From positions 10,106,001 through 10,170,000 of the forward strand of contig NC_042998.1 in NCBI RefSeq assembly GCF_006345805.1: DNA of 64,000 nucleotides, given 5' to 3'. The stretch is from Octopus sinensis. Taxonomy: Eukaryota. Under the pieces are notes generated by a model that saw nothing but the letters and a program-made list of their open reading frames with translations, was not told the DNA's origin and searched no databases. This document shows positions 1-64,000 of this stretch, piece by piece. Made by a program: the position numbers and the translations under genes. Positions within the stretch are counted from its first letter, which is position 1, and the number at the start of each line of letters is the position of its first letter.

Positions 1-284
1 ACAAACAGCAATAAAAAATGAACTGAAATGGTTTGTATAAAATAGTCTGTGTATTGAATACAATATCTTAAAGGAAGCGTGATGTTTGCTTTGAAACGAC
101 AACAAATGTTTTGAGAAATTAAAAGGACATACGTTGTATTTGCAGATAGAAATGTTGCTACAATTTTCTGCAAAATTGCACGTAGGCCGCAAGTTACTTA
201 TAAAAGGAATCATTATTCATATTTCACAATAAAAAAATAAACCGCTCCTCTCAAATGTCCTTGACCTCGCAACTAAATTTTTTT

Positions 285-498
285 TTCTTACTATAGGCAC
301 AAAGCCTGAGAGGTTGCGGGAGGAGGCTAGTGGACTACGTCAACCCCAGTGCTCAACTGGTACTTATTTTATCGATCCCGAAAGATTGACCGGCATAGCT
401 GACCTGAGAGACATTTCAACTCAGGACGTAAAAACCCGGAAGAAATTCCACTACGCATTTTGTCCGGCGCGCAAACGGTTCTGCCAATTCGCCGCCTT
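285..498 (-). mobile_element. SINE family A, diverged copy
   Basis: Reverse complement of the family-A head and core, with the second (cctag/aaaag-type) tail. Confidence 0.6.
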
Positions 499-502
499 TA
501 CA

Positions 503-799
503 TCTTTATATATAAAAGTGAAGTTGTGTGTCTTTCTCCTACGATTTAGATTCCTAACTACTCCCACATTTTGCGGTGCAGTTTAACCAAAACCGGGTAT
601 CTTATAGTCGTGATTCATATCGAGCCCTTCTGTGTATTAGCGCGCGTCTACGATGAGTCTACGATTTAAAAAAAAATTACCATCATTTTTCCGCATTTTT
701 AATGATTTTTGCTCGGTTATATAAGGGAAGTAACTCTCTAAAAATGCTTATATAGTTATTTCCCTTACAAACCCGAGCAACGCCGGGCGATACTGCTAG
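503..799 (+). mobile_element. Non-autonomous Helitron, family H1
   Basis: A|TC 5' end (TCTTTATATATAAAAG), 3' GC-rich hairpin cccgagcaacgccggg then CTAG|T, no TSD. Five copies in the window. Confidence 0.85.
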
Positions 800-1038
800 T
801 TGTCACTAAATGACGACTTCCTTCATCTCCCTCGCTATCCTCCGGGGTATCGCCTTTTCCATTTTGTTTGCTGGTGCCATGAGAAATCTTTCTATAATGT
901 GAGAGGCACTAACACAATACATCTAGAAATTCTATCTTTTCACCCTTATTCTTTATTATTTTCCTTATCCACATTTTTAAACCTTCCTTACCATTCTTTG
1001 TTTAACATGTCTATTATTAACGTTATATTTCCTTATCC

Positions 1039-1639
1039 AGGCGGCAAGCTGGCAGAAACGTTCGCACGCCGGGCGAAATGCTTAGCAGTATTATTTCGAC
1101 TGCCGCTACATTCTGGGTTCAAATTCCGCCGAGGTCGACTTTGCCTTTCATGCTTTCGGGGTCGATAAATTAAGTACCAGTTACGCACTGGGGTCGATAT
1201 AATCGACTTAATCTGTGTCAGTCCTTGTTTGTCCTCTCTGTGTTTAGCCCCTTGTGGGTAGTAAAGAAATAGGTATTTCGTCTGCCGTTACGTTCTGAGT
1301 TCAAATTCCGCCAAGGTCGACTTTGCCTTTCATGCTTTCGGGGTCGATTAAATAAGTACCAGTTACGCACTGGGGTCGATATAATCGACTTAATCTGTGT
1401 GTCAGTCCTTGTTTGTCCTCTCTGTGTTTAGCCCCTTGTGGGTAGTAAAGAAATAGGTATTTCGTCTGCCGTTACGTTCTAAGTTCAAATTCCGCCGAGG
1501 TCGACTTTGCCTTTCATGCTTTCGGGGTCGATAAATTAAGTACCAGTTACTCACTGGGGTCGATGTAACCGACTTAATCCGTTTGTCTGTCCTTGTTTGT
1601 CCCCTCAGTGTTTAGCCCCTTGTGGGTAGTAAAGAAATA
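1039..1639 (+). mobile_element. SINE family A, head plus three tandem units
   Basis: A-box-like TGGCAGAAACG and B-box GTTCAAATTCC; three roughly 185-bp units; 15-bp TSD tatatttccttatcc at 1024-1038 and 1640-1654. Confidence 0.9.
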
Positions 1640-1690
1640 TATATTTCCTTATCCCACTTGTGTGGTTTGATAAGTAGATTTTAAAATAGC

Positions 1691-1930
1691 GTGAAGGCGC
1701 ATGGCCCAATGGTTAGGGTGTTGCACACATGATCGTTAGACTGTGGGTTCGATTCACAGACTGGGCGCCGCGTCATGCTGTTGAGCAAAACACTTCATTT
1801 CACGTTGCTCCAGTTCCCCTTTTTATCGGAAGGGAATGCTGGCCTGCTCACCTAGCCAGCAGGGTGGCACCATCCGAAGACTAAAAACAATGCAAAGCAC
1901 ATTGAGGCCAGCAATGATTAACAGCGTCTG
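1691..1930 (+). mobile_element. Old tRNA-derived SINE
   Basis: Head ggcgcatggcccaatggttaggg...ggttcgattc with A and B boxes, followed by a degenerate gagcaaaacactt core. Confidence 0.55.
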
Positions 1931-2001
1931 TTAGTCTGATCAGTCACGTGGCCACTTTAAAATCGATAATTGTACTTTGATAATGCTTTAACCCATTCAA
2001 G

Positions 2002-2048
2002 CTAAATAACAACACCAACAACAACTACTACTACTACTACAGCTGCTG

Positions 2049-2095
<47 letters not shown>

Positions 2096-2114
2096 GTTGC
2101 TGCTGCTGCTGCTG

Positions 2115-2170
<56 letters not shown>

Positions 2171-2204
2171 ACTACTACTACTACTGCTGCTACTACAGCT
2201 GCTG

Positions 2205-2272
<68 letters not shown>

Positions 2273-2303
2273 ACTACTACTACTACCACTACTACTGCTG
2301 CTG

Positions 2304-2343
<40 letters not shown>

Positions 2344-2355
2344 AACTACTACTAG

Positions 2356-2386
<31 letters not shown>

Positions 2387-2516
2387 GCTGCTGCTGCTAC
2401 TACTACTACGACTACTAATACTGCTGCTGCTGCTGCTACTACTACTACGACTACTAATACTGCTGCTGCTGCTGCTACTACTACTACGACTACTAATACT
2501 GCTGCTGCTGCTACTA

Positions 2517-2572
<56 letters not shown>

Positions 2573-2573
2573 G
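2002..2573. repeat. Compound (CTA)n/(CTG)n trinucleotide microsatellite
   Basis: Directly visible; includes three copies of a roughly 39-bp higher-order unit at about 2395-2510. Confidence 0.97.
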
Positions 2574-2664
2574 TTTAGAATCCCTAAGCGCAGGAACTAT
2601 TTACCTGTGCAGCAACCTTTTCTTTACACAGTATATCGTTTCATAAGTTTTCTTGGCAAAAGTA

Positions 2665-2810
2665 TAAATTACACAGGCGCAGAAAAAGGTTGTTGGCTGG
2701 GATGTAAGAAGTTTGTTTCACAACCAAGTGGTTTCGAGTTCAGTTCTACAGCGTGGCGTTTTTGGCAAGCATCTTCTACTAGAGCCCCAGGCCGACCAAA
2801 GCCCCAAAAA
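2665..2810 (+). mobile_element. SINE family C, diverged 5' fragment
   Basis: Resembles the family-C head (caaccaagtggtttcgagttcagttc...ggcaagcatcttctactagagccccaggccgacc). Confidence 0.5.
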
Positions 2811-2829
2811 TTCTATATATCTGTCAGTC

Positions 2830-2834
2830 GGTCT

Positions 2835-2872
<38 letters not shown>

Positions 2873-2906
2873 TAATCAATCCATCCATCCATCCATCCAT
2901 CCATCC

Positions 2907-2970
<64 letters not shown>

Positions 2971-3015
2971 GTCTGTCTATCCATCCATCCTTCCATCCAT
3001 CCATACATACATACA
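2830..3015. repeat. Compound tetranucleotide microsatellite (ATCA/ATCC/ATCT/ATAC)
   Basis: Directly visible. Confidence 0.95.
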
Positions 3016-3349
3016 CACACCGATTTCAGTCAATCTGACTTCCAGTTAAACACCAATACCTAAACCAACATTAAAATAAATATCATCTGTTATGCTATTC
3101 TCACGCATTAAAATATCTTTCGATGACTTGCACATAAATTGCTCTTCTTTAGTGGCAAACAGCTTACTTGTTGATCCGTGCTGTTATCTGCAAACCGATA
3201 ATAAATCGTTCCTATTCACGGTGAACAGCGACAATCAAAGCGATGACTTCCATATTTATATGTTCCGACAGATTCGAATTATAAAATGCTTATCGCTGTT
3301 TTGTTTCGAGTAGCATTTTCGTGTTGGAATCTGCCAGTATTTTGTGCCA

Positions 3350-3535
3350 GTCCTCCTCCTCCTCCTCCTCCCCCTCCTCCTCCTCCCCCTCCCTCCTCCT
3401 CTTCCTCCCGCCCTCCTCCTCCTCTTCCCGTCGTCGTCGTCGTTGTTGTTGTTCCTCTTTCTTCTTCTTCTTCTTCTTCTTCTTCTTCTTCTTCTTCTTC
3501 TTCTTCTTCTTCTTCTTTCTTCTTCTTCTTCTTCA
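3350..3535. repeat. Compound (CCT)/(GTC)/(GTT)/(CTT) microsatellite
   Basis: Directly visible. Confidence 0.95.
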
Positions 3536-3537
3536 AT

Positions 3538-3750
3538 AAGGCGGTGAGCTGGCAGAATCGTCAGCAAGCCTGGTAAAATGCTTAGCGGCATTTCGTTTGC
3601 CTTTACGTTCTGAGTTGAAATTCCGCCGAGGTCTACTTTGCCTTTCACCATTTTGGGATCGATAAAATAAGTACCAGCTGAGTAATGGGGCCGATGTAAT
3701 CGACTTACCCCCATCCCTGAAATTGCTGGCCTTGTTCCAAAATTTGAAAG
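3538..3750 (+). mobile_element. SINE family A, diverged monomer
   Basis: Head ggcggtgagctggcagaatcg, core gaggtctactttgcctttcacc; ends about 30 bp before the exon A acceptor. Confidence 0.75.
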
Positions 3751-3781
3751 TATTTCATTGCCTAATTTGTTTTCTCAACAG

Positions 3782-4148
3782 ATGCCCACCTCAAGCCAAG
3801 CATTAATTCTACTCAATGTAGACAATCCGAATCCTTTAGACCAGCATATACCCCAGATCAACCAGTTCCAGTCGTCTGTAAGGAGAAATTCTGACCACAC
3901 AAACCAGCCACTGAATTCTTCTCCAGAGAGTTCTCCATATTGCCTTCATCGGTTATCACCCTCCAAATCAGAATATTTTGGTCCCACCAAATGTAACCCT
4001 ACTTGTTCGGCCGACAATATGCAACCCTCCAAAACTTCTTTATATTCTTCTCTAGAGTTCTTGTATCAGCGTGAGCCCTCGACTGCTATTCAGAAACATG
4101 ATCCGACAAAAGCATCATTGCGAATCAGTAACACAAGCTCTTTGTCAG
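3782..4148 (+). CDS. Exon A of a spliced uncharacterized gene; Ser/Pro/Asn-rich region MPTSSQ...SSLS
   Basis: Acceptor tttctcaacag|ATG at 3781/3782, open frame for 367 nt, donor tcag|gtaagt at 4148/4149 (phase 1) matching the phase of the exon at 8815. Upstream exons were not identified. Confidence 0.6.
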
Positions 4149-4518
4149 GTAAGTTGGAAATATCTAAAGGTAAGTTTGAGAGAACAAGTATTTCTGTTCT
4201 GGAAAGGCGTGTTTTTGCCATCTACAATGGACTTTTCATTAGCATTTTTGGGAACCAAATTTCTATTGATTTTTCATTTAGTAAGTGAAAACTTCTTGAT
4301 ATATGTAGACAATAAAAAACAATTTGTTAAAAGAAGTTGCTAGATAACAATCCAGCATTCTTGTTCTTTTTTGAAAAAGTTCAAGGCTGTATAGAACATA
4401 TTCTAAATGTGAAAACAATTTGAGCCGAAATTGAATCTGTAGTTCATCTATTGATTTACACACACACGCATCAGTTTGATTTAGAAAAGAACTTGAAATA
4501 ACGTTAATTCTATATCTA

Positions 4519-4748
4519 TTTCTTTACTACCCACAAGGGGCTAAACATAGAGGGGACAAACAAAGGCAGACAAAGGGATTAAGTCGATTACATCGATCCC
4601 AGTGCGAAACTGGTACTTAATTTATCGACCCTAAAAGGATGAAAGGCAAAGTCGACCTCGGCGGAATTTGAACTCAGAACGTAAGAGCAGACGAAATACG
4701 GCTACGCATTTCGCCCGGCGTGCTAACGGTTCTGCCAGCTCGCCGCAC
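4519..4748 (-). mobile_element. SINE family A monomer
   Basis: Full reverse-complement match to the family-A head, core and tail. Confidence 0.88.
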
Positions 4749-4772
4749 TTGCTAGACTCATATGTTCTCTCT

Positions 4773-5192
4773 ATACTCTTTTACTTGTTTCAGTCATTTG
4801 ACTGCGGCCATGCTGGAGCACCGCCTTTAGTCGAGCAAATCGACCCCGAGACTTATTCTTTGTAAGCTCAGTACATATTCTATCGGTCGATTTTGCCGAA
4901 CCGCTAAGTGACGGGGACGTAAACACACCAGCATCGGTTGTCAAGCAATGCTAGGGGGACAAACACACACAAACACACACACACACACACATACATACGC
5001 ACACACACATATATATATATACATATATACGACAGGCTTCTTTCAGTCTCCGTCTACCAAATCCACTCACAAGGCATTGGTCGGCCCGGGGCTATAGCAG
5101 AAGACACTTGCCCAAGATGCCACGCAGTGGGACTGAACCCGGAACCATGTGGTTGGTTAGCAAGCTACTTACCACACAGCCACTCCTGCGCT
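4773..5192 (-). mobile_element. SINE family C with internal (CA)/(TA) microsatellite
   Basis: tRNA-like head (taggcgcaggagtggctgtgtggtaag), CORE-like ttgggcaagtgtctt, (gagtaaaa)-type tail; several copies in the window. Confidence 0.88.
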
Positions 5193-5829
5193 TATGGGTT
5201 ACAAATTATCTAAATATTTTAGAGTATAGCTAAAAATATATTCTTGACTGATGTGTTTGAGTGGAATTTTGCAGGTGGAAACTGTGCAGAAGCTCTTTAT
5301 ATGAACCTTTCCACAGTCATGAAATTGAAACAAATAGAGGAATGAAATAATGGAATAAAATACTTGGAGTCTCAGCCGCTTGTATGTAATTCATTCCATC
5401 TTCGTAGTTGACGTTCGTTTATACATCGGATCACTTTGGGAAACATTGCAATGTCAGATAAACCTGAAAGAAGTTTATCACTGCATAACTACATTCGTGG
5501 CGAATTCCTGAGAAAACAAACAGGACGTGATTAATGTGCTTAATTGACAGTTTAATATGGCATAAAACCATTCGTATTTCGGCTTGAGAGAAGAAAGGTG
5601 CAACTGTAAATTGGATAAATGATGACGTTTGCGCAGCAAACAAAAAATGAATATGTTCAATTACCAGCAGCTGTTCGTTGCTATTTTCTTCAACCACATA
5701 TCGATGTTTGCAAATTAGGTTAAATCTATAAAAGAAAGTATATTTAGCGTTGCACATGCAGGATCTATGTTTTCTTCCTACAATTTACACACTTGCTAAA
5801 TTAAATAAGACCAAAGATCTTATATAGAA

Positions 5830-6231
5830 CTAGCAGTATCGCCCGGCGTTGCTAGGGTTTGTAAGGGAAATAACTATATAAGCATTTTTAGAGAGTTATA
5901 GCCAAAAAATAGCAAAAAAATGCATTAAAAATGGAAAAAAGATGATGGTAAATTTTTTTTTAAATCGTTGACTCGTTGTAGACATTTTTAGAGAGTTACT
6001 TCCCTTATATAATAGCGAAAAAATGCATTAAAATGGAAAAAAATTATGGTAATTTTTTTTGTTAAATCGTAGACTCATCGTAGACGCGCGCTAATACCCA
6101 GAAGGGCTCGATATGAATCACGACTATAAGATACCCGGTTTTGGTTACACTGCACCGCAAAATGTGGGAGTAATTAGGAATCTAAATCGTAGGAGACAGA
6201 CAGCACACAACTTCACTTTTATATATAAAGA
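5830..6231 (-). mobile_element. Non-autonomous Helitron H1 with internal duplication
   Basis: TC...CTAG termini between A and T, hairpin present, internal segment duplicated relative to the copy at 503. Confidence 0.85.
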
Positions 6232-6564
6232 TTATAACGTAGAATTAGAGGTGTGGGTTCTTTGTGGTGGAGTGGCGAGCAAAATATCCTGCGGTAATTA
6301 GTCACGTTTCTTTTTATTCTGAGACCAAATCCCTCTAAATCAACTTTACCTCTTATCCTTCTAGAATGGTTTTTAACCCTTAAACAGAAGACATTACCAA
6401 TTGAAGTTTCAAAGATTGTATATGAACACTGCCGTCGTCAAAAGAAAGTGAATATTTGACAGCACTTTTCGATTATGAGATTGCGAATTTCATTGTGCGA
6501 GACACTAACAATTCCTATTGCTTTTGTACTTATTTAAAGTGAAAATGAATGTAAAGATTATGTA

Positions 6565-6926
6565 AGGTATACTAGCCATCTCAATATGGCTAACCACTAA
6601 GGGTGGGTGTTACTGCAGCTTGCTTGCATACAGTTTTTCGAGATCAGTGACGAAAAGTTACTGGAAAAACGATATAAAGATTTGCATTGGGACCCCCTTC
6701 ATCGACAACCGGTGACTGCCGTACGCTGAAGACAGGCAAATACCTAGAAACTGCAGTCCGTGCGTGTCACCTAGGTTGACGAGGGAGGGATGACCTCCCT
6801 TTGCAAATGCCATAAGGGCAGAGAAAGTGTGCCTAAAGCCAGCAGGAGACGATGATCTCCTGGGGCTAAAAGCTACAGTAACACCCACCCTTAGTGGTTA
6901 GCCATATTGAGATGGCTAGTATACCT
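6565..6926. mobile_element. MITE with roughly 57-bp terminal inverted repeats (Tc1/mariner-type TA site)
   Basis: TA|AGGTATACTAGCCATCTCAATATGGCTAACCACTAAGGGTGGGTGTTAC and its inverse ending GTATACCT|TA. Related TIR pieces at about 26455-26515 and 54988-55044. Confidence 0.8.
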
Positions 6927-7249
6927 TACTAGCAGTTACTGTTTACATCTCGTTCAGAGATTTATTATTGAATGTAAAAATTACCTTTCTGAAAAAGATA
7001 CATTTTTTCGTTTTTTGCCTGTTAAGCACACACATTCATGCAACTCATTCCCACCGTTAAGTGTTAAGGAACAACAGTAATGTCACTGTTACAGGTTCTC
7101 GGTTGGTCAGTCACTGATTCATTATATTTCTTACGCCGATGGTCATAGAGAATAGTCTGTACAACTCGGACAGAATAAATCCTTTTTTATTGGAAAGCAT
7201 GGGTTTTCGTGTTTTCTCGCCGATCTTTTACATCTTTCACCAATACACT

Positions 7250-7440
7250 TTGGATAAGAGGCATACACACACGGTATCAAGCTTCCGCACAGTTTCCATC
7301 TACTAAATTCCACCCACAAGACACTGGCTATCTTGCGTTTATGGTAAAAGACACTTGTTTGGGGTGCTGTGCAGTGGAATTGAATCCTGAACAATGTGGT
7401 TGCAAGCCAAGCACCTTAGCCATACATCCATATCTACGAC
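7250..7440 (-). mobile_element. SINE family C, diverged 5' half
   Basis: Degenerate match: tccgcacagtttccatctactaaattcc...aagacacttg...aatcctgaaacaatgtggttgcaag. Confidence 0.5.
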
Positions 7441-7750
7441 CATGCACAACTAATGTTCTTATATGAGTAGCATATTACATAGCATCTTAATACGTATTTC
7501 TCGAAACATAAGGCTTTCATGTTTAGTCAAATAAACACCAACATTATGATGAGTCACTCAAGAAACCGTGATTAATTTATCATTCCCAGATTTTGGCTTC
7601 AACTCCGTCGCTATTTACCTTTTGAGATTGAAGTTAATGTCACGGCAGTACAATTTGTTTTTTCCAAATATATCTGACGTTTGATATCGAAGAAAGAAAT
7701 CAGTATATATCTGAAGAACTGCAGTAAGTTGACAGAAATGGTTCAGCAAT

Positions 7751-8350
7751 AAGGTGGCGAGCTGGCAGAAACGTTAGCACGCTGGGCGAAATGCGTAGCG
7801 GTATTTCGTCTGTCGTTACGTTCTGAGTTCAATTTCCGCCGGGGTCGACTTTGCCTTTCATCCTCTCGGGGTCGATAAATAAAGTACCAGTTACGCACTG
7901 GGGTCGATGTAATCGACTTAATACCTATGTCTGTCCTTGTTTGTCCCCTCTGTGTGTAGCCCCTTGTGGGTAATAAAGAAATAGGTATTTCGTCTGCCGT
8001 TACGTTCTGAGTTCGAATTCCGCCGAGGTCGACTTTCCCTTTCATCCTTTCGGGGTCGATTAAATAAGTACCATTTACACATTGGGGTCGATATAATCGA
8101 ATTAATCCGTTTGTCTGTTCTTGTTTGTCCCCTCTGTGTTTAGCCCCTTGTGTGTAGTAAAGAAATAGGTATTTCGTCTGCCGCTACGTTCTGAGTTCGA
8201 ATTCCGCCGAGGTTAACATTGCCTTTCATCCTTTCGGGGTCGATTAAATAAGTACCAGTTACGCACTGGGGTCGATGTAATCGACTTAATCCGTTTGTCT
8301 GTCCTTATTTGTTCCATCTGTGTGTAGACCCTTGTGGGCTGTAAAGAAAT
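7751..8350 (+). mobile_element. SINE family A, head plus three tandem units
   Basis: Same architecture as 1039-1639; degenerate TSD agaaatggttcagca / agaaacggtcaagca. Confidence 0.88.
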
Positions 8351-8399
8351 AAGAAACGGTCAAGCATTGGATTAAATATTTTACATTATTTAAATCTGT

Positions 8400-8526
8400 T
8401 CCGAGGTCGACTTTGTCTTTCAGCCTTTCGGGGTCGATAAATTAAGTAACAGTTGCGTACTGAGTCGGTCTAATCGACTGGCCCCTTCCCCAAAAAATTT
8501 CTGGTCTTGTGCCTGGAGTAGAAAAG
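8400..8526 (+). mobile_element. 5'-truncated SINE A with second tail type
   Basis: 15-bp TSD attatttaaatctgt at 8385-8399 and 8527-8541. Confidence 0.8.
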
Positions 8527-8814
8527 ATTATTTAAATCTGTCCCTCTGTGTTCTGATTCTGAATATTGCAAGATCAACTTTTCCTTTCATCCTTTCGGTA
8601 TTGATAACACACGTACCAATAGTATACTAGAATTGATTTTTTAACTGTTCGCTTCGTTTAAACAACTAGTCTTGTGTTTGATTACAGAGTAAACTTTATG
8701 TTTGTGATAGATTTTGATAATTTAAGATTATACAACTAAATAATGAGCTGTATTGTTTAGTTTTGATCTCATATTAAAGAATTATTGATGAAAAACTTGA
8801 ATCTTCTTTTTCAG

Positions 8815-9490
8815 GCAGAAACATATTTGATCCAAAACTTTGTTGCTCCAGGACAGATGATAAAAATCTAATTTATTTGATGCCAAAGACAGCTCAACTC
8901 CATTATTTCACCGCTGGTCGATATTTTTCCCGTCTGCCGCGATCCTTTACTGAGAATTCATTCTATGAACAACGTTCTTACAATCAAAGTCAAATGAACT
9001 TGACAAGTGATCAAAATCCCGTAGAAGTAGTAAAACCTGTTCTTGAAATTCGCAAATCTCAACAATTTCACAAGCCATTACAGTCACTGAATGCTCTGCA
9101 CAATAATATGACATTGATGTCTCTAAATACAGACAGTTATCAACAGTCTTCAATTGATTCTCTCTCTTCTTATGAAGAAAATGCTAATAATTTAATCCAG
9201 CGCTTGCGTAGTCTTGGTTTTCGACCTTACGGAACTTGGAGTTCCGATAATAGAGATGAAAAACAGACGATAGCGAAAGATTTTACCGCCAACGAATCAA
9301 TAATTCCGATTTCATGTAGAGATGCTGCTGAAAATGATATAATCTCCGAAAAGATTTATTCTTTAAATGGAAACAAAGTTGGTCCAAGGTTTGTTCATTC
9401 CAGTCTTACATTTTCTTCATTAAACAATAACGAAGAGACTAAGTATGCTTCATTTCTTGATACTTCTTTGATTGTGGTCTTAAAAGCAAG
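8815..9490 (+). CDS. Exon B of the same gene; Ser/Asn/Gln-rich region (G)RNIFDPKLCC...
   Basis: Acceptor tcttttttcag|GC (phase 1), open through ORF 8877-9500. Two phase-2 donors: ccaag|gtttgt (9388) and gcaag|gtgtaa (9490); either joins exon C in frame. Confidence 0.65.
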
Positions 9491-9924
9491 GTGTAACTAG
9501 GTTATATTTTAATGGAAGGCAGGTATCAATTGGTAGTGTTTAATTATTTATAATAATTGATTTTCTAAAAGTTTTTATTAAAGGGTTCCTAAACTTGTAA
9601 TTTTTGATTCTATCTTAAGTCAAGTAAGTTGACCAACTCTCTTCACTTAGTATTCCACTTACTATGAAAAAGCATAAACATCAGAATGGCATTAACAAAA
9701 GAAATACCACGAAGAGTTTCTGCCCACGTCCCCTACGTTAGGAGCAAAAAATCTAGGCGTAGTAAATACGCAAACTCATGTTACTTGGTTTCATAAATAT
9801 ACAAATTATTAAAGTAACTTCCTCTTGGATAACTTCGTGAAAGTTAAGTGCCATATTAAATTAATGAATGCCGAATACCTCCATATTGCGTCTATATTGG
9901 CGTTCCTCTTTTTTTGTTTTTTAG

Positions 9925-10525
9925 ATGCTTGCAAGTGAAAATTGCAACCGGACTTTCTGTGAGTGAAGAAGAAATTAAAAAACAACTAATGTGGTACGAT
10001 GAGAATGGTATCGAACAAGAGAAAGTAGAAAAACTTGTATCTGATATAAAATCGAAACTGCGTAGTAAAAAGACGAAAGCTCCGACAATCCGTATGCGTA
10101 AGACGCTTCCAGAGTCACAGCCGTTGACCATTTGCTTTGCTTGTGACTCTGACCTTCAGATAACTCATGAAGATATTAAACGTGAATTAGAATCTCAGTA
10201 CCCCGAGGTTATGCTACTCAGTCTTCGATTCGATCCCGTATCAGTGGCTGTTGGTAACTCTCATACGAAAAATAGATGGGTTGTTTGTGTAAGTAACAAT
10301 GAAGACTTCCAGTCGTTAGTAAAAGGTGGCGTAACTATTGCAGGAAGTGATCGAATCACAGTGAAACCGTTCGATGCTGTAATGTTAGAGGAACACAACG
10401 CTTATAAACTCCACCAATATGTGAAGGAAGCGAAAGCTATGATTGCGAGATCGAAAGATGAACGCACGAAACAAGCAAAGAAACTAAAGAACAAAAGAAT
10501 AAAGTTTAAAATAAAAGTCACGTGA
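9925..10525 (+). CDS. Terminal exon C; globular domain resembling the RRM-type region of LINE ORF1p, then a basic tail
   Basis: Strong acceptor ttttttgttttttag|A (phase 2), an intact frame of about 200 codons to TGA at 10523-10525, and AATAAA 41 nt later. The domain call rests on the pattern ICF..ITHEDIK..L..YP..NRWVVCV..LVKGGVTI.G..ITVKPFD..EE..Y and is an inference. Confidence 0.8.
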
Positions 10526-10565
10526 ATATAGAACGGTGAGTGAAATCAAATTACGAATGACCTTT

Positions 10566-10571
10566 AATAAA
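10566..10571 (+). terminator. Candidate polyadenylation signal AATAAA
   Basis: Canonical hexamer shortly after the exon C stop, with T-rich sequence downstream. Confidence 0.45.
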
Positions 10572-11094
10572 AACTTTGCTTTTGAAGCGTTTTTTGTGAA
10601 ATTACAAAATTTCAGTAAAAAGCTGGCTTAAAAAATTAATTCTGGAAGGTTAAAAATTCCATTTTTCTAAAGCCTTTGGGTTAAATCTTTCGAACACTGC
10701 ACGAATCAATTGTATTGTTCTCTTGTTACCTTTAGTGAGTCGCAAGCTACCATAATCTCTTTATTTTGATTATGATGTTATATTGTTGTCTCTGGCTTCG
10801 TTTACTCTCGTAGGTAACCTGAATTTTTGTCCTATAATGTAATTTGTATTCCCAAGTAATAAGAATTGAATATATACTACTGCGACAGAATGAACTTGAA
10901 AATATTGTAGTATTTCTGGTACTTAATATAGTTGTGTATCTAAAGTTGGTACACTAAATAATAAAGTTAGGTAGATTTCTTCACCTTATCTTGACCGTTT
11001 TCTTACGATGATAAATGACCATGAGGTCATTTATCATTATTATCGATATCAATATGTGGTGATATTGTCAGGTAATATAACATACTGGTTTATA

Positions 11095-11235
11095 AGGCGG
11101 TGGGCTGGCAGAATCATTAGCACGCCAGGCAAAATGCTTTGTGGCATTTCGTCCGTCTTTACGTTCAAATTCAGCCGAGGTCGACTTTGCCTTTCATTGC
11201 TTTCAGAGTCGATAAAATGAGTGCCAGTTGTGTTC
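11095..11235 (+). mobile_element. SINE family A, partial diverged copy
   Basis: Head and core match; 3' end missing. Confidence 0.65.
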
Positions 11236-11554
11236 TGTCATGGAAATAATTGGCTTAGCACGTCCTTCGACTTTACCTAGACACACAATAACTATATTTT
11301 CAGAAGAAGGATGTCGTCACATTGATACTTTTCTCAAGAGTATTTGCGGTAGTAGCGAAATGATATGACTTTTATCAAGAATAGAAAGTTCGTTGCGAAA
11401 TATTTTCTACCCTTGTCCCTACCTCGTCTATGCCTAAAAATTACATTATATGTGATAATTATTACCTTCTTGTCAGTCTAGTTGTAGAACGAAACCATAT
11501 TCAAAATTATTTGACATTTTTACTTAAATTTGGTAGATCTCTGACGTAGTTTAC

Positions 11555-11814
11555 ACTTTTACTCTTTTACTTGTTTCAGTCATTTGACTGTGGCCATGCT
11601 GGAGCACCGCCTTTAGTCGACCAAATCGACCCCAGGACTTATTCTTTGGAAGCCTAGTACTTATTCTATCGGTCTCTTTGCCGAACCGCTAAGTTACGGG
11701 GACGTAAACACACCAGCATCGGTTGTCTAGCGATGTTTTTTGGGGTGGGGGTGGGTGGGACAAACACAGACACACAAACATATACACACATACATACATA
11801 CATACATACATACA

Positions 11815-11847
<33 letters not shown>

Positions 11848-12030
11848 TTATATATAAATACATATATATACGACGGGCTTCTTTCAGTTTCCGTCTACCA
11901 AATCCACTCACTTTGGTCGGCCCGAGGCGATAGTAGAAGACACTTGCCCAAGATTCTACGCAGTGGAACTGAACCCGGAACCATGTGGTTCGTAAGCAAG
12001 CTACTTACCACACAGCCACTCCTACGCCTA
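11555..12030 (-). mobile_element. SINE family C with expanded internal (TACA)n
   Basis: Full-length reverse match to family C. Confidence 0.88.
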
Positions 12031-12923
12031 GTTTCTTTAAAGTACACGCACACACACACACACACACACACATACAACGATGAATCGTGTCATACACTCA
12101 CATTCACGTACACACACGCACGCCCACACATACGTGTATGTGTGTGTGTGTGTGCGATTAATGAGGAAGACGGAAGATGGAAGGTACGAGAATCTTTATA
12201 GATCACTACTTTTGTTTCGAAACCCATTTCGTACTGATTCCTCACCGGTGAAATACTGAACATCTGGTTTAGGTGTACCCGTCTGTGTAGATGTATCTCT
12301 CTCATTAATCAAACACCCAACGAACACTGAGAAAGTGAACGTGCTTGACCGGGAAACAACCAGGTCTATACTATACGCTTTATTCACTAATAATAAACAT
12401 AGCATCGATCCCTCACGGGTGGGATTCTGAACATCTGGCTTAGGTGTATCCATCGGTGTAGATATGTGTCCTCAAGTGATTTCAATACGTATCTCGTTAA
12501 AATAAACGCTATATCGCAAGATTTCCTTTTGGTGTTCGTATATAGAAGTGGCAAATTAAGATATACAACTTCATTCTAATAGAAGATCCATAACAAACAT
12601 CAGATACCAAAATGAAACAAATACACAATACAACGAAAAAGAGTATTAGATATAACCGTTAGTAGGTATGGATGTACAAACGCCCACACATACGTGGTCT
12701 GGCGCACGTACACTCGCTCGCACAAAACCACACGCACATACAAGCACATATAAACGTGTTGTTTGGCGCACATATGCTCGCACACGGTATTGAGGAGATA
12801 TTGATAAAGTCAGTACCTACTACTGGCTAGTGATACGACTCTGGTTGGTGAGGAGTCACAGATTCTATTACGCGGTTCACTGGGTCTGGTTGGTATATTT
12901 ATAGCAGTTGTACAGTCATAAAT

Positions 12924-13309
12924 GTGAAAGCACTCCGTCGGTTACGACGACGAGGGTTCCGGTTGATCCGATCAACGGAACAGCCTGCTCGTGAAATTAA
13001 TGTGTAAGTGGCTGAACACTCCACAGACATGTGTACCCTTAACGTAGTTCTCGGGGATATTCAGCTTGACACAGAGAGTGACAAGGCCGGCCCTTTGAAA
13101 TACAGGTACAACAGAAACAGGAAGTGAGAGTGAGAGAAAGTTGTGGTGAAAGAGTACTGCAGGGATCACCACCATCCCTGCCGGAGCCTCGTGGAGCTTT
13201 AGGTGTTTTCGCTCAATAAACACTCACAACGCCCGGTCTGGGAATCGAAACCGCGATCCTACGACCGCGAGTCCGCTGCCCTAACCACTGGGCCATTGCG
13301 CCTCCACTC
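12924..13309 (-). mobile_element. SINE family B (about 390 bp, tRNA-derived)
   Basis: A box TGGCCCAGTGG and B box GTTTCGATTCC on the minus strand; 12-bp TSD acagtcataaat at 12912-12923 and 13310-13321. Confidence 0.92.
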
Positions 13310-13587
13310 ACAGTCATAAATATGGACATAAATACTGGCGATGTAGATTTCTAGTTTTTTAAATGCCTAATAAACAACCGATAGCCTGTAGAAAGCGGCA
13401 ATGCCTGGGTAAAGATCACCAGTGTAGATAGGCATATGTTTTTGCGTTTCCATCCGACGATGAGGGATATTTATTGAGAGACTCAAGTTGGTATTTTTCT
13501 CACTTTCAGCGGTATACAATGGCAAAGGAGTATCCCAGTGATGTTAGTAACCAGTGCGGCATTGTGTTTATAAGGAGGGAGAGGTTG

Positions 13588-13757
13588 TGACGTTCTGAGT
13601 TCAAATTCCGCTGAGGTCGACTTTGCCTTTCATACATTCGGGGTCGATTAAATAAGTACCAGTTACACACTGGGGTCGATATAATCGACTTAATCCGTTT
13701 GTCTGTCCTTGTTTGTCGTTTCTGTGTTTAGCCCCTTGTGGGTAGTATAGAAATAGG
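13588..13757 (+). mobile_element. 5'-truncated SINE A
   Basis: Starts at acgttctgagttcaaattcc and ends at the aaagaaata-type tail. Confidence 0.8.
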
Positions 13758-14199
13758 TTATTCAGCCATAGATTTAGGTAAGGTGCGGTTATTAGTTTAG
13801 TCAACAATTCCTCTGATTCACACCCATTGTATTGTGCGAAAGGGCATTTAGTAGCATGCAAGCATCTTGATAGTCTTTCAGAAATCCCATCAATGAGCTT
13901 GTTCCCAAAATGGACAACGATTTCTCTCCCGGAAACGATGTTGTATGGTTGTGCATGCCTTATTGTATTCCGTCTCTCTCACTAATCAAATGGCCAACGA
14001 ACAATAAGCCAGTGAACGTGCTTTACCACAGGCTATGTGTTTTCTGTCTGATGAGTCGTGAATATTGCCAGGTGTAATAGTAGACGTGAAACATCTTGCC
14101 ATCTTTCACACATCCAAAGGAAATTCCATACAGTATGGCAAGTATCTGTGCATTAGTTGTTGATACAAAAATGCGTAAAATTCGACTTAATAAATTCAA

Positions 14200-14935
14200 A
14201 TGCTTCCTAAAAACAGAATCACTGCTTAAAATTATTAAATTATAGAATTATAAAGGCGATGAAGCTGGACGTCACATAACTGAGGAAACCAAAGAAAACA
14301 AATCAAAGAAAATATTATTCCATTTACCAATACACACAATCCTGGAGTAACCAAAATTTTTCACGCTAAAAAGAATTACCGAAACAAAAGCCTCAAAAGG
14401 AGAGATTTGGTTAATGAAAACTTTTTACGAAACAGTAAACGTCATCCTAAAAAATCTTTAATAACATATCACGCGGGCAAAATTCACATCAGAGAATAAT
14501 TCAGAATTCTCCTTGAAGGAATATGGAGATAAACGATGTGGAACATGTAACAACAACTTCAAATATTTAGACAATGGTTACCACATAAAATTTACAAGTG
14601 GATTTTCCCTCAAAATAAATGCAGATATGAATTGGTGAAACCAACAATTCCCTTTGCCAACGTGCAACTTTCCACAGACAGCCTATCAAACCAAAGGAAC
14701 TACGCAAGATTCTACTGAGTAAGCATCTGGAAATATATGGAGACGGCAAATTCAAGCCCTTTCCCTTCTACAAATGTTCAACGGCTGACCCAAAGTTCCG
14801 AAGGCAACGGAACTCCTTTTTTTATCAAAAAATTCTTACTAAACGTTTTAAACAAAAGGAAGGATAATATTTGAGAACACTTTAAATCTGAACAAGTTAT
14901 GGACACTATTTCACTTAGTTAACTCATACAGGTAC
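14200..14935 (+). mobile_element. Penelope-like element remnant, GIY-YIG endonuclease region
   Basis: Degenerate translation gives TRAKFTS, GDKRCGTC, KINADMN and HLEIYGDGKFKPFPFYKC, with stops and frameshifts. Confidence 0.7.
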
Positions 14936-14989
14936 TGTACCTAGCTACCTTTCCAAAAAATACGGCAAATGCGAGTACCTTTCCAAAAA

Positions 14990-16812
14990 ATAAGGCAAAT
15001 GCGAGTACTTGAAAACTCAAGTTTGACCTTCTCCAAGTGTATCATTTTGTATAAAATTAATTAACATTGGGTCGAGGCATGATTTCCTTCTAAACTGGAC
15101 TTGGACTTTTTGGGTTTCTCTTATAGTTTATAACCGTGGATTTACTTGCTTAAGAATCACTTTTTCAATCCTCTGTTAGATGTTACAATGTTTTGTGCTT
15201 ATAATAGCCTCTGCCCATAATCATTATCGCCCACCCTTATCGGCTTCTCTTAGGATGATTGAATTGTCGTTCTTGAGTGTTAGTACAACTTGCTTTTCTT
15301 CTTTACGAAGGTTCTGTTTGCATTTACGGATACTGAGAAGGAATTTGGAAATTGCGTCTCTATATGTATCTAAATGTTTGTTACTCCCTCTGTAAGAAGT
15401 GAAGCAGGATTTATTTCTGACAATTGGCTCATCATTTATATTCTTACTGCTGAAGAGGCGGAGGTGGCGACTAAAATGTTTAATGTCTGCTTTTAGCTCT
15501 AGAGACTAGAGGTGGGTTTATGAGTAAATTTGAAACCTTTCAATAAAAGACTCATTTCAGTTTTTTTTTAAGTTTCTCTTTGCTACATTTATAATTTTAA
15601 GGTCTATATATTCCGTGGCTTTATTAAAATTATTTGTTTCTTCGTGTCCGGGGCCCAGTTGTAGTATGTTCTCCCTAAAAAAGGAGTTGTAGTATTGTAT
15701 CATCATTTTATGTTTCTGAAGTTCATGTTTCTTCTTAGGCGAGGGAATGGGTTATGTTTGTTTATGTGTCATCACATATAGGGTCTGTCTTCTCATCTTC
15801 TATGCTTGTTAAATCATTTGGGATATTTGGAATTGTTAGACGTAAATTGTGGATTTCTAAAGCTTCCATGATGTTTATTTGTATTACGATTTCTGTGTTG
15901 TCCGTATTTTTCTTGCCTTTCTCCCCATGTATTCATTCCTCTAGGGTATTTGGTATCATGAGTTGCTGGCTGTCTTCTATATTTTGTAGGATTGTTTATG
16001 GTAGAGTACGAGTTTCTAATTTGCATTTGAGATGATCTGGAGACCATCTCCGTATCTGTTTTTGGACAATTAGAAGTTTGATACCTTTGTCTGGTTCTTC
16101 TTGTGTCAGTGTCCATGCTTGTTTTTGATTTTTCTGTATTTTTGTTGTTGTTGTTGTGGTTCTGTTCTCATAATGGCTTTTTCGTAATTAATGAATCACT
16201 CCTGTTGCTTTCCCCACATCTTTTGGGAATCATTCCTCTTCCCGTTCGGTGTCTTCTTTCCATAATTACTGTAATTTGTTTTTTTACTTTAATTATCAAT
16301 TTGTTCCGAGATTTCAGCAAACATGACTACATCAATTGTTTTGAATTTTTCTTTATATCATAGTTTTCGTGATTGAAAAAGAAATAGTTCTGCTTCCTGA
16401 CGGCATAATACCAAGTTTGTGCGTATCGTTGTTTCTTCTAGCTTTTCAACTTTCATTTCTCTGATGAGGAATTTTCTGATGGGGATTGGGTTTTCTTTGT
16501 TTCGCAAATTACGGTAGGTGTTGGCTATGTTGTTACAACGAATGCTTTTCCAATATGCATGTTTGCGTTGATTCAGAAGTTTATTCTAGAGTTGTGGTTT
16601 CAATGGATTTCGTCTTTGCAGATCAACTTTTGTTTCTTCCTCGTAAATTTTCCTCTGAGATAAGGGTGGTTCATTGACAGAGTTTGTGACCTTGGTTCTT
16701 ATCTTCAGATTATATTTAAGTAGTGTACCTTGTTGCATGAATATCAATCACAACATTATCTGTTATAGTAAAATTTGTGCCGAGTTTCTGAGATAAGTAA
16801 CTTCAATTAACT
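14990..16812 (-). mobile_element. Penelope-like element remnant, N-terminal/pre-RT region, inverted relative to the previous piece
   Basis: Minus-strand translation NLRKEEKQVVLTLKNDNSIILREADKGG at about 15320-15230 matches the NL..EE..L..L..D..III..ADKG motif preceding Penelope RT. The extent towards 16812 is inferred. Confidence 0.6.
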
Positions 16813-17068
16813 ATATATTTGTGAGGAGTTCTTCCACGGAAAGATCGACTTAGTTGAAATTACTTATCAGAGAACTCGACGCAATTTTTACCACTACAGA
16901 TAAAACTGAATGATATTCATGCACAAAGTACACTCCTTAAATATAATCTAACGATAAGAACCAAGGACAAAAACCCAACCAATGAACCTCTTTATCTTAA
17001 AGGAAAATTTACGAAGCATAAACAAAAGTTGATATACAAAGGCGAATTCATTGAAACCACATCTCTGG
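16586..17068. repeat. Imperfect inverted repeat, arms about 16586-16812 and 16848-17068
   Basis: Arms align by eye along their length, e.g. ctagagttgtggtttcaat vs attgaaaccacatctctgg and ccttggttcttatc vs gataagaaccaagg. Confidence 0.8.
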
Positions 17069-17070
17069 AG

Positions 17071-17081
17071 TATATATATAT

Positions 17082-17151
<70 letters not shown>
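17071..17151. repeat. (AT)n microsatellite
   Basis: Directly visible. Confidence 0.95.
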
Positions 17152-17152
<1 letters not shown>

Positions 17153-17609
17153 GGTGTACAAAGGTTGAATGTAGATTCGTCCTTTAATTGGAGGTTTTCA
17201 AAAAAGATTTCTAATGTTGATTCTTCTTACTTTGCTGGGAGTTTACTGGCGTAAATTTGAGAAGATATGAAAGTAGTACTTGTATATAAAATATGATGAA
17301 TTTATGGAATGAAGTTCCATAAATCCCATCAAATTTGTTAAAAATGGAGGAAACAAGTTGTTAAAATTTATAAGAAATTTAATTCTTTCAGACGATCGTT
17401 TCGTACAGAGATATAATAATAACATAAATTCATGACTGAATAAAATTAAATGGATATCAATTTGAAGAATGTTTATCTGAAGCACGTCATTCGCAAACTC
17501 ACAAACGAGTATGACGTGGTTGCATATACCTTGTTTGGTCAATTACTTTATGTTGTCTATTTAGTTGCGTTGAGTGTAGACATTTCGGCCTTTCCATCTT
17601 TGACCCAAC

Positions 17610-17669
<60 letters not shown>

Positions 17670-17789
17670 GGGGACACACAACCACTTGGTTGGTACTCAT
17701 TTTCAGCTGAGTGCAGTGGAACAAATTAGAATGTAGTGCCTTGCACAAGTACACAATGTGCCGCTTGATCCAGGGAGCTGGATGTTAAC

Positions 17790-17880
17790 CGAGAAGAAGA
17801 AGAAGAAGAAGAAGAAGAAGAAGAAGAAGAAGAAGAAGAAGAAGAAGAAAAAGAAGAAGAAGAAGAAGAAGAAGAAAGGA
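17790..17880. repeat. (AAG)n microsatellite; (AG)n nearby at about 17612-17669
   Basis: Directly visible. Confidence 0.95.
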
Positions 17881-18310
17881 AGAAGAGAAAACAGAGAAGA
17901 GAGCAAAATTAAGGTGGCTGAGAAGAAGGAAGGGTATTCATTATTTACTACGGTGAAGGTCACCGTTGGTTCGCTTCCAGTGTTGAATTCAACCACGTTT
18001 GTGAATCTGATTCAGAGAGGGATGGGGGTCTGTTCAGCTGACGTGCTACAGATACACTACATAAATTCGAGGTTTCCAGTATTGAATAGCGGCAATTCTA
18101 TATGAGGTGGGTGCTATAGCCTTATGGGTTTATTAATGCGTCTTCAATAACTGAGAAAATACGAATGACTTAACGCTCGTATTCTTCAGCAAAACTTGAT
18201 GGTGCAATAACAGATGTGTGAGTTTTTAAATGTTTGAGAATTAACGTGTTTAGCATCTTGTTTTCCCTGACAAGAAATGTCATTAACACGAATGAGTCTT
18301 ATGAAAGTAA

Positions 18311-18708
18311 TCTTTATATATAAAAGTGAAGTTGTGTGTCTGTCTCCTACGATTTAGATTCCTAACTACTCCCACATTTTGCGGTGCAGTTTAACCAAAA
18401 CAGGGTATCTTATAGTCGTCATTCATATCGAGCCCTTCTGGGTATTAGCGCGCGTCTACGATGAGTCTACGATTTTAAAAAACATTTACCATCATTTTTT
18501 TCCATTTTAATGCATTTTTTTCGCTATTATATAAGGGAAGTAACCTCTAAAAATGTCTACGAGGAGTCAACGATTTAAAAAAAAATTTACCATCATTTTT
18601 TTTCCCATTTTTAATGCATTTTTTGCTATATTTTGGCTATAACTCTCTAAAAATGCTTATATAGTTATTTCCCTTACAAACCCGAGCAACGCCGGGCGAT
18701 ACTGCTAG
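18311..18708 (+). mobile_element. Non-autonomous Helitron H1
   Basis: A|TC...hairpin...CTAG|T, with the internal duplication. Confidence 0.85.
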
Positions 18709-18832
18709 TTTTAATATAATACGATATTCTTTAAGGTTCCTGATATCACGAAGGTTAGTCTACACTTACAGCTCAACGCTTTAAGACTTAACATAAAAAC
18801 TCCTTTATGTCCGTCATTACGAGGAGAATAAC

Positions 18833-19241
18833 AAGGCGGCGAGATGGCAGAAACGTTAGCACACCGGGTGAAATGCGTAGCCGTATTTCGTCTGCTTTAC
18901 GTTCTGAGTTCAAATTCCTTCCGCCGAGGTCGACTTTGCTTTTCATCCTTTCGGGGTCGATTAAATAAGTACTAGTTACGCACTGGGGTCGATATAATCG
19001 ACTTAATCAGTTTGCCTGTCCTTGTTTGTCCTCTCTGTGTTTAGCCCCTTGTTGGTAGTAAAGAAATAGGTATTTCGTCTGTCTTTAAGTTCTGAGTTCA
19101 AATTCCGCCGAGGTCAACTTTACCTTTCATTCTTTCGGGGTCGATAAATTAAGTACTAGTTGCGTACTGGGATCGATCTAATCGACTGCCTCCCCCTCCT
19201 CGAAAATTTCGGGCTTTGTGCCTAGACAAGAAAAGATTATA
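18833..19241 (+). mobile_element. SINE family A dimer ending in the second tail type
   Basis: 10-bp TSD aggagaataa at 18822-18831 and 19242-19251. Confidence 0.88.
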
Positions 19242-19279
19242 AGGAGAATAATGAAGATGTAAGTAAACTGTCGTCTTAG

Positions 19280-19498
19280 CCCTTTAGCATCCAGATTATT
19301 CTGTTAAAAGAAATGCTTATTTATCCAGAGTGTTTAGAGTTAATCTTATATTATCTCGTAGCTTCAAGATTTCGATGATGTGATTGCTTATTTTTGGGAT
19401 GACATTATAGGGTAGGTGTTAAATACCAGGCCTGGCTGGTTTGAATGTAAACAGGCAGAATAATTGTGCCTGATCTGGCCGTTTTAAACGCTGGAGGG
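19280..19498. mobile_element. Diverged piggyBac-type MITE
   Basis: ttag|CCCTTTAGCATCC start and degenerate inverse end aaacgctggaggg. Confidence 0.45.
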
Positions 19499-19677
19499 AA
19501 GGTATGGGTGTACGAGGCAATTGCCATGAAGCCCGATTGGTTTTGGGGCCCAATTCTGATCTATGTAAGCTGTGAATGTTATCAATAGATAAATACTACA
19601 AGGCCTTGTGCATTGATTTGTCTGGGGGCCTATAATCCTGCTAAGTTTGCCCTGTATACGATTTATTATGCCAATCC

Positions 19678-19888
19678 AAGGCTGTGAGCTGGCAGAATCG
19701 TTAGCATGCCGAGAAAAATGCTTAGTGGCATTTCGTCCATCTTTACGTACTGAGTTCAAATTCCGCCAAGGTCGACTTTGTCTTTCATCCTTTTGGGGTC
19801 GTTAAATTAAGTACCAGTTGAACACTGGAGTCGATGTAGTCGGCTTATCTCCCAGCTTCCCCAAATTGCTGTAAAAATTTTAAACCAT
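19678..19888 (+). mobile_element. SINE family A, diverged monomer
   Basis: 12-bp TSD ttatgccaatcc at 19666-19677 and 19889-19900. Confidence 0.8.
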
Positions 19889-20388
19889 TTATGCCAATCC
19901 TTACCAATCTTCTCACAATTGCATTTTTCTGAAACTATATCGCTCTCAATCCTTTTAATATTCTTTCCTTTGTCCTTTTACTATTTCAGCCATTCGACTA
20001 CGACCATGCTGAGTTACAGTATTCATGAGATTTTAGCTGATTACATCAATCCCAGGGCTTCGTATGGTAATTATATCATTGCTCTTGTACCGAACCCATA
20101 ACAAACTGACCTAGGCATGAGAGAACGTAACTGGGACAGTTATTAACTAACAAATATTTGCATCAAAATGAGCACAAGGTAAAATTAATTCCTCGGAACA
20201 GTAACATTTACTCTCAGTGAAAATAAATACACTTGTTGACTCGAATAAAAGAGAGAGAGAAAAAAATAATAAAGTTGATAATTTTGTATGAAGGCGTTCA
20301 TTATTTTGTTAGCTATTTGCAACCTCATTGTGTATTTTCATCTGCACAAGACACATTTGACAGAAATTTAGAGGAAATTCTTCATAAT

Positions 20389-20769
20389 GGAAGCACTCCG
20401 TCGGTTACGACGACGAGGGTTCCGGTTGATCCAATCAACGGAACAGGCTGCTCGTGAAATTAACGTTAAGTGGCTGAGCACTCCACAGACACGTGTACCC
20501 TTAACGTAGTTCTCGGGGATATTCAGTGTGACACAGAGAGTGACAAGGCCGGCCCTTTGAAATACAGGTACAACAGAAACAGGAAGAAAGAGTGAGAGAA
20601 AGTTGTGGTGAAAGAGTACAGCAGGGATCACCACCATCCCCTGCCGGAGCCTCGTGGAGCTTTAGGTGTTTTCGCTCAATAAACACTCACAACGCCCGGT
20701 CTGGGAATCGAAACCGCGATCCTACGACCGCGAGTCCGCTGTCCTAACCACTGGGCCATTGCGCCTCCC
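20389..20769 (-). mobile_element. SINE family B
   Basis: Full-length copy; TSD tcttcataat / tcttcacaat. Confidence 0.9.
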
Positions 20770-22100
20770 TCTTCACAATATTTGCACTTGGTGCCTATCT
20801 TTGTCATATTTGTGGATCTACACATTTCCCAACTGTATCTATGGTGAAAGTGAAACGTAACAGTTTTAAACAGGAATCGAAATCGGATCTCTGTCTCAGC
20901 TTGTTGGTAGTTCACTTTTGCACTTTTGTTTACCACAGAAGTATAGGTAAGTATAAAATGGTACTCTGCTTACAATAGTAAATTATCATATTGAAAGTTC
21001 TAATAAGGAATCGAAAAAATGATCTAAGGAGATTGCTTATCTGAATAAACAAATATCCACACATCTATTATTGCAAGATCGATTTTTTTGCTTCACAATG
21101 CCAATACTAAGTCTTTTATCTTTTATTGAAAGATAAATTATTGAAAGCACATAAATCAAATATATTTACTTCTAGTCTCTATGAACTGGTAAAGCAACTG
21201 TTTTGATATATTATTCTTTTATTTACACATCAGCTTTGCGCTTTTATTCAAGTTAACTGAGGCTCTCTGGTAGTGGCCACTGTTCCTAGGAATTCCTTTT
21301 ACAATTCTAGACTTCATCTTTAGTGAATGTTTACTGGTTAGTAGTTAGATGGTAAATAAGAATGTTGATAATATTTCAGTGAGATGGAATACAAGGTTAG
21401 TTAGACAAGTGTTTAATGTCTGCATGAAAGCAACCCTGTATTCCAATTTTGGTTCATATGAGGAAGTTATAAACAATAGCATCTCGTCTTCTAATCAAAC
21501 AATGTGAAACCTCTCTTTTCATTAACTTGTTCGGGATATGCTTAATAACCAATGAATAAAAATTCAACTGTATGATATAAGGAGATTACAGAATGATCGA
21601 TTATTTCAACAGAAAGAAATCACAAAAGACCTGAAAATACTATTATTGTATTGCTGAAGCAAGTTGTAACTGGACATCGATCTGGGATATGTATAAGCGA
21701 TTGATCGCATGGATAAGATATTAGTCTACTTGCTCATAGCTTGCGAGATCAAATCCGTCTCTGAGTGTGATACTTTATCAGCCATTGTTTCATCTCGCCT
21801 AATTACGAGTAGACAATGTTTGTTTTTCATGTGGAATACTGGCAATGGTCTGGTCAAAACAGAGTTGGCTTATATAAATTACAGTAATATGTTGTTCTGA
21901 GTTCAAACCATGACGGAGTAGAATTATAATTTAATCTCTCCAAAGTTGGAGTAAGTAATATATGTATACTAAATGTTTATAATCTTTCGTTACAGCAAAC
22001 CAAAATTAAAAAGAAATTAATTTGTTGTTAGTATTATTTTCGGCAACTAATCTTTTCTCTGTAATATCTTTTCTGCGTGCGCAGTTGCAAAACGTGTATA

Positions 22101-22515
22101 TATTTCTTTACTGCCCACAAGGGGCAGTAAAGAGGGGACAAACAAGGACAGGCAAAGGGATTAAGTCAATTACATCGACCCCAGTGCGAAACTGGTAATT
22201 TATTTATCGACCTCGAAAGGATGAAAGGCAAAGTCGAATTCGGCGGAATTTGAACTCAGAACGTAACGACAGACGAAATACCTATTTCTTTACTACCCAC
22301 AAGGGGCTAAACACAGAGAGGACAAACAAGGACAGACAAACGGATTAAGTCGATTGTATCGACCCCAGTGCGTAACTGGTACTTATTTAATCGACCCCGA
22401 AAGGATGAAATGCAAAGTCGACCTCGGCGGAATTTGAACTCAGAAGGTAGCGGCAGACGAAATACCGCTAAGCATTTCGCCCGGCGTGCTAACGTTTCTG
22501 TCAGCTCGCCGCCTT
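22101..22515 (-). mobile_element. SINE family A dimer
   Basis: 13-bp TSD caaaacgtgtata at 22088-22100 and 22516-22528. Confidence 0.9.
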
Positions 22516-22758
22516 CAAAACGTGTATAGTGTACGTGACAACAGATGTTCAACTTAGTAGGGAAATAATTCCATCAAAATAGTGTACTATGATACCAACT
22601 CACGAGCTAGAGATATCGATAATTTATTCAACTATTCACCACAACTCTAGTAAAAGCAGGATGTCTCAGAATTAACTATCTATTTCAATGTAATCGGGCA
22701 AATTAAAAAAAAAACTGACAGATTTATGTTTATTACTTAATAATGATGCCAAAACAAA

Positions 22759-24475
22759 TCTTATATAAAAATGGCAATCTCTGTCTGTCTGTTACCATCT
22801 TGTTGCCTATACCAGCGAACCAATCTTCACGAAATTTTGCATATATGTTAAACTAACATCCATTTAAATTATAGGTTAATTGAATTTCGATAAAAGTCGA
22901 TAATAGGCTCCCTACGGGGTTTGGGCTATCACATGATAAAAGGAGAAGGGTGCAAAGAGTGATACATTGAATGAAATCTGGTGGCATAATGAGGATGGCT
23001 GATACCAGGGAAGAGGAGGAAACAGGAAGGGAATGTGAGAGAGAGAGAGAACGAGTGTCATGAATACAGTGGGAGAGAGAGAATGTGTTTACCGAAGGGA
23101 ACAGCGAATTTTAATACTTTGCTCTTCAATTAATACCTATCACTTAACGCATACGCTTTAGTGAATTAACTTTTACAATATGCCCAACAACAGATGTTAA
23201 ATTTAAGAAGTGAAAGGTAAATTGTTTTTATGTCTGTTTCTAAATCACCGTATTAAGATTTATTAAAACTTTAAGGAATGAAACAATAACACGAAAGATA
23301 AGGTCTTTAATGTTTTTCTATAGATGAATAGCCCGTCGTTGTCAGACAGTTTTTACAATAGAATGTCTTATATAAACTTTTGTTTATTCCCCGATCAGGA
23401 CAGACTTGTGCTAGTTTTCGCAAAAGAGATGACACAAGAGATGTCATCTCTTGTGAAAGGTAGAAGAGTCCAGTTTGCTGGACATTGTTGTAGGGCTGAA
23501 AAAGAGGTAATTTCTACTCTTCTCCTCTGGAAGCCATCTACTCGCAATACCAGAGGGCGCACACTCTCCTACCCTGATGTAATCTCCAGGGATACAGGCA
23601 TCCAGCAACAGGACCTCCATAATGTCATGATGGACCGTGAAGTCTGGCGTAGCATGGTAAATTCCAATGTCTCGACCACGGTCGAACAATGATGATGATG
23701 ATTTCGCAAAAACGAAAAAAAAAAAAAAAATTCTTGACGATCTTTTTCCTTTTAAAATTATTTACATATTTGTTCGACCGTTTCCCATGGTTTTATTCAT
23801 TAAAACTTATTAAAACTTCAGAAGTTCTTACAACTTTGGTCTTCATAATGCTTTGCTTTCGTTTGTTTAATAAAAATTCTTCGTAATAATTTTGCTTTCA
23901 TTTTGTGATAGACAGCTATCATGCAGAAAATGCCTACTTCCAAATCTTGTTCTCTGATTAGGTAAAATTGATTTAACTTTAAACCCCAATAACATTTTAC
24001 TTCAATTTTTCTGGAACAAATACATAACAAAATCGGATTTAACGTGGAAAATTATTTCAATATACCAAATTTGAAAATTTTCAAGTAATTTTAAAATTTC
24101 ACAAATCATTTGTTTATTTATGCTCCAGAGAGCAAGACCAAAAATGTAGTCTATCAAGAGGCTCTGCAAAATTGATAATAATCAACCATCAATCATTTGT
24201 TTCATAGTCATACATCGTCAATCCTCTCATCTTTCTAGCCATCCACCAATTCAACTTTGATATTACCTTACCATTACAATCAATCAATTCTATGATTCAA
24301 CTGTATTATTTGCCAGTATTTGTAAACCTATTCCACGTCACCGTGTACTTGTGAATCTATTTGCAATTTAAATGGGAACTGAACAGGGAACAGGATAGGA
24401 CATGAAACAGTGTAATGGGAACGGGAACTGGAAATAACCCTCGCTTTTCCGAGTATTGCCGGGTAATTCAGCTAG
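22759..24475 (+). mobile_element. Second non-autonomous Helitron-like element (about 1.7 kb) with a nested LINE
   Basis: A|TCTTATATAAAAATGG...ctgtctgtctg 5' end; 3' ccgagtattgccggg hairpin-like motif then CTAG|T. Pairing of the two ends is inferred. Confidence 0.55.
23426..23701 (+). mobile_element. RTE-clade LINE 3' fragment with (GAT)n tail
   Basis: Translation RVQFAGHCCR...GRTLSYPDVISRDTG...DREVWR; 10-bp TSD tttcgcaaaa at 23416-23425 and 23702-23711. Confidence 0.8.
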
Positions 24476-24489
24476 TGGATTTATAAATC

Positions 24490-24906
24490 TTACGTCAAAA
24501 CTTTACTGCAAATGTTCATCATGAGCGCCATCTGTATCCCTATAAGTTTCAAATCCATCCTTAGCGTTGCGAAGTACATTTTGAAGCATTTTAAGAGTTA
24601 TCTCCCGCACTACTATCTGAATGCATTCTTTAAGTCCAGCTAAACTATTTGCTCCATCTTGAAAAATGAAGTTAAAGAAAATTATTGTAACCAACTTGGA
24701 AAAGATCTGTCGTGGACAAACGCGTGGGATCCGACAGGAATGAAAATAGAATTATAAAGCAATTATACAAATTATACAAATTATAAACAAAATTGAAAAT
24801 TTATACACATTTTACACATATTAAACATGATAAACATAAATAAAAATGAGATTTTTAAAAAATACCAATTTCACTGAAATAAATAGCAAATTCTAGGACA
24901 GCCTGT
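24490..24906 (-). mobile_element. Tc1/mariner remnant (transposase C-terminus plus degenerate TIR)
   Basis: LAGLKECI...ITLKMLQNV...GAHDEHL resembles the Tc1/mariner C-terminus; ggacagcctg|TA end. Confidence 0.55.
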
Positions 24907-24944
24907 ATAATGTGCATGTAATGTGGCGGCAGATGTTTTTGACA

Positions 24945-25230
24945 CACAAACACACACACACACACACACACATATGATTACATACTTATATACGCACACG
25001 TGTGTACGTATGTATGCATGCATGTATGTATGTATGTACGTATGCATGTGTGTGTATATATGCATGTATGTATGTGTATATATGCATGTGTGTATATATG
25101 CATGTATGTGTGTATGTTTGCATTTATGTATTTACACACATATATATTTGCATACAAACATGCATATACACACACATATATATATGTACATATACAAAAG
25201 CGCACGAGCGCGCGCCCACACACACACATC
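24945..25230. repeat. Compound (CA)/(TATG)/(TA) microsatellite region
   Basis: Directly visible. Confidence 0.9.
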
Positions 25231-25496
25231 TGTCATAATACCAATTTCTGAAAGGCTTGATAAAGTCATCTGCAGTAACCTCAATATTCATGGAATGGAG
25301 ATCAAGACAGACAAAGTGAACTTAACAGCCTGAACCAGACTAATACAAAACTGCAGAATTATTTCATGTTTTCTTCTCCAGTATTTCTTTACCTTGTACT
25401 GTTGCGTTTGCATCCTAAAAGTCCTGCTCTGAAGAAGGTAACGAGGTAACGGCATTACACCTGCATTCCCTGTTCTTCAGTTTTTACAAATATTGA

Positions 25497-25690
25497 TTTC
25501 AACTTTTAGCACAAGGCCAGCAATTTTAGAGGAGGGGGTAAGTCGGTTACTTAACTGGTACTTATTTTATCGACCTCGAAAGGATGAAAGGCAATGTAGA
25601 CTTCGGTGGGATTTGAACTCAGAACATAAAAGACGGACAAAATGCCGCTTGGCGCTTCGCCCTGCGTGCTAACGATTCTTTCCACCTCGT
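25497..25690 (-). mobile_element. SINE family A, diverged copy
   Basis: Reverse match to head and core with the second tail type. Confidence 0.65.
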
Positions 25691-25862
25691 TGTCTTTAGT
25701 TTTTACAAATATTAATAAGTGATTAAGCATACTAATTTATTGATAAATGATTTATCATTAAGCGCAGACAAGCATCTGACATCAACTACCACAGCATTGC
25801 GAGCCAAATATATTTATGAGAAACCTCGGCACCTGGAGGAACAAGCCGATATCGTCTTGTTG

Positions 25863-25891
<29 letters not shown>

Positions 25892-25893
<2 letters not shown>

Positions 25894-26121
25894 CGGCGAG
25901 CTGACAGAATCGTTAGTACGCGGGGAAAAATGCTTAGCAGTATTTCGTCCGCCGTTACGTTCTGAGTTCAAATTCCGCCGAGGTCGACTTTGCCTTTCAT
26001 CCTTTCGGGGTCGATAAATAAAGTACCAGTTACGCACTGGGGTCGATGTAATCGACTTAAGCTCTTTGTCTGTCCTTGTTTGTCCCCTCTGTGTTTAGCC
26101 CCTTGTGGGTAGTAAAGAAAT
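25892..26121 (+). mobile_element. SINE family A monomer preceded by a co-inserted 67-bp leader
   Basis: 17-bp TSD atatatttatgagaaac at 25808-25824 and 26122-26138 encloses leader plus SINE. Confidence 0.88.
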
Positions 26122-26540
26122 ATATATTTATGAGAAACTTAACGATACAGTTAACTCAAAACAGAATACCATTTGAGTTTTTATGGAGAAGCAAAAGGCT
26201 GTCGTGAGCAACTTTAATGTCTCCATGCTACCACATTCTGAACCTCATAAAACATCTGTTGCAATATGAAATATTCCCTTCGTCTTTTTATACATTTGAT
26301 ACTAATTTTTTCTTCAAAATCTTTCTTCCAGAGTTTCGATAAATACAGTAGTAATTAAGCAATAATAAATCTTTGAACGAGGTATAAACAGTAGCTGCAC
26401 GACAATGTGAAGTATATTTGCCACTGAAATGTGGCAAGATGTTCTCCTGGGGCTACAAGCTACAGTAGCATCCGCCCTTAGTGGTTAGCCACATTTAAGT
26501 GACAAATATACTTCACATTATAGTAGTAATTGTTTCTGAT

Positions 26541-26764
26541 ATGTATGTGTGTGTGTTTGTGTGTCTGTGTTTGTCCCCTAGCATTGCTTGACAACCGATG
26601 CTGGTGTGTTTACGTCTCCGTCACTTAGCGGTTCGGCAAAAGAGACCGATAGAATAAGTACTGGGCTTACAAAGAATAAGTCCCGGGGTCGAGTTGCTCG
26701 ACTAAAGGCGGTGCTCCAGCATGGCCTGCAGTCAAATGACTGAAACAAGTAAAAGAGTAAAAGA

Positions 26765-26765
<1 letters not shown>
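26541..26765 (+). mobile_element. SINE family C, 3' half, followed by (TA)n
   Basis: Matches family C from the internal microsatellite to the gagtaaaa tail. Confidence 0.85.
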
Positions 26766-26823
<58 letters not shown>

Positions 26824-27006
26824 TATACAAAAGCGCACGAGCGTGCGCACACACAAATCTGTTATAATACCAATTTCTGAATAGAAATTAATTTCCCGTG
26901 TAAAATCAAGTGTAAAGATTCACAAGAAAGGTCAAATAAGTGTTAACTATCTTCTTGTCTCTCTCACAATTCCACTACCAACATAATTGAATGTAATTGC
27001 TTTCAG

Positions 27007-27390
27007 GTAAAATGGAAAATAGCTCTCACATCCGATACGATGAAAAAGAGAATTTGACATAAAATGGCGGATATGTGTTGTTGGTGTCGACAATAATTAA
27101 AGAATAATTTACAATAGAATAAGGGTCGATTCGTTGCCTGGGAGTCTTCAGTTTCATACACCACACTTGGCAGATTTCTGCATGATGCTGGAGGAAGCAA
27201 AATTTAGAGAGATGTATCTATGAGATGCTAAAATGTTTGAAGATTGAAACAGCTCGAAGTGCAGATCCTCTTAGGTGAGTCGATACTGCTAATGTTCGAC
27301 TTAGATTTTTGCAAGTTAGTAGATGAGATAGAGAATACTGAAGCATTATTGGTGATGCATATACAGAGGAATAATGGAGGTAAGTCTTTA
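27007..27390 (+). mobile_element. Possible decayed hAT/Charlie-type transposase fragment
   Basis: Translation KIALTSDTMKKRI*HKMA resembles the LSxDTxKRRI..M motif of Charlie/ZBED transposases; many stops. Confidence 0.3.
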
Positions 27391-27543
27391 ATAGTATGAG
27401 GTTTCACTGCTGACACAATATGGATGACCAAAAAAATAAAAGAGACGGACAGAAGCAATAGGTAATTCAGTGCTATTAGAGAATAGCTGTTATGGTAAAA
27501 AAATACCGAAGGGGAACACATACACAATATAGCTCATCGCTAA

Positions 27544-27781
27544 AAAGGCGGCGAGCTGGCAGAAACGTTAGCGCGCCGGGCGAAATGCTTATTCGTATTA
27601 CGTCTGCCGTTACGTTCTGAGTTCAAATTCCGCCGAATTCGACTTTGCCTTTCATCCTTTCGAGGTCGATAAATAAAGTACCAGTTACGCACTGGGGTCG
27701 ATGTAATCGACTTAATCCCTTTGTCTGTCCTTGTTTGTCCCCTCTATGTTTAGCTCCTTGTGGGCAATAAAAAAATATATT
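27544..27781 (+). mobile_element. SINE family A monomer
   Basis: 11-bp TSD gctcatcgcta at 27532-27542 and 27782-27792. Confidence 0.9.
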
Positions 27782-28159
27782 GCTCATCGCTATGAAAGCG
27801 AGACAATTGAGAAGTCGAGGACTGATCCGTTAGATTGCAATGCCGAGTTCAAATCCTCCTTCCAGAAACGCTAACCATAAAAAAACTAGCTGCCTATTCA
27901 GAGAACTTCTCTTTCCTTTCCATTGAGCGTTCGGAAAACCGGTCCACATATCTTTGCAAATTATAAAAAAAGCTGTTACTTTAAGAATGCAATTCATTGA
28001 TAGATATAGTTATCGTATTGATGATATAAATTGGTATTACCTGATCGTCTGGAAATGATAGAAATAAGAAAACATAACAAACTCTAGTATATCTGGAAAC
28101 CAAAATTTATTTATTTACTGAATAGAAAAACAGAACTTCATGATTTTATCCAAATTATG

Positions 28160-28236
28160 GATGTATATTATATATATATATATAAATATGATATATATAT
28201 ATATATAAATATGATATACATATATATATATATATA

Positions 28237-28293
<57 letters not shown>

Positions 28294-28310
28294 CATATAT
28301 ATATAATATA

Positions 28311-28386
<76 letters not shown>

Positions 28387-28460
28387 ATACACACATACAC
28401 AAATATGTATAGATTTATATAATAATAATATATGTGTGTGTGTGTAAATATATATATATA
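28160..28460. repeat. Long (AT)-rich microsatellite
   Basis: Directly visible. Confidence 0.95.
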
Positions 28461-28484
28461 CACAAACACGCACAAATATGTATA

Positions 28485-28849
28485 CAGGGTGATTGAAAAG
28501 TCGCCATACATAGGGACAATTTATTTTTTTACGAGAAACAGTTTATAAGAAAAGTTGTTTTTTTTATTTAACCGATTCTATATGGTAACCATTGTTTCGA
28601 ATACACATTGCAATACATTTACCCAACTCATTGTGAACTCATAACAGCACATCTGGTGATACTTGTGCAAATGAGTTGGTGATGAGTTCCTTCAAATGAT
28701 TTATATCTTTTATCTTTTTGCGATACACCATGTCTTTCAAATGCCCCCAAAGATAGGAATCAAGAGGTGTCAGATCAGGAGATCTTATAAACTGTTTCTT
28801 ATAAAAAAAATAATTTTTTCCTATGTATGGAGACTTTTGAATCACCCTG
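28485..28849 (-). mobile_element. Internally deleted Tc1/mariner element
   Basis: TA|CAGGGTGATTGAAAAGTCGCCATACATAGG TIR and inverse ending CACCCTG|TA; encodes RSPDLTPLDSYLWGHLKDMVY. Confidence 0.9.
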
Positions 28850-28855
28850 TAGATT

Positions 28856-28914
<59 letters not shown>

Positions 28915-29559
28915 ATATATATGCGTGTGTGTGTATGTATATTTATATAAATGCCAATCGAAAGTCATAACAGTAAAAGAAAAATAAATAAAATTAACTC
29001 AACATCATCAGTGTATTTATTACAACACGGTTGCCATGGAAGCTGATCAGCTTCAAGATGAAATATCACCAAACGATTTTGTGTATTTGCTTTACAATGT
29101 TATAATAGTACTCCTTAACCAAATTCAATATTTGTAGACTATTCACACGTTTCTAATAAGCCACAAGGTATTTTTGTGATGCAAGTGCTTACACTGTAGT
29201 TAATAGTATCTACCATACTATTGTACTGTATTTGTTTTGTTGAGTTGTCTTACCTCTATTAAATATTATTCGACAATGTTTGCCTCTCTTCGATTTCGCT
29301 ATCGTTACAAAGGCAGTCAGTTGGCAGAATCGCTAAAGCGTCGAGCGAATGTGTTGCAGTAATTGTACTGGCTCTGTGTTCTGAGTTCAAACCTTGCCGA
29401 CATCAACATTGCCTTTCATTCTGTCGGAAGAAAGACGAAATAACAATTCAGAGCGGTGTATTGGCGAAAATTTAAGAATGTCGAACTGGACACCTTGTAG
29501 TGTTTGTTTCGGCCCTTCGCATTCCTATTGGATTGTAGGCTTAATGCGTTGCACCACCT

Positions 29560-29760
29560 TGCACGCTGGGCGCTTTTAGCAGAGTCCACTCCGTTGCCAG
29601 CGTTTTGGTCATGTTACCAGATTGAAGATATTTTCATCCATTCTTCTAATCAATCTTGAATGCCCTACAAAGGGCCATGAGTACTACATGACCCCGTAAC
29701 TAAAAGACTGAAAAGAAGTGCTGGAGTGGATTGTACTCACACTCTCACAAATCTCAATGT
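29560..29760 (+). mobile_element. Decayed LINE 3' fragment (RTE-like)
   Basis: Translation LRCQRFGHVTR resembles the LRWFGHVxR motif; weak. Confidence 0.35.
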
Positions 29761-29794
29761 AAATAAAATTATATGAGCTTCACACATTCCTCAT

Positions 29795-30010
29795 ATTGGT
29801 TTCAAATTTTGACACAAGGCCAGTAATTTCAAGGGAAGAGCTAGGTCGATTACATCGACTCCAGTGTTCAGCTGGTATTTATTTTATCGACCTCGAAAGG
29901 ATGAAAGGCTAAGTCGAGCTCGGTGGAATTTCAGCTCAGAACGTAAAGACGGACGAAATCTCGCTAAGTATTTTGTCCGGCTTGGTAACAATTTAGTCAG
30001 CTCGCCCCTT
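29795..30010 (-). mobile_element. SINE family A, diverged copy
   Basis: Reverse match to head and core. Confidence 0.65.
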
Positions 30011-30848
30011 ACACACATCCCTCATATTAGTGATTAGTTGTTGTTACTTTACACCAGAGTCAGCAGTGATCGGGTAAGCCTATAATTAAAGGCTTTCCAG
30101 TCGTGGCATTCCCCTTTTGTTTTATTTTTAAAAAGTGTGTCTTGGAGCACATTATGAAAAGTGTTCTTTTCAAAGACATTAGGATCTGTTTCCAGATAGA
30201 TTTAGCTGCTATTCATAGCAGGTCAAGGCAACCTGTTAGTTTCAAAGATACTGTAGTATAAAAGAGGTAGCACTGAGAAATTGACTACTGTCTCGTTAGA
30301 TTGAATCTCCGAGTTCGAATCCTTCTTCTGGAAACGTTAATCGCAATGAACTAGCAACTTATCTCAAGAGGAATTGTTCGAAAAATGACCCTTAGGCTCT
30401 TGTAAATTATAAAAAAAAGTATTACTTCATAATACAATTCACTTAACGCCCATAACACAATCACTGTTATAAATGTGTGTGTGTGTGTGTATACATTCAT
30501 ACATACATACATAATACATACATACATACCTACATACATACATACATACCTACATACATACATACATACATACATACATACATACATAATACATACATAC
30601 ATACATATCTGTTTTTAAGGTGCTCGCTTCGAGAACTGCATTTCCTTGCGTTCGGTAAATTGTGTTTATTATGGTGGTTTTCACTTTAAGAATCCCTCAT
30701 AGCGTGAGGCATTTATGTATAGTAATGCCCTTAATATAAATAAATATATTTAAAGGGAATAATTAATAATTTTTTTCCCTTATGAGGTTTTTCACGCTGA
30801 CTACTTGATAAATTCTTATAAAGATTTTATCCTATTTTTAAATTGTAT

Positions 30849-30879
<31 letters not shown>

Positions 30880-30880
30880 C

Positions 30881-30927
<47 letters not shown>

Positions 30928-30973
30928 ATATGTATATATTAGTTTATTCTTCCCTAGGTAGATAATTAGCTGT

Positions 30974-31005
<32 letters not shown>

Positions 31006-31375
31006 AAGAAAGAAGCGGGGAGGTAAAGAGAGAGAAACCATTCAAATAGCAATTTTAAATAACTTTAATCTAACTTTAAGAACAATTTTAAGAAATGACC
31101 AGCATCAGTTTTCATGAATTTGAATTTGAAATTCAGAGAATAAAAACTGTTATTTAATTATAGCCAATATAAACAAAAAAATAAAAAAAAAAGGTTTACC
31201 ATAAATTATTAGTTTTGTTGGCGAAGCAAATAAGAGTATAGTAATTTGATGAGTTCTAAATTCTGGTGTTTGAATAGCGAAATTATTAAAAATACATTTA
31301 ATGCAGGGGTCATTCGAAAGCTAAAATTAGGTACACAGTAAAAAAAAGAACAAAAAAAAACAAGCATTATCAGTC

Positions 31376-31716
31376 TACTCTTTTACTTGTTTCAGTCATT
31401 TGACTGCGGCCATGCTGGAGCACCGCCTTTAATCGACCAACTTGACCCCGGGACTTATTCTTTTCTAAGCCCAGTACTTATTCTATCGGTCGCTTTTGCC
31501 GAACCGCTAAGTAACGGGGACATAAACACACCAGCATCGTATACATATATATGACGGGCTTCTTTCAGTTTCCGTCTACCAAATCCACTCACAAGGCTTT
31601 GGTCGGCCCAAGACTATAGTAGAAGACACTTTCCCAAGGTGCCACGCAGTGGGACTGAACCCGGAACCATGTGGTTGGTAGACAAGCTACTTACCACACA
31701 GTCACTCCTGCGCCTA
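31376..31716 (-). mobile_element. SINE family C with an internal deletion next to the microsatellite
   Basis: Both ends present; the segment between cagcatcg and the (TA) tract is missing. Confidence 0.85.
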
Positions 31717-32061
31717 TACTAATTACTAATACTATAGTCAATTACTAATATTTTTTCCAGCTTCATTTTTTCGGAGGATGGCGATGGAGTATGGGGTAAA
31801 GAGATACGGGAGAAACTTTTAAGAATGTTTCGATTTGATTCTGATCATATCTGCCTTTGCGGCTCTTGCCGATCAAATTTGAGAAGTAATGTAGAATATT
31901 GCTGGAGTAGGAAATACAGAATATCTTAGAGACTAAGTAATTCAGATACGATCCACGTGGAACTGGAACTGAATATTGCTATTAGTAGAGTTCTAGTTTC
32001 GACTGTTGACTGAATTGCTGACTGAAAATCAGGTCAGAAAATTAGGGCATGCATTAGATAT

Positions 32062-32450
32062 GGATGGAAGCACTCCGTCGGTTACGACGATGAGGGTTCC
32101 GGTTGATCCGAATCAACGGAACAGCCTGCTCGTGAAATTAACGTGTAAGTGGCTGAGCACTCCACAGACACGTGCACCCTTAACGTAGTTCTCGGGGATA
32201 TTCAGCGTGACACAGAGAGTGACAAGGCCGGCCCCTTGAAATACAGGTACAACAGAAACAGGAATTAAGAGTGAGAGAAAGTTGTGGTGAAAGAGTACAG
32301 CAGGGATCACCACCACCCCCTGCCGGAGCTTCGTGGAGCTTTTAGGTGTTTTCGCTCAATAAACACTCACAACGCCCGGTCTTGGAATCGAAACCGCGAT
32401 CCTATGACCGCGAGTCCGCTGCCCTAACCACTGGGCCACTGCGCCTCCAC
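32062..32450 (-). mobile_element. SINE family B
   Basis: 11-bp TSD gcattagatat at 32051-32061 and 32451-32461. Confidence 0.92.
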
Positions 32451-33225
32451 GCATTAGATATACTGTACGCATGATTAGAAACATTCAGTTGTAAAGATGG
32501 TTCTGTGGTTAAGAAGTTCGCTCAGCAACCTAATGGTTTTGGGTTCAATTCCGCTGAGTGACATCTTGACTAAGTGTCTTTTATTATAGTCTCATGTCAA
32601 ATAATGAATTAGGAATGAAATTTGACTGTATGAACTGTACGGAAGCCCATCATATATATGGTTCAAATGTACAGAAAACAAAAGACAGAGGCAGGTGAGG
32701 GAACAACAAACAGGTATACTAGTTTGATGTTCGGGGAAAAATGGAAAAGTCTTTGATGTTTTGAGCCAATACTCTTTGACAGAAAAGGATGAATGGAAAA
32801 GATGGAGAAAAGAGAAAATTAAAAACAAAAACAAAAAAAAAAAGAAAAAGAAAAAATCCCCCAGAAAAATGCGTGTCCCGAAACTTGGCAGTTAAATACG
32901 AAACTAAACTAAAATGAAATAAAATACTGGCTCCGATATGATCATAAATAAAAGAAAATATAAAAAAAAAACATTAAGGGAACAACACATCAAATCGCAT
33001 TTTAATTTTAATGGAAAATTTTAATGTTTATCTGAGAGAAAAATGTCTTAATGTGTTTTCTTCATTATTCCATTTTCCCTGCCTCTTTTTTCTTTTAAAT
33101 TCTTGTCTTTCTTTCCTTCTCCATTGATCCATCCAATCGAATGCTTTCACATCCAGACTATTCTACGCATCCATATTGTATTTCGTCACATAACAATAAT
33201 ACTTTATTATTTAACTTCGTCCGAA

Positions 33226-33353
33226 TGCACACAAAGTCAATTTGATGGAGAATAATGATGTTGTTGTTGTTGTTGTTATTAGTGATAATGGTGGTGGTGG
33301 TGGTGATGGTGATGGTGGTGGTAATGATAGTGGTGGAAAAATAACTAAGAATT

Positions 33354-33398
<45 letters not shown>

Positions 33399-33578
33399 CT
33401 GATAGCAACGAGTATGATGGGGTGCACAAAGTCAATTTGATGGAGAATAATGATGTTGTTGTTGTTATTGGTGATAATGGTGGTGATGATAATGGTGGTG
33501 GTGGTGGTGGTGGTGGAAAAATAACTAAGAATTATGATGATGATGATGATGATGCTGATAGCAACGAGTATGATTGGG
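33226..33578. repeat. Two-unit tandem duplication built from (GTT)/(GGT)/(GAT) tracts
   Basis: Unique spacers gcacaaagtcaatttgatggagaataatgatg, ggaaaaataactaagaattatg and gctgatagcaacgagtatgat each occur twice. Confidence 0.9.
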
Positions 33579-34775
33579 GTGGAAATAAGTGGATGGTGTT
33601 TACGGTCATTAGAGCAGTGTGGTTGGAGTGACAAGGAGATGGCAATTATGGATTGCAGCATTTCAAGATTCCAATTATATATATATAGCTGGCGTCATCA
33701 GTTAAAGAGCGGATAGAGCATTCCCCACCCATCCCCCATCCCACACACGCACGCACACACATACACATACACACTCACACAAACACACACATCAATAAAT
33801 AAACAGTAAATAGCATTGTAGTTTAGAAATGTGGAATATTTTAGATACTCAGGCTGAAAGGAAAACAGAAAGAGTTTTCTTAGTAAAAATGAACAAACAA
33901 TATATATAAAAAAAAAACGACAAAAATTCAATAGTAACAACAAAAGCAATTATTATTCCTCGTTTTCGAATACTAGTTGCGTAGAAAAATCATTTCTTTC
34001 TCCCACCTACTTTTTGCAGTTAGACGTTCTGCAGTGAAATTAGAATTTCCATTTTATACATGGCTTTTGTTGATTGACAACGTGTAGAATATTTCATCTT
34101 TGTAATTTGTACAATGACTTCAATAATAAAAAAAATAATAATCCCTTTTCTGTGTGACTAAGGAAATATTTGCTTCCATTTGAATTGAAAATTTGTTGAA
34201 TTATTTTCCATTTGATTGCTGAATAAGATTTTTTTTACTTGGAGTAAGTGTCTTAAACATTAAATTTAAACATTCAGAACTCTATATTTTGGACGCTTGT
34301 TAAATACAAACTCCTTTCTTACTCTCATTCCTTTTATTAATTCAATGCGTAGAAAATTTTAGAGTTCCTTTTTGTGTGTGTGTGTGTACTCCACATGAGA
34401 AAACCAACCTTGTTGACACTTACAAACAATTTTTGAATTTTCGTCTACTTTTAAACGGAAATTGAAATTTTCTTTGAAAAATATATTCGACTGTTGAGTA
34501 AACTATCTTTTAATTTGCTTTTATTTGTCAGGATGGTTGTTAAATAAGAGATTGTCCTTCAAACGTATTTTTGGCGGATTGTTGAATAAGAAAATTTCCT
34601 TGAAAACATTGTTTTTTAAGAAAGGATTTTCTATAAAAATAAAAAAAAATGGTTTTTAATTTTTATTTTTTATGACTAGCTAAATAAAAAGAAAAAAAAA
34701 TTCCATTCACGACCATTGATAATATTATTTATCCTTCCGGCTAGCGGTTGAATCAGTTTCATCCTTAATATTGCA

Positions 34776-34823
<48 letters not shown>

Positions 34824-34826
34824 GTT

Positions 34827-34868
<42 letters not shown>

Positions 34869-35882
34869 ATTTTACTCAGGGATCCCGAATAAGGGATTTC
34901 ATAACTTTGGTTGGGTTCATATAAAATATTTCCATTTCTAACGGGATGTAGTTGTTCTTTTTAATATTTTTTTCATTAGCAGATTGTAAGATATTGAAAA
35001 AAAAAAAAAAAAAAAAGGAAAAAGAATTCCTTTATTCAAAAATATTTTTCGGCTGATTGTTGAATAAGAAACTTTTATTTAAAAAAAAAATCATTCTTTC
35101 TCCAGTCAATATTTGAAGATAAAACCATCTTTATTTTTTTCGGCTGACGGTTGTTTGGAAAAAGTTAATTTCATTCAAAAATATTTTTCGGCTGATTGTT
35201 GAATTAGAAACATCCATTAAAAAAAATCATTCTTTCTCCAGTCAATATTTGAGGATAAAAAACATCTTTATTTTATTCGGCTGATGGTTATTTGGGAAAA
35301 GTAATTTTCAACTGATAAGCAGATGGAAATTAATTTTAACAAATAGGTTATTTAATCTTGGGCTATGTTTGTTAAAAAAACAGTCATAAGTCAGGTAAAA
35401 AGGTCGCCTTCTAAATTGTTGAATAAGTGGTATTTCTAAAATATTTAAATTATTCTTCATTCAAAATCAAATTACCAATTTCTGGATAAGTAAAAGAATT
35501 AAAACTATTATCAATATTGTTGTTGTCGTTCGCTTTGAACTGTCACGTTTTACTGAGTTCTATGTTAAAGATATTATTTTCTAGGATTAACTTACGGAAA
35601 CTTTTTAAAATATTTTTTTCAACGAAGGAACCTCGGAATCATTTGGGCGTCTACCTCATTACATGGAGCTGAAGGAAGGAAGCACTGTTTGTAACATTAT
35701 TAAACTATCTCACATTTTGACAATTGTAATTCTTAAACATTGCAAGATGGCTGCCTCAGAAATGGCAGAAAGTGGTGCAAGCCAATATGGCGATAACACT
35801 TAACGTAAACTTATTCGTAAAAGGAATAACATTAGAAAGAAAAATAATTCAAAAATCAAAACCACACACACACATACACATA

Positions 35883-35943
<61 letters not shown>

Positions 35944-36293
35944 TATATATATGTGTGTGTGTGTGTTGTGTGTGTGTGTATGTATGTACGTACGTATGTG
36001 CACACATACATATGTATATATGTATGAATATTTATATCCTCACAAGTCTTACAACCATTGTTGCAAAACGTTTAATGTTGTATGATGGACAGTTGTGGCC
36101 AAGCCATATTTTCTTTAAAAGAATATTTGTTTAGAAAGGCTCTCTTTTAAATAAGAATGTTGTTCATTTTGTTTTTCCTTTTTGTTACTGGCTAAATAAA
36201 AAAAAATGTCTATTTACGATCATTGATAACATTTTCCGTATTATCGGCTGGCGGTTGAATCAGATTCACCCTAAATAATGCAATTATTATTAC

Positions 36294-36342
<49 letters not shown>

Positions 36343-36459
36343 GTTATTGTTATTGTTGTTGTTGTTGTTGTTGTTGTTTTCGCTGAACGGACATATATTA
36401 CAGGCTTCAGATGAAAAAGTAAGTATATTTAATTATTTCTTTTCCTATTTTTTTCCCAG

Positions 36460-37400
36460 GAGAAAGGCTTTAAGATGTTTGAGCATCAACTACATTATCT
36501 TGGAGAGAACAAAATATGGCGCAATGTGCCCAGCCCTGGGGGGAAGAGAAGGATACGGTAACAACGATTGATATAGTGGCAAATAAACCTCAGCGAAATT
36601 TTGAAAAATATGTTGACAATTTTGTAAGAAGAAATCGGATTTTAAAATATGGCAATTGCTCAGGTATCTATGTTTTTAAACACAGACATTCCTACATTTA
36701 CAAACATAAGTGACGGAAGCATAAACATTTACAACGACAATAACAACAGCATCACATGTTTTGCCTGTTTGAGAAACGTGTGTCACAGATCAGCTCCAGA
36801 AAAATGCCAATTTGGGCGAGGTGTGTTACAAATGCTAGTGCTTCCTTGCCCGAAGAAGAAAGTAGCACACTCCCATTTTTCGAAAAATGGATGGGCTTCC
36901 ATATACCTTCAAAGAAACAGTGAAAAGAGAACCGGAATGATGTGTAGCAAGATGTACTCCATCGGCCAGACTATAGCGTATGGAAGTGTATGCTAGTTCC
37001 ATAATACTGAGAATGAAGGCAGAAACAAAAGAAGATGGCTCGCTTCACACATGTCCAAAGGGTCGCACAGCAATAAATGGGAAGAAGTTATACAAGAATC
37101 ACAGTCAATTACATTTGTAGAGACGTTGACATATGGCATTTTGTCATCTTTGCGCTACAGTACAGGGCAAGCACGAAAGTAATACGAGTCAACATGTGCG
37201 TCAGTATGGCCTTCATAAACATGCAGGTCACATTGAATCCCGAAAACCACAATGTTGATAACAAGACTAGTAGTGCAGCTCCTAAAGGCCAAGCTGTGGG
37301 TCTCTTCACGTTTTGGTTTAGACCGAAAATGCTCGGGGATAATTTTGGAGAACCCAGTTTCCAGAAAGTGTCTGGAGTCATGCAATCTAATTCTAACTAG
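36460..37400 (+). pseudogene. Decayed carbohydrate-sulfotransferase-like (Sulfotransfer_2/CHST-like) sequence
   Basis: Collinear degenerate motifs across frames: C..KKVAHS (about 36847), xTPSARL (about 36950), FCHLC..GKHES (about 37140) and LDxKMLG..P (about 37320). Many stops and frameshifts; upstream acceptor ttttcccag at 36459. Recognised by eye only. Confidence 0.45.
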
Positions 37401-37526
37401 GTGGAAACTTTTTCCTCGTGTGTCTCTGTGTGTGTACGCTTTGCTCTCATTTGTATTTATTTGTACAATTTTGCTAAAAGAAATCTTGACATCTCTTAAT
37501 ATATTGTATTACTTTCACCCTACCCT

Positions 37527-37635
37527 GTATGTATGTATGTATGTATGTATGTATGTATGTATGTATGTATGTATGTATGTATGTGGGTATGTATGTATGT
37601 ATGTATGTATGTATGTATGTATGTATGTATGTGTG
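37527..37635. repeat. (TATG)n microsatellite
   Basis: Directly visible. Confidence 0.95.
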
Positions 37636-38110
37636 CATGCAACTATCTATCTATGTGTTTGTTCGTTTGTTTGCATGTATATCCCTTCACATTTTGTAAC
37701 TGCGTTTGTATTATAAAGTTTAATATTGTATAACAAGTTTAATATTAAATAATTTCCTTGTGGCCCATAAAAGCTTATTATTCTTGTTGTAGTAGTAGTA
37801 GTAGTAGTTGTTGTTGTTGCTTCTGCTGCTGCTATTATTACAAATCTTTATTATCATTATCCTTATTACTATTGCAACTGTCTCAAAATTATAATCCTTA
37901 CTTTTGTAATCGCATTTTTAGATAATTCTTATCATGTTAAATACTTGGGAAAAATTTTTTGTTTTGACTGTTGTCACCTATACATAGGATCACATTAATA
38001 TATATATATACCATATCCAAATGCTATAGTTCAAACAATACCTCCACAATTAGAGTAATGGTAATTAAAATATATGTCAGTCGTTCTACAATATCTTTAA
38101 ATTTCATCTT

Positions 38111-38223
38111 TTAAATTGTGAATTGGACTGGGAGATCACAGTCTTTCATTTTTTCGTCCCATATCTGGTCAAAATCTTCGTTCTGAGCTACAGTGAACCA
38201 GTTTTTCCAATCTCCGACTTGAC
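38111..38223 (-). CDS. Cytosolic sulfotransferase last exon (G)[36 protein letters not shown]
   Basis: Acceptor ttttttcag. Completes RKGxxGDWKNxFT; TAA at 38113-38111. Not in the ORF track. Confidence 0.93.
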
Positions 38224-39205
38224 CTGAAAAAATTAATTTAAAAAAAAATCAAAAGAGAAAAATAATTGGAAAACAAACATCAAGCTTGGTTTAAAACTCG
38301 AAATAGACAAACTAAAAAGAACAAAAAACAAACAAACAAATGAATAATCTGACTCATTTATCGTTGTGTATGTTCTATTTAAAATAGTATTTAAAAAAAT
38401 AGAACGACTGATAATTTTCCTTTATACTATATTTGATTTGTTTACTTATGCTGTCATCAATAATGGTGCAAAGTGTGGTGGAAAAGTTTGCTATGAGGTT
38501 TCGATGCTAAGAATAAATCACGTAGTACCTTGGACAAATACTTACACCACATTCTCGGTTCACCATTTGTAGCAGGTCAAACAACCACGGATAAGGTTCT
38601 TCAATGGCTTTCGCTTGTTGTTTATCTTTGGGCAGATCTGATCGGGCCAACCTATGCCTCAAGATATTCCAGCAGCGGCTAGCCCATCCTTTATTTACAT
38701 ATTATATCCAGGACTACAGTATCCAATGTGTCCTTTTATTTTTTAGAGCTGATTTTAAAAGTGAGAGGTCAAAATTTTGGAGAAACGTTTTGTTTGCATG
38801 AAGTGCACCCACATCTGACCGTAGGTCACCATATTTTCCCCATGCACGGTGTATCTAAGGTCAAGCTTTCCTTTATGAATTTTTGCTTTCATTTTGTTTA
38901 ATTGCGATTTGGTTATTTTTTAGCTGGTCAACCGACCGCAACGAGGACTTAACTTTACCTCATATCTATCCAGTTTAGTGCCAGAGAGCATATCTCTGAC
39001 ATGCAAAATAAATAATTAAAATTAAAAAAAAAAAAAATGCATTAGATCACTATTCGTAGCCGTTGCCATGTTGTCGGTTTCCTTCCAAGATTCGGCATAT
39101 AAAAAGTGGAGTCTCTGATTCAAAATCAGGCGGGAAATCTTTAACTGAGATATTTCCTACGTACAAATTCAATATTTAAAGAATAACAGATTTCAAAATG
39201 ATTAC

Positions 39206-39371
39206 CTTTTCTATAAAACGACATGTCACCACGTAACTCGAAAGGTAGCAAGTTGTGCTTCTCCGCTTTCATCTTTTTAAAGGTACATTCTTGAGCAATG
39301 GCCTGGCACAATTCATCGGAAGCTGGAATTTCAAGGAACTTTGCTATTTGCTTAGTCACTGATTTCAAGTC
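39206..39371 (-). CDS. Cytosolic sulfotransferase exon DLKSVTKQIAKFLE...SFYRK
   Basis: Acceptor ttttaaaacag, donor G|gtaatc, 166 nt. Contains I..FL and TF..MK and the start of the RKG motif. Confidence 0.92.
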
Positions 39372-39418
39372 CTGTTTTAAAAGAAAACAATTATTATTTC
39401 GCACGGAAGACAAAAACA

Positions 39419-39458
<40 letters not shown>

Positions 39459-40556
39459 TTAGAGACAAAATTAGAGACATTAATAATGCATACTCACACA
39501 CACACACATACAATCATTCATACATAAACGTATTCACACTGCAATACTCTAACACAGAAGAGGAACAAATCCAGTAGACACAGATACTCAGCTACATACT
39601 AGAAGGTCTTGAAACCACCTGATGAATGTCCATAGAAGTGACAAGAAACGATCGTAGTGGATATCTTAATTATATTTAATTTATATAAAATTTTTTATGT
39701 ATTGGATTAAGTCTTTCTTTGTTTGATTTGCATAATAGTGGTTTTGTCTCTAATTAATATTATATTATATTTTACTATATAATTGGATTCAATCCTAAAT
39801 CTGATTTTTCCCTAATATTTATTATATATATATATATATATATAATATATATATATATATGGAGACAGTACGACCTGACTCCTTAGGACTCAAGCAACGA
39901 TATTACATTTTCCAACTAATATTTATTGCTTATACTCTCTTAAACACTTCTTGCTATACTAACCACCCATCATGCAGAAGGAATTTGGATTATTTGCTCC
40001 ACAGACACCATGTAACATATGTGTCTCCACCAAACTGTAGAAATTGTGACTGTGGGTTTGTTGGATTCGGCAGTTCATAACTACAACCTTTATGTATCTC
40101 TTGACATACGTACGGATTATTCTGTGCTATAAACGTAATAACATGAGTGTACCGTAGGAAATCGATGTTGACCTTAATGTATCGCAAAATTTATTTAGCA
40201 GAAACAAATGTCAAAATATAGACATAAAAGATTTTTCTAAAGTAACAAGGAAGTAACTTGTGTATTATGTCTCACAGTTATCTGCCTTGGATGACAGGTG
40301 GACAGCTTGAATTCTTATTATGATATGGATTTGTTTGTTTTTATTGCAGCGAATCATAAAAATATTCATCAGTGAGCAATGATTTTCAAATTAGCTTTTG
40401 TGATATAATAATAAAATGTTGCAGTCTCTCTGCCAGAGGTTCGGAACCAATTATGAAAGGTGGATTATGTGTGCGAACCCGCGAAGTGTATGCGTAAGTG
40501 TACCAGATAAAGACGAGATAAAATTTGAATTAAAGGGTCAAAGCTAGGTTACTTAC

Positions 40557-40654
40557 CGATTTCGCGTCTTCATATGTCACCCAGAGAACATTTGATCTTC
40601 CTTTAGACCATTCCCACCAGGTTTTATTGTAGTTGAACCAGTCGCCATTAGGAA
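40557..40654 (-). CDS. Cytosolic sulfotransferase exon (V)PNGDWFNYNKTWWEWSKGRSNVLWVTYEDAKS
   Basis: Acceptor ttttccttcag, donor gtaagt, 98 nt. Phase fits both neighbours. Typical SULT G.W....W and YED motifs. Not in the ORF track. Confidence 0.92.
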
Positions 40655-41600
40655 CTGAAGGAAAAATAATGTTTTGTCAATAAATAGTCCCAACTTTTAA
40701 TCGTTTAGCCATAGGATAAATATCAACATCTATGACCCTTTTTTAGTACTTCTGTGTTACAGAGTAAGTAAGGGAGGAGCTTATCGTCAAACTAGAGATC
40801 TGATCTTTATTCTTCAAACAGAAGGGACTCAACTAACAGCACCCTGCGACTAGATGGCTGTGTTGAACAGGGAAATGTACAAAGTTTAGAGTGAAGCTTT
40901 GGAAAAGCTTTCACTTCCTCACGTGGAAGGAAAAAGCACAGAATTCGGGAGCAAAATGTAAAAGAAATTCAAAGTTTTGGGGAAAAAAACTCTTAGGAAA
41001 TCTTAATATGAAACACAGAAATACTGAAAAAAAAATTGAAAGCAAAAACACCCAATGGCTTGCCCTTTCTTTTCCCCTTGAAGCAGTGATAGACGTTCCA
41101 GAATTCCGCCAGGTTTCCTAGTCAAGAACAGGAGTGGTCCCTTCAATAGGCTTTCATACCGTTTTCGTCTCCAGCATTTCATTCATTGTCTACCTCAACC
41201 AATAGTAGAAGACACTTTACCAAGGTATCACGCAGAAATAGTAGCGAAGCCATACAGCGATGTCTGCACAAGAGCTGTATATTCAAGAAGATATTCTCCA
41301 GCATATTATAATGTTAGCCACTCTAAAAATCCCTGTCTTATTTATCTTATTGTGAATATTGATTTCCCATCCACACTGTTTGACTATTTGCTTTTGTTGC
41401 CGTAGTGTAATTTTCACATTATTTTACGAATTTTCAGGTTGTACATAATTTGGTCTATTTAAAATAGCATCTTGTTAATGTAACAGCTTGGCTTATCACC
41501 AGAAAAACAGACACTTTTAAAATGTCAAGGATAATATATGACTATTAACAACACAATAGCGTCAGTGGTTAAAACCAATGATCTTTTATTCAATGATATA

Positions 41601-42166
41601 TTGGGTTGTCCGGAAAGTTCGTGCCGATTTTTAAAAGAAAGAAAAAGGTCAATAAATACTTGCCGTTACATTTTTAATCAACCAAATATGAACCATTTTG
41701 TTGCACATTGCGTCTCCGTCTTTCCTTTAACTTGAAAATACCCTCTTCCCAGAATTGAAGGGGTTTCATGGCAAAGAATTCATCAAGGTATCTTTTTACG
41801 TCATCCAAGGAATTGAAATTTTTACCATTAAGACTATTCTGCAGAGACCTGAATAAGTGGAAATCCGAAGGAGCAGTATCTGGTGAATATTGAGGGTGGG
41901 GTAACACATCCCAGCCAAGCTGCAACAATTTTTGTCTGGTTCCCAAAGCATCAAGTGCTGAAAGTGAACTTTCTTATCTTCCATTTTAAAGGGTTACAGA
42001 ATTAACACAGGTTATAGGAACATAAACCTTCTTCCACGAAAAGTTAGCTTAAACTGTGCTCTAAATGGAGGTGTAGTCAAATCCTTTCTTATGGACTCAA
42101 CCATGTTCTAAAATAAGTCGAAAGGTAAGCTACTATAAATCGGTACGAACTTTCTGGACAACCCAA
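41601..42166 (-). mobile_element. Internally deleted mariner (DD34D type) in the SULT intron
   Basis: TA|TTGGGTTGTCCGGAAAGTTCGTGCCGATTT TIR and inverse ending ACAACCCAA|TA; encodes LGWDVLPHPQYSPDTAPSDFHLFRSLQ. Confidence 0.92.
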
Positions 42167-42226
42167 TAGATACGACATGCTTGGCTGTGCTTTTTACTGT
42201 TAGCAAGAGCGAACTATCTGGACACT

Positions 42227-42612
42227 GGATGGAAGCACTCCGTCGGTTACGACGACGAGGGTTCCAGTTGATCCGAATCAACGGAACAGCCTGTTCGTGA
42301 AATTAACGTGTAAGTGGCTGAGCACTCCACAGACACGTGTACCCTTAACGTAGTTCTCGGGGATATTCAGCGTGACACAGAGAGTGACAAGGCCGGCCCT
42401 TTGAAATACAGGTACAACAGAAACAGGAAGTAAGAGTGAGAGAAAGTTGTGGTGAAAGAGTACAGCAGGGATCACCACCATCCCCTGCCGGAGTCTCGTG
42501 GAGCTTTTAGGTGTTTTCGCTCAATAAACACTCACAACGCTCGGTCTGGGAATCGAAACCGCGATCCTATGACCGCGAGTCCGCTGCCCTAACCACTGGG
42601 CCATTGCGCCTC
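42227..42612 (-). mobile_element. SINE family B
   Basis: 13-bp TSD ctatctggacact at 42214-42226 and 42613-42625. Confidence 0.92.
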
Positions 42613-43684
42613 CTATCTGGACACTAATGATAACAATAAACAAGAGTTTCTTTTTTTATCTAAACTAGGTATGATGAATATACTAAAAGCTTAGGCGATG
42701 ATGAAATCCCTGGATCTTGAAACAAATGGATTTTAGCTGTATAAAATCCGTTCTAAAGTTATCAAATTCTTCCCCTAAAGTGATTGATAATTGTTGAAAG
42801 TATCAGATTCTTATTACATCAAAATTTGACTAATTAAAAAAAATATATATTTTCAGAGATTATGTGAGTCTGGTCGTATTTTCTAATTTGGAATACATAA
42901 GGACGATGTGATTAAAACGAGATTCTTGGACGGCATGCAATCGCAATAGAATATGTACAGAACGGTCGTCTGAAGCTTAATCTATGTATTGAATTGGTTC
43001 GGCAGTTTGAAATGATTTCTAAATTTCAGATGACTGAAGCAGAAAGAAAGATAGAGAGAATGACATTGATGATATCTTTGTCATATATTGATAAAAAAGC
43101 CAAAACTAAACAAAAAAGAAGTATAAATCTGATTATAACTGTCACTGTTGTTGAACTTCGTATTAAGTGTGATGGATGATAACATTGTCACATATTGATA
43201 AAAAGACAAGTATAAGTTTAATTCCAAATGTTGCTATTGTTTAAATTCGTATTATGTGGGGGAAAAGAATAATTTTCAGGGGTTATGTAAATTTTTATCT
43301 CATCACTTAATATAAAATTATACTTTTGTGGATATAAGCATGCAACGTCAATAGGTCAAGCATTTAGAACTTGCATTAAGTATTGGAAACGAATTATAAT
43401 AAGATAGTATGTAAATCTATAAAAAAATGTTTGATGAAATTATAAGGGAAAATTTTGTAAGATTTTAAATTCTCATAAAAGCAAAAAGAATGCAATGGTC
43501 AGTGTGAAATTCAATTTCTTCCTTAAAATGTAAATTGACATCAACATTCAGGTAATTAATTATAAGGCTCCAGAACTTCTGGATGACTTTAAATAAAGTA
43601 AAATGAATAACATGTGACCCATAATGAAAACAATTTGATATATGAGGCGCATAAAATTTTTAGGAAAATTTGTCATAGTAATTT

Positions 43685-43840
43685 TAAGGGAATGGATAAG
43701 TCGATTACACTGGCCCCAGTGCTCAACTGCTACTTATTTTATCTACTCTGAAAGGATAAAAAGGCAAAGTCGACCTCAGCGACATTTGAATTCAGAACGT
43801 CAAGCCAGTGTGCTAATTATTCTACCAGCTTATCGCCTGA
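43685..43840 (-). mobile_element. SINE family A, old partial copy
   Basis: Degenerate reverse match (gtcgattacactggccccagtgctcaactg...aaaggcaaagtcgacctc). Confidence 0.55.
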
Positions 43841-45053
43841 ATTTGTCATATTAATGGAAATTGATGAGAGAAAAGAGTCTATTTAGAGTCTATTTAGAGA
43901 CTATTGACAATACTCGTTAAAACAATTCGTCAAAGCAAAACTCAGGTAAAACTTCTATTGAGGTATAAGTCGCATTCTTTTGAGTTGTTGGACAACCCTT
44001 TACTCAGGAAACTTCTTTGTACATTTGCTAAAATGGGTAGACACATACAATCACCAATGCGAATGTCTTATGACACTGTAATTCCTTTTAGTTTCGATAG
44101 AGAAGAAATGGTAACCGCAACGAACTAGATTTATATATCAAATAAGAGATAATGCAATTGTGATCCTTTAGTGTATATTAGCACCTTCAGATCAAACAAA
44201 CGAAGTCACAAATAACTGTCTTTTATATCTGATAGTGAATAGGATACTGAATCACACACCCCTCCTCTGCGCCGTTGAATGACAGTCCAGCCTCTGTAAA
44301 GAACTTAATTTGGTAGCTGATTCAGGAACAATTATAAGAAATGATGTAAGATGTATTACTCGAATAACGAAAGGGATTAAACCCATTTGTTTCGGAGAGA
44401 TGTAACTGTTTTGCTAATATTATCGCATGCAGTTTGTCACTTGCACAAGTTTGATTCTATTTAAGGCGACTGTTGTTAGTTCGATATAATTTCTTGGCCT
44501 GGCAGTTAAGCAAAATTTCTGAGCTTAAACGCTTACTTGTATTGCGACTATATTAAGATAACACCGTAGAAATCTACAGCCAACAAGAGCTTTTAGCAGC
44601 GTAACTGGAGTGAATTTGTATAGAGTAAGAAATGAAATTTGCATAAGGATTAAGCACAACCAGTCCTTACTCTTGACTCCAAGACTCTCGCAATGTTGAA
44701 TGTATCTTGGAATTAATAGTCAATAAATAGATTTATTATATGTTTTTTTTTTTGTAAAGACGTATTCTGAAGTAGAGCAGAGAAGGTAGTCCATTTTCGC
44801 TTTAGTATTATTCATTTTCATATTTATCCTGGGATTTAGAGTATAGCTCTGGTATTAGGGAAAACAGCTGGTGATCGGCTTTCAATTCTGCCAGAGCATG
44901 TTTTCACTTTATTTCCACCTTGTTACATATAGAGAAAACGGATTATGGCTCTACCAAATAAACTAAATACTGATATATATATATATACACACACATATGT
45001 ATATGTGTATGTATATACATACACACACACACACATATATATATATACATATA

Positions 45054-45085
45054 CTAGCAGTGATACCCGGCGTTGCTCGAGATTA
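45054..45085 (-). mobile_element. Isolated Helitron 3' terminus
   Basis: Reverse of the cgagcaacgccggg hairpin plus CTAG|T; 5' end not located. Confidence 0.5.
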
Positions 45086-45313
45086 AAAGGGCATAGTTTA
45101 TATATCAAGTGATTTGATCTGAGATCCTGTGTATGGAACATATATATGTATATATATGTACATATATATACAACTTGAACAGTCGCACAAATCAGTACAT
45201 AAACATACATTTACATGCACATACACAAATACACACACGCAGATACGTCTACACACTTACATACGTAAATGCTCACATACATGCATTATACAAACATGCA
45301 TACATACATATAT

Positions 45314-45804
45314 AAACACATATATATCATGAACTAATTGTTACTTTCTCAGATGCAGCACTCTCTCTCTCTCTTTACTCTTTTACTTGTTTCAGTCATT
45401 TGACTACGGCCATGCTGGAGCACCGCCTTTAGTCGAGTAAATCGACCCCGAGGCTTATTCTTTGTAAGCCCAGTACTTATTCTATCGGTCTCTTTTGTCG
45501 AACCGCTAAGTGACGGGGACGTAAACACACCAGCATCGGTTGTCAAGCAATGCTAGGGGGACAAACAGAGACACACAAACACACGCATACATATACATAT
45601 ATATATACATATATACGACAGACTTCTTTCAGTTTCCGTCTACCAAATCCACTCACTGTGTGGTAAGTAGCTTTCTAACCAACCACATGGTTCCGGGTTC
45701 AGTCCCACTGCGTGGCATCTTGGGCAAGTGTCTTCTGCTATAGCCCCAGGCCGACCAATGCCTTGTGAGTGGATTTGGTAGACGGAAACTGAAAGAAGCC
45801 CGTC

Positions 45805-45884
<80 letters not shown>

Positions 45885-46160
45885 TGTTTGTGTGTCTGTG
45901 TTGGTACCCCTAGCATTGCTTGACAACCGATGCTGGTGTGTTTACGTCCCCGTCACTTAGCGGTTCGGCAAAACAGACCGATAGAATAAGTACTGGGCTT
46001 ACAAAGAATAAGTCCCGGGGTCGATTTGCTCGACTAAAGGCGGTGCTCCAGCATGGCCGCAGTCGAATGACTGAAACAGGGAAAAGAGTAAATAGAGAGA
46101 GAGAGAGAGAGAGTGCTGCATCTGAGAAAGTAACAATTAGTTCATGATATATATGTGTTT
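45314..46160. repeat. Fold-back palindrome of two opposed family-C SINE segments plus shared flank
   Basis: Left arm 45314-45657 and right arm about 45765-46160; a 52-bp stretch of mostly non-SINE flank is a perfect inverted match (45314-45365 vs 46109-46160). Confidence 0.9.
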
Positions 46161-47689
46161 ATGTATGTATGTATGTTTGGCAAAGTTCTTCATTTAAAAA
46201 TAAATGCCAGACTATTCGGTTCTCTCTGTGGTTAGTACTACAGCTCAATTAGTTTTTTTTTCATGACATGTTTGTTTTGTTTGTTTTTTTCTGCCTATTT
46301 TGTCAACTGTTTTATTGTCAATATTTAAAAATTAAGAGGTTTCATTCAGTTTACCAAACTTGGGTGATCGAATTGTTTCCTCTGTCTTATGATATATCTG
46401 TGGAAATTTGTATATTTTCTACAAAGTGTGATGAGTTTTCTGTTCAATTTTTGTCATCTGTCGCAATATCAAATCGTTCTTAAAGCGAAACGAGTTCTTT
46501 GTCGTTGCTTCAAGCGTCTTTGCTTTCATATGGATATGGTTTTCACCCCTTAAGTACCCGATTATCTACATTAGATAGAGTAACTGTATAACTTTTGAAG
46601 TTTGATCAATTTTATTTATTCAAAATCAAAGTTTAATTTCTAATTCAGTCCAGTGGCAAATACCAGTTATAGCTGTACAGTTTTCTTTCTTACCTTATTC
46701 AGAGTGGCTTGGCGTGTCCTCTGATCATGCACAAACTTATCATTCACTCCAAATGTATTTATTTGCTGCAGCATTTTTTTTAAGACCTCGCAAACCTAAC
46801 GACTTTCAATTTGAACGTAGCGAAATATTTCATTCTCTCTGCAGTTGGAGCCATAGTTCGATATATATTCAACTTTGATATTTAGAAACTGAATACGGCC
46901 ATAGTTGGTCAGCCACAACTTTAACAGACATTTTCACAATCGGTTATTCGCAATAGGTGGCGCCATTGGCCGATTGTTTACTTCACAACAAATGGTGGTG
47001 GATAACGGTAAGTAGAGTGTATTTCATCTGGTTGCGCTGTTTGCACGGATGCCCGTGATTCTCCGTCGCCATTCTATTCCATTATTCATATTTAAGCTCT
47101 CGAGATAATTACATAACCATGGATGCCGCCCTATGGATATGTTGCAATTACTCTCTTGATAGGGCTTGGCGATACTGACCGTTGATCTTCTAGGATTCAA
47201 CCGATCAGCATCAATTTAAGAATCACCTTTGGCTCAGTTGAGCTCTTCCGCAGCCTCTTTACAATCTGCCATGCTGCAGTACCATGATTTCGCTGTATCC
47301 CTGGCCGGATGAATGAACGGGTGCTATACTTGCCAAGGGGCAGCTCATAACTATGCAGAGCATGATCGTCACTCCATGAGGTATTTTCAAAATATCCACA
47401 TACTCAAGAAGTTTATTCGGGTAAGTACAAAACACTGTTGGGCGTTTTACACATTTTGAAATCAGTATTTAGTTTATTTGGTATAGCCAAATATCATACT
47501 GATATATATGTATATATATTATATATACATTTATATATATATATATATCTTGTTAAATTTTATTGAATTATTTACTGTTAATATATTTATATATTTATTG
47601 TTTTATAATATCTAATTTTATTTATGTTATTTTTTAAACCTGAAGAGTGGCTAAATATTTTAAAATTGAATTAATATTAAAGTTCTAGT

Positions 47690-48900
47690 AGGTCTGTATT
47701 TTTTGTGTTGATGGCAGTGAGGTTGATAACGGTGTATTGGGGTTGTGGTGCTGATGCTGGATGTGTAAGTGTAGTAGGTGTGCATGCAGGTGGTGCATGT
47801 CTGTGGTGCAGTGGTGTGCTGACGAAGGGTTCTTTTCTTTTCTTTTTTTGTGGAGAGCTCCTTCCAGTCGGTGTTGGTAGCAATCGGGCCTGCATCTGAC
47901 GTAGGGTAATCCTTAGTGCTTTGGGTGTCCTTTATTGCACTGGCGTTGGTGGGTGTGCAGTCTGGATGTGCACCCTCCCCCGTGGGCACCTCCTTAGTTC
48001 TTATTGCTGGGGTTGGGCTTGCTGTGGATTTTGCTGGTTCATCTGCGCGTAGCCCGGCTTTGGCCTGACCCTCAGGTGCTGAGGAGGCCTGTGTCTTGGT
48101 TTATGATGGTCCTCACTGGGATCTGCTGTGGTTGTTCGTTTGGTGGAGGGTGGCCCATTACTGTGGATTCCCGTGAGTAGGTGACCTTGATAAGCACCTT
48201 CTTCCCACATTTGTAACATCTGGGTCTGCGTCCCTCACCACAACGCGCATAGCTATTCCATCTGGAAGTTTGATTTGGTCGGGTAGAGCTTCAAGATCTT
48301 GTTGCGTGGCTTGAATTATAAATTCTATGCCTTGACCCCATCAGTTTTGCTTGTGGAGTTTGGTAACTCGTAGGATATTTATGTTACTTTCCAGGTCCAA
48401 CGGGATAGCCACCACAACCCATACTACGTTTATCTCTGGGGGCACCTTCCCAATTTTTATTTTTGATGTTCGTCTTCCTAAATAAGTTGGTAGTAGCACT
48501 AGTTCGGTAGTTTTTAGTGTCACTGTAGAGTGTTTTTTGGCTTCCTCTTCTGAAGCCAATCTTACCTCCACAGTGCCAATTTTATTTTACTCCTTTCCAC
48601 ATAGGTCCTTCTCCACATGGGCTGAAGGAATTATTCGATTAGTTCTTTGAGGCGCGTTCTATTTTCATGTTTTTAAAGAGAGAGTTTTGTATGTGATCGT
48701 TTTACGCAAGGTGTGTTGCGTGATTTCATAGGGGGGAGGAGGTAGACTAAAATTGTAGTAGGCATTTGTATTTTTTCAATTCTTCCATACTAAGGTTTAA
48801 CTTCTCTTGATTAACTTTTGCCGCCGACGCGAGCCCTCGACTATCACCATTCATGGTTTTCGGGTATTTATCATTAGAGGGACTGGTATTGGTGGCGTTA
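47690..48900 (-). mobile_element. Decayed L1/Tx1-type ORF1 (RRM-like region plus degenerate CCHC knuckle), no ORF2 seen
   Basis: Pieces VEVRLASEEEAKKHS..LLPTYLGRRTSKIKIGKVPPEI and, across a frameshift, EGRRPRCYKCGKKVLIKVTY (from C-x2-C-x3-GH-x4-C). Confidence 0.6.
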
Positions 48901-49184
48901 GTACTTGAAATAATTGTATTTTCTTTCGTAACAACAGTGTTCTCCTCTCTCTCTCTCCACAAAGGAGAGGCGGGAAAGCCTCCTCGTAAAATCCTGATGG
49001 TGGGGGGTGCATAGCATTTCTTCAGCCTTGATTCCATATTATAGAAGGAAATTTGCGTGTCGGGAAATGTTGGCTTTTTCACCAGACAGATGGAGTGGGA
49101 CATCTCTCCCAGAGGAGCGAACCTTCCACGTTCGGTTAAACTTCAGCCACCAAACGGATGGTGTTATTAAAGACTCTGGCACTA

Positions 49185-49290
49185 ATGGTATCGTCTCGCT
49201 GTTTTTTTGGGCACATCCTTTATTGAGTTAAATGCCTTCCATCCTGCCCTTATTTTCTTTGACATTTCAGCATCCATATCTCGGTGTCGA
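49185..49290 (-). mobile_element. RTE-clade LINE fragment
   Basis: Translation [23 protein letters not shown] matches the EI..RI..GW.AF motif C-terminal to RTE RT. Confidence 0.55.
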
Positions 49291-49291
49291 G

Positions 49292-49652
49292 GTATATATA
49301 GATAAATATATGTATGTGTATGTATGTATGTATGTATGTGTATGTATGTATGTATGTATGTATGTATGTATGTATGTATATATATATATATATGTACATA
49401 TATGTGTGTATGTGAATATGTATATGTACATATATGTATATATACATGTGTGTGTGTAAGTATATATATATATATATACAAACATATATGTATGTATGCA
49501 TGTATGTGTATATGTACATATATATATATACATACATATATGTATATGTATATATATGTATATATGTATATATATATATTATATATATATATATATGTAT
49601 GTATGTATGTATGTATATGTATATATATGTGTGTATGTGTGTGTATATATAT

Positions 49653-49683
<31 letters not shown>
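49292..49683. repeat. Long compound (TATG)/(TA)/(TG) microsatellite
   Basis: Directly visible. Confidence 0.95.
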
Positions 49684-50667
49684 GGAGATTTGAAAGCAAT
49701 TGATTAAAGTGGTTAATTCAAGATACATCAAAGAATAAAATACAACGTCCAGTCCGCCATGCTGGACTTCCATCTTAGACGAGAACAGACAATATTAACA
49801 GAAGACAGTACAAATATCGATTTGATCTCGTTGTATCACAACATTAGGAATATTAATACGAGAACCTTCCTTTTATTCATAAAGCGAGGCGAATTACGAA
49901 GTACTGGATATCAGAACTGGAAGTTGACACAAAATTTCAAGTTCCTCCAATTAAACGTAATTGACAATTTAAGCAATATAGGGAAAAATAGGGAAAGTGT
50001 ACTAGCCCTCTGCTATTTCTAAGAGTTCTACGTTCAATGTTCGTTGGGTTTACTCGCGGTTTATAAAATATGGTTGAAGCTGGCAGAATCAGAATGATGC
50101 CAAATATCTTGATTAAACGCTGGTTCAGTAAAATTTAAAGCGACAGAAGAGTTCTTTTATTCAGGGATCTTCTCGTGAGTTTTCCCCTGCACTTATAGAC
50201 TGTTCGTGACTTACCCCCATAACATACACCACTGCCTCTTTCATATAGCCCGGTAGAAATGCAAAACACAAGATGCAACAGGTAAAACGCAAAAAACTAC
50301 GTTGTTAGCTCGAGATTTAGGTAATTCGGAAAACTGCTAATCCATTCTCTTTTAACACAGCATGAAGTTTTGTAACAGCACATCCGCTGCCGTTCGTGGA
50401 AAACGAAGATACCCTATTCACCTGCGAACGTTTTACACCGCCTTCCACGACTATCCAATTCTTACAATTATGAGAACAATAACATGGCTCTTTTCAAGGC
50501 AACCTCGCATTCAATTCTTACACCATTCTACGAGGGAGTAGGAACCCCTTTACACGGCTTTCTATACACTTACAAATACATTCATTCGCCGTAAACTTAT
50601 ATCAATATTTGCCTGAATAATCATCATAATTCAGTGCAATCATTAACAGTACTTTTAAGCAATTCAG

Positions 50668-50696
50668 CCCCGAGCAACGCCGGGCAATTCTACTAG
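50668..50696 (+). mobile_element. Helitron 3' terminus; element may extend several hundred bp upstream
   Basis: cccgagcaacgccggg hairpin then CTAG|T; 5' end not located. Confidence 0.55.
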
Positions 50697-51041
50697 TGGT
50701 ATATAAATTATCGAATTATCTGCAGAAGGTTTGGTAATTCGTATCATTGCATTATTTATGTATAATATACATAGCTGCTTGTGTTCATTATATTTGTATT
50801 GAAATGTAAACATGCATGCTTTACACGCACACTCATACGTACACACACACGCACTATCTCTCTCACGGACACACACACACATAGATGTAATATGAATGTT
50901 AAGATACATAAAATGTATACATTAGAATCTCGTCTCATTCATATATACAGTATCACAAGCTTGCTTTACAGAGCGAGCTGCTGTGTCTTGTTGTGCAATA
51001 ATAGAAATCATATACGAAGATACAAAGACCATGCTCTAGGA

Positions 51042-51242
51042 CAGTGTTTTTCAACCAGGGTTCCGCCAGTACAGTCCAGGGGTTCCGCAAGAAGTTACAA
51101 AACTGCTAAAATCGGCAGTAATTTTTAATTCTCCTGTGCAGATATGTATGCATAAGACTATTAGATTATTGCACAGGGGTTCCTCGAGCCAGTGGAATGT
51201 TTTCTTGGGGTTCCGTTCCAGCAAAAAGTTTGAAAAACACTG
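51042..51242. mobile_element. hAT (Charlie-type) MITE
   Basis: TIRs CAGTGTTTTTCAA / TTGAAAAACACTG; 8-bp TSD ctctagga at 51034-51041 and 51243-51250. Confidence 0.92.
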
Positions 51243-51464
51243 CTCTAGGATATACAGGTTACGTCGCAGCCAAATTAAAAGCCCTGACGCCATATTGGTT
51301 TTGAGTTAAGCAATTAAATAATCAAAAAGCAAGTTTATAAATAATTTCCGGTATAAATTTCAAAAGCATAATGTAAAGTCCAGTTAAACTGCAAGTGATG
51401 GAATATTCGCATGTTCTACAGATCCTGTCGAAAAACTGTACTGTTTAATATTTGCATCAAATTA

Positions 51465-51620
51465 AGGCGGCGAGCTTGGCAGAAACGTTACCACCTCGGA
51501 CAAAATGCTTAGCGGCATTTCGTCCGTCTTTACGTTCTGAGCTCAAAAGCCGTCTTGGTCGACTTTGCCTTTCATCCTTTCGGGAGTCAATGAAATAAAT
51601 ACTAGATAAGCACTGGAATC
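51465..51620 (+). mobile_element. SINE family A interrupted by a piggyBac-type element
   Basis: Head and core end at 51620; tail-like sequence (aaattgctggccttatg) resumes after 52158. Confidence 0.7.
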
Positions 51621-51623
51621 TAA

Positions 51624-52154
51624 CCCCTTGACAACGGTTGACGCAAATATGCGATCACAACTTTTGCTTGCCTACCCGCGCTTAACGTAAATATACGATG
51701 TAGAGCTGCCCTACATCTATCACGGACTTTTTAGCGGCTGACGTATGTTTACCTTCGCTATCGTGTACTTTATCTTTTGAGGTGCGCGCGCTCGCCGTCC
51801 CGTGCCTTATCTTAGATATTTTAGGTTACGTTCAAGTCATGAGACTAGCAGTAGACCAATGACATGTGGATACTTGACATGCATAATACCGTGTTTTGAG
51901 TTGTACCACAGGCAAGCTATTTTTTGAACGTGAGCAGAATAACTCGTGCATATCATATGATAAATAGCTCCACACAGTTCGTTTTCATAAACCGGGAGAC
52001 GTAAATGTACGACGCTATGTTATTTATTGTAAGGGTGAACGTAAATAGACGCGAGCTCATTGGCACTTGAGGGTTTGTGTGGTCTCATTAGGTGAAAAAA
52101 ACCCCGGAGCAGTGTCTCGCATGCTTCGGGTCGGGTAATACCGGCGTCAAGGGG
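51624..52154. mobile_element. piggyBac-type non-autonomous element
   Basis: ctaa|CCCCTTGAC...GTCAAGGGG|ttaa: CCC-starting TIRs and a TTAA-like target. Confidence 0.8.
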
Positions 52155-52708
52155 TTAAGTAATGGACTAAAATTGCTGGCCTTATGTCATAATTTGAACC
52201 CATTTGAAACCAATATTTGCATCAATGTTCATAAGTTTTTGACATATGATACGCGAGAGTTAACACAGCTCTACATTCAGAATATCCACTACATAGTAAG
52301 GAGAGCTCCTACATATTCCAGACAGCCTTTAAACAGTCCAGTATCCTTTAAGGTATATACAGTATCGATGAGTTACGAGAGAACTGGATAAAAATGGGTC
52401 GATGGCACAAGAAGAGGAAAGAAAAAAAGAAGAAAAGAGAGAGATAAAGTGAAGGACAGTTAGAAAAGAAAGGGTGTCAAAGTGGTTTGGGCGAGTTATG
52501 GAAGAGCGTCAGTAATGATGGGTGTGAGTCGGGGATATGCCAAGAATCCGGGATGCTGTGTCATGGGTGGAACGTAGTTTGCTGACTTGAATTTGGAGGA
52601 GAAATATGGCTAAAGTTCACCACCTGAATTTCTTGGTGAATCAACAAAAAGTAGTTCCCTTTCATCAAAGTAGAACATGACAGAGCAGAGTCAATATTTT
52701 GTCACTCA

Positions 52709-53289
52709 TAAGGCGCGAGTTGGCAGAAACGTTAACACGCCGGGCGAAATGCTTAGCGGTATTTCGTCTGCCGCTACGTTCTGAGTTCAAATTCCGCCGA
52801 GGTCGACTTTGCCTTTCATCCTTTCGGGGTCGATAAATTAAGTACCAGTTACGCACCGGGGTCGATGTAATCGACTTAATACCTATGCCTGTCCTTGTTT
52901 GTCCCCTCTGTGTTTAGCCCCTTGTGGGTAATAAAGAAATAGGTATTTCGTCTGCCGCTACGTTCTGAGTTCAAATTCCGCCGAGGTCGACTTTGCCTTT
53001 CATCCTTTCGGGTCGATTAAATAAGTACCAGTTACGCATTGGGGTCGGTATAATCAACTTAATCCGTTTGTCTGTCCTTGTTTGTTCCCTCTGTGTTTAA
53101 CTCCTTGTGGGTAGTAAAGAAATAAGTATTTCGTCTGTCATTACGTTCTGAGTTCAAATTCCGCTGAGGTCGACTTTGCCTTTCATCCTTTCGGGGTCGA
53201 TAAATTAAGTACTTGTTGCGTACTGGAGTCGGGCTAATCGACTGGCCTCCTGCCCCAAAATTTCGGACCTTGTGCCTAGATTAGAAAAG
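52709..53289 (+). mobile_element. SINE family A multimer: two type-1 units then a type-2 terminal unit
   Basis: 16-bp TSD aatattttgtcactca at 52693-52708 and 53290-53305; internal junctions aaagaaata(g/a)gtatttcgtctg. Confidence 0.92.
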
Positions 53290-53399
53290 AATATTTTGTC
53301 ACTCAAGTTACATTTGAGACTGCCCTATATTTATATGATTTTGTGGTTATTCTTCAATTCATTAGGAGGAGGTTTTCAGTTCCTCGGCCTTTTAGCTAC

Positions 53400-53645
<246 letters not shown>

Positions 53646-53649
53646 TAAG

Positions 53650-54000
53650 CACTGACATTGAAATTCGCTTATTGCGTCTAAACGGAGGTTTTTTTTTCCT
53701 AAATCGGGTATTATATACGTTCTTGGTAAGGCTGATGTAAGTTCTTTATTTACTCCCGCATCTGAAAAATTTGCTCTGTATACCAGTTCTTTTTTGCAGT
53801 ATGTATTATGTAGGGGACAATTGGTTATAGTTCAAAAGTTGCATTCTTACCTGGATTCTCGCATACTATTTCTAGCTATTTTATTATGGTTAAATATTTG
53901 GCACACTCTACATAAGTAGCTATTACTTACTTGCCCGGATTCTTATTAAAGATTTTGTGGCTTTTAGAGGATGTAAGAGTGAATATTTATCATGGTTAAG
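53650..54000 (-). mobile_element. Possible Penelope-like GIY-YIG fragment
   Basis: Degenerate translation CKKELVYRA...TYISLTKNVYNTRF resembles C...VVYxA..YIGLT..FK.RY. Confidence 0.4.
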
Positions 54001-54129
54001 AAGTACCTAGATAGATATGGTTATAATACATAGTGAATCGAACTATATAATTTCGTAACATGGGCCGACATTGTCGAAAATATTCTTAACTGATGATAGA
54101 TTGGAGATCTGCCTAGCAATATGCTTAAC

Positions 54130-54586
54130 TATTGGTTTCAAATTTTGGCACTAGGACAGCAGGTTCAGGGGATGGCATAAAACGATTACATCGACCCCAA
54201 AACTCAACTTTTACTTATTTTATCGAGCCCGAAGGGATGAAAGTCAAAGTCGACTTCGGTGGAATTTGAACTCAGAACATTTAGACAGACGAAATGCCGC
54301 CAAGCATTTTGCTTGCTGTGCTAACGATTCTACTAGCTTGCCGCTTTAATATGTTTAAATATTGATTTCAAAATTTGTCACAGAGCCAGTCATTTCGGGG
54401 GTGGGGGTGGGGGAGAGGGTAAGTCGATTACATCGACCCCAGTGCTCAACTAGTATTTATTTTATCGAGTTCGAAGGGATGAAAAGCAAAGTCGACTTCG
54501 GCGGAATTTGAACTTAGAACGTCAAGAGAGACGAAATGCCGCTAAATGCCCGGTGTGCTAATGATTCTGCCAGCTCGCCGCCTTAA
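54130..54586 (-). mobile_element. Two adjacent diverged SINE A copies
   Basis: Two reverse matches (about 54130-54347 and 54360-54586), each bounded by aatatg(c/t)ttaa. Confidence 0.7.
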
Positions 54587-54722
54587 TATGTTTAATTATT
54601 AGCGATGATTCGTTGGAGCCTATGTTCATGTTGATTGTGCCTTCATTCAATTTATCATATGGATAAATGTTGTCTTTATTAAGACTCAAAGTTATATTTA
54701 GATAGTTTACCACAAGTTCATA

Positions 54723-55110
54723 TCTTTATATATAAAAGTGAAGTTGTGTGTCTGTCTCCTACGATTTAGATTCCTAACTACTCCCACATTTTGCGGTAAC
54801 CAAAAGCAAGTATCTTATAGTCGTGATTCATATCGAGCCCTTCTGGGTATTAGCGCGCGTCTACAACGAGTCTACGATTAAAAAAAAATTACCATCATTT
54901 TTTCCCATTTTTAATGCATTTTTTTTGCTATTATATAAGGGAAGTAACTCTCTAAAAATGTATTATTAAATCTCAGAACGTAAAAATCTACAGTAACACC
55001 CCCCCTTTGTGGTTAGCCATATTGAGATGGCTATTATACTTTACATCTCTAAAAATGCTTATATAGTTATTTCCCTTACAAACCCGAGCAACGCCGGGCG
55101 ATACTGCTAG
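54723..55110 (+). mobile_element. Non-autonomous Helitron H1 carrying an 85-bp foreign insert
   Basis: A|TC...CTAG|T; insert 54961-55045 between repeats of tctctaaaaatg. Confidence 0.85.
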
Positions 55111-55360
55111 TTTGTTATAATTTTAAGCATTAAACTGTCTAAATATGCTGATGAATTTTGTCCTTAATTTTATCCATCTTGTGTCTGTTCTTCGGTTGTG
55201 GTTCAGTGATTTAGATTAAATTTAGATTCCAAACGAACTTCTAAGGAATCACTTTTACCATTCAGGAAAGATATGAATTTATTTTTTGTAACATACATTT
55301 TGCTGATCAAACAGACCTATGATCAAACTCATTCCAGCTGTGAATACTTCTCTTATATTG

Positions 55361-55630
55361 CGAAGGCGTGTGGCTCAGTGGTTAGGGGGTATTCGGCTGA
55401 TGATCATAAAGACGTGAGTTCGATTCCCGACGGTGCGTTGTGTCCTTGACCACGACACCTTAGTTCACATTGCCCCAGTCCATCCAGCTGTCAAAAATGA
55501 GTTGTACCTGTATTTCAAAGAACCAACCTTTTCACATTCTGTGTCATGCTGAATCTCCCTGAGAACTAGGTTAAGGGTACGCTTATCTGTGGAGTGCTCA
55601 GCCACTTATATGCTAATTTTACGGGCAAGG
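55361..55630 (+). mobile_element. Old tRNA-derived SINE sharing its 3' half with family B
   Basis: A/B boxes tggctcagtgg and gttcgattcc; central tgtgtccttgacc..acac; then gttgtacctgtatttcaaag...gtggagtgctcagccactt as in family B. Confidence 0.65.
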
Positions 55631-56730
55631 TTATTTTTTTTATATATAGAGAGATCTAAAGTAGTCTTCTCTTTTCTAAAAAGTAGGATGAGATTTGAGA
55701 GTAATTTGGCTAGTTTTTAGCAGATCGAAGCCCAACATTTTGGCAATCAATTTGTGAAAGCAAGAGGCACCTTGATATAAGTGTCATTCAGATTACTTCC
55801 ACTATATTTTAACAAATATGTATCATTCAGGTTATATAAAAACCCGAAATCTCCATCTTCACGTTTGAGACAACAGCTACAACAATGATACACATGGCTA
55901 TACAATAATATCATGAATACTAATGACATATTCGTCAATTTTAAACTGATGTTACTATTTACAGTGAGGAATTATAACCACGATCCGCCACTTATTATTA
56001 TAATTGAGTAATCTGAATACAGATATTACGCGCAGACACGAGAGGGATCTGGTCTCATGAGAAATTCTTCGAAAGGTCAGCTTAATTGTAAGCAAATCCA
56101 CCCACGTTCACATGGGATACTTGCAAGACCTCAAAAACGATTAACAGCAAACAAGAGCTGTGTTTTGTTTTTCCTCGTTCCTCAAAAATTAACAGAGTTC
56201 TCAGAGAAATCAAGGTCGATAGAATAAACCATAAAAATATTCTTAAAACAAATATAATGGTACATACGATTATGTATTTTGTACACAAACAGCGCAACAC
56301 GAGTGACATGGCAACTACCAAACTTTCAGCTGGTAATCTCTGACACTTTAAAGCTCGAGTCATCAATGGCTTTCCACGTTATATTGCATAACGCCTGAGC
56401 AAGCTTTCAGATTACAGCTCACTTTCGTTAGAAAAGAAATTATGGATATATTACATAATGTAGTCCTGTGTATATCCAAAATACGGAATGGCCATGACTG
56501 GAATGTCTTTTGTTATAGATTTGTTCGACTAGGCTTGACTGGAAGTAAAGCATAAAAACAATTATCATTTAGGTGGTGAGATCGACTGGACAAATGGCTT
56601 ATTACTTACCTTAGTTACGCTAAAGCGAAATCCTTGTGCTAGAAGCTAGATATGAATCATCAATTTTTGCCAGACTTTTAAACTCAACAACCGATAGTCT
56701 TCTTCAAAACTTCTCAAAAGTATATATATA

Positions 56731-57266
56731 CAGGGTGTCCCAAAAAAATGTATACACACCTTAAATAATTGTAAATTTGGGGTTTATTATAATTCGAATA
56801 ATTTTCAACATGTAAAAGAATTTACAAATATCATTCTATTGTCTTGTTATCGCATGTTCTCAAACTGATGTCCGTTCTGCTCCAGACACTGCTGACAACG
56901 CGAAGCGATGGAATGGCACACATCATGGAACAATTCCCTTGGGATATTCGTACATTCATGTTCAATGGTTGCCCTCAATTGAACGACTGTTGCAGGTTTC
57001 TGTGCGTAGACTTTGTCCTTTAGGTATCCCCATAAAAAGAAGTCTAGTGGTGTGAGGTCTGGTGAACGTGGAGGGTATTCGACAAAACCTATCCGTCCAA
57101 TCCACCTGTTTGGCAAGATCCCATCAAGAAAGGATCTAACATCGCGATGGTAGTGTGGAGGTGCCCCATCTTGCTGGAAATAAAACTCTTCCTGTTCAAA
57201 GTCCTCTCTAATGCTTGGCATGACAGACTGTTGCAGAAAGTGTATACATTTGTTTGGGACACCCTG
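56731..57266 (-). mobile_element. Internally deleted Tc1/mariner element in the SULT intron
   Basis: TA|CAGGGTGTCCCAAA TIR and inverse TTTGGGACACCCTG|TA; encodes FQQDGAPPH...PPRSPDLTPLDFFLWGYLK. Confidence 0.93.
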
Positions 57267-57622
57267 TATATATATATGTAAAAGAAAAGACATATGCCCT
57301 ATCTCTGAGAAAGGGTTTTGCTTGAAACATCGAAGTTTCTATCTCTCAAAGGACATATGAACAGCTATAATACGAATTCATTCACATGCTTGACTGGCAT
57401 TTTATTTTATGTACATCAGAAACATGAAAGGTAAAGTTGATTTCGATGGGACTTAAACAGAAATCTTAAAGAGCAGTAACAAAATACCAGACGTTTTATT
57501 TAATGCTCTAACGATTCTACAAATCCCTCGCTGAATCCAAACTTAACGAAATATTTGAAATCTATCAATTCGTCCAGTTGAGCTCACACACATACAAATA
57601 CATAGTCATATTATTTACTTAC

Positions 57623-57940
57623 CGTTTCCAACTCTAAACAATTCGTAAAAGGCAGGAAACTTTCCAGTGTAATCCGTTTCCAGGTCAGCAACATTGTGGT
57701 TATACCAGGAGACAGCAGTATCTTTGGGGTTGCGGGAAATCAAGATTATTTTATTATTTTCAAGAAGGCATTCAGGAACTTGCTCGATATAAACGTGTGC
57801 ATTTAATACACGCGGCTCTTTCAAGTTGTCCAATGTTTTCGAGCTGCTGTTTTCAATCATGTAATGTTCTTTTTCTAGTTGCAATCGTTCTGCTTTGCCC
57901 TCAATCAGCATACAGGTTACTTCCCACAACCAATGCGTTC
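57623..57940 (-). CDS. Cytosolic sulfotransferase (Sulfotransfer_1) internal exon
   Basis: Acceptor ttttgtttag|GA ACG CAT TGG gives (G)THW, the end of the 5'-PSB loop. Also encodes catalytic-His region PRVLNAH and 3'-PB motif SRNPKDTAVSWY. Donor G|gtaagt; 318 nt, phase 1 to phase 1. Confidence 0.93.
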
Positions 57941-57993
57941 CTAAACAAAAATATAACGGGTAGTATTAGTGTGATTTCATCATTTATACGTTA

Positions 57994-58289
57994 CTAGCAG
58001 TATCGCCCGGCGTTGCTCGGGTTTGTAAGGGAAATAACTATATAAGCATTTTTAGAGAGTTATAGCCATAATATAGCAAAAAAATGCATTAAAATGGAAA
58101 AAAATGATGGTGAATTTTTTTTTTAAATCGTAGACTCATCGTAGACGCGCGCTAATACCCAGACGGGCTCGATATGAATCACGACTATAAGATACCCGCT
58201 TTTGGTTAAACTGCACCGCAAAATGTGGGAGTAGTTAGGAATCTAAATCGAAGGGGACAGACACACAACTTGACTTTTATATATAAAGA
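57994..58289 (-). mobile_element. Non-autonomous Helitron H1
   Basis: TC...CTAG termini between A and T; ends 53 bp from the SULT acceptor at 57941. Confidence 0.87.
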
Positions 58290-58318
58290 TTATGCAAACT
58301 TTATTACCAGACTATAAA

Positions 58319-58378
<60 letters not shown>

Positions 58379-58523
58379 CAGGCGTTTGCCATTTTGCATT
58401 CCACAAACACGTTTTATTTTCCCCATCCACTTTCTCTTTCTAACTCTCTTGTAATCTTTTTATTTACCTTTACTATCTTTTGTTTACCTTTACTTTTGTT
58501 TACCTTTACTTTCTTTCTTAAGT

Positions 58524-58771
58524 CTTCTTCTTCTTAATCCGTTTTGCCCCTTGTAGAGCATAGAGCCTCAACAGTTGTCTTCCCCTTTTTGCAGTCATTG
58601 GCGTATTTCTTGGCTGCTTCCCATATCAGGCCGGTGGTCCTGAGCTCGTCCAAAATGCTCCGCTTCCATGTCTGCTTTGGGCGTCCTCGCTTCCTTTTTT
58701 CCCCCGCGGGTTCCTGCCAAGTGCTTGTCGTGTCACATTTGTGGGTTCTTTCCGCAGTGTGTGTCTGTTCC
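58524..58771 (-). mobile_element. RTE-clade LINE 3' fragment with (GAA)n tail
   Basis: Translation HTLRKEPTNVTRQAL...; 12-bp TSD tctttcttaagt at 58512-58523 and 58772-58783. Confidence 0.8.
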
Positions 58772-58799
58772 TCTTTCTTAAGTAACTTCTTGTAATTTT

Positions 58800-59476
58800 C
58801 TATAATAACGAGCTCTGTTACATAAATAAGCTTGTTTCATAAACGACATCCTTGCATTCCAACGGGGCGCCGACTGAATAATTGTGTGAGTAATAAAAGA
58901 AAATATGGTAAGGTTCGAGAAACAAGAATGATGCGTAACAAAATAACTTCTTGTTATGATAGGTAACAAAGTAACTTCTTGTAATTTTCTTATTCTCTCA
59001 TTATCTGTTCCTCACAGACGCAGATGCACACGCGCGCAGGCGCTCTTTTGATTTCTTCCGTTAAAATTTTTCTACAAGCGGCCTTCTGTTCGATTATTCG
59101 ATCATTTTTGGCCAAACATTCTTTGGGAATCAATTTCCAAAAGCTAAAATTTACCGCAATTTGCGAAGTGTGGGAATGAAATATGAAAGGTGCAAGGTAG
59201 CTCTTTCACACTCCCAAACATACGTTCCTTTGTAACGAATTCAATAAATCCTCCTTTGATACGCTTGTGATACTTTTTATTTCAACAACGAAGCTGGTGA
59301 GAATGGCTGACTGTATGTCCGAGGGCAGCCATTTTGTTACGCATCATTCTTGTTTCTCGAACCTTACCATATTTTTATTATTATTACTCACACAATTGTC
59401 AGTCGGTGTCCAGTTGGAATGCAAGGATGACGTTTATGCAGTAAGCTTATTTATGTGACAGAGTTCGTTATTATAG
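58800..59476. mobile_element. Element or inverted duplication with roughly 145-bp terminal inverted repeats
   Basis: Arms 58800-58944 and 59331-59476 align by eye with scattered mismatches; superfamily unclear. Confidence 0.7.
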
Positions 59477-59592
59477 TTTATACAGCCGGATGAAAAGAAA
59501 ACTTTACATGTCGAGACATGCCGCCCATAGGTTTCGATAATCTCATCAACAAGTTTTGAGCTCATATTTCCGTCGCTTTTAACTTTTTATCT

Positions 59593-59937
59593 GTGACCAT
59601 CAAATTTTGTTCGAATGTGGACTACGGCAAAGAAATAGATTCCTTGGTGCTTGCTCCATTTTCACCAGTCATTGACGACATTACCAAATTCGCTGGCACA
59701 GAATACAAAATGTGGTTCTTCGACGATGTTTTCCTGGGTGACAACCGTCTTAATGTCATCGAAGCTTCGAAACGTTTGACTCATTCTCTTACTAAACCCA
59801 TTCTCGAATTTAATGAAGCCACAAGCGAGTTTCTTGCTCTCAAACACTCACATAACGATTACCAGGAAACATCATACTCCGTAATCCCTTTCTTTTTATG
59901 TTCCAGAAAGTTGAAATTGGATTTTAAGTCTCCTTAA
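59593..59937 (+). mobile_element. Possible decayed non-LTR reverse transcriptase fragment
   Basis: FSPVIDDI...MWFFDDVFLG resembles the F.L.I....W(Y/F)xDD..L.G catalytic region; upstream motifs are missing. Confidence 0.4.
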
Positions 59938-60250
59938 TCCATGTATTTTTAATCACACATGACCGTCAATCTTTGGAAATATTGAATCGTATCAGGCTTC
60001 TTCCCGTCTCGAAACAGTTTCAACCGCCCTCACATGATGTACTACAATCCTTTATGCCGATCGACCGTCAGTTTTCTCCAATTTGATTCTTTGAAGCGGG
60101 ATTGTTGTTGTTGTTTTTTTTTTTGCATTACCAACCTCGATGTGTTTGATCTAACTTGATCTAAATGTAAAAAGTCTAAGATTCTCCTTGTTATTTGACC
60201 TCTCCATGATTAGCTTTGTGTCTTTTCTCCATACTCCTATTGCCACAACA

Positions 60251-60641
60251 TAGTGGAGGCGCAATGGCCCAGTGGTTAGGGCAGCAGACTCGCGGTCATA
60301 GGATCGCTGTTTCGATTCCCAGACCGGGCGTTGTGAGCGTTTATTGAGCGAAAACACCTAAAGCTCCACGAGGCTCCGGCAGGGGATGGTGGTGATCCCT
60401 GCTGTACTCTTTCACCACAACTTTCTCTCACTCTTACTTCCTGTTTCTGTTGTACCTGTATTTCAAAGGGCCGGCCTTGTCACTCTCTGTGTCACGCTGA
60501 ACATCCCCGAGAACTACGTTAAGGGTACACGTGTCTGTGGAGTGCTCAGCCACTTACACGTTAATTTCACGAGTAGGCTGTTCCGTTGATTCGGATCAAC
60601 CGGAACCCTCGTCGTCGTAACCGACGGAGTGCTTCCAAAAA
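60251..60641 (+). mobile_element. SINE family B
   Basis: 12-bp TSD attgccacaaca at 60239-60250 and 60642-60653. Confidence 0.92.
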
Positions 60642-62214
60642 GATTGCCACAACAGTTGAATCCTCATCCTAGGATATAGAGACCTCAGTTTCAGAGTGGG
60701 CATTCGCACATGGATCCGTTCCTGAGCTGAAAGAGAAACAGAGACCACGAAACAACATCTTAAAGAGGCTGATGATCTGCTCGTTAAAAATGTCGACTAT
60801 ATTGATAGATATTGAATTCTCTCAACCAGGTGTCTTGGATCGGAAAATTCATTTCATTGGCTGTCGATACTCCTTAGCCCTGAAGATTGGCATTTTTCCA
60901 TTGCTATTTGTTTAGATGCCAGATATATAATTTCATACGATACTAGTGTAGTGAAGTCTTAGGTAACTGAGGATATGACGATCCTACAAACTTAATGGCA
61001 GTAGGATACTAAGAAGCACGGAGGGCAATGATATTGTTAAATGGGCTCAGTCAAAAATTTGAGTTCCCTATCATTCTGGAGCCAGTAAATTTTCTCATGG
61101 CACAGTCGATTGCAAAGAAGACTCGGGGGTCACAGCAATACTAGTCGAATTAATGAAATCCCGAAAATACCATGATTTACTCGGTCACTATTACTACTAT
61201 CACCTTTTGAGACTAGTGGGAACTGTGGTTCTTCCACTTCTAAGTTTAAATCAGAATTGGATGTGAAGTTATCGGAGGTGTTATGTGAGCCCTAACAAGC
61301 TGCTGGATTTCGTCAAAGGCTTTCACTTGTAATTATGGAAGACCATCCAGCAAGTTCCCTTTGCCATTCTGCTGCCATAGTATGGCATATCACACGACGA
61401 AGGTACAAAAAGGGAAGTGTTAAGTATCCTAGACGTGAATAGAATTCCAGGTAATAATCTTTAATCTGAAATGCTTAGTTTAGGAAATATTTCGGATTTC
61501 AGATTCTGTTTTTCTTTTCAGTAAAAGGAGGGTATTAAGGCATGTATAAAGTGGGAGACCTGTGTCTTACCCATTTACATTTCATAATACAGCTTATACT
61601 GATACAACGATCATATGATACAAATTTGGCGCCAGACCACGATATTTCGCACGACATTTAACAATTCTACTTTGGGAACAGTTCGCTTTTCATGAAGAGA
61701 AAATGCGCCTGTTAGACTTACACAGCTTCATGATACAACTACACGAAACTAGCTTTTACGCACTCCCCCCATTCTATGTTCAGCTACGACCTCCTTCCCT
61801 TGTTTAATCCTTTCCTTCTCCAAAGCATTTTCATGATTCTGTCCTAAACGTCCTTGCTTGTTTTCAGACTTTTAGCTAGTTCTTAGTTCTTGTTCACACG
61901 TTCTGAGTAATACAAAGCTTTCTTATCGTGTCTTAAATTACTCTGGTAGTTGGAAAAAGTGGGAGTGTGTATTATACACATGACGTCTGGGCACCAGGGA
62001 AATATGTCCTGTGTCTCACATGTGAATACACAGGACAGGCAAAAGGGTTGAAAACATTTTTGGGGCACTTTCAGGAATTTTCAGTTCGTGGTGTTTCATT
62101 CATCTAAAAAGATATATACGAAAAAAAAGGGTGGGATGGTGGAATTTTCGGGTTTCGGAATTTCAAATAAAGAAATATCTACTTCATAATAGAAGAAGAA
62201 TGTGTGCGAATATA

Positions 62215-62254
62215 CGCACGCACACACACACACACGCGCACACACACACACGCG

Positions 62255-62307
<53 letters not shown>

Positions 62308-62495
62308 ACACACACGCACACACACGCACGCACACACACACGCACACACACACGCACACACACACACACACACACGCACACACACGCACACACACACGCA
62401 CACACACGCACACACACACACACGCACACACACACACGCACACACACACACACGCACACACACACACACGCACACACACACACACACACACACAT
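62215..62495. repeat. (CA)n/(CACG) microsatellite
   Basis: Directly visible. Confidence 0.96.
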
Positions 62496-62940
62496 TTCTA
62501 TAAACTCGATGGTTTTGAAACTCTTTCGAACTGAATTAAACATATCTGTATACTTTTTCCCCTTTTGTTCTTAGACTTTTCGAATTGGCGTCATTTGAAT
62601 TGAATACGTAAACAACATTAACAAAAACTGAATGAAAAACATTTGTATTGTGTGAATTAGTCTTAAATTCAGCATAACACCCGCATTCTTCTTTCTCTTA
62701 TATATATGATGTATATGTATATTTGTATGCATATGTGTGTGCGTGTGTGTGCGTGCGTGTGTATGTAAGTTTGTATGTATGTATGTATGCATGTGTGTGT
62801 GAGTGTGAGAGTGTATATGTATGTATGAATGTATGTATGTTTAGTCAGGAAAAGGAAGTTAGATCCCACGGTCTTATGAAACTCCAAACTGAAAATCTGG
62901 CAGCATCTAGGTCAGATCAGAATGATTGATGATTACAAAT

Positions 62941-63178
62941 TATCATCATCATCATCATCATCATTATCATCATCATCATCATCATTTGGAGTAGTAGTAG
63001 TAGTAGTGGTAGTGGTAGTAGTAGTAGTAGTAATAGTAGTAGTAGCAGTAGTAGTAGTGGCAGTAGTAGTAGTAATAGTAGTAGTAGTAGTAGTAGTGGC
63101 AGTAGTAGTAGTAGTAGTAGTAGTAGTTGTAGTAGTAGTAGTATTAGTAGTAGTAGTAGTAGCAGTAGTAGTAGTGGC

Positions 63179-63213
<35 letters not shown>

Positions 63214-63295
63214 CAGTAGTAGTAGTGGCAATAGTAGTAGTAGTAGTAGCAGTAGTAGTAGTGGCAGTAGTAGTAGTAGTAGTTGTTGTTGTAGT

Positions 63296-63356
<61 letters not shown>

Positions 63357-63372
63357 TAGTAGTAGTAGTTGT
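62941..63372. repeat. (CAT)n followed by a long (TAG)n microsatellite
   Basis: Directly visible. Confidence 0.96.
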
Positions 63373-63811
63373 TTTACATTGTTCTTGTTTCGTCCCCATG
63401 TCAGTCTTGGCAGACCTATGTATGATTAATCATATTATGATATTCCATCAGTTCTACGTGGTTTTATCTAACTAGTATTATATATCGTCCAAATGTGTTC
63501 TTCCTTTGGGTAAGAACACTGGAGTGCGTCGAATCTTTTCTACTCTAGGCACAAGGCCAGAAGTTTTTTTTGGGGAGGGGCCCAGTCGATTAGATCGACC
63601 CCAGTACGCAACTGGTACTTAATTTATCGACCCCAGGAGGCTCTGTTGTTGACTGGAAGTTAGAAGTTGAAACAACCAACAGGGACAGGAAAGCCGTGGA
63701 CGAAGAGCAAACATTACACGGGAAGAGGAAGGACGCAATCGTTAAAATTACACAAATAATAGGTATCAAAATAGAAAAGAGCAGGATATACTAAAGATAT
63801 TCATTTATTTA

Positions 63812-64000
63812 TTTACTTGTTTCAGTCGACTGCGGCCATGCTGGAGCCCCGCTTTTAGCCGAACAAATCGATCCCAGTACTTATTCGGACGCTTTTGCCG
63901 AACGGCTAAGTTACGGGGACGTAAGCACACCAGCATGGGTAGCCAAGCGACGGTGGAGGAACAAGCACAGTCACACACACGCAAATATATACATATAAAG
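63812..64000 (-). mobile_element. SINE family C, diverged 3' part running off the window
   Basis: tacttgtttcagtc..gactgcggccatgctggag...ggggacgtaagcacaccagcat. Confidence 0.75.

What the first reader, a model, noticed from the sequence alone, without database searches (positions are those of the whole stretch)
3782..10525. Spliced gene whose last exon resembles a domesticated LINE ORF1p RRM-type domain
Seen: three phase-compatible exons give an intact ORF of about 513-547 aa in a region where the recognisable TE-coding fragments are broken. Exon C has a strong acceptor and a nearby AATAAA, but no ORF2, zinc knuckle, A-tail or TSD. Its pattern (LTICF..ITHEDIKREL..YP; NRWVVCVSNNEDFQSLVKGGVTIAG..ITVKPFD) suggests an RRM-like fold of the kind in L1/Tx1 ORF1 proteins. 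It loosely parallels the decayed ORF1 at 47690-48900 (VEVRLASEEEAKKH..LLPTY). Established: ORF1-derived host genes exist in mammals (L1TD1). Inference: this is a host gene that fused a long disordered N-terminus to a retroelement-derived RNA-binding domain with a basic tail, possibly an uncharacterised mollusc RNA-binding or TE-control factor.
Basis: partly seen in the sequence, partly recalled or inferred. Interest (0 to 1): 0.7.

Follow-up and report, generated by a model that had tools for sequence, protein, structure and literature searches.

The report
Octopus C19orf81-family (DUF4732) gene
The three exons form a real, conserved octopus gene: the ortholog of an uncharacterised animal-wide family (human C19orf81, Pfam DUF4732) whose C-terminal domain is predicted to fold like an RNA-recognition motif; nothing shows that it came from a LINE retrotransposon.

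Summary
Exons 3782-4148, 8815-9388 and 9925-10525 (+) splice in phase into an intact 513-aa ORF. A 513-aa "Hypothetical predicted protein" annotated in Octopus vulgaris is 509/513 identical and has the same residues at both junctions. A decapodiform transcript-length contig and full-length proteins from bivalves and gastropods are colinear with it. They share the invariant N-terminus MPTSSQ, a mid "RL..LGFR" helix and the C-terminal domain. Exon C scores above Pfam's cut-off for PF15876 (DUF4732), the family of vertebrate C19orf81, which also occurs in echinoderms. Against a second octopus species the exons are 92.5% identical and the introns about 85%; dN/dS is 0.16 for exon C. The 9490 donor (547-aa form) is not conserved.

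It is a host gene. The N-terminal 340 residues are predicted disordered. The C-terminal domain is predicted with high confidence as beta-alpha-beta-beta-alpha-beta, and its structural matches are mainly RRMs, all weak. It is flanked by basic stretches. The LINE ORF1p origin is not supported. L1 ORF1p is one weak RRM hit among many, and there is no sequence or profile similarity to ORF1p or to the decayed ORF at 47.7-48.9 kb. The family spans both bilaterian branches, and the window holds one copy. This is an ordinary member of a known but functionally uncharacterised family.

The parts
3782..4148 (+). Coding exon A (aa 1-122 plus 1 nt). It starts with the family's invariant MPTSSQALIL. A pyrimidine-rich tract plus CAG directly precedes the ATG, so an upstream 5'UTR exon is likely (inference).
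   Evidence: MPTSSQ is invariant in 17 full-length mollusc proteins. Identical in O. vulgaris P0101 apart from one substitution.
4149..8814 (+). Intron 1 (GT..AG, phase 1). It is filled with SINE-like repeats and a lineage-specific MITE-like insertion.
   Evidence: The acceptor position is conserved in the decapodiform genomic contig L001.
8815..9388 (+). Coding exon B (aa 123-314). It is predicted disordered and carries two short conserved motifs: PVLEIRKSQQF.KPLQSL, conserved in the two cephalopod sequences compared, and the helix LIQRLRSLGFRP, shared across molluscs.
   Evidence: 92.6% identity against about 85% in introns; one in-frame 9-nt indel; dN/dS 0.52.
9389..9924 (+). Intron 2 (phase 2).
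   Evidence: 9389-9490 is 78% identical and the 9490 donor is changed in the ortholog; the annotated O. vulgaris protein uses ...VGPR|CLQV...
9925..10525 (+). Coding exon C (aa 314-513 plus stop): an upstream helix, the DUF4732 domain, a long C-terminal helix and a basic tail.
   Evidence: (dN/dS 0.158).
10070..10387 (+). DUF4732 (PF15876) match, aa 363-468. It contains the predicted RRM-like core (beta1 382-388, alpha1 395-405, beta2 411-417, beta3 429-436, alpha2 439-448, short beta4 strands). Family-invariant residues are H395 and W432; near-invariant are P376, P380, G449 and D464.
   Evidence: (38.9 bits against cut-off 27).
10566..10571 (+). AATAAA poly(A) signal 41 nt after the stop.
   Evidence: Conserved in O. 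vulgaris. Its function is inferred.

Best explanation
This is the octopus ortholog of the bilaterian C19orf81/DUF4732 gene family. It has three coding exons and is a single-copy host gene encoding a 513-aa protein.

Shown:
- The gene model and its conservation.
- Purifying selection on the exons.
- Family membership.

Predicted:
- About 340 N-terminal residues are intrinsically disordered. They carry three short conserved motifs: the invariant N-terminus MPTSSQALIL, PVLEIRKSQQF.KPLQSL, and the amphipathic helix LIQRLRSLGFR.
- The compact C-terminal module has a non-canonical RRM-like fold.
- A basic segment (KSKLRSKKTKAPTIRMRK) precedes that module. A long helix ending in a lysine-rich tail follows it.

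Inferred mechanism (about 0.35 on its own): the RRM-like module and its basic flanks bind RNA or another nucleic acid. The conserved linear motifs in the disordered part recruit partner proteins, so the protein acts as an RNA-binding adaptor. It may act in germ cells, because human C19orf81 is listed as a marker gene of undifferentiated spermatogonia.

The domain is an old animal domain, not a recent capture from a LINE.
For: Gene model:
- The spliced ORF is intact and in phase.
- O. vulgaris annotates a 513-aa protein that is 509/513 identical, with identical junction residues and Pfam PF15876, at a locus about 97% identical in DNA.
- The decapodiform contig L003 (2069 nt, transcript-length) encodes a colinear 571-aa protein. 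The decapodiform genomic contig L001 carries the homologues of exons B and C about 9 kb apart, with a splice acceptor at the same place at the start of exon B.

Selection:
- Exons are 92.5% identical and introns about 85% against the octopus ortholog L002.
- dN/dS is 0.158 for exon C (0.135 in the domain) and 0.52 for exon B.

Family:
- Pfam DUF4732 scores 38.9 bits against a cut-off of 27.
- An exhaustive HMMER scan finds 71 cluster representatives (one, P0065, looks like a chance match). They include proteins named C19orf81 homolog in bat, rodents, frogs and chimaera, plus sea urchin, sea cucumber and many molluscs.
- 27 of 47 domain sequences hit DUF4732 and no other domain family.
- The N-terminal MPTSSQ and the LGFR motif are shared across molluscs.

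Fold:
- AF2 gives pLDDT 87.9 with beta-alpha-beta-beta-alpha-beta topology.
- Foldseek returns mainly RRMs at probability 0.9-1.0.
- The full-length model shows a disordered N-terminus.
- The flanks are basic.

Expression hint: human C19ORF81 is listed among scRNA-seq marker genes of undifferentiated spermatogonia, together with PIWIL4, C19ORF84 and NANOS2/3 (PMC13003925).
Against: - No RNA-seq junction reads or expression data from this octopus were available. No octopus transcript contig was found in the protein collection.
- All Foldseek E-values are weak (0.008 or worse; none at or below 0.001).
- The canonical RNP1 and RNP2 motifs of RNA-binding RRMs are not recognisable in beta3 (KNRWVVCV) or beta1 (LTICFA). 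The domain could therefore bind protein rather than RNA.
- No member of the family has a tested function. The only vertebrate phenotype found is a listing of mouse 1700008O03Rik among bone-mineral-density hits (PMC7822523), which does not point to RNA biology.
- The germline hint comes from human data, not from a mollusc.
Confidence: 0.85

Rival explanations
1. One reading: the last exon is a domesticated LINE (L1/Tx1-type) ORF1p RRM domain, fused in molluscs to a disordered host N-terminus.
For: The predicted fold is RRM-like. Human L1 ORF1p RRM structures are among the Foldseek hits (2ldy rank 5, E 0.02; 2w7a rank 18, E 0.039). A helix precedes the domain, as a coiled coil precedes the RRM in ORF1p. 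ORF1p RRMs also lack canonical RNP motifs (general knowledge).
Against: - Cellular RRMs score as well or better (Prp24 E 0.008; U1A and Mip6 RRM3 reach TM up to 0.72).
- Neither the peptide nor the family profile matches ORF1p chains in the PDB or Pfam ORF1p, RRM or zinc-knuckle models. This held across 64 family members.
- After the RRM-like core comes one long helix, not an ORF1p-type C-terminal domain.
- The domain family occurs in vertebrates, echinoderms and molluscs. Any capture would therefore predate the bilaterian radiation and could not be a mollusc event.
- The N-terminal architecture is shared by all mollusc classes sampled.
- The window holds a single copy, with no similarity to its decayed ORF at 47.7-48.9 kb.
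Confidence: 0.04
2. The RRM-like module is a protein-protein interaction or dimerisation domain (a pseudo-RRM). The protein would then be a scaffold that does not bind RNA directly.
For: No RNP1/RNP2 consensus is visible in beta1 or beta3 (sequence). The long helix that starts right after the last strand (residues 463-512) could lie over the sheet, as in xRRM/La-type domains; these also appear among the hits (4eyt, 4erd, 2vod). Many non-canonical RRMs bind proteins (general knowledge).
Against: Strongly basic segments lie directly on both sides of the core (pI about 10.2). The invariant W432 on beta3 and the conserved F on beta1 could still stack on bases.
Confidence: 0.3
3. It is an active or recently dead transposon ORF, or an unexpressed pseudogene that merely keeps open frames.
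For: The surrounding sequence is repeat-rich. No octopus transcript contig was found.
Against: The window holds one copy. Orthologous, colinear loci exist in O. vulgaris and in a more distant octopus. Exons are more conserved than introns, and dN/dS is 0.16. Indels in exon B are in frame. Decapodiform contigs of transcript length exist in at least 11 near-identical versions.
Confidence: 0.02

Closest known systems
Vertebrate C19orf81 (mouse 1700008O03Rik), the proteins named under Pfam PF15876 (DUF4732)
   Same: The C-terminal domain is homologous: it exceeds the Pfam gathering score, phmmer gives E 1e-4 to 1e-9 to named C19orf81 homologs, and it shares H, W, P..P, G and D signature residues. 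Both are functionally uncharacterised.
   Different: Vertebrate proteins are about 200-230 aa and consist almost only of the domain. They lack the MPTSSQ N-terminus and the roughly 340-residue disordered region with the LGFR helix seen in molluscs.
Octopus vulgaris 'Hypothetical predicted protein' (P0101; GCA_951406725.2, OX597815.1) and the mollusc long-form homologs (Lottia LOTGIDRAFT_232758, Saccostrea LOC134281694, Dreissena LOC127849811 and others)
   Same: P0101 has the same length (513 aa), is 99% identical and has the same exon junction residues. The other molluscs share the N-terminal MPTSSQALIL, the RL..LGFR helix and the C-terminal DUF4732 domain.
   Different: Bivalves and gastropods carry an extra conserved G[YF].G.L.[YF]D...W motif near residue 90-110. 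It is not recognisable in the two cephalopod sequences.
Canonical RRM domains (U1A, Prp24, eIF4B)
   Same: The predicted beta-alpha-beta-beta-alpha-beta topology and size match. These are the best structural hits.
   Different: There is no Pfam RRM_1 match and no RNP1/RNP2 consensus. Foldseek E-values are only 0.008-0.08, with sequence identity 9-21% among the RRM hits.
LINE-1 ORF1p RRM (PDB 2w7a, 2ldy) and the ORF1p-derived host gene L1TD1
   Same: All share an RRM-type fold without canonical RNP motifs, with a helix N-terminal to the domain.
   Different: There is no sequence or profile similarity, no ORF1p-type C-terminal domain and no Pfam ORF1p match. The structural hit is no better than for cellular RRMs, and the family spans deuterostomes and molluscs rather than one lineage.

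Membership tests
Pfam PF15876 DUF4732 / C19orf81 family | Score above Pfam's curated gathering threshold | tested here: met
   38.9 bits for exon C and 36.6 bits for the 513-aa protein, against a cut-off of 27; profile positions 39-149 of 159 are matched.
Pfam PF15876 DUF4732 / C19orf81 family | Significant homology to proteins named C19orf81 homolog | tested here: met
   phmmer against 1.84 billion representatives finds Callorhinchus (E 1e-9), frog (2.6e-7; 7.3e-4), bat (1.4e-5) and rodent (5.8e-4) proteins named C19orf81 homolog.
Pfam PF15876 DUF4732 / C19orf81 family | Family signature residues conserved | tested here: met
   H395 and W432 are invariant. P376, P380, G449 and D464 are at least 90% conserved in 47 sequences, and all are present in the window protein.
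Mollusc long-form DUF4732 proteins | Invariant N-terminus MPTSSQ, a mid RL..LGFR helix and a C-terminal domain | tested here: met
   All three are present and colinear. The helix is predicted at residues 240-255.
Mollusc long-form DUF4732 proteins | G[YF].G.L.[YF]D...W motif in the N-terminal third | tested here: not met
   Present in bivalves and gastropods but not recognisable in the window protein or in the decapodiform P0004. It seems to be lost or diverged in cephalopods.
LINE-1/Tx1-type ORF1p (Pfam L1 ORF1p models) | Sequence or profile similarity to ORF1p | tested here: not met
   No ORF1p model at E up to 10 for the peptide, and none at E up to 0.01 for 64 family members. No ORF1p chain in the PDB at E up to 10, with either the single sequence or the 47-sequence profile.
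LINE-1/Tx1-type ORF1p (Pfam L1 ORF1p models) | Coiled coil, then RRM, then ORF1p C-terminal domain | tested here: not met
   One helix (343-363) precedes the RRM-like core, and a single long helix (463-512) follows it. No alpha/beta C-terminal domain is predicted.
LINE-1/Tx1-type ORF1p (Pfam L1 ORF1p models) | Structural match specifically closer to the ORF1p RRM than to cellular RRMs | tested here: not met
   2ldy has E 0.02 and 2w7a E 0.039 with TM 0.58. Prp24 has E 0.008, U1A reaches TM 0.6 and Mip6 RRM3 TM 0.72.
LINE-1/Tx1-type ORF1p (Pfam L1 ORF1p models) | Retroelement context: adjacent ORF2, multiple copies, A-tail or TSD | tested here: not met
   Single copy in the window by tblastn and by profile search. 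The orthologous syntenic locus in O. vulgaris has the same introns. Whole-genome copy number was not tested.
Canonical RRM (RRM_1) | beta-alpha-beta-beta-alpha-beta fold | tested here: met
   AF2 secondary-structure order at pLDDT 87.9. RRMs dominate the Foldseek hits. This is a prediction only.
Canonical RRM (RRM_1) | Pfam RRM_1 match and RNP1/RNP2 motifs | tested here: not met
   No RRM_1 hit. Beta3 KNRWVVCV and beta1 LTICFA do not fit the RNP1 or RNP2 consensus (read from the sequence).
Canonical RRM (RRM_1) | RNA binding | not testable with these tools
   This needs EMSA or CLIP.

The most novel reading that the evidence does not exclude
The DUF4732/C19orf81 family could be an ancient, unrecognised class of germline RNA-binding adaptors. 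It would use a non-canonical RRM and be linked to transposon or piRNA control. The mollusc long form would keep ancestral docking motifs (MPTSSQ, LGFR) that vertebrates lost. The only support is the predicted fold, the basic flanks, and the listing of human C19ORF81 beside PIWIL4, C19ORF84 and NANOS2/3 as a marker of undifferentiated spermatogonia. An even older origin of the domain from a retroelement ORF1 RRM cannot be formally excluded, but no evidence supports it.
Probability: 0.1. Interest if true: 0.6.

Novelty: already known. Interest (0 to 1): 0.2.

Why it matters
It matters little as a discovery. The gene is already annotated, as a hypothetical protein carrying PF15876, in the sister species O. 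vulgaris. The domain family is in Pfam.

What this analysis adds:
- The attractive "domesticated ORF1p" story has no support.
- The 513-aa isoform is the conserved one.
- The uncharacterised C19orf81/DUF4732 domain is predicted to be a non-canonical RRM-like fold with basic flanks.
- Molluscs keep a long form with an invariant MPTSSQ N-terminus and an LGFR helix.

These points give concrete handles, namely domain boundaries, invariant H395 and W432, and candidate docking motifs. They could help anyone who wants to work out the function of an orphan gene family that in humans marks undifferentiated spermatogonia.

Tried and rejected
- Alternative donor at 9490 (547-aa form): rejected. That segment is intron-like in conservation, the donor is not conserved, and the O. 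vulgaris annotation uses 9388.
- Similarity between exon C and the "decayed ORF1" at 47690-48900: tblastn with word size 2 gave a best E of 1.6, and the family profile at maximum sensitivity gave E 2.9 or worse. Both are noise. Its ORFs have no Pfam hit, so I could not even confirm that it is an ORF1.
- Sequence searches of the PDB with the peptide and with the family profile found nothing meaningful.
- An Rfam scan of 3000-11500 found nothing.
- Literature: no paper mentions DUF4732. C19orf81 and 1700008O03Rik appear only in gene lists.
I reached the locus through the O. vulgaris protein P0101 instead.
- The first word-indexed search with exon C alone missed the annotated O. vulgaris protein. 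The full-length query found it.
- The fold search against viral predicted structures gave only weak RRM and J-domain-protein matches and adds nothing.

Full report
**1. Observation**

- ATG lies at 3782 and donor CAG|GTAAGT at 4148/4149.
- Acceptor TTCTTTTTCAG|G lies at 8815 and donor CCAAG|GTTTGT at 9388/9389.
- Acceptor TTTTTGTTTTTTAG|A lies at 9925, the stop at 10523-10525, and AATAAA at 10566-10571.
- Exon lengths of 367, 574 and 601 nt are phase-compatible and give a 513-aa ORF. The alternative donor at 9490 gives 547 aa.
- The three exon ORFs are the only non-repetitive stop-free stretches of 170 codons or more in the 64-kb window. Block-wise shuffles give 0.18 such stretches per window.

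**2. The gene is real and conserved**

A full-length protein search returned P0101. It is a 513-aa "Hypothetical predicted protein [Octopus vulgaris]" from GCA_951406725.2, chromosome OX597815.1. It is 509/513 identical, has no gaps and has the same residues across both junctions (...SSLSG|RNIF......VGPR|CLQV...). Pfam PF15876 is precomputed for it. The O. vulgaris locus (L004) is colinear with the window at about 97% DNA identity, so the window comes from a very close relative.

A more distant octopus contig (L002, Logan SRR11869391) aligns at 84% overall.
- Exon B is 92.6% identical and exon C 92.5%. The introns and the 3' flank are 84-86% identical.
- Segment 9389-9490 is only 78% identical, and its donor is altered. 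This supports the 513-aa form and rejects the 547-aa form.
- Nei-Gojobori dN/dS is 0.158 for exon C (0.135 in the domain) and 0.52 for exon B. The only indel in exon B is an in-frame 9-nt one.

Decapodiform cephalopods give further support.
- At least 11 near-identical contigs of transcript length (about 2.1 kb) encode a 571-aa protein, P0004, that is colinear with all three exons.
- The decapodiform genomic contig L001 carries the homologues of exons B and C about 9 kb apart. A splice acceptor sits at the same place at the start of exon B (TTTCAG|AAGAGG... before the VW.PR.SCS motif), and a GT follows the exon B homologue.

**3. What it is**

Exon C scores 38.9 bits (E 1.2e-9) against Pfam PF15876, DUF4732; the gathering score is 27. 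An exhaustive HMMER scan of 1.84 billion representatives found 71 at E 0.001 or better, of which one (P0065) looks like a chance match. The named ones fall into three groups.
- "Putative uncharacterized protein C19orf81 homolog" in bat, rodents, frogs and Callorhinchus.
- Uncharacterised proteins of sea urchin (Diadema) and sea cucumber (Apostichopus).
- Uncharacterised proteins of many molluscs: Lottia, Patella, Haliotis, Batillaria, Nucella, Lymnaea, Saccostrea, Pinctada, Mytilus, Dreissena, Potamilus, several pectinids, Tegillarca, Mactra and Sepia pharaonis.

Of 47 aligned domain sequences, 27 hit DUF4732 (best E 9e-92). None hit RRM_1, an L1 ORF1p model or a zinc knuckle. The family is therefore bilaterian-wide.

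An alignment of 17 full-length mollusc proteins shows the following.
- An invariant N-terminus M-P-T-S-S-Q. The window has MPTSSQALILL; echinoderms start MPISSS.
- A shared RL..LGFR motif (window LIQRLRSLGFRP).
- The C-terminal domain, with invariant W432 and near-invariant R372, P376, H395, P418, G449, D464 and E470.
- A further motif, G[YF].G.L.[YF]D...W, in bivalves and gastropods that is not recognisable in the two cephalopod sequences.

The long disordered N-terminus is therefore an old mollusc feature, not a cephalopod fusion.

**4. Structure**

AlphaFold2 on the exon C peptide with 47 homologs gave mean pLDDT 87.9.
- Elements are helix 14-47, beta 68-73, alpha 81-91, beta 97-103, beta 116-122, alpha 125-134, short strands, then one long helix 149-197. 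In protein numbering, add 314.
- This is a ferredoxin-like, RRM-type topology.

Foldseek against the PDB returned mainly RRMs, at probability 0.9-1.0 but with weak E-values; none was at or below 0.001.
- Prp24 has E 0.008 and eIF4B 0.016. U1A has 0.02 with TM 0.6. Mip6 RRM3 reaches TM 0.72 at rmsd 2.5.
- Human L1 ORF1p is at rank 5 (2ldy, E 0.02) and rank 18 (2w7a, E 0.039, TM 0.58).

The viral library gave the same kind of weak RRM hits.

The full-length model has pLDDT below 50 over most of residues 1-340. The exceptions are the LGFR helix (240-255, pLDDT 60-71) and a short N-terminal helix. The C-terminal domain has pLDDT about 90.

The segments flanking the core are basic: pI is 10.2 for 341-380 and 10.25 for 466-513. 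The core itself is acidic, at pI 4.9.

Read from the sequence, beta1 (LTICFA) and beta3 (KNRWVVCV) do not fit the RNP2 or RNP1 consensus.

**5. The ORF1p hypothesis**

The retroelement origin is not, for five reasons.
- ORF1p is not singled out structurally.
- There is no sequence or profile similarity to any ORF1p chain or Pfam model.
- No ORF1p-type C-terminal domain follows the core.
- The window holds one copy.
- The family occurs in vertebrates, echinoderms and molluscs, which rules out a mollusc-specific domestication.

The proposed parallel with the decayed ORF at 47690-48900 is noise. That ORF has no Pfam match.

**6. How it most likely works**

Gene structure, conservation and family membership are shown. 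The disordered N-terminus with short conserved motifs, and the RRM-like module with basic flanks, are predicted.

The mechanism is inferred. The module plus its flanks binds RNA, and the linear motifs recruit partners, so the protein acts as an adaptor. I put this at about 0.35. The main rival, at about 0.3, is a pseudo-RRM that binds protein.

No family member has a tested function. In the literature the genes appear only in lists.
- Human C19ORF81 is listed among scRNA-seq markers of undifferentiated spermatogonia, together with PIWIL4, C19ORF84 and NANOS2/3 (PMC13003925). An antibody against it was used in PMC6274646.
- Mouse 1700008O03Rik is listed among bone-mineral-density hits (PMC7822523).

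**7. Verdict**

This is a real, ordinary host gene. It is already annotated in a sister species and belongs to a known but uncharacterised Pfam family. The domesticated-ORF1p reading is not supported. Interest is low. What remains of interest is that DUF4732/C19orf81 is an orphan, predicted RRM-like family with a possible germline role.

Noticed in passing
window 6562-6929 (insertion extends to about 6976): A MITE-like element lies in intron 1, with 60-nt terminal inverted repeats that are 98% complementary. The insertion (element plus about 47 nt) is flanked by a roughly 14-nt near-duplicate, GAATGTAAAGATTA / GAATGTAAAAATTA. It is absent from the orthologous site in O. vulgaris (L004 near 12769) and from L002, so it is recent in the window's lineage. 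Related inverted-repeat ends lie at window 54983-55044 and 26438-26511 and at L004 8892-9355.
   Followed up: partly
window 7750-8530; also 1040-1640, 4512-4750, 18830-19240: SINE-like repeat units (ggcgagctggcagaa...gtcgatgtaatcgac...) occur as a short tandem cluster in intron 1. The window has about one more unit than O. vulgaris: its blocks break at 7983/8168.
   Followed up: no
Its identity as a LINE ORF1 could not be confirmed.
   Followed up: partly
window 56847-57293 (- strand): A 148-aa ORF contains ...FQQDGAPPHY...PPRSPDLTPLDFFLWGYLK..., which looks like the C-terminal part of a mariner/Tc1-type DDE transposase. The Pfam DDE_3 match is weak (E 0.1, below the cut-off).
   Followed up: partly
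window 2000-3540 and 62000-63430: Long microsatellite or low-complexity tracts (CTT/CTG-type and TG/CA-type) create most of the window's long spurious ORFs.
   Followed up: no
related proteins P0017 and P0100 (Batillaria attramentaria BaRGS_00013935 and BaRGS_00013933); P0016 and P0027 (Saccostrea cucullata): Some molluscs carry two DUF4732 genes. In Batillaria the locus tags are two apart on the same contig, which suggests tandem paralogs: one long form starting MPTSSQ and one short form. No second copy is present in the octopus window.
   Followed up: no
P0046, P0051 (echinoderm homologs) compared with window 3782-3800: Echinoderm DUF4732 proteins start MPISSS(R), which resembles the invariant mollusc MPTSSQ. 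Vertebrate C19orf81 proteins lack this start. The N-terminal motif may therefore be ancestral to bilaterians; what it does is unknown.
   Followed up: no
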